Part shown: piece after piece, positions 1 through 27,608 of the stretch
How the letters are laid out: every line of letters starts with the position of its first letter
Position numbering within the stretch: the stretch's first letter is position 1
Assembly (NCBI GenBank): GCA_963978095.1
Contig: CAXBQP010000044.1
Coordinates: forward strand, 1 to 27,608
DNA length: 27,608 bases
Direction: 5' to 3'
Origin: an uncultured bacterium
GTDB lineage: Bacteria; Gemmatimonadota; Gemmatimonadetes; Gemmatimonadales; Gemmatimonadaceae
Notes under the pieces: model-generated
Told to the model about the DNA's origin: nothing
Seen by the model: the letters and a program-made list of their open reading frames with translations, nothing else
The model's database searches: none
Program-made: the position numbers and the translations under genes

Positions 1-2
1 CC

Positions 3-224
3 ATCGCCCGGTTCATCGACCAGTTCCCGGTCAACGGCCCCATCTCCCTGCAATCCGACATCGTCCGCTCCTACCCTCATGGCAGCCTGGCCGCCCACGT
101 GCTCGGCTACGTGAAGGACACCGATGAGCTGCCCGAGAAGGTCAACGAACTCGCCGACCTACCGACGGACAACCTCCAGAAACTCCAGTATACCGGCAAG
201 AAGGGTGCGGCCGGCATCGAGCAG
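3..224 (+). pseudogene. Fragment of a class B penicillin-binding protein (PBP2/MrdA or FtsI-like) dimerisation domain; open at the window start and broken at about 224
   Basis: Frame 3 reads IARFIDQFPVNGPISLQSDIVRSYPHGSLAAHVLGYV...YTGKKGAAGIEQ, matching the class B PBP motifs RxYPxG, AHxLGYV and GxxGIE. After GIEQ the frame becomes the antisense of the ABC ATPase and stops at 413. Confidence 0.7.
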
Positions 225-824
225 CACCAGATCATCGCATGTCCGCGCGGCGTCCGTCAGCTGATGGATCGACAACACCAGCCCGCGGCCACGTGCCGCG
301 TGCGCACGGAGGAGAGCGGCCACGTCGCGGACCTGGCGAAGGTCGAGTCCGTCGAACGGCTCGTCGAGCAACAGAAAGGGATGCGGCGTGAGCAGGCCGA
401 GCGCGATCAATAACCGCTTGCCTTGGCCTTTGCTCAGCTCCCCCACGCGCTGCGCGCGCAGCGCCGTGAGCAGGAGTGCCTCGTGCAGTTCGGCGACGAG
501 CGCGGCGGGTGCGCCGTGCACCGCCGCGAAGAAGCTGAGGACCTGCTCCACCGTCTGGTCCACCCACGGGCGAGCGCCGTCCGGCACCAGGAACACGGTG
601 GTCGCGTGACGCGCGCGCCCCGTGGGCCGGCCGTCGACCATCACGACGCCGCCGTCCGGCTCGTCGAGTCCGGCGATGCAGGCGAGGAGGGTGGACTTCC
701 CCGCACCGTTGGGTCCGATGAGCCCGGTCACGCGACCGGCGGCGGCGCGAAGCTCCGCGCCGCGCAGCGCCTCGATCGCGCCGAAACGGCGCGTGATATC
801 GGTGGCGTGCAGGAGGTGTGGCAT
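159..824 (-). CDS. ABC transporter ATP-binding protein; 3' end possibly not native
   Basis: Walker A GPNGAGKST, signature LSKGQ, Walker B LLLDEPFDGLD, H-loop SIHQL. The last ~16 codons overlap the PBP-like fragment. Confidence 0.9.
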   Translation of the reverse strand: MPHLLHATDITRRFGAIEALRGAELRAAAGRVTGLIGPNGAGKSTLLACIAGLDEPDGGVVMVDGRPTGRARHATTVFLVPDGARPWVDQTVEQVLSFFAAVHGAPAALVAELHEALLLTALRAQRVGELSKGQGKRLLIALGLLTPHPFLLLDEPFDGLDLRQVRDVAALLRAHAARGRGLVLSIHQLTDAARTCDDLVLLDAGRTLLAGILEFLEVVRR

Positions 825-839
825 GCGCCGTCGAACCGC

Positions 840-1442
840 TTAGCGGACCGTTCCGCCCCCGCGCCGATCGTCCGGCACGAAATGCCCGGCCGCCGGCATC
901 TTCACGGCCATGAGCGATGCCGAGTCCAGCACGGCGGCGGCGGGCAGAATGCCGTTGGCGACCAGGAGGTGCGCGGTGAGCGCGTAGACCTGTTCGTTCG
1001 TGAGCGAGCCCGGTGCCGTATGCGGCATCGCGCGGCGCAGGTAATCAAAGAGTGTCGTCGCGTTCGGCCAATAGTTGCCGATGGTCTTGGCGATTTTGGC
1101 GTCATTCGCGAATCCGAACGTCTCTCCAGCGGGGTCACGTCCGACGATCGGGGGATATGCGGGCGGCATCCCCTCACCCTTGGGGCCATGACATTGCGCG
1201 CACTGCGTCGCGTAGAGTGCCGCGCCTTCCGTGGCACTGCCTTTGCCGGCGGGCAATCCAGCGCCGTCTGGCCCGACATCGATATCGAGAGCGGCGATCT
1301 CCTGCGAGGTCACGGCCCGCCCGATCCCGTAGCGGGCGGGCGCATCACTGGACGCTTTTCCGCCGCACGCGGCGGCGACCGCCAGCATGGCGCACCGCGC
1401 TGTTGCGCGCACCGCAATGCGGATCGTTGTGGATTCGCGCAT
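840..1442 (-). CDS. soxD: Monoheme cytochrome c, SoxD-like partner of the sulfite dehydrogenase; probable lipoprotein
   Basis: One CAQCH heme motif; SoxD-like segments DIDVGPDGAGLPAGKGS, KTIGNYWPNATTLFDYLRRAMP and PGSLTNEQVYAL; lipobox-like VAAAC; 2 nt downstream of the soxC-like gene. Confidence 0.8.
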   Translation of the reverse strand: MRESTTIRIAVRATARCAMLAVAAACGGKASSDAPARYGIGRAVTSQEIAALDIDVGPDGAGLPAGKGSATEGAALYATQCAQCHGPKGEGMPPAYPPIVGRDPAGETFGFANDAKIAKTIGNYWPNATTLFDYLRRAMPHTAPGSLTNEQVYALTAHLLVANGILPAAAVLDSASLMAVKMPAAGHFVPDDRRGGGTVR

Positions 1443-1444
1443 CC

Positions 1445-2710
1445 TCAGGTCTCTCCGTGGAAGGAGACCTGGCCGTCCGGCGCGATACGCCAGCCGTAGA
1501 TCGGGTTGAAGTGGTAATCTGTGCCCTTCCCGCGCACCGCCAACAACTGGGCGCGCGTCGGTTGCACGTAGCCGGTTTCGTCAGTGGCGCGCGACAATAG
1601 ATGGTGTTCGCCGCCGCTCCACTCCCACATGCAGGAGAACCGCACATGCGCCTTGGCGAGGGCGGGCCCTTGGAGCTCGGCTTCCTGCCATCGCCGGCCG
1701 TTGTCGGTACTCACCTCGACCCGGGTGATCTTCCCGCGACCACTCCACGCGAGGCCGGTGATCGGATGCCATCCCTTGGCGATCGTGCGTGGCGCACAGG
1801 GCGACGTGATGACCGATTTGGCGTCCATCGCGAAGCTGAACTGACGTGCCGTCCCGCCGGGCAGCGGATCCGTGTACTTGGCCGTTTCCCATCGGGTCAT
1901 CCACGGCCGCATCCCCACTTCGATCCGCCGCAACCACTTCACATTGGTATTGCCCTCGAAACCGGGGAGCAGCAACCGCATCGGATAGCCCTGCTCCGGG
2001 CGCAACGGCTCGCCGTTCTGCGCCCAGACGACGAGCGCATCCTCGTACGCCTTGGGCATCGGGATGCTGCGCGCGAGCAGACAGGCATCGCCTCCCTCGG
2101 CGAGGAACCACTGTGCCTGCGCACGCGCGCCGACCTCGTGCATGAGGTCGGCGAGGCGCACGCCCGTCCACTCGGAGTTGCTGGTCATCCCGGCGATCTT
2201 CTGCGGCGTCAACTCCGCCTTCGGATCGCGGTACGCCCCGCGGCCATTTCCCGCACACTCGATGAAATGGACGCGCGTCACCTGGGGAAACCGCTTCAGA
2301 TCATCGACCGTGAATGCCATGGGGCGATCCACGAGACCATGCACCGTGAGCAGATGCCGGGCCGGATCGAGGAGCGGAACCCCGGCATGGTGCCGCTCGA
2401 AATGCAGGTCGGACGGCGTGATCGTACCGGCGAGATCCTGCAGCGGCGTGAACGACGTGCCGGTCACCTCGCCCGTCGGAGCGCGCGAGGCGGTGACGAA
2501 GCGTGAGCGACCGCCGACGGGCGAGGTTGGCGCCCCTTGCAACTTGGTCGCGTCCGGGGGAATGGCTGGAAGCGCGGGACCGACCGTGGCCGACTGCGAA
2601 CGCGCTGCCGCCGGCACGCCGACCAACGCGGCCCCGCCCGCCACTGCCGCACCGAGCAACAAGTCGCGTCGCGTGAGCGCCGCGCGCTCGGGGGACTCCG
2701 GATCAATCAT
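1445..2710 (-). CDS. soxC: Molybdopterin sulfite/sulfane dehydrogenase, SoxC-like (sulfite oxidase family), Tat-exported
   Basis: Tat motif TRRDLL; GTITPSDLHFERHH; Mo-ligating Cys in FIECAGN; QNGEPLRPEQGYPMRL; GLAWSGRGKI; SRATDETGYVQP. Start set at the ATG at 2710, 6 nt after GAGGAG; the ORF track extends to 2872. Confidence 0.88.
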   Translation of the reverse strand: MIDPESPERAALTRRDLLLGAAVAGGAALVGVPAAARSQSATVGPALPAIPPDATKLQGAPTSPVGGRSRFVTASRAPTGEVTGTSFTPLQDLAGTITPSDLHFERHHAGVPLLDPARHLLTVHGLVDRPMAFTVDDLKRFPQVTRVHFIECAGNGRGAYRDPKAELTPQKIAGMTSNSEWTGVRLADLMHEVGARAQAQWFLAEGGDACLLARSIPMPKAYEDALVVWAQNGEPLRPEQGYPMRLLLPGFEGNTNVKWLRRIEVGMRPWMTRWETAKYTDPLPGGTARQFSFAMDAKSVITSPCAPRTIAKGWHPITGLAWSGRGKITRVEVSTDNGRRWQEAELQGPALAKAHVRFSCMWEWSGGEHHLLSRATDETGYVQPTRAQLLAVRGKGTDYHFNPIYGWRIAPDGQVSFHGET

Positions 2711-3078
2711 GCGCATCTCCTCAGGCGCGGTGCCCACGAACAGAAGGGGACGATGAGCATGCCCCCAAAAGAACTCGCGTACGAACCTCGTGAAATGTAT
2801 GGCGTGGCCCAGGCAACCCGTGAGCGGAAGCCCGACCTGGGCGAGCACCGCCGGGATCGTCTGGTCGCGCAACCGAGTGGGCGCAGCTCGGTCTCACGGC
2901 AAAGTTACGGGGCGGAGCGGTGGACGCCACCCGGTGGACGTGTTGAAAGCTTCGCCCGGACGCAGCCCGCCCACTGGCGAAACCGCGGGTCCGGACAGCA
3001 CTTTGGAGGGCGTGCGCGTTTCTGAACGCACGCCTGGACCCGCAGCGCACGACCGCCCCAAACCCCCACCCTTCCCTT

Positions 3079-5733
3079 ATGCGACGCTCGACCTCTCGCG
3101 TCACCGCAGCCCTGCTCGTCGCAGCGGCCTGCGCCTCCCCGACCCCCGCGCCGTCACCGGCGCCGGCTCCTGCCCCTGCTCCGAGTCCTGCCGCGGGCGG
3201 CCGCGCGAATGTGCCGGCTCCGTCCGCGCCACGCGATTCCACGGTCCCCGATGCGCCCGCCGCTGGTCGCGGTGGACGCGGGGGCGCCGGTGGTGGCGCC
3301 GCGCAGGGAGGCGCCGGTGAGGCGACTCCCCAGCCGTACGCCCGCGTGGTGACGAGCGAGGCCAAGACGCGGGATGGCCTCTTCAAGATCCATCGGATCG
3401 GTGCACGACTGTTGTTCGAGATCCCGCGCGACCAGCTTGGCAAGGATCAGCTGCTCGTGACCGAGATCGCCAAGACGGTCCTCGGCTCGGGCTACGGCGG
3501 CCAGGCGGTGAGCAACAAGGTGTACCGCTGGGAGCGGCGCGAGAATCGCGTCTTCCTGCGCGGCGTCTCGTACGACGCGATCGTCGACCCGAAGGTCAAC
3601 GAGGCACGCGCCGTCGCCGACGCGAACGTCAATCCGATCGTCGCCGTGTTCAACGTCGAGAGCTACGGACGCGACAGTTCGATGGTGATCGACGTGTCGC
3701 GCCTGTTCACGCAGCCGCCGAGCGAACTCGGACCGGGGGCGCGCATTCCGGGCTCCGTTGACGCCACGCGCTCCTACATCGAGAGCGCCACGCCGTTCGT
3801 GGACAACGTGAATGTCTACGCGACGCTAACCTTCGCCCAAGCCGGCGGCGGTGGCCGCGGCGCCGCGGCGGCGCCGGCGGGACGTGGCGGCGCCCCGACG
3901 AACAACAACGCCTCCAACACCGTCGTGATGAGCTGGAGCTTCCATCGCCTGCCGGACAAGCCGATGATGGCGCGGCTGTGCGACGATCGCGTCGGCTATT
4001 TCTCGACGCGCTCCACGGATTACACCGACGTCGGCGACAAGGTGAACGAGAAGTGCTTCATCACCCGCTACCGTCTGGAGAAGAAGGATCCGAACGCGGC
4101 GCTGTCGGAGCCGGTCAAGCCGATCGTCTACTACATCGACCCGGCGACGCCCAAGAAGTGGATCCCGTGGTTCAAGAAGGCAATTGAAGACTGGCAGCCC
4201 GCCTTCGAGGCCGCCGGCTTCAAGAACGCGATCATCGCCAAGGAAGCGCCGAACGATCCCGACTGGTCCCCCGAGGACGCCCGCTACTCGGTGGTCCGCT
4301 GGCTCCCGTCGACCACGGAGAACGCCTCGGGGCCGAACGTGCACGACCCGCGCTCGGGTGAAATCCTGAACGCGCACATCCAGTTCTACCAGAACGTCCA
4401 GAAGCTGCAGCTGTCCTGGTACTTCACGCAGGCGGCGGCCGTGGATCCGCGCGCCCGCACCTTCCCGTTCAGTGACGAACTGATGGGGCGCCTGCTCGAG
4501 TACGTGCTGGCGCACGAAGTGGGCCATACGCTCGGCTTCCAGCACAACATGAAGGCGAGCGCCACGTATCCCACGGACTCCCTGCGGAGCGTCAGCTTCC
4601 TGAAGCAGTGGGGGCACACGCCCACGCTCATGGACTACTCGCGCTTCAACTACCTCGTGCAGCCCGAGGATAACGTCCCGGTGGATCTGCTCACCCCGGT
4701 CATCGGCCCCTACGACAAGTGGGCGACGATGTGGGGGTACAAGCCGATCGGTGCCGCGTCGCCGGAAGCCGAGCGCACCACACTTGATGCGTGGGCGCGC
4801 GAGCAGGACACGAAGCCCTACCTCCGCTTCTCGACCTCTGGCCAGGCCGGCTCCGACCCGGGCGATGAGACGGAAGCCGTGGGCGACCAGGACGCGACCA
4901 AGGCAACCGGTTGGGGCATCAAGAACATCAAGCGCGAGGTGGCGTACCTGGTCGGTGCCACCGTCAAGCCGACCGAGGGCTATGATGACCTGAACGAGCT
5001 CTACGGTCGCTTGATCGGTCAGTGGCGCACCGAACTGACGCACGTCACCAACGTGGTGGGCGGAGCGGAGTCGCAGGAGAAGTACGGGTCACAGAAGGGG
5101 GTCCGGTTCACGCCGGTCCCGAAGGCACGTCAGCAGGCGGCGGTGAAGTTCCTCAACGAGAACGCATTCGCCACGCCGACGTACTTCCTCGACCAGGACA
5201 TCCTGCGCAAGATCGAGCCCACGGGCTCGGTGCCCCGCATCCTGGCCGCGCAGAGCGGGATTCTGTCGTCGCTCCTGCAGCCCGCCCGCTTGATCCGCTT
5301 GGCGGAACACGACGGCATGTCCACCGGCAACGCGTATTCCATGCCGGAGCTTTTCGATGACCTGCGCCACGGTCTGTTCTCGGAGCTCGCCTCGGGCGCG
5401 AAGATCGACGTGTATCGCCGCGCCCTGCAGCGGGCCTACGTCGAGAACCTGAACCTCAAGCTCAATCCGCCGGCCGCAGCCGCTGGAGCAGCCGGGGGAC
5501 GTGGTGGTGGTGGCGGTGGCGGCGGCGGCCGTCCGCAGGCCCCGGCGCTCGACCCCAAGATGTCGGACATCAACGGCATCGTGCGGGCCGAGCTCAAGGC
5601 GCTCGACGCCGAGCTGAAGGCGGCATCCGGCAAGTCGACCGACCGCAACACCAAGGCGCATATCTCCGACCTGCGTCACCGCATCGCCGACGCCATCAAG
5701 GGCAAGGCTGGCGCGGGCGACGAAGAAGGGTGA
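3079..5733 (+). CDS. Zinc-dependent metalloprotease of the EcxA / DUF5117-DUF5118-DUF4953 type; lipoprotein
   Basis: Metzincin motif HEVGHTLGFQHN and Met-turn-like TLMDY; family motifs DDRVGYF, PVKPIVYYID, WQPAFEAAGFKNAI and DPRSGEIL; lipobox VAAAC followed by a Pro/Ala linker. Confidence 0.9.
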   Translation: MRRSTSRVTAALLVAAACASPTPAPSPAPAPAPAPSPAAGGRANVPAPSAPRDSTVPDAPAAGRGGRGGAGGGAAQGGAGEATPQPYARVVTSEAKTRDGLFKIHRIGARLLFEIPRDQLGKDQLLVTEIAKTVLGSGYGGQAVSNKVYRWERRENRVFLRGVSYDAIVDPKVNEARAVADANVNPIVAVFNVESYGRDSSMVIDVSRLFTQPPSELGPGARIPGSVDATRSYIESATPFVDNVNVYATLTFAQAGGGGRGAAAAPAGRGGAPTNNNASNTVVMSWSFHRLPDKPMMARLCDDRVGYFSTRSTDYTDVGDKVNEKCFITRYRLEKKDPNAALSEPVKPIVYYIDPATPKKWIPWFKKAIEDWQPAFEAAGFKNAIIAKEAPNDPDWSPEDARYSVVRWLPSTTENASGPNVHDPRSGEILNAHIQFYQNVQKLQLSWYFTQAAAVDPRARTFPFSDELMGRLLEYVLAHEVGHTLGFQHNMKASATYPTDSLRSVSFLKQWGHTPTLMDYSRFNYLVQPEDNVPVDLLTPVIGPYDKWATMWGYKPIGAASPEAERTTLDAWAREQDTKPYLRFSTSGQAGSDPGDETEAVGDQDATKATGWGIKNIKREVAYLVGATVKPTEGYDDLNELYGRLIGQWRTELTHVTNVVGGAESQEKYGSQKGVRFTPVPKARQQAAVKFLNENAFATPTYFLDQDILRKIEPTGSVPRILAAQSGILSSLLQPARLIRLAEHDGMSTGNAYSMPELFDDLRHGLFSELASGAKIDVYRRALQRAYVENLNLKLNPPAAAAGAAGGRGGGGGGGGGRPQAPALDPKMSDINGIVRAELKALDAELKAASGKSTDRNTKAHISDLRHRIADAIKGKAGAGDEEG

Positions 5734-5765
5734 TCGTGCACTGAGCCGGTGCACGCTCCGGACGA

Positions 5766-5801
5766 GACAACGGCCGGTCGCAGGCGCGACCGGCCGTTGT
5801 C
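5766..5801 (+). terminator. Strong hairpin downstream of the metalloprotease; probable intrinsic terminator
   Basis: Perfect 16-bp stem GACAACGGCCGGTCGC / GCGACCGGCCGTTGTC with loop AGGC, followed by a short GTTTC tail, 32 nt after the stop codon. Confidence 0.7.
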
Positions 5802-5950
5802 GTTTCCTGACGATCCGCGACCTCCGGTATCGAGCCGCGTGAGCTCCGATCCAGCGACGTCCACCGCCCTTGAAGGGTCCTCCCGAGCGGCTAACTTTCA
5901 AGGCTACCCCTGTTCCAGGCCATGCGCCGCCCGCTTCCCGAGAATCCGCG

Positions 5951-7111
5951 TTGACCGTTTCCGACATCGGTGCCTTCGTCCGCCGCCCGATCGCGCGCCC
6001 GCGCGGCCGGGCGCTCGTGGCGTGGGAACGCTGGGGCAGCGTGTCCGTGATCACGATCTGGGTGTTGCTGGTGGTCATCGCGACGGTCCAGCGCGGGGTC
6101 CTCTCCCAGGAACACACCACCTGGCCGATTTTCCGGCATTCGTACCCGCACTTGCTCGCGGGGGTGGATCTCTACGGCTACTACCCGAGCGAACAGGGAA
6201 GCGGCGCCGCGGACCTCTTCAAGTACAGCCCCACATGGGCGCTGCTGTACGGGGCGTTCTCCCCGTTCCCCTTCGCGCTCGGCCTGCTCCTCTGGAACAC
6301 CCTGAACGCGGCAGTCTTGTTCGCGGCAGTGCGCGCGTTGTTGCCCAAGCCGCACGCGACGTTGGCGCTGTTGCTCATGTCACCGTGGCTGCTCCACGCG
6401 GTGCAGAGCTCGTCGAGCAACGCCCTCGTGGCCGGACTGATCGTCATGGCGTACCTGGCGATGGAGCGGCGCAACCTCTGGGGCGCGGCCTTCAGCATCG
6501 CCGCGGGGACACTGATCAAGATCTTCCCGCTGGCCGCCGTCAGCTTCGCGCTCTTCCGTCCCGGCAAGCTCCGCATGGCGCTGGCGCTGACGGTGACGTT
6601 CGCCGTGATGATCGCGTTGCCGCTCGCCGTCATCAGCTGGGATTCGCTGCGCTTCCAGTATGCGAACTGGGAGCGCATGATCACGCTCGATGAAAACGAT
6701 CTGGTCTTCGGACGGTCGGTGCTGGGACTCGTGCGCAACCTCTCGGGCGTTCCGCTCCCGAACTGGCCAGCGCAGATGGTGGGCAGTGCCCTGCTCCTGG
6801 TGCCGCCGCTGATCCGGCGCGACCGGTGGACCGATGCGGCCTTCCGCTTGCGCTTCCTGTCGTCGTTGCTGGTGTTCGCGGTGATCTTCAATCACCAAGC
6901 GGAGCATCAGTCGTACATCATCGCCGCCACCGGTGTCGCCGTCTGGTTCGTGACCGCCGAGCACCGTGCGCTCTGGCGCGTGGCGATCCTGGCTGGGTGC
7001 CTGATCGGGTACGAGGCCGTGCCCTACACCATCGCCTGGCTGGTGATGATGCTCGAGTTGCTGCTCGCCTCACCACGGTCGCGGGAACGCGTCACCTTCG
7101 CGCACCCGTGA
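5951..7111 (+). CDS. GT87 / DUF2029 family polytopic membrane glycosyltransferase
   Basis: Many hydrophobic helices; motifs IFRHS...DLY, FKYSPTWALL, QSSSSNALVAGL, IKIFPL and VIFNHQAE. Start uncertain: TTG at 5951, the ORF is open from 5870. Confidence 0.8.
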   Translation: MTVSDIGAFVRRPIARPRGRALVAWERWGSVSVITIWVLLVVIATVQRGVLSQEHTTWPIFRHSYPHLLAGVDLYGYYPSEQGSGAADLFKYSPTWALLYGAFSPFPFALGLLLWNTLNAAVLFAAVRALLPKPHATLALLLMSPWLLHAVQSSSSNALVAGLIVMAYLAMERRNLWGAAFSIAAGTLIKIFPLAAVSFALFRPGKLRMALALTVTFAVMIALPLAVISWDSLRFQYANWERMITLDENDLVFGRSVLGLVRNLSGVPLPNWPAQMVGSALLLVPPLIRRDRWTDAAFRLRFLSSLLVFAVIFNHQAEHQSYIIAATGVAVWFVTAEHRALWRVAILAGCLIGYEAVPYTIAWLVMMLELLLASPRSRERVTFAHP

Positions 7112-8851
7112 TCAACGGACCGGGGCGTCGAGCAGATGACGCACGGCCGACTCGAGGCTTCGCGCCGTAAACGGCTTGGGGAGGAAATCCGACTGCTCCG
7201 CCACGAGCCCGGTCCGTTCCACGAGATCCTCGGCGTGACCTGACACGTACAACACGCGAGTGCTCGGGCGCTCAGCCCGCAACGCGAGCGCGAGGTCGCG
7301 TCCCCCGAGCTCCGGCATGAGCATGTCGGTGATCAGCAGGTGGATTTCCCCGGGATGCGCCCGCGACACCTGCAGCGCCTCCGTCCCATTGGACGCACTC
7401 AGCACCGTGCACCCCGAGCGTTCGAGCGCACGACGCATGAGCTGGCGAATCGGCTCCTCATCCTCCGCGACGAGCACCGTCTCGTTGCCCCCAGAAGGCC
7501 GCGCCGGGACGTCGTCGACCACCTCGGCTTCCGGCGTACCCGTCGCCTCCGGCCAGTAGATCGAAAAGCAGCTGCCTACGCCGAGTTCGCTGTCCACCAC
7601 GATGTGGCCACCGGACTGGTTGACGATTCCGTAGAGCATGGAGAGTCCGAGTCCGGTTCCGCGATCAAGGGATTTGGTCGAGAAGAACGGCTCGAAGATC
7701 CGGTCCAGATGTTCGCGCTTGATTCCCGTTCCCGTGTCGCGCACCTGCAGCAGGACCCAGTCGCCGGCGGGGACCCCTCGCGCGACGATCGGGTCGTCGG
7801 CCAGCACGCGTGCCCGCCCCGTGCGGATTCGCAGCACCCCGCCACCAGGCATCGCATCCCGCGCGTTGATGGCCAGGTTCAGCAGGACCTGCTCCGTCTG
7901 GCTACGGTCCGCAGAGATGAGACAGAAGTCGGCGGGCGTCCGGATCTGGATGTCGACATGCTCGGCAATGACGCGGCGCAGCATCGGCTCGACGGCGTAC
8001 ACGACGGCATTCAAGTCGAGCACCGCCAATCGCAGCGTCTGCTTGCGACTGAAAGCGAGCAGCTGTTGCGTCAGCAGTGTCGCGCGTCGCGCGGACTTCA
8101 CGATCTCATCGACATCACTGCGCTCGGAGCTCCCCGCCTTCAGATCTTCCTGGAGGAACTCGGCGTTGGAGAGGATGACCGTCATCAGATTGTTGAAGTC
8201 GTGCGCGATCCCGCCGGCGAGCCTCCCGACCGCGTCCATCTTCTGCGCCTGTTCCAACTGCGCCGCGAGCGAGCGCTGTTCGGTGACGTCGCGCCATGTC
8301 CAGACGCGGCCGATCGTGCGCTCGCCGATCCGCTGCGGCAGCGAGTAGCGCTCGAACACCCGACCATCGAGGAAGCGGACCACATCCGATGTCGGCTGTT
8401 CGGCGTTCTGCGCGGCGTCAGCGACCTCGGCCACCAGCGCGACGGGATCGGTCACCAGTTGCGACAGAAAGCCGAGGATGGCGGTCTCATCGCGCGCGCT
8501 CAAGACCGCGGCCGGGAGCTGGAGCAGCGCTGCGAACCGTGAGTTCGTCCGGACGATCCGGCCGTCCATGTCCACGACGACGATGCCATCGGCAGTGCTT
8601 TCCAGCGTCGCGGTCAACACCGAGAGGGCTTGGCTGACGCCGTCCTTCTCATCGAGGGCATCGCGCAGGCGTTGGAACCGGTCCGCGAGTTCGATGGACA
8701 CGTTCTCCATCGAGCGCTCCAGCATCGCCCGGTCCTCATCCGCCTGCACGTAGGCGGCCTCGACGGCGGCCAGCAGGGGGCGCAACGACTCGGGGACCGC
8801 GTCGGTGGACCCGAACTGCTTGCGCAGCTGCCGAGCGAGCAGCTTGTGCAC
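7112..8851 (-). CDS. Hybrid PAS sensor histidine kinase / response regulator (CckA-like architecture)
   Basis: PAS-like region LESTADGIVVVD; H-box GGIAHDFNNL; N-box NLAINARDAM; DTGTGI; FEPFFSTK; GTGLGLS; receiver motifs AEDE, ITDMLMP and LPKPF. GTG start 1 nt after the FIST stop. Confidence 0.93.
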   Translation of the reverse strand: MHKLLARQLRKQFGSTDAVPESLRPLLAAVEAAYVQADEDRAMLERSMENVSIELADRFQRLRDALDEKDGVSQALSVLTATLESTADGIVVVDMDGRIVRTNSRFAALLQLPAAVLSARDETAILGFLSQLVTDPVALVAEVADAAQNAEQPTSDVVRFLDGRVFERYSLPQRIGERTIGRVWTWRDVTEQRSLAAQLEQAQKMDAVGRLAGGIAHDFNNLMTVILSNAEFLQEDLKAGSSERSDVDEIVKSARRATLLTQQLLAFSRKQTLRLAVLDLNAVVYAVEPMLRRVIAEHVDIQIRTPADFCLISADRSQTEQVLLNLAINARDAMPGGGVLRIRTGRARVLADDPIVARGVPAGDWVLLQVRDTGTGIKREHLDRIFEPFFSTKSLDRGTGLGLSMLYGIVNQSGGHIVVDSELGVGSCFSIYWPEATGTPEAEVVDDVPARPSGGNETVLVAEDEEPIRQLMRRALERSGCTVLSASNGTEALQVSRAHPGEIHLLITDMLMPELGGRDLALALRAERPSTRVLYVSGHAEDLVERTGLVAEQSDFLPKPFTARSLESAVRHLLDAPVR

Positions 8852-8852
8852 G

Positions 8853-9989
8853 TTACCGCTCGGAGAAGGTGGTGATCGTCATGGTCTGGTTGTGCAACTC
8901 GCACCGGGCGGACGAGGAGAATGGCGAGATCTCCCCGTACGAGTAGAACCCACCGAGCACGGTGTCCGCGCCCAGCACCTCGCGCACGCTCTCCACCTCC
9001 TCCTCGACGCGCTGCTTGAGCACCAGCTTGCGGCCGACGCAGCTGATGAGAATGGCCACCGACGCCGTGTTCCCGGCGAGCGGCTCGATGCTGGCGTCGG
9101 CCGCGCCGTGCGCGCCGTCGATCAAGCGGTCGACGTTGGCCTTCATCAGGCGGGCCTGCGCCCCCTCTGGCATGTCGCCGGCGAAGGTGAGACTGCCGGC
9201 GGCTTCATCGATGCCGAGAATGGTGCGCACGATGCGGCGATCCCCCTCACCCGCGATGCTCAAGGGAAACAGCAGGCCGCTCGAGGGCAGATCGGCGGCA
9301 TGCGGTCCGAGATAGGACTTGTACAGATCGAGTGCCGGGCTGCCGTCGAGCTCGTAGAGCACGTTGCCCGACGCGCGCGTGATGGTGCGATCCGGCCCGA
9401 AGGAATCCCAGCCGCCCATCGATCCGTACCCGACCCGCAACCGGTCGCCGTAGAATGCCAGGCCGACGACGGCGCCGCTGAGCACTTCGCCGTCGACGCA
9501 CACCAGCGTTTGTTCGAACTTGGCGGCATCACCCGCCAGACCGCCCGTGACGGCGACCCGGGCGGGCAGGCTGTCGCGGAGCCCTCGCACGAGTTCAGTG
9601 CCGTTGATGTTGAGCCCTTCGGCAAGGACGAACAGATGACTCAGGCCTTCGCCCGCCAGTTCGTGCGCGAGTTTCGCGCCCGCTTCGGCACTCTCGGAGG
9701 CGGTGGCGAGACGCACGTGCGCGATCCGAATCGTCGCATGCTCGAGTTCCATGGCCGTCGCGACCACGGTGTCGTCGGTGACCTCGACGCCGGAGATCTC
9801 CCCCGAGGTGCTGCACCCGATCTGGCGCGCGTCGGGATAGAGGGCGCGGAGCGCCTGCAGGACATCCCCCTGCCCCAGAGCGTTCCGAGCGCCGAAGAGG
9901 ATCACGACCTGTGGGTTCCGCACGCCGGCGCCGGACAGGGGCTCCGACCATCCCCCGTGACGTGTCCATCGACGTTGCTCGACGCGCAT
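8853..9989 (-). CDS. FIST (FIST_N + FIST_C) sensory protein, NosP-like
   Basis: GCSTSGEI, VTGGLAGD, GNVLYELDGSPALDLYKSYLG, LISCVGR, GFYSYGEI and LHNQT motifs. Start at the ATG at 9989 with GGAG 8 nt upstream. Confidence 0.92.
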   Translation of the reverse strand: MRVEQRRWTRHGGWSEPLSGAGVRNPQVVILFGARNALGQGDVLQALRALYPDARQIGCSTSGEISGVEVTDDTVVATAMELEHATIRIAHVRLATASESAEAGAKLAHELAGEGLSHLFVLAEGLNINGTELVRGLRDSLPARVAVTGGLAGDAAKFEQTLVCVDGEVLSGAVVGLAFYGDRLRVGYGSMGGWDSFGPDRTITRASGNVLYELDGSPALDLYKSYLGPHAADLPSSGLLFPLSIAGEGDRRIVRTILGIDEAAGSLTFAGDMPEGAQARLMKANVDRLIDGAHGAADASIEPLAGNTASVAILISCVGRKLVLKQRVEEEVESVREVLGADTVLGGFYSYGEISPFSSSARCELHNQTMTITTFSER

Positions 9990-10141
9990 CAGTGGCACTC
10001 CGGCGTGGGTGAGGAAGGGCGACGCACTGTCAAGATAGACCCGTCGGCACGGTTGCGGCGAGAGGGGGGTGGGGCGTGCGCGTGGATGCGGACCGCCCGG
10101 CGGCGTAGATTCCGACCGTCACCCACCGGAGAAGAATCGCG

Positions 10142-11833
10142 ATGTCCACCGTCGACCCCCACGCCTTCCCGCGCGAGACTCGTCGGGAGTTCGTCGCCAA
10201 AACGTTGATGCTGGGAGCGGCGGCGATGTTGGCGCCGGACGGGATGTCGGCGGAATCGGCGCCCGGTCAGCGCCGGGACGCGAGCGGCGTCGCGAGCGGC
10301 GTCGCGAGCGGCCCCACGCTGGGGACGGCGCCACAGGACTCGCCGTTCGAGAAATCCGTGAGCGAGCTCCAGGCCATGATGACACGGGGCGCACTGACGT
10401 CGCGGACGCTGACCGAGTTCTATCTCGCGCGCCTTGATACGTTGGACGCCAAGGGCCCGACGGTCAACAGCGTGATCGAGCGGAACCCCGACGCCCTGAC
10501 GATCGCGGACGCACTGGATGCGGAGCGCGCCGCGGGGCGCCTGCGGGGGCCGTTGCATGGCATCCCGGTACTCATCAAGGACAACATCGACACGGCCGAC
10601 CGAATGCACACGACGGCCGGGTCGCTCGCCCTCGCGACCAGCATCGCCCCCAAGGACGCGTTCATCGTACAGCGCCTCCGGGCCGCCGGCGCCGTGATCC
10701 TGGGCAAGACGAACCTGAGCGAGTGGGCCAATTATCGTTCCACCCGCAGCACCAGCGGTTGGAGCGGACGCGGCGGCCAGACGAAGAACCCGTACGTCCT
10801 CGACCGGAATCCCTGCGGCTCGAGCTCGGGGACGGGGGCGGCGATCGCGGCGGATTTCGCGGCGGTCGGCATCGGGACCGAGACCGACGGATCGATCATC
10901 TGCCCGTCGTCGATGAACGGTCTGGTGGGGTTGAAGCCGACGGTCGGGCTGTGGAGCCGCGCCGGGATCATCCCGATCTCCAGTTCGCAGGACACGGCGG
11001 GCCCGATGGGGCGCACGGTGGCCGACGTGGCGGTGTTGCTCGGCCTCCTCACCGGCGTCGACACGCGCGACGGCGCGACCGCCGCCAGCAAGGGGAAGTC
11101 CCGTGACGACTACACCACCGCCCTGAAGGCCGATGGGCTGCGCGGTGCGCGGATCGGGGTGGCGCGCAACCTGGCCGGTTTCAACGACACGGTGGACGCC
11201 CGATTCGAAGCCGCCATCGATGCCATGGCCAAGGCGGGCGCCGTCATCGTGGACAAGGCCAACCTGACCACGGTCGGGCAGTTCGACGACGCGGAATCGC
11301 TCGTCCTGGACTATGAGTTCAAAGCCGGCGTCAACGCCTACCTCGCGTCGCTTGGCGCGGCCGCACCGGTCAAATCGCTCACCGAACTGATTGCGTGGAA
11401 TGAGAAGAATGCGGCGCGCGAGATGCCGTGGTTCGCGCAGGAGATCTTCGTGCGCGCGAACGCGCGTGGCGCGTTGACCGATCGCGCGTACTTCGACGCA
11501 CGGGCCCGGTGCGTCCGCTTGGCACGCACCGAGGGGATCGATGCCGTCATGGCGGCGCATCGCCTCGACGCGATCATCTGCCCGTCCAATCAGCCCGCGT
11601 GGCCCACCGACCCACTCAACGGCGACCACTTCACCGGCGGCAACACGTCGTTCGCGGCGGTGGCGGGCTACCCGAGCATCACCGTGCCGATGGGGTTCGA
11701 CCACGAGCTGCCGCTGGGCCTCTCGTTCATCGGCAGGGCGTGGAGCGAAGCGACGCTGCTCACGCTCGCGTACGGATTCGAACAGAAGACGCGCGCACGT
11801 CGGGCGCCGCAGTTCCTGTCGACGCTCGGCTGA
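10142..11833 (+). CDS. Amidase-signature family amidase (peptide amidase-like), Tat-exported
   Basis: Tat motif TRREFV; catalytic Lys in GIPVLIKDNI; GKTNLSEWAN; CGSSSG; GTETDGSI. Confidence 0.92.
   Translation: MSTVDPHAFPRETRREFVAKTLMLGAAAMLAPDGMSAESAPGQRRDASGVASGVASGPTLGTAPQDSPFEKSVSELQAMMTRGALTSRTLTEFYLARLDTLDAKGPTVNSVIERNPDALTIADALDAERAAGRLRGPLHGIPVLIKDNIDTADRMHTTAGSLALATSIAPKDAFIVQRLRAAGAVILGKTNLSEWANYRSTRSTSGWSGRGGQTKNPYVLDRNPCGSSSGTGAAIAADFAAVGIGTETDGSIICPSSMNGLVGLKPTVGLWSRAGIIPISSSQDTAGPMGRTVADVAVLLGLLTGVDTRDGATAASKGKSRDDYTTALKADGLRGARIGVARNLAGFNDTVDARFEAAIDAMAKAGAVIVDKANLTTVGQFDDAESLVLDYEFKAGVNAYLASLGAAAPVKSLTELIAWNEKNAAREMPWFAQEIFVRANARGALTDRAYFDARARCVRLARTEGIDAVMAAHRLDAIICPSNQPAWPTDPLNGDHFTGGNTSFAAVAGYPSITVPMGFDHELPLGLSFIGRAWSEATLLTLAYGFEQKTRARRAPQFLSTLG
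10279..10312 (+). repeat. In-frame 12-bp tandem repeat (CGCGAGCGGCGT, about 2.8 copies) in the amidase N-terminal linker
   Basis: CGCGAGCGGCGT CGCGAGCGGCGT CGCGAGCGGC, encoding ASGV-ASGV-ASG. Confidence 0.85.
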
Positions 11834-11850
11834 TGCGCTCGCCGACCGGC

Positions 11851-12399
11851 TCAGCGCATCGCGCGGAGCTGGTCGGCGAGCGCCGGGAAGTCCCGTTCTG
11901 CCGCCAGGTCGGCAGGCGTCCGCCCGTCGTGCATCGCCGCCTGCGGGTCTGCGCCCCCCGCACGGAGCAGCGCGACGAACCGCTCGCTGCCGCGGGAGGC
12001 CGCGATATGGAGCGGCGTGATCCCCGAAGCGCCCGTCGCGCCCACGTTGGCGCCGCGTGCGACCAAGAGTTCCACCAGCGCCGGGTTCCCCGCCCCGGCG
12101 AGTGCCGCATGCAACGGGCGGTTCGCCTCCCGCCCCGTGGAAATGGCCTCCACAGCCGCGCCGCGCTCCAGGAGCCAGCGCGCGGCGTCCACATGACCGT
12201 AGAAGCCGGCCAGATGGAGCGGGCTCCATCCGTCGCGGCTACGTCCATTAACCGTGGCCGGCGCCCGGTCATAGGCGACCGACATGGCCTCGAGGTCACC
12301 GACGGCGGCGGCGTCGCAGAGCTCCTGCGCGAGTAACGTGTCCGTCCCCGTCGCTTCGCGTGCACGAATCGCCGCCAGATCGTCGTCGCTCGTCGCCAT
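11851..12399 (-). CDS. Ankyrin repeat protein
   Basis: Repeats DGWSPLHLA, NRPLHAAL, GITPLHIAA and GRTPADLA, with LLERGA / LVARGANV turns. Confidence 0.9.
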   Translation of the reverse strand: MATSDDDLAAIRAREATGTDTLLAQELCDAAAVGDLEAMSVAYDRAPATVNGRSRDGWSPLHLAGFYGHVDAARWLLERGAAVEAISTGREANRPLHAALAGAGNPALVELLVARGANVGATGASGITPLHIAASRGSERFVALLRAGGADPQAAMHDGRTPADLAAERDFPALADQLRAMR

Positions 12400-12512
12400 C
12401 AGTCCTCCGGTATCAGGTACGAAACGGGGCTCCCTCGCCGCGTCGCCGAGAACGGTGCATCTTCAGGCGTTGGGTCCGCAACCCCGTCCGTCGCCCCCTA
12501 CCCGTTCCGCCC

Positions 12513-14081
12513 ATGCGATCGTTCCGTCGCGCCATCGTCGCGCTGTGCTGCGCCCTCCCCTCCGCACTCGTGGCGCAGGGGACGGCGGCCCCTCCTCCGG
12601 ACTTCGACGCCTACGTCGCGAAGGTGCTCGCGACCTTCCGCGTCCCCGGTGTCGCGGTCGCGATCGTGAAGGATGGGAAGGTCGTTCTGGCCAAGGGCTA
12701 CGGGGTGCGCACGTTGGGCAAGCCCGACCCCGTGGATTCGCTCACCCGGTTCGGGATCGCTTCCAACACCAAGGCCTTCACCGCGACGGCGCTCGCGATT
12801 CTCGTCGAGCGCGGGAAGTTGCGGTGGGACGAGCCGGTCCGCACCTATCTCCCGGACTTCGCGATGTACGACCCGTTCGTCACGCGTGCGATCACGGTGC
12901 GTGATCTGCTGGTGCACCGTAGCGGACTCGGACTCGGGGCCGGCGACCTGCTGTGGTGGCCAGCCTCGACCTACACCCGCGCGGAGATCGCGCAGCGACT
13001 TCGCTACATCAAACCGGCGACCTCGTTCCGCAGCGCCTACGCCTACGACAATGTGCTGTATCTCGTCGCCGGGCAGCTCATCGAGAAGATCAGCGGGATG
13101 TCGTGGGAGACCTTCATGAGCACCGAGTTGCTGCAACCGCTCGGGATGTCACACAGCACGGTGCGACACGCGGATGCGGCCTCCGGCGGAAATGTGGCAA
13201 CCACGCACGCTGAAGTGGAGGGCCAGGTCGTGGCGGTCCCCCCGATGACGAGCGACAACACGAATCCGGCCGGAGGGATCAACGCGGGAGCGGCGGACAT
13301 CGCTCGCTGGATGATCACGCAGCTCGACTCGGGACGCACACCCCAGGGCGCCCGGCTCTGGTCGCCGGCCTCGTCGCGTGAACTCTGGACCGGCGTCACG
13401 CCGATGCCGATCGACGGTACGCCGCCATCGCTGGCCCCGCTCCACCCGAGTTTCAACCTGTACGGCCTCGGCTTCGGGGTCCGCGACTATCGTGGCCACA
13501 AGATGCTCTCCCACACGGGTGGTCTGCCCGGTTACGTCTCCGAGATTCTCATGCTGCCCGACCAGCGGGTCGGCGTGGCGGTCTTCACGAACCAGGAATC
13601 CTCGGCCGCGTTCCGTTCGATCACCCTCGCGGTCCTGGACCATTGCCTCGGGGTGCAACCGGCGTGGGATTGGCTTGGCGCGTACCGGGCGCTCGACGCC
13701 GAATCGCGCGCGGCCTTGGCCACGGCTACGGTCCAGGAGACGGCACGCGACACCACGGTCCGCCCGAGTCTTGTGCTCGCGAAATACACCGGGACTTACA
13801 CGGACCGCTGGTACGGCGATGTCACGGTCGGCCTGCGCGACAGGCACCTGACGATGGCGTTCTCGCACAGTCCGGAGCTCACGGGGACATTGGAGCATCA
13901 GAAAGGCAACGCCTTCATCGTTCGCTGGAAGGACCGCTCCCTGCGCGCCGATGCGGTGGTGACCTTCGATGTCCAACAGGGCGCCGTGACGCGCATCCGG
14001 ATGGTCCCCACGCCCGGCGTCGATTTCAGCTTCGACTTCCAAGACCTCGACCTGCGACCCAAGGGGAGCGGCCGCAGGTAA
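12513..14081 (+). CDS. Beta-lactamase-family (AmpC-like, S12) serine hydrolase with a C-terminal DUF3471-like domain; exported
   Basis: SxxK (ASNTK), YxN (YDN), HTGG and LLVHRSG; C-terminal YTGTYTDRWYG; signal peptide MRSFRRAIVALCCALPSALVAQ from the ATG at 12513. Confidence 0.9.
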   Translation: MRSFRRAIVALCCALPSALVAQGTAAPPPDFDAYVAKVLATFRVPGVAVAIVKDGKVVLAKGYGVRTLGKPDPVDSLTRFGIASNTKAFTATALAILVERGKLRWDEPVRTYLPDFAMYDPFVTRAITVRDLLVHRSGLGLGAGDLLWWPASTYTRAEIAQRLRYIKPATSFRSAYAYDNVLYLVAGQLIEKISGMSWETFMSTELLQPLGMSHSTVRHADAASGGNVATTHAEVEGQVVAVPPMTSDNTNPAGGINAGAADIARWMITQLDSGRTPQGARLWSPASSRELWTGVTPMPIDGTPPSLAPLHPSFNLYGLGFGVRDYRGHKMLSHTGGLPGYVSEILMLPDQRVGVAVFTNQESSAAFRSITLAVLDHCLGVQPAWDWLGAYRALDAESRAALATATVQETARDTTVRPSLVLAKYTGTYTDRWYGDVTVGLRDRHLTMAFSHSPELTGTLEHQKGNAFIVRWKDRSLRADAVVTFDVQQGAVTRIRMVPTPGVDFSFDFQDLDLRPKGSGRR

Positions 14082-14112
14082 TCCCTACGCACCAGGGCGA
14101 CGGAGCCTCCAG

Positions 14113-15867
14113 GTGAACATCCTCCTGATCCACGGCATCGGACATTGCGATGCCGACGCGGACTACTATCAGCCGTGGCGCACCGCGATCGCCGAAGGAC
14201 TCCGCGCCGCGGGAGCGACGGCAACGCCGGTGTTCGCCGAGTTCACCTACGATGCCCTGTTTGCCGAACGCCACGCCGGCCCCGCGCTGTACGCGCAAGC
14301 GCTGAGCGAACTCGCGGGCAGCGTCGCCCTGCATGCGCTGCACGACGCCGGAAGACTCGGCACCGATGCGACCCGAGCCTTTGAGTCCCCCGCGGACTGG
14401 ATGCAATGGCGGCTGGGGATGGTCGCGCAGTTCGTGGTCGAGGGGGAGTTGCGGCGCGCGCTGCGCGCGCGGCTGCACCTCGCGATCCGACGGACGACGC
14501 CGGACCTGATCGTGGCGCACAGCCTCGGCTCGCTGCTCGCGTTCGACTATCTGTGCAACGATTCCCGCGCGGCGCTCCCCGCGACGACATTGTTGAGCTT
14601 CGGATCGCAGATCGGGAACCTCTTCGTGCGGAATCGCCTCTGGCCGGGACGATTTACCCTGCCGCCGGTCAAGCAGTGGTTCCATCTGTTCAATCCGCAG
14701 GATCGCGTCTTCACGGCGGAGGTCCCGATCACGGATGACCCGCGGTTCATCGCCGTGGACACCTCGAGCGCGGCCGGACATGCGCCGACCCGCACCGTGG
14801 ATGGCGCGGGCTACCTGGACCATCCGGCCACCGCGCGCGCGGTGTGGCCGGTCCTCGCGAGCGCCGCGGCCGGCCGGGAGTTCACGCGCGCAGCCCTGGT
14901 GCGCCACCGGTCGCGGCGCACGCCGCACCGTCGCGCGCTGTTGATCGGGATCAACGCGTATCCCGACCCGTCGCATCGACTCGCAGGCTGCGTGAATGAC
15001 ACCTTCCTCGCGTCGCGCGTGCTGCAGGAGCGCGGCTTCGAAGCCGCCGACATCCGCGTCCTGCTGGACGCGCGAGCGACGGCCGGCGCGATTCGCGATC
15101 GACTCGAATGGCTGTTCGACGGGGCCGACGACGGCTGCGAACGGGTGCTGTTCTACAGTGGGCACGGCGCGCAGCTGCCGGGCTACTCGGCCGCCGAGTC
15201 GGTCGACCATGTCGATGAATGTCTCGTGCCCTACGATTTTGATTGGTCGCTCGACCGTGCCATCACCGACAACGATTTCTTCCGCCGCTACAGCGAGCTC
15301 CCATTCAGCGCACGGTTCTCGGCGATCCTCGACTGCTGTCACGCCGGTGGGATGACGCGCGACGGCGGACCACGGATCCGCGGACTCACGCCGCCCGACG
15401 ACATCCGGCATCGCCTCATGCACTGGGACCAGCGCCGAGAATCCTGGCAGCCTCGTACGCTGGCACCGATCAGCCTCCGCTACCAGCGCGAGCGCGACGG
15501 GCGGATGGCCGGCGCCAACCGTGCGACGTATCGCTTGGGACGGGGGATGGCGCTCCGCGGCCCGCTCTCACGCGCAACGGAACGCGCGCTGATCCGGCAG
15601 AAGCGCGGATTGTATCTCCCCGTGCTGTTCGAGGCGTGCGGCGAACAGGAACTCGCGCACGAGTACCGGCACGGGTCGGAGTCGTACGGCGCCTTCACCT
15701 GGTCGTTGGCGAACGTGCTGCGCCGCCAGCCACGCCTGACCTGGCACCAGCTGCACGCCGCCGTCACCGACGAACTGTCAGCGCTGGGGTTCGGCCAGCA
15801 TCCCGAACTGGTCGGCCCCAGAAACCCGCTCACCCGCCGGGCGCTGACCGCCGGCGCTCGGCGCTAG
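14113..15867 (+). CDS. Fusion of an N-terminal alpha/beta hydrolase (lipase-like) and a C-terminal caspase-family peptidase (C14, metacaspase-like)
   Basis: N-terminal half: LLIHGIG, nucleophile elbow VAHSLGS, LLSFGSQI, NPQDRV, GH...YLDHP. C-terminal half: RRALLIGINAY, LAGCVND, FYSGHG, DECLVPYD, ILDCCHAGG, ACGEQELAHE, YGAFTWSL, QHP. GTG start with GGAG 7 nt upstream; no signal peptide. Confidence 0.88.
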   Translation: MNILLIHGIGHCDADADYYQPWRTAIAEGLRAAGATATPVFAEFTYDALFAERHAGPALYAQALSELAGSVALHALHDAGRLGTDATRAFESPADWMQWRLGMVAQFVVEGELRRALRARLHLAIRRTTPDLIVAHSLGSLLAFDYLCNDSRAALPATTLLSFGSQIGNLFVRNRLWPGRFTLPPVKQWFHLFNPQDRVFTAEVPITDDPRFIAVDTSSAAGHAPTRTVDGAGYLDHPATARAVWPVLASAAAGREFTRAALVRHRSRRTPHRRALLIGINAYPDPSHRLAGCVNDTFLASRVLQERGFEAADIRVLLDARATAGAIRDRLEWLFDGADDGCERVLFYSGHGAQLPGYSAAESVDHVDECLVPYDFDWSLDRAITDNDFFRRYSELPFSARFSAILDCCHAGGMTRDGGPRIRGLTPPDDIRHRLMHWDQRRESWQPRTLAPISLRYQRERDGRMAGANRATYRLGRGMALRGPLSRATERALIRQKRGLYLPVLFEACGEQELAHEYRHGSESYGAFTWSLANVLRRQPRLTWHQLHAAVTDELSALGFGQHPELVGPRNPLTRRALTAGARR

Positions 15868-17051
15868 TTCCTGATCGGCCAGGCGCGCAGCATCACCGCG
15901 CCATGCGGCGGCACATTCACGCCGTAGCCGCCGCCGGTGACGGTGGTGTCCTTATGGGCCCAGAGATCGCGCACGCGGGTGTTCGTTCCCTTCACGCCGA
16001 TCCGCGCCCAGTTGGCGTTGATGCGCGCCGGAACATTCGCGCGATTCAGGAGCACCACCGCGTGAGACCCATCCTTCAGCGGCTTGGCCCAGACCTGCAG
16101 TTCGCTCCGGCTGTTGCTGACCATGCGCCCTTGCACGCCGAGTGAATCCTGGTCCACGGCGATCACCTCGCGGTTCAGCAGCACCTCGCGCGCGATCCGC
16201 GACTCGCGGCTCGAGTCATTCATGGTGCGCACATCGTTCCCCGCCAGGAGTGGCGCGGCCGCGATCGCCCAGAGACTCATGTGCGCCCGCGATTCGTCGC
16301 GTGAAAGTCCGCCGTTGCCGACCTCGAGCATGTCGGGGTCGTTCCAGGCACCCGGCATGGCGTCGTTGGCGAACTGCGCGTTGAGATCGAAGTTCGCAAT
16401 CATGCTGTCCCAGGTGTCGCTGATGTCACCGGTGGTGCGCCAGAGGTTCCCGATCGCCGGCGCCCACTCGTACGGGTGATTTTGCCCCCACTCGCAGATG
16501 CTGAAGACGATCGGTCGTCCGCTCGTGGCGAGCGCATCGCGCAGTTTCGCATATTGCGTAGGCGCGTCGAGCCCCTCGGCATTGCACCAATCGATCTTGA
16601 CGTAGTCCACTCCCCACCGGGCATACGTCTTGGCGTCGATCTCCTCGTAGCCGTAGGATCCGGGACGCCCTTCGCACGTCTTGCGACCGGCGTCGGTGTA
16701 GATGCCGAACTTCAGCCCTTTGCTGTGCACGTAATCCGCGAGCGGCTTGATGCCACCGGGAAAGCGCACCGAATCCGCGACAATCATCCCCTTCGCGTCG
16801 CGCGCGACCTGCCAACAGTCGTCGATCACGACGTATTGATAGCCGGCGTCCCGCATTCCGTTGGCGGCCATGGAATCGGCAACGCCACGAATGAGCGCCG
16901 AACTCACGTTGCAGCCGAAATGATTCCAACTGTTCCACCCCATCGGCGGGGTGAGGGCGAGGCCGTTCGCGAGACGTGCCGGGCGGAAGGCCGCGAATAC
17001 CAGAACCACCCCGACGACGCCCAGCACCACGCTGCCGACGCGCCGAACCAT
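15864..17051 (-). CDS. Glycoside hydrolase family 27 alpha-galactosidase; exported
   Basis: NGLALTPPMGWNSWN, IDDCW, GLKFGIY, YVKIDWC (nucleophile Asp), WRTTGDI (acid/base Asp), WNDPDMLEVG and a C-terminal beta domain. Start at the ATG at 17051 with AGGAG upstream; alternative start 17084. Confidence 0.95.
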   Translation of the reverse strand: MVRRVGSVVLGVVGVVLVFAAFRPARLANGLALTPPMGWNSWNHFGCNVSSALIRGVADSMAANGMRDAGYQYVVIDDCWQVARDAKGMIVADSVRFPGGIKPLADYVHSKGLKFGIYTDAGRKTCEGRPGSYGYEEIDAKTYARWGVDYVKIDWCNAEGLDAPTQYAKLRDALATSGRPIVFSICEWGQNHPYEWAPAIGNLWRTTGDISDTWDSMIANFDLNAQFANDAMPGAWNDPDMLEVGNGGLSRDESRAHMSLWAIAAAPLLAGNDVRTMNDSSRESRIAREVLLNREVIAVDQDSLGVQGRMVSNSRSELQVWAKPLKDGSHAVVLLNRANVPARINANWARIGVKGTNTRVRDLWAHKDTTVTGGGYGVNVPPHGAVMLRAWPIRN

Positions 17052-17165
17052 GCGGAGATCTCCTGCCTGCGATTGATGGGTCATGGACGTTCAGGCTTGA
17101 GGAAGTGAAAGGGTGTCAGGGGCGACACCGGACCGCCACGCGCGAGGCATCGGGCCGCGGCGGGA

Positions 17166-18329
17166 TCAGCCGCGCCCGATCGGGACACGATGCTTGTCGA
17201 GCTTCACCAGCACGGTGTACTCCGGATCCACCAACTGGATGATCGGGGCCTTGGCATGCTGCGAGACGAACTGGAACGCGTCCATCTCACGCATGCCCGA
17301 GCGCGCCTGCACCCACTGCACCATCGCCTTGAACGCCTGACGTGCCGCGTCCTCCAGTGGGCGGCCGGAGCCGACGAACATGATCTCGTCCTGATTCTCG
17401 ATGCGCGGCACCGGCGTGGCCTGATGCTTCACGAGCTCGACCACGAGCTCGACATGCATCGCCCCTTCGATCGCCGCGCCGATGATCTCCCCGTCACCCA
17501 TGGCGTAGTGCCCATCGCCGAACGACAGTAGCCCGCCGGCGACGTTCACGCCGAAGAACACCGTATTCCCGGCCCGCACCTCCGGGCAGTCCATGTTCCC
17601 GCCGAAGGTACCGGGCACGATCGTCGAGCGCGATTCCCCCATGGACGGCGCCACACCGAGACAGCCCAGGAAGGGCGCGAGCGGGACCTCCCACGTGAAC
17701 TTCCCGTCACGCGAGCGGCTCCGCGCCACCTGCGCGGCCCGGTCCACCTCGTATCGCCAGGTGGTCTCGGGGAGATCGGGCCCGAGCATGGCGGTCCGGT
17801 CCGTGCCAACAATCGCACCGAATCCGGGGCCGAACGCCGACACCGCGTAGTCGCGCGCCGGTTCGAGCTTCACGAGATGCACGGCAATCGTGTCGCCGGG
17901 CTCCGCCCCTTCCACGAAGAACGGCCCGGTCTGCGGATTGTCGTGTCCGGGCGGCATCTTCTTGGACGGCAAGTCATCCGCCGTCTTCACCGCGCCGTCA
18001 AAACAATCCTCGGTCCACGTGACGATCCGCGTCCCCGAGACGATCCGGTGCTTGGGCGCCACGCCGCCGAAGGTGTAGCAGAGGTCCTCGTGCTTCGGCG
18101 TCCAGGTGAGCGTCGGTGCACTCGCGCCGGGGAGCGGCAGGGGCGCAGGACGCGCCGCGCCCCCAACGGATGTCGCGGGCGTGCCCCCACGTGCTTCCGC
18201 GGCACCATCAGTCGCCGACGCATGCGTGGCGTCTCCCGTGCCCGTGCACGCCGCCACGACGGCGGCGAGCCCCACCGGCGCCTTCAGCAGGAAATCGCGA
18301 CGCGAGGCCTGACCCGATCGTGGTGTCAT
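17166..18329 (-). CDS. Acetamidase/formamidase (FmdA/AmdA) family protein with a Tat lipoprotein signal
   Basis: NPQTGPFFVEGAEPGD, PFLGCLGVAP, FGGNMD and SFGDGHYAMGDGEI...AIE motifs; N-terminus SRRDFLLK...VAAC. Start 18329 preferred; alternative 18395. Confidence 0.88.
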   Translation of the reverse strand: MTPRSGQASRRDFLLKAPVGLAAVVAACTGTGDATHASATDGAAEARGGTPATSVGGAARPAPLPLPGASAPTLTWTPKHEDLCYTFGGVAPKHRIVSGTRIVTWTEDCFDGAVKTADDLPSKKMPPGHDNPQTGPFFVEGAEPGDTIAVHLVKLEPARDYAVSAFGPGFGAIVGTDRTAMLGPDLPETTWRYEVDRAAQVARSRSRDGKFTWEVPLAPFLGCLGVAPSMGESRSTIVPGTFGGNMDCPEVRAGNTVFFGVNVAGGLLSFGDGHYAMGDGEIIGAAIEGAMHVELVVELVKHQATPVPRIENQDEIMFVGSGRPLEDAARQAFKAMVQWVQARSGMREMDAFQFVSQHAKAPIIQLVDPEYTVLVKLDKHRVPIGRG

Positions 18330-18401
18330 GGCCGCACCGCCAACGACGGCGACGGCGTCGGGGCCGGCACACGAGGCCGCGGATGTGTGTCCCATGGCTC
18401 C

Positions 18402-19949
18402 CTACCGCGCGGCGAGCAGTTTGGTCATCAGTGCGTCCGCCATCCCTTTCGCGTCGGCGGCGGCGTCGTTCGTCAGGACGATCACCGTGGCGTGCCGGTC
18501 GGGCACGCGCACGAACGCCGCGCGTTTCCCGGTATCGGTCGCGGAGGCCGCGTAGCGCGTGACACCGCCGACGCTCTCGCGCGTCCATCCTTGCGTCGCG
18601 TCGATCGGATCACGCGTCGCGGAGGAATCGGCGCCGGTTGCCGCGCCGCGCGTGTAGGTGCGCGGCTGCTCGAGTCCCAGCGCCAGACGATACAACTCGT
18701 CGACGTTCGACAGCACCTCACCCGACTCGGTCGCCGTGGTCTTGTGCAGACCAACGGGGGTGGACGCTCGCGCTGATACGCACCGTTGGAACGGCGTTTG
18801 CGGTGGCGCCGCGGCACGACCTCGTCCCGCCGACGAATCGGCGGGCGCGGTTCCTCCTGCGCGTCCGCGCCCGGCGGGCTCGGGGACCTGCGCGCAAATC
18901 GCCTCGAACACGGCCGAGATGCGCCCGATCGGGAAGTTCGGCACCGTGGTCGTGGGCATGTAGCGGGCTTGTGGTGGAATGCCGAAGGATTGGTCGACGA
19001 ACACCTTGCCGTCCTTCGCCACGAGGACCGTCGCGCCCCCCGCCGCCGCGTTCTCGTACTTCGCGAACAACGATTTCACCAATGCCGGCGACACCGGCGA
19101 CTCGCTGGCCACGCGATGCAGCACCCGCCGCGCCCCCAAGTCGTAGCGATCGCCGGGATGCAATGTCAGGAAGGGGGAGCCGGGATCGTTGGCATCCTTG
19201 CCGTTGTACACAAATCCGCGGTTGCGGCCCACGATCGTTCCCGTGTCGCCGCGCACGACCCACGCGGTGCCTTCGTCCTCGGAGATCGCCAGCAGCGCCG
19301 GGTACTTCGGGATGATGGAGTCGGCGAGATCCGGCAGCCGTTCACGCGCCACCACGTGCTGATCGATCCCCACGCCACGCAGATAGGCGAAGCCTTTCTG
19401 GTAGGCGGGATGGTCCATGATGAAGTTGTTGTTCGAGGGTGCGCCACGGACCAGGAAGTCGCCGAGGATCGAAGCCCCGGCCGACGACCCCCCGACCACA
19501 CCGCCGCGCGCGAGCACCTCGTTGAACGCGGCCTCGGTCCTGGTCCCCGCGTACGCATCCACCAAGTGGAACTGGCGTCCCCCCTCGAACCAGATCCCTC
19601 CGGCCTTCTTGATCAACGCCACGAAGGCGTCGCTGTCCGCGACTTTGCGATCGGTCGTGAACAGCACCTGCACGTTGTGCGCGCCATTCTGCTTCCAGCT
19701 GCGCGTGTTCGCACCTTCTGCCGGATAGCTCTCGGCGCCCCCCGCATTGGGCACCGTGAGGATCAAGGCGTCGGGGCCTCCGGCCGCATCGATGAACGCC
19801 TTGTATACCTCCGGTCCCATCGAGCCCCCTCCAACAACGATCACGGTGCCTTTCGCAGGCCCGACCTTCGGAGCGCCCTTGGCGCCTTGGGCGCCGAGCA
19901 GGAGTGGGACGCAGGAGAGCAGCGATGCCAAGCGGCGAACGACGATCAT
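18402..19949 (-). CDS. Exported cyanophycinase-like peptidase (S51) with a C-terminal degenerate beta-lactamase-like domain
   Basis: GTVIVVGGG, GIWFEGGRQ, GGSSAGA (Ser), IDQH (His), SEDEGT (Glu). Signal peptide from the ATG at 19949 with GAGGT upstream. The C-terminal half has GATVLVAKDGK and PDRHATVIVLTN. Confidence 0.85.
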   Translation of the reverse strand: MIVVRRLASLLSCVPLLLGAQGAKGAPKVGPAKGTVIVVGGGSMGPEVYKAFIDAAGGPDALILTVPNAGGAESYPAEGANTRSWKQNGAHNVQVLFTTDRKVADSDAFVALIKKAGGIWFEGGRQFHLVDAYAGTRTEAAFNEVLARGGVVGGSSAGASILGDFLVRGAPSNNNFIMDHPAYQKGFAYLRGVGIDQHVVARERLPDLADSIIPKYPALLAISEDEGTAWVVRGDTGTIVGRNRGFVYNGKDANDPGSPFLTLHPGDRYDLGARRVLHRVASESPVSPALVKSLFAKYENAAAGGATVLVAKDGKVFVDQSFGIPPQARYMPTTTVPNFPIGRISAVFEAICAQVPEPAGRGRAGGTAPADSSAGRGRAAAPPQTPFQRCVSARASTPVGLHKTTATESGEVLSNVDELYRLALGLEQPRTYTRGAATGADSSATRDPIDATQGWTRESVGGVTRYAASATDTGKRAAFVRVPDRHATVIVLTNDAAADAKGMADALMTKLLAAR

Positions 19950-20117
19950 GAGAACCTCGACTCGGAGAAACGGTGCACCGGTATCAGTCACCAGAAGATG
20001 TGGCACGGTGGAACGGCCGACAAGCACCACGCCCAGCCACCGCGCCACCGGCAGGATGGAGCATTATTATGGACGGCAGTCCCATCCTCCTCCCTCTCAG
20101 ACTCCTCGTTCTTGCCC

Positions 20118-21929
20118 ATGCACCTCTTCCAGCACTCCCGCCGTCCTGGCCGCGTGCGCACGCGTCACGGCGTGGCCTCGGTCGCGCGGCTCGTGGTCGC
20201 CGCCGCCATCATCGCGATCGTGGTCGCTCCATTGGCGGCCCAAGCACCGGCCCCATCGATTGGACCTGACCTCGGCAAGCGGGTCGTCGCCGAACATGGC
20301 GTGGTCGCGGCCGGCAACGCCTACGCAAGCGAGGCCGGCCTCGAGATGCTCCGCCAAGGGGGCACCGCCATCGATGCGGCGGTGGCGACGGCCTTCGCGC
20401 TGGGCGTGACCGAACCGATGATGAGCGGACTCGGCGCGGGGGGCGGGCTGTTGTACTACGACGCGAAGACCAAGCGCGCCGAGTACCTCGATTTTTATAG
20501 TGCGTCAGGAAGCATCGTCGATCTCGCGCTTCGTTCCGGCACCTCGACCTCCACACCGCGTGGTGTCGGAATCCCCGGTGCCGTGCGGGGATTGCTCGCC
20601 GCGCATGCGCGCTACGGCAAGCTGCCCGCGGCGACCGTGCTGGCGCCGGCCATTCGACTCGCGGGCGAGGGCTATACCGCCAACGCGTTGCTGGCGCGCG
20701 AAGTCGCGGTCAGCATCGACAAGCTGTCCGCCACCGGAGCCAAGGCCATCTTCCTCCCCGGCGGCAAGCCGATTCGGGCGGGTGATCACATTGTCCAGCC
20801 CGAACTCGCGGCCACGCTGCGCGCGATCGCGGCGCAGGGCGCCGATGCCTTCTACGCCGGTGCCATCGGAGATCACATCGTGCAGACGCTGCGCGACGCC
20901 GGTTCGACCATCACGCGCGCGGACTTCGCGGCCTACCAGCCGCAGTGGACCCGTCCGGTCTGCACGATCTATCACGGGCGAGTGGTGTTGTCCGCGGCGG
21001 CGCCGCAGTCCGGCATCCAGGTGGTCGAGGCGCTGAACCTTGTGGCGGGGCGCGACCTGCCCGCGCTCGGGCTGCCGAGCCGCTCGGCCGATGCCTTCCG
21101 CGTGATGACCGGAGCGCTGCGTGTTGCCGTCACCGACCGTGATGCCGTGATCGGCGATCCCGCGAAGGTGGCAGTCCCCATGGCAGGCGTCACCAGCACC
21201 GCGTATGCCGCGACGCGCGCCGGGTTGGTGGAGGCACCGGCACAGCCTCGGTTGCCCGCCGGAAATCCGTGGCCGTTCGAGCAGGTGCCGACCGGGGACT
21301 GCGCCGCGCTCGCCTCGGCCCCCCCGTCCACCGTGCAGCCGCGACCATCCACCCCCGGCACGCCGGGTGACGGCGCGATGTCCGAAACGACCCACATGTC
21401 CGTGGTGGACGATGCCGGGAACGCCGTGTCGATCACGAACACCCTCGGGCTGGGCTTCGGCACGGGCACTTGGGTGGATGGCGTCTTCCTGAACAGTGCG
21501 CTGTTCAACTTCTCGCGCGACGCCGGCTCCCCCAACGCGCCCGGTCCCTTCCGGATTCCCGCCTCCACGATCGCGCCCACGATCATCCTCAAGGATGGCG
21601 CGGTGGAGATGGTGGTCGGGTGCCCCGGATCGCCCGCAATTCCCCCGGCGATCGTGCAGACGATCGTCTACGTGCTCGACTACCATCTGGATCCCATGCA
21701 AGCGTTGCGCATCCCCCGCATGATCCCCGCGTCCTCCGGCGTGGGGCTGCGGATGGAGGACGGGTTCGCGGAAGGGGTGTACGCCGAGGCGCGTCGGTTG
21801 GGCTACGAGGTGGCGGTATCGCCGCCGGTGGACATGGGCTTCGGCGGGGTTCATGTGATCGCCCGCATTGGGGGGCGGTGGGTGGGCGCCGCCGACCCTC
21901 GAAGAGATGGCGAAGTCCGAGGGATGTAG
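20118..21929 (+). CDS. ggt: Gamma-glutamyltransferase family Ntn-hydrolase with an atypical acyl pocket; exported
   Basis: ASEAGLEML..GGTAIDAAVA, EPMMSGLGAGG, GIPGAVRGL, QPELAATL, autocleavage site SE/TTHMSVVD and GAADPRRDG. The in-frame upstream extension to 18786 is not protein-like. Confidence 0.88.
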   Translation: MHLFQHSRRPGRVRTRHGVASVARLVVAAAIIAIVVAPLAAQAPAPSIGPDLGKRVVAEHGVVAAGNAYASEAGLEMLRQGGTAIDAAVATAFALGVTEPMMSGLGAGGGLLYYDAKTKRAEYLDFYSASGSIVDLALRSGTSTSTPRGVGIPGAVRGLLAAHARYGKLPAATVLAPAIRLAGEGYTANALLAREVAVSIDKLSATGAKAIFLPGGKPIRAGDHIVQPELAATLRAIAAQGADAFYAGAIGDHIVQTLRDAGSTITRADFAAYQPQWTRPVCTIYHGRVVLSAAAPQSGIQVVEALNLVAGRDLPALGLPSRSADAFRVMTGALRVAVTDRDAVIGDPAKVAVPMAGVTSTAYAATRAGLVEAPAQPRLPAGNPWPFEQVPTGDCAALASAPPSTVQPRPSTPGTPGDGAMSETTHMSVVDDAGNAVSITNTLGLGFGTGTWVDGVFLNSALFNFSRDAGSPNAPGPFRIPASTIAPTIILKDGAVEMVVGCPGSPAIPPAIVQTIVYVLDYHLDPMQALRIPRMIPASSGVGLRMEDGFAEGVYAEARRLGYEVAVSPPVDMGFGGVHVIARIGGRWVGAADPRRDGEVRGM

Positions 21930-21933
21930 AGCT

Positions 21934-21962
21934 TTGCGTCACGGTTACGACACGGATATTAT
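21934..21962 (+). promoter_or_regulatory. Candidate sigma70 promoter for susC-susD
   Basis: TTGCGT (21934-21939), 17-nt spacer, TATTAT (21957-21962) in an unusually AT-rich intergenic stretch; GAGGGAG ribosome-binding site before the ATG at 22027. Confidence 0.5.
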
Positions 21963-22026
21963 ACGAGGCTATACCCGAAATACTCGGGAGTCCCCCCTTC
22001 TTACCGGCTAGGCTCGAGGGAGAGTA

Positions 22027-24984
22027 ATGGCTCAAACATTTGGTTCACGGTGGACGCGCCTGATCGCGGCGGCCCTCTTGGCCATCCCCGCACTGGGGCA
22101 GGCACAGGGCGGCGCGACGATCAGCGGCACCGTCAGCGAGCGCGGGTCGAACAACCCGCTCGAACGCGCGCAGGTCAGCATCGTCGGCAAGGCGATTGCC
22201 GTCGCCACCGACGCCAAGGGCGGCTTCACGCTGCGTGGTGTTGACGCCGGCACGGTCACCGTCCGCGCGCAGTACATCGGCTACGAAGCCCGTGAACAGG
22301 TCGTCCAGGTGACCGCCAACGGCACCCTGCGCGTGAACTTCGCGCTGAGCCGTACGGCGGTCACGCTGTCGGGCGTCATGGTCACCGCCACCGGCGAGGA
22401 GCGCCGCCGCTCGGTCGGCACGGCGATGGCGACGGTCGACACGGCGCAGATCGAGCGCTCGGCCGCCACCAACACCCAGCAGCTGCTCGCGGGCTCCACC
22501 CCGGGCGTCACGGTGCTGGCCAACGGCGGTCAGCCGGGCTCCGGCGCCACCGTCCGCCTCCGCGGCGTCAACAGCGTGAGCATGGGAAACAGCCCGCTCA
22601 TCTATGTGGATGGCGTGCGCGTGTACGGTGGCAACACCCCGACCAACGTCGGCGGCCGTCAGTTCAGCTCGCCGCTGAACGACATCGCGGCGGAAGACAT
22701 CGACCACATCGAAATCGTGAAGGGCCCCGCGGCCACGACGCTCTACGGCACCGAAGCCTCCGGCGGCGTACTGCAGATCTTCACCAAGCAGGGCGTCGAA
22801 GGCGCGCCGCGCTGGAACCTCAGCGTCACGTCCGGCTACAACAACATGGGGCACGTGGGTCCGGCCTCGGACACCACCGGGCTGTACATCAACAGCTGCG
22901 CCGGCATCCACGTCATGAATGACTCGGCGCGCACCAAGTTCCAGGACGCCAGCTGCCCGGCGAGCGGAAGCTGGCTCTCCAACGGCCCGATCCAGCGCAC
23001 GTCGATCAGCGTGCGCGGTGGCAGCTCCAACGGCACGACGTACGACCTGAGCGTCACGGGCAACAATGAGCGTGGCGTGCTGCCCGTCGGTGGGTCGTAC
23101 ATCCGCTCCTTCCGCATGAACATCGGCTTCAAGCCGGCCAAGGGCTTCACCATCGGCTTCAACCAATCGTTCGTCAACAACCGCTCGGTCGGCTTCCCGG
23201 ACGGCAACAGCTCGAACGGCGTGATGCTCAACATCTCGCGTGGGTCGGGCTCGAACTTCAAGGGCCCGGGCTGCGCGGATCTGACCATCGTCTGCGTCCT
23301 GAACGACAGCTTGTTCACCTCGCAGGTCACCAACACCACGAACCACTTTGTGACCGGCGCGTCGCTGACCTACCAGCCGTTCGACGCCTGGACCACGCGC
23401 CTCACGCTCGGCTTCGACTACAACAACGCCGACATCCAGTACATCACGCCGTTCGGCCACCTCCGTGTCCCGCTCGGCCAGATGTACCAGACCCTCTGGA
23501 CCCGTCAGTTCCTGTCGGCCGACCTGGCCTCGACCTACCGCAAGCAGCTCGCCACGAACTGGAGCAGTGCGACCGCTGTCGGCGGACAGGTCTTCGAGAA
23601 CCGGGTGTATTCGACCGACCTCCAGAGTGACAACTTCGCCGGCCCCGGCGACCCGACACTCCTCTCGGGCTCGCTCAAGCAGATCACCGGGGTCACGCAG
23701 CAGCGCGTGATCAACGCCGGCTACTTCGCGCAGGAGACGATCGGCTGGCGCGATGTGCTCTTCGTGACCATCGGCGCGCGTGCCGACGGCAACAGCGCCT
23801 TCGGCAAGAGCTTCGGCATCCAGACCTACCCCAAGATCAGCGCCTCGTACGTGATCTCGGATGAATCATTCTGGCCCCGTCGCTGGATCGAGACCCTCAA
23901 GCTGCGCGGCGCCATCGGCGACGCCGGCAAGGCGCCGGGCGCGTTCGACGCCGTCCGGACCTGGACCCCGGTCGCCGCGGAAGGCGGCAAGCCGGCCTTT
24001 GCCACCAACCAGATCGGCAACCCGAACCTCGGTCCGGAGCGCACCCGCGAAATTGAACTCGGATTCGACGCCAGCGCGCTCAATGGCCGCGTGAACCTGC
24101 AGTACACGCACTTCGACCAGCACACCTATCAGGCGCTGATCCCAGTGCAGCAGGCCCCTTCGCTCGGCTTCGCGGGCTCCCAGCTGATCAACGCCGGAGA
24201 CCTGATGAACTCGGGCCACGAGGTCCAGCTGAATGTCGACATCTTCCGCAGCCGCAACGTCGACGTCAGCACCCGCATCGGCTACATGCAGTTGCACAGT
24301 GAAGCCGGAAACATCGGTGGCGTGCCCCTGACGATCTTCGCCCTCGGCCGCACCTACGTGGTGCAGGGGCTGCCGATTCCGTCGTACTACGGCCCCAAGG
24401 TCATGAACCCGACGGAGTTCGCGAACCCGGTCATCCAGCAGAACCAGGACCTCGGCTCGGCGTTCGCCAACCGGATCTGGAGCCCGGGCATCTCGGTCAA
24501 GCTCTTCCGTCGCGTCACGGTCGATGCGCAGGGTGAGTGGCAGCTGGGCGGCCACAACCTGAACGCACTGGCCTACCAGAACGCGAACCTCAACTCGTGG
24601 CAGCCGTGCTTCAACGCGCAGGACCAGATGCGCAAGGCCGCCGCGGGTGACTCCTCGGGGCTCGCCACCATCAACGCCCTCGACCGCGCGCGTTGCACGA
24701 TCAACACCAAGATCGCGCGTGACTACGGGTTCTTCGTCGAGGCCAACGACTTCTTCAAGCTCCGCAGCGTGTCGGTGACGTACGACCTGCCGAAGTCGAT
24801 CCTCCGCTTCGGCGCGCGCTCGGGATCGCTGGCCTTCGCCGGTCGCAACCTGTTCACGTCGACGAAGTACACCGGGACCGATCCGGAAGTCTCTGACCAG
24901 CGCGACGACCAGTTCGCTCGCCGCGACTACTACGTGTTCCCGACCTCCCGGTCGTTCACGATGACCCTCCGCCTGGGCTTCTGA
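22027..24984 (+). CDS. SusC/RagA-family TonB-dependent outer membrane transporter
   Basis: Signal peptide; N-terminal carboxypeptidase-regulatory-like domain; plug motifs RLRG, PLIYVDG and IEIVKGPAATTLYGTEASGGV; GNPNLGPERTREIELGFD; FFKLRSVSVTY; GRNLFT..KYTGTDPE; terminal Phe (LRLGF). Confidence 0.93.
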   Translation: MAQTFGSRWTRLIAAALLAIPALGQAQGGATISGTVSERGSNNPLERAQVSIVGKAIAVATDAKGGFTLRGVDAGTVTVRAQYIGYEAREQVVQVTANGTLRVNFALSRTAVTLSGVMVTATGEERRRSVGTAMATVDTAQIERSAATNTQQLLAGSTPGVTVLANGGQPGSGATVRLRGVNSVSMGNSPLIYVDGVRVYGGNTPTNVGGRQFSSPLNDIAAEDIDHIEIVKGPAATTLYGTEASGGVLQIFTKQGVEGAPRWNLSVTSGYNNMGHVGPASDTTGLYINSCAGIHVMNDSARTKFQDASCPASGSWLSNGPIQRTSISVRGGSSNGTTYDLSVTGNNERGVLPVGGSYIRSFRMNIGFKPAKGFTIGFNQSFVNNRSVGFPDGNSSNGVMLNISRGSGSNFKGPGCADLTIVCVLNDSLFTSQVTNTTNHFVTGASLTYQPFDAWTTRLTLGFDYNNADIQYITPFGHLRVPLGQMYQTLWTRQFLSADLASTYRKQLATNWSSATAVGGQVFENRVYSTDLQSDNFAGPGDPTLLSGSLKQITGVTQQRVINAGYFAQETIGWRDVLFVTIGARADGNSAFGKSFGIQTYPKISASYVISDESFWPRRWIETLKLRGAIGDAGKAPGAFDAVRTWTPVAAEGGKPAFATNQIGNPNLGPERTREIELGFDASALNGRVNLQYTHFDQHTYQALIPVQQAPSLGFAGSQLINAGDLMNSGHEVQLNVDIFRSRNVDVSTRIGYMQLHSEAGNIGGVPLTIFALGRTYVVQGLPIPSYYGPKVMNPTEFANPVIQQNQDLGSAFANRIWSPGISVKLFRRVTVDAQGEWQLGGHNLNALAYQNANLNSWQPCFNAQDQMRKAAAGDSSGLATINALDRARCTINTKIARDYGFFVEANDFFKLRSVSVTYDLPKSILRFGARSGSLAFAGRNLFTSTKYTGTDPEVSDQRDDQFARRDYYVFPTSRSFTMTLRLGF

Positions 24985-24986
24985 TA

Positions 24987-26204
24987 ATGACGACCCTTCG
25001 CAACTTCGGACGCCGATCGATCGGCGTCGCCGCTGTGGTCCTCGCGGCGTGCAACATGCAGGTGACCAACCCGGGTCCGCTCCAGGACTCGCAGCTCAAT
25101 GCCGTCTCCGCGATGCCGGCGCTCGTCAACGGCATGTCGGGCGACCTCTCGTACGCGCTCGGCAACTACATCGATCGCGGCGGGCTGGCCTCCGGTGAGA
25201 TGACGGAAGCGGGCAACTACTCCGCCGAACAGCAGTACTGGTTCGGCATCATCCGCCCGGACGACGTCAATCCGGATTGGGCCAACATGCAGCAGGCGCG
25301 TTGGTCGGCGGAGAATGGCATCGAGCGCATGAAGACCGTGCTCGGCGCCAACTTCGAGAAGAACGTGGACACCCCGCGCGCATATCTCTACGCCGGTTTT
25401 GCCAACCGCTTGCTCGGTGAGAACGTCTGCACCGGCGTGATCGACGGCGGCCCGGCGCAAAGCGACACCGTGTACTTCGTGCGCGCGGAAAGCCTCTTCA
25501 CCCGCGCCTACACGCTCGCCACCGCGCTTGCCAACACCAACGTGGCCAACGCCGCGCTCGGCGGTCGTGCGTCGGTGCGTGCCTGGCAGGGCAAGTGGAC
25601 CGACGCGGTCGCCGATGCCGCGCTCGTGCCGAACGCGTTCGTCTACAACGCGATCTTCTCGACGAACAGCACGCGCGAGAACCTCGACATGGCGGTCCAG
25701 ACCATCTCGCGTCGTGAGACCACGGTGTTCGGGACGGTGTATGCGGGCATCTCCAAGACCGACCCACGCACCCCGTGGGACACGGTCAAGGTCGGTACCG
25801 CGATCCAGACCGGACAGGACGGCAAGACCAAGTTCTTCCAGCAGAAGAAGTACACCTCGCTCGGCAGCCCGGTCCCGCTCGTGAAGGGCGCCGACATGTT
25901 GCTGCTCCGCGCCGAGGAACGGCTCCGGGCCAACGACCTGCCGGGCATGACCACGCAGATCAACTCGGCGCGTGCCACCTGGACGGGGCTGACCCCGGTA
26001 ACGCAGCCCGCGACCACCGCGGCCGCGTGGACCCTGCTGCAGGCCGAGCGCGGCTCGGCGCTCTGGCTCGAGGGGCGTCGCCTGTGGGACCTGCGCCGTT
26101 GGTACGCGGAAGGCACCAATACCTTCCTGACGGGCCGCAGCAAGTGCGTGCCGGTCAGCACCAACGAGCGCGCGTCCAACCCGAACCCGATGCCGGCGCC
26201 GTAA
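24987..26204 (+). CDS. SusD/RagB-family surface lipoprotein
   Basis: Lipobox VLAAC; LLRAE and ERGSALWLEGRRLWDLRR motifs; 2 nt after susC. Confidence 0.9.
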   Translation: MTTLRNFGRRSIGVAAVVLAACNMQVTNPGPLQDSQLNAVSAMPALVNGMSGDLSYALGNYIDRGGLASGEMTEAGNYSAEQQYWFGIIRPDDVNPDWANMQQARWSAENGIERMKTVLGANFEKNVDTPRAYLYAGFANRLLGENVCTGVIDGGPAQSDTVYFVRAESLFTRAYTLATALANTNVANAALGGRASVRAWQGKWTDAVADAALVPNAFVYNAIFSTNSTRENLDMAVQTISRRETTVFGTVYAGISKTDPRTPWDTVKVGTAIQTGQDGKTKFFQQKKYTSLGSPVPLVKGADMLLLRAEERLRANDLPGMTTQINSARATWTGLTPVTQPATTAAAWTLLQAERGSALWLEGRRLWDLRRWYAEGTNTFLTGRSKCVPVSTNERASNPNPMPAP

Positions 26205-26223
26205 GCTGGTCGCCGTGATCGAA

Positions 26224-26259
26224 ACGAAGGGGCGTCGCTTCCGAGCGGCGCCCCTTCGT
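26224..26259 (+). terminator. Hairpin after susD; probable terminator
   Basis: Stem ACGAAGGGGCGTCGCT / AGCGGCGCCCCTTCGT (one G-U pair) with loop TCCG, 19 nt after the stop codon; no strong U-tract on the + strand. Confidence 0.6.
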
Positions 26260-26427
26260 GCATTCAGGGCGCGAGCGCCCGCCGAGCCCGCACCGCTTGG
26301 CGATCCTCGCGCCCTGCGCTGGAACAGCACTCTGGGGTGCCGGGTACTAACTTTCCGACGACAGCATCGTCGTATTACTGTTCTTGTGTAGGCTCGTCAC
26401 GTTTTCACCCTGCCTCGGAGGAGTCCC

Positions 26428-27608: not shown

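Follow-up and report, generated by a model that had tools for sequence, protein, structure and literature searches.

A single-chain alpha/beta-hydrolase and metacaspase fusion as a probable sensor-less form of a bacterial zymogen death module

Introduction

Only in 2025 were protease-gated zymogens shown to be a principal way in which bacterial immunity works. In Lysobacter capsici AZ78, as the text of the preprint describes it, LcCaspase activates the zymogen LcHydrolase by cleavage after Arg (R|G) in the lid region, whereupon the enzyme is lethal to the cell; the sites are R73 and R117, and the fragments have 8.1, 4.7 and 19.8 kDa (Evans et al. 2025, bioRxiv, PMC12642450). LcHydrolase is already a separate protein, yet it is inactive before the internal cleavage. 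The same text describes the stand-alone hydrolase as a toxic zymogen in E. coli and the proteases of the modules as fused to sensors (PMC12642450). The pairing of a caspase with an alpha/beta hydrolase was first pointed out by Kaur et al. (2020, eLife, PMC7159879), in whose text VMAP caspase domains always have a neighbouring alpha/beta-hydrolase gene.

The protein considered here resembles these systems in part. Like the VMAP (vWA-MoxR) and GAP1 systems, which we liken to it from their description in the text of PMC7159879, it combines a caspase with an alpha/beta hydrolase, there the predicted effector pair; however, those are adjacent genes in multi-gene NTPase-based systems, whereas the fusion is a lone gene with no NTPase nearby. 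Our literature search, which covered passages of the text of PMC12642450, PMC7159879 and PMC4933709, found no description of a single-chain hydrolase-metacaspase.

Two other groups of proteins bear on the comparison. Metacaspases cleave after Arg or Lys, and in the plant type II metacaspases the linker is processed after Arg or Lys, with control by Ca2+. In 2022, Johnson et al. are said to have described a bacterial gasdermin with an adjacent caspase-like protease. As in gasdermin systems, the protease of the fusion would putatively free an effector that damages membranes, but this effector is an enzyme and gasdermin is a pore former. No gasdermin-like gene adjoins the fusion, both flanking genes belonging to other clear Pfam families.

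Results

The gene lies at 14113..15867 on the + strand of the window, by which we mean the whole stretch of DNA that was analysed (27,608 nucleotides). The open reading frame starts with GTG, a Shine-Dalgarno-like GGAG can be read 7 nt ahead of it (14102..14105, +), and homologues have their M at the same position as the start residue. An earlier note on this DNA had described the product as 584 residues with two intact catalytic domains and no signal peptide, and both statements held. In a conservation sample of 195 non-identical family members, S137, D197, H351, C408 and C409 were each found in 195/195. Because strand 1 of the structure model takes up residues 2-6 and H7-G8 follows immediately, there is no room for a signal peptide, and the protein is leaderless according to the model. 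It consists of an alpha/beta-hydrolase domain without a Pfam family (residues 1-250; 14113..14862, +), an inter-domain linker (residues 251-272; 14863..14928, +) and a metacaspase domain (residues 273-584; 14929..15864, +). Pfam matched Peptidase_C14 at residues 273-566 (E 8.5e-25) and no other domain of the fusion, and it gave no sensor domain; the family search placed the caspase domain at 14929-15813. The motifs are HG at 7-8, AHSLG at 135-139, NPQD at 194-197, AGHAP at 221-225, YLDHP at 234-238, SGHG at 349-352 and DCCH at 407-410.

The N-terminal half had been read as an alpha/beta hydrolase from its motifs, and a fold check was run that agrees with this. In the models, residues 1-265 have an alpha/beta-hydrolase fold. 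The AF2 model of the domain has a pLDDT of 84.4 and a pTM of 0.84, and the best 50 rows of a VIA-align comparison were all alpha/beta hydrolases (Z 10.3-13.1), with the Nir2 DDHD domain (9jyx, Z 13.1) at the top, followed by carboxylesterases and lipases (Z 10.3-12.7). Foldseek also returned 9jyx (E 1.9e-4). The closest solved folds, namely 9jyx and the lipases or carboxylesterases 1auo, 6nkc, 5h6g and 4x90, align over 158-202 residues with Z 11.3-13.1 and have a similar nucleophile motif, (A/G)HSLG, but they are 12-20% identical with no sequence-level match, and the substrate cannot be inferred from them. Searches by sequence gave little. Pfam, NCBIfam and PADLOC found nothing on residues 1-265 (Pfam and NCBIfam at E up to 1), a PDB sequence search with the domain gave 0 matches at E up to 10, and a word-based homologue search with the domain alone gave 9 matches, none usefully named. 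In the ESM Atlas the nearest feature matches scored 0.86-0.89, under the 0.9 bar; a minority of their members carry LCAT, PGAP1, DUF900 or Lipase_3, which are leads only.

The catalytic residues fall where such a fold would place them. H7-G8 (14131..14136, +), directly after strand 1 and present in 192/195 family members, is presumably the oxyanion-hole motif, as we assume from the usual layout of alpha/beta hydrolases. The nucleophile elbow A-H-S137-L-G (14515..14529, +) lies between strand 132-136 and helix 138-149, and the catalytic acid is in N194-P-Q-D197 (14692..14703, +), after strand 186-193, with N194 also in 195/195. For the catalytic His, the earlier note had offered two candidates, GH and YLDHP. 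The first was retained: H223 (14779..14781, +), in the AGHAP loop after strand 212-216, was invariant in a 38-sequence alignment of the N-terminal domain and present in 177/195 sequences of an HMM-guided alignment. H237 of YLDHP, present in 169/195, was rejected in comparison. The triad S137/D197/H223 thus has the canonical Ser-Asp-His order with a nucleophile elbow.

The C-terminal half contains the catalytic H351 of SGHG (15163..15165, +) and C409, the second Cys of DCCH (15337..15339, +), which aligns to the catalytic position of AtMC9 chain 8a53, an Ala there. The top 10 of its 11 PDB sequence matches were metacaspases, and AtMC9 (8a53, E 2.6e-20) and AtMC4 (6w8s, E 6.9e-20) were the best solved relatives. 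These type II metacaspases share with the fusion the order p20, long linker, p10 and the motifs GC(V/I)ND and D-x-C-H-(S/A)-G-G; their match falls into two stretches, residues 268-415 and 500-566, separated by about 85 residues without a match. D296, found in 195/195 family members, aligns to the GCIND motif of AtMC9, and we take the Asp of GCxND to form the acidic S1 pocket for Arg or Lys. Unlike AtMC4 and AtMC9, the fusion is bacterial and has a hydrolase at its N-terminus, and the sequence of its p20-p10 linker (PPDDIRHR and the rest) is specific to the fusion family. This linker (residues 410-500; 15340..15612, +), described earlier as an Arg-rich insert, is conserved in sequence, with PPDDIRHR at 427-434 invariant in the family, and is mostly modelled with low confidence. 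When the fusion was searched with PADLOC, only the generic 'caspase' model PDLC02987 matched, at profile positions 3-130 of 453.

Among 185,579 species genomes, at least 564 stretches matched the fusion. Homologues of the same architecture, which the earlier note had thought worth collecting, were gathered from them, and 80/80 of the loci that were kept span both halves. The best 120 homologues have 483-631 residues, and 117 of them cover 97-100% of the query; the three shorter ones (483-491 residues) cover 80-82%. Both halves are under joint selection: S137, D197, H351 and C409 are invariant and all 80 loci span the two halves. The fusion is a real, conserved family. Its distribution is very patchy and accessory. 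It is full-length in 4/29 other genomes of the genus, in 0/31 genomes of the order's other genera and in 4/300 genomes of the family around locus L083, and record titles place it in about ten phyla, including Gemmatimonadota, Verrucomicrobiota, Planctomycetota, several proteobacterial classes, Chloroflexota, Acidobacteriota, Nitrospirota and Methylomirabilota. Neither the 72,556 plasmid records nor the 50,697 phage records contained a full-length fusion (at least 80% query coverage). Matches to the caspase half alone did occur on plasmid and phage records.

The hydrolase domain is joined to other proteases as well. Among 52 representatives picked for unusual length from 150 listed, the second domain was Peptidase_C14 in 38, papain C1 in 1, clostripain C11 in 1 and CHAP in 1 (25.3 vs 26 bits, below the Pfam cut-off), and 11 had no second domain. 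At loci L130 and L131 it is fused to Peptidase_S8. The hydrolase family is thus repeatedly tied to proteases of at least five families.

Relatives of the hydrolase domain also occur alone. A profile of the domain matched stand-alone hydrolases at 8 loci of another bacterial family (E 9e-29 to 6e-20). Two of these directly follow 650-residue C14 proteins, two abut TPR-S + Trypsin_2 proteases, one has a TPR-S protein 1.2 kb away and three have no protease neighbour. One of the caspase-adjacent hydrolases, at locus L154, has 298 residues and matched the profile over hmm positions 2-242 (hmmsearch E 9e-29); hhalign aligned it to our domain over 235 columns (98.7%, E 2.2e-16). It has exactly two Arg-Gly sites, at 73 and 118, and would give fragments of 8.4, 4.9 and 20.1 kDa. 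Because the two sites and the fragment sizes agree with those published, it is probably the orthologue of LcHydrolase.

Through the L154 hydrolase the fusion can be compared with the two-gene module. Both pair a caspase-type Cys protease with a lipase-like hydrolase of the same family, and both types of hydrolase have a conserved Arg, usually followed by Gly, in the loop just ahead of the lid helices. They differ in that the fusion, a form known from sequence, is one polypeptide instead of two genes, has no sensor domain or sensor gene, and offers one conserved candidate site instead of two. In the hhalign alignment the first site falls in an insertion of 16 residues that the fusion family does not have, and the excised middle piece of about 45 residues in LcHydrolase compares with a loop of about 18 in the fusion. 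The proteases differ too, that of the fusion being of a different, type II metacaspase-like clade. Its caspase half is only distantly related, by sequence, to the caspase adjoining the L154 hydrolase (30% over 107 residues, E 7e-5).

The loop in question comprises residues 73-90 (14329..14382, +), which have a pLDDT below 50 in both models, and its R88 (codon 14374-14376) is the candidate activating site. R is found at this position in 191/195 members, where it is followed by G in 121, D in 35 and A in 25; the present copy has R|A, and most relatives have R|G. In the alignment, R88 falls within 3-4 residues of the second Arg-Gly site of the L154 hydrolase (R118-G119). Two candidate self-processing sites lie in the p20-p10 linker, where residues 410-434 and 451-486 have a pLDDT below 50. 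They are R423|G (15379-15381, +), with R in 194/195 and then G in 178, and R477|G (15541-15543, +), with R in 174/195 and then G in 94, A in 70 and S in 10. R88, R423 and R477 are the only conserved Arg residues that stand mainly before Gly or Ala within segments of such low pLDDT; the conserved R274-A275, in contrast, sits in an ordered strand.

Docking of the two halves to each other was weakly supported. The median score was 0.42 (runs 0.42, 0.67 and 0.33) against 0.00 for the best of three controls, with at least 66% contact agreement and a partner pLDDT of at least 77. The mark used is reached by 116/157 solved complexes and 2/215 mismatched pairs, and a score of 0.60 or less at the mark was seen in 18/157 solved complexes and in both passing mismatches. 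We do not lean on this result, because it is silent on whether the R88 loop reaches the active site.

The surroundings of the gene are exported or catabolic enzymes without a visible partner, as the earlier note had observed and as the Pfam families of the neighbours bear out. Upstream is a gene of the beta-lactamase family with DUF3471 (12360..14081, +; Pfam), in which a stretch resembling a signal peptide runs from an internal Met, residue 52, and on the other flank is a GH27 alpha-galactosidase. The 31-nt gap between the upstream gene and the fusion holds no promoter-like or terminator-like site, and the sequence suggests that the two are probably co-transcribed. The upstream gene precedes the fusion in 3/3 same-genus genomes with a close copy (72-74% identical). 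Its orthologue (64-76% identical) is kept in genomes of the genus that have no fusion, but because no other window genes surround it there, the genus offers no clean empty site. The syntenic catabolic block is stable in four genomes of the genus, and the G+C of the fusion is that of its flanks. Because of this stable synteny, the flank-like G+C and the probable co-transcription, the fusion looks more like a resident gene than part of a defence island.

A defence-gene neighbourhood, which the earlier note had proposed to look for, did not appear. Of 37 proteins sampled, 4 are neighbours from the window, 23 are tightly linked to the fusion at homologous loci and 10 come from three loci with a stand-alone hydrolase. 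PADLOC gave 0 matches among 33 non-protease neighbours in this sample; over the 37, its generic caspase model matched 5 caspases, and there were weak protease-domain matches on one trypsin protein. No mobile genes were found nearby. An all-against-all BLAST of 4,019 ORFs from 83 loci gave no conserved partner gene and no neighbour family beyond one lineage, the largest non-overlapping clusters being generic ABC ATPases, at 13 loci, and a synteny block confined to Verrucomicrobia, at 10-12 loci. A sensor gene (STAND, beta-transducin, vWA-MoxR) was found neither on the 27.6-kb contig nor among 62 tight neighbours at 47 homologous loci.

Discussion

We consider it rather probable that the fusion is a single-chain, sensor-less form of the bacterial module in which a caspase gates an alpha/beta-hydrolase zymogen to kill the cell. 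The Arg-specific metacaspase half would be kept inactive by the conserved, disordered p20-p10 linker, as in type II metacaspases. Upon some trigger, it may process itself at R423|G and/or R477|G and then cleave the hydrolase half of its own chain or of another protomer at R88, ahead of the lid helices. The hydrolase so activated would act as an esterase or lipase-type enzyme and harm the cell, with regulated cell death, possibly abortive infection, as the outcome. Because no sensor domain or gene accompanies the fusion, the trigger must act on the fusion itself or through an unlinked factor. In favour of this reading are the joint conservation of both active sites, the hydrolase fold, the kinship with protease-linked hydrolases, the fusions to other proteases, the candidate cut sites, the accessory distribution and the VMAP pairing. 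Against it stand the single counterpart to the two sites of the LcHydrolase type, the Ala after R88 in this copy and the Asp there in 35/191 relatives, the lack of a neighbouring sensor or defence gene, the resident look of the locus, the distant relation of the caspase halves and the lack of full-length copies among the plasmid and phage records. The single-chain form holds an enzyme, a gate and perhaps a trigger within one 584-residue protein, and it is a simple object for mapping cleavage sites, for searching the substrate of the hydrolase and for studying how a metacaspase without a sensor is activated. Its hydrolase domain, which has no Pfam match, recurs in fusions with caspase, clostripain, papain, CHAP and subtilisin proteases and adjoins trypsin-type genes, and with its help many genes labelled 'caspase family protein' could receive a sharper annotation.

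It is possible, though we hold it doubtful, that the fusion is a complete and autonomous death switch in one protein. The metacaspase would itself sense the cue, for example Ca2+ entry or envelope damage as with plant metacaspases, process its own linker first and then cleave the N-terminal zymogen of the same protein after just one Arg, and no separate sensor, partner or second cleavage would be needed. If this were true, gene transfer would have carried a minimal form of protease-effector logic into about ten phyla, and some lineages would have built it into cascades that add a second caspase or clostripain as well as cell-wall hydrolases.

The fusion could also be an executioner only, which a protease or sensor encoded elsewhere switches on as in a caspase cascade. 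The fused sensors of the published proteases (PMC12642450, as its text describes them) would be consistent with such a division of labour. The neighbours of the homologues give it further weight, since among the 47 homologous loci (of 82) with a tightly linked same-strand neighbour, a stand-alone Peptidase_C14 gene is found at 14, Peptidase_C11 at 5, in five different lineages, and Peptidase_C70 at 1. However, 11 of the 14 are of the Verrucomicrobia type with shared synteny and are not independent, and 35/82 loci lack any tightly linked gene on the same strand. In addition, no C14 match besides the fusion was obtained in this genome, which is 91% complete, and no protease gene lies beside the fusion here or in its three closest relatives of the genus. 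We regard an external activator of this kind as unlikely.

The earlier note had proposed a protease-gated death effector in which the caspase cuts the Arg-rich inter-domain linker and frees an already competent, membrane-active hydrolase. The gating by a protease survives as most likely in our preferred reading, the hydrolase half belonging to a family of protease-associated zymogens, but the proposed cut site does not. The richness in Arg is real (11.8% in the whole protein, 8/20 at residues 255-274 and 20/91 in the insert 410-500), residues 268-272 are unstructured in the model, R273 and R274 are kept in 178/195 and 193/195 members, and cleavage after Arg or Lys is what a metacaspase does. 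Nevertheless, it is this copy whose linker is rich in Arg; across the family little of the linker is conserved beyond R/K at 255 (179/195), P271 (174/195) and the R273-R274 pair. Residues 251-267 are modelled as a helix (pLDDT 60-69), and R273-R274, with A275 next, fall inside the first caspase strand (273-279). AtMC9, which has no hydrolase to free, has a similar basic stretch, KKR, just ahead of the residues that align to this region; because of this and of the position in a strand, the pair is a general feature of metacaspases and not the mark of a cleavage site. The two-gene hydrolase, moreover, is inactive although it is already free (PMC12642450, by its text). A cut within the hydrolase is more likely than one in the linker, because R88 is near-invariant, lies in a disordered loop and matches the position of the known site, and we consider release through the linker improbable.

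Hardly probable at all is a non-lethal, cytoplasmic, two-headed enzyme, unrelated to conflict or death, that turns over lipids, lipoproteins or peptides or remodels them under stress. Such a role would suit the stable catabolic synteny in four genomes, the flank-like G+C, the lack of mobile or defence genes nearby and the link of bacterial metacaspases to stress responses as well as cell death (as described in the text of PMC4933709), but not the very patchy phyletic pattern, the repeated joining of the hydrolase family to at least five protease families or the toxicity of the stand-alone relative in E. coli (as described in the text of PMC12642450).

The 15 sequencing runs listed for this DNA include no RNA run. 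Thirteen of them contain part of the stretch; all are DNA runs from freshwater, aquatic or marine metagenomes.

The two halves of the fusion protein

The fusion gene (14113-15867, + strand) is an ORF of 584 aa with a GTG start, 7 nt upstream of which a GGAG motif can be read on the same strand, and the alignment indicates that the start residue is common to the homologues. Pfam gave a sole match, to Peptidase_C14 at residues 273-566 (E 8.5e-25), and matched no family in residues 1-265, while NCBIfam and PADLOC returned only generic caspase matches for the fusion. Every motif listed in an earlier note on this DNA was found where the note had placed it. The note had also seen no signal peptide, and this was borne out because residues 2-6 already form the first hydrolase strand, with H7-G8 directly after it, leaving no room for one.

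The N-terminal half has the fold of an alpha/beta hydrolase. Residues 1-265, folded from a 40-row alignment, gave a model with a pLDDT of 84.4 and a pTM of 0.84, and its top PDB matches in Foldseek were the Nir2 DDHD domain (9jyx, E 1.9e-4) and small lipases. In a VIA-align comparison with 48,161 chains, 9jyx reached a Z of 13.1 and the best 50 rows were all alpha/beta hydrolases (Z 10.3-13.1), the fold relatives including carboxylesterases, lipases, lysosomal PLA2, acyl-protein thioesterases and PlaB. In the model, the catalytic residues occupy the canonical places of this fold, with S137 at the nucleophile elbow after strand 132-136, D197 after strand 186-193 and H223 in the loop after strand 212-216. 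Of the two catalytic His candidates in the earlier note, the conserved H223 was retained (invariant in the 38-sequence N-domain alignment, and present in 177 of 195 members in an HMM-guided alignment); the second, H237, kept in 169 of the 195, was not.

The best solved sequence relatives of the C-terminal half were the plant type II metacaspases AtMC9 (8a53, E 2.6e-20) and AtMC4 (6w8s, E 6.9e-20). Both aligned with p20 and p10 as separate stretches, leaving about 85 residues in between unmatched; therefore the Arg-rich insert that the earlier note had seen after the catalytic Cys is indeed present and is identified here as the linker between p20 and p10 in a type II-like metacaspase. C409 is the catalytic Cys and corresponds in the alignment to the mutated position of 8a53. 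The linker is strongly conserved (R416, R423, PPDDIRHR at 427-434, W438, W445, R477 and R482), and despite this conservation its pLDDT was below 50 at 410-434 and 451-486.

A rare family with co-conserved halves

Among 5.8 billion proteins, 829 matched the fusion. The best 120 of these were 483-631 aa long; 117 aligned over 97-100% of the query (44-99% identity), and the other three, which were shorter, over 80-82%. With one genome per species, relatives were encoded in at least 564 of 599 pattern-matched stretches. The two halves and their active sites are conserved together: all 80 loci kept from the species-genome search span both halves, and S137, N194, D197, H351, C408 and C409 are each present in 195 of 195 non-identical members. 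According to the record titles, the kept loci came from Gemmatimonadota, Verrucomicrobiota, Planctomycetota, Chloroflexota, Acidobacteriota, Nitrospirota, Methylomirabilota and others, as well as from alpha-, beta-, gamma- and deltaproteobacteria.

The fusion is thus a family, yet a rare and patchy one, with the phyletic pattern of an accessory gene. Within the genus, four of 29 further genomes had the full-length form (three copies at 72-74% identity, the fourth at 46%). It was found in none of 31 genomes from the other genera in the family and order, with the unpublished genome G006 counted among those lacking it, and in four of 300 genomes from the family to which the Pseudoxanthomonas locus L083 belongs (a tally that takes in the unpublished genomes G146, G233 and G310). 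Record searches found no full fusion on plasmid or phage records.

Proteases linked to the hydrolase

With the N-domain alone as query, an exhaustive search reached 440 cluster representatives at E <=1e-3, of which 244 had E <=1e-10. From 150 listed representatives, 52 were picked for lengths unlike the 600-aa form; Peptidase_C14 followed the hydrolase in 38 of these 52, other proteases were papain C1, clostripain C11 and CHAP (one each, CHAP at 25.3 vs 26 bits being just under the Pfam cut-off), and 11 had no second domain. Representative P0219 has C11 fused directly to the hydrolase domain. Further domains among the 52 were phospholipase C/acid phosphatase-type Phosphoesterase PF04185 (P0168, P0210, P0214 and P0229), a FAD oxidase domain, FAD_binding_4 or ALO (N-terminal in P0152, P0208 and P0255, C-terminal in P0186), and a PLD-like PLDc_2 domain after the caspase in P0157. 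Phospholipids are suggested as possible targets by these additional enzymes.

We also ran the N-domain profile, A3, over the 300 genomes around L083. Beyond the four fusions, 36 genomes had the catalytic core in open frames of 764-1020 codons; two of this group were given a Pfam check, and both combined the hydrolase with subtilisin Peptidase_S8 (L130:442-3363 and L131:103-2907, proteins of 935-974 aa). Stand-alone hydrolases were found in 11 genomes, in open frames of 318-496 codons. All eight stand-alone loci fetched matched A3 (E 9e-29 to 6e-20): the hydrolases of L154 and L155 lie directly downstream of 650-aa C14 proteins, those of L148 and L152 abut TPR-S + Trypsin_2 proteases, that of L149 lies 1.2 kb from a TPR-S protein, and three of the eight loci had no protease neighbour.

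In the text of Kaur et al. 2020 (PMC7159879), the caspase domains of VMAP systems are always accompanied by an adjoining alpha/beta-hydrolase gene. In Lysobacter capsici, according to the text of Evans et al. 2025 (PMC12642450), LcHydrolase is cut by LcCaspase at two R|G sites, Arg73 and Arg117, into fragments of 8.1, 4.7 and 19.8 kDa; its substrate is given as unknown, and the proteases carry fused sensors. The L154 hydrolase, aligned with A3 by hhalign over 235 columns (98.7% probability, E 2.2e-16), contains Arg-Gly only twice, at 73 and 118, for fragments of 8.4, 4.9 and 20.1 kDa. Because of these two sites and the similar fragment sizes, it is probably an orthologue of LcHydrolase as described there. 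The first-site region of LcHydrolase is a 16-residue insertion that the fused family lacks. Compared with the described LcCaspase/LcHydrolase pair, the fused form is single-chain, sensor-less and type II metacaspase-linked, and no description of such a form was found in the text of the literature searched. The kind is known, and this form is a variant of it.

Candidate cleavage sites and a proposed activation

We listed all positions where 85% or more of the 195 members have Arg or Lys. Only three combine mainly Gly or Ala as the next residue with a low-confidence segment (pLDDT <50): R88 in loop 73-90 (Arg in 191/195, then G 121, D 35, A 25), R423 in segment 410-434 (194/195, then G 178, A 17) and R477 in segment 451-486 (174/195, then G 94, A 70, S 10). 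Both profile alignments put R88 no more than 3-4 residues from L154 R118, and so just before a conserved Trp-led helix running into the lid. The earlier note had proposed a cut in the Arg-rich inter-domain linker, and this was not supported as stated: it required R273-R274 before A275, modelled inside the first caspase strand (for R274, Arg in 193/195, then A in 193), and in AtMC9, too, the residues aligned there are immediately preceded by a basic stretch.

The best-supported reading is that the fusion is a one-chain protease-gated zymogen. The metacaspase half would process its own linker and would then cut the hydrolase half at R88, which may unlock a lipase or esterase-type death effector. 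The analysis shows the folds of both halves, their intact active sites and joint conservation, the homology of the N-terminal half to hydrolases linked with proteases, the conserved Arg positions within loops modelled as disordered, and the accessory distribution; from these we infer the cleavage itself and the site used, as well as the toxicity, trigger and defence role of the fusion. When the two halves were docked as separate chains, the score was 0.42 vs 0.00 for the best control, which would slightly favour contact between them.

Genomic setting

Against a classical defence gene, the fusion has no sensor and no defence neighbourhood, and its catabolic context is stable in the genus. PADLOC gave no defence match among the window neighbours and 29 other non-protease proteins, sampled from the tightly linked genes of homologous fusions and from three loci with a stand-alone hydrolase. 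When 83 loci were compared, none of the neighbouring gene families extended past a single lineage.

Of the 82 loci outside the window, 47 had tightly linked neighbours on the strand of the fusion, 62 in all. Stand-alone C14 caspases made up 14 of them (L030, L041, L043, L046 at 7875-8810, L049, L051, L052, L054, L056, L061, L065, L078, L081 and L087), 160-453 aa long, mostly 270-311, and 4-99 nt from the fusion on its strand. Because 11 of the 14 share one Verrucomicrobia-type synteny block, these loci are not all independent. Their position beside the fusion suggests a two-caspase cascade. Clostripain C11 accounted for five neighbours in five different lineages (L016:99-1544, L024:3385-4698, L028:9802-11106, L047:2064-3428 and L050:6694-7920) and C70 protease for one. 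Four were cell-wall hydrolases directly beside the fusion (L034:7065-7862, L080:2689-4170, L078:10496-11956 and L082:9850-11430): two Amidase_2 proteins, with or without SH3, one with PG_binding, CHAP and pesticin-like domains, and one Rv2525c-like with SH3. With a beta-lactamase/PBP-family protein encoded upstream of the fusion in the window, a link between the fusion and the cell envelope is possible. The rest of the 62 were unrelated or unannotated.

The window is an entire contig of a 2.98 Mb genome (101 contigs, 91% complete). Upstream, 31 nt separate the fusion from a beta-lactamase-family + DUF3471 gene (12360-14081, + strand, Pfam) for a predicted exported beta-lactamase/PBP-family protein, and no terminator-like site was found in this gap. 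The listed GTG start of that gene is probably too early; because Met at residue 52 precedes a signal-peptide-like stretch (MRSFRRAIVALCCALPSALVAQG), the product is likely to be an exported protein of about 522 aa. A GH27 alpha-galactosidase gene lies downstream in convergent orientation. The block of GT87, amidase, beta-lactamase-family gene and fusion, then S51, GGT or GH27, is retained in the three other genomes of the genus that have a close copy, with identities of 75-90% for the flanking proteins and 71-74% for the fusion. Because this block is conserved and the G+C of the fusion is that of its flanks, the fusion has been inherited in place within the genus sub-clade.

The contig also encodes amidases, peptidases, a TonB receptor with SusD, a FIST protein and a sensor kinase. 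The TonB-dependent receptor with CarboxypepD_reg and the SusD/RagB-like gene after it (22027-26204, + strand) form a SusC/SusD-type pair in a Gemmatimonadota genome. Two long ORFs with no Pfam match, of 746 aa (9989-12229, - strand) and 467 aa (8805-10208, + strand), are antisense to the amidase and FIST genes, with which they overlap, and are most likely shadow ORFs of this 69% G+C genome.
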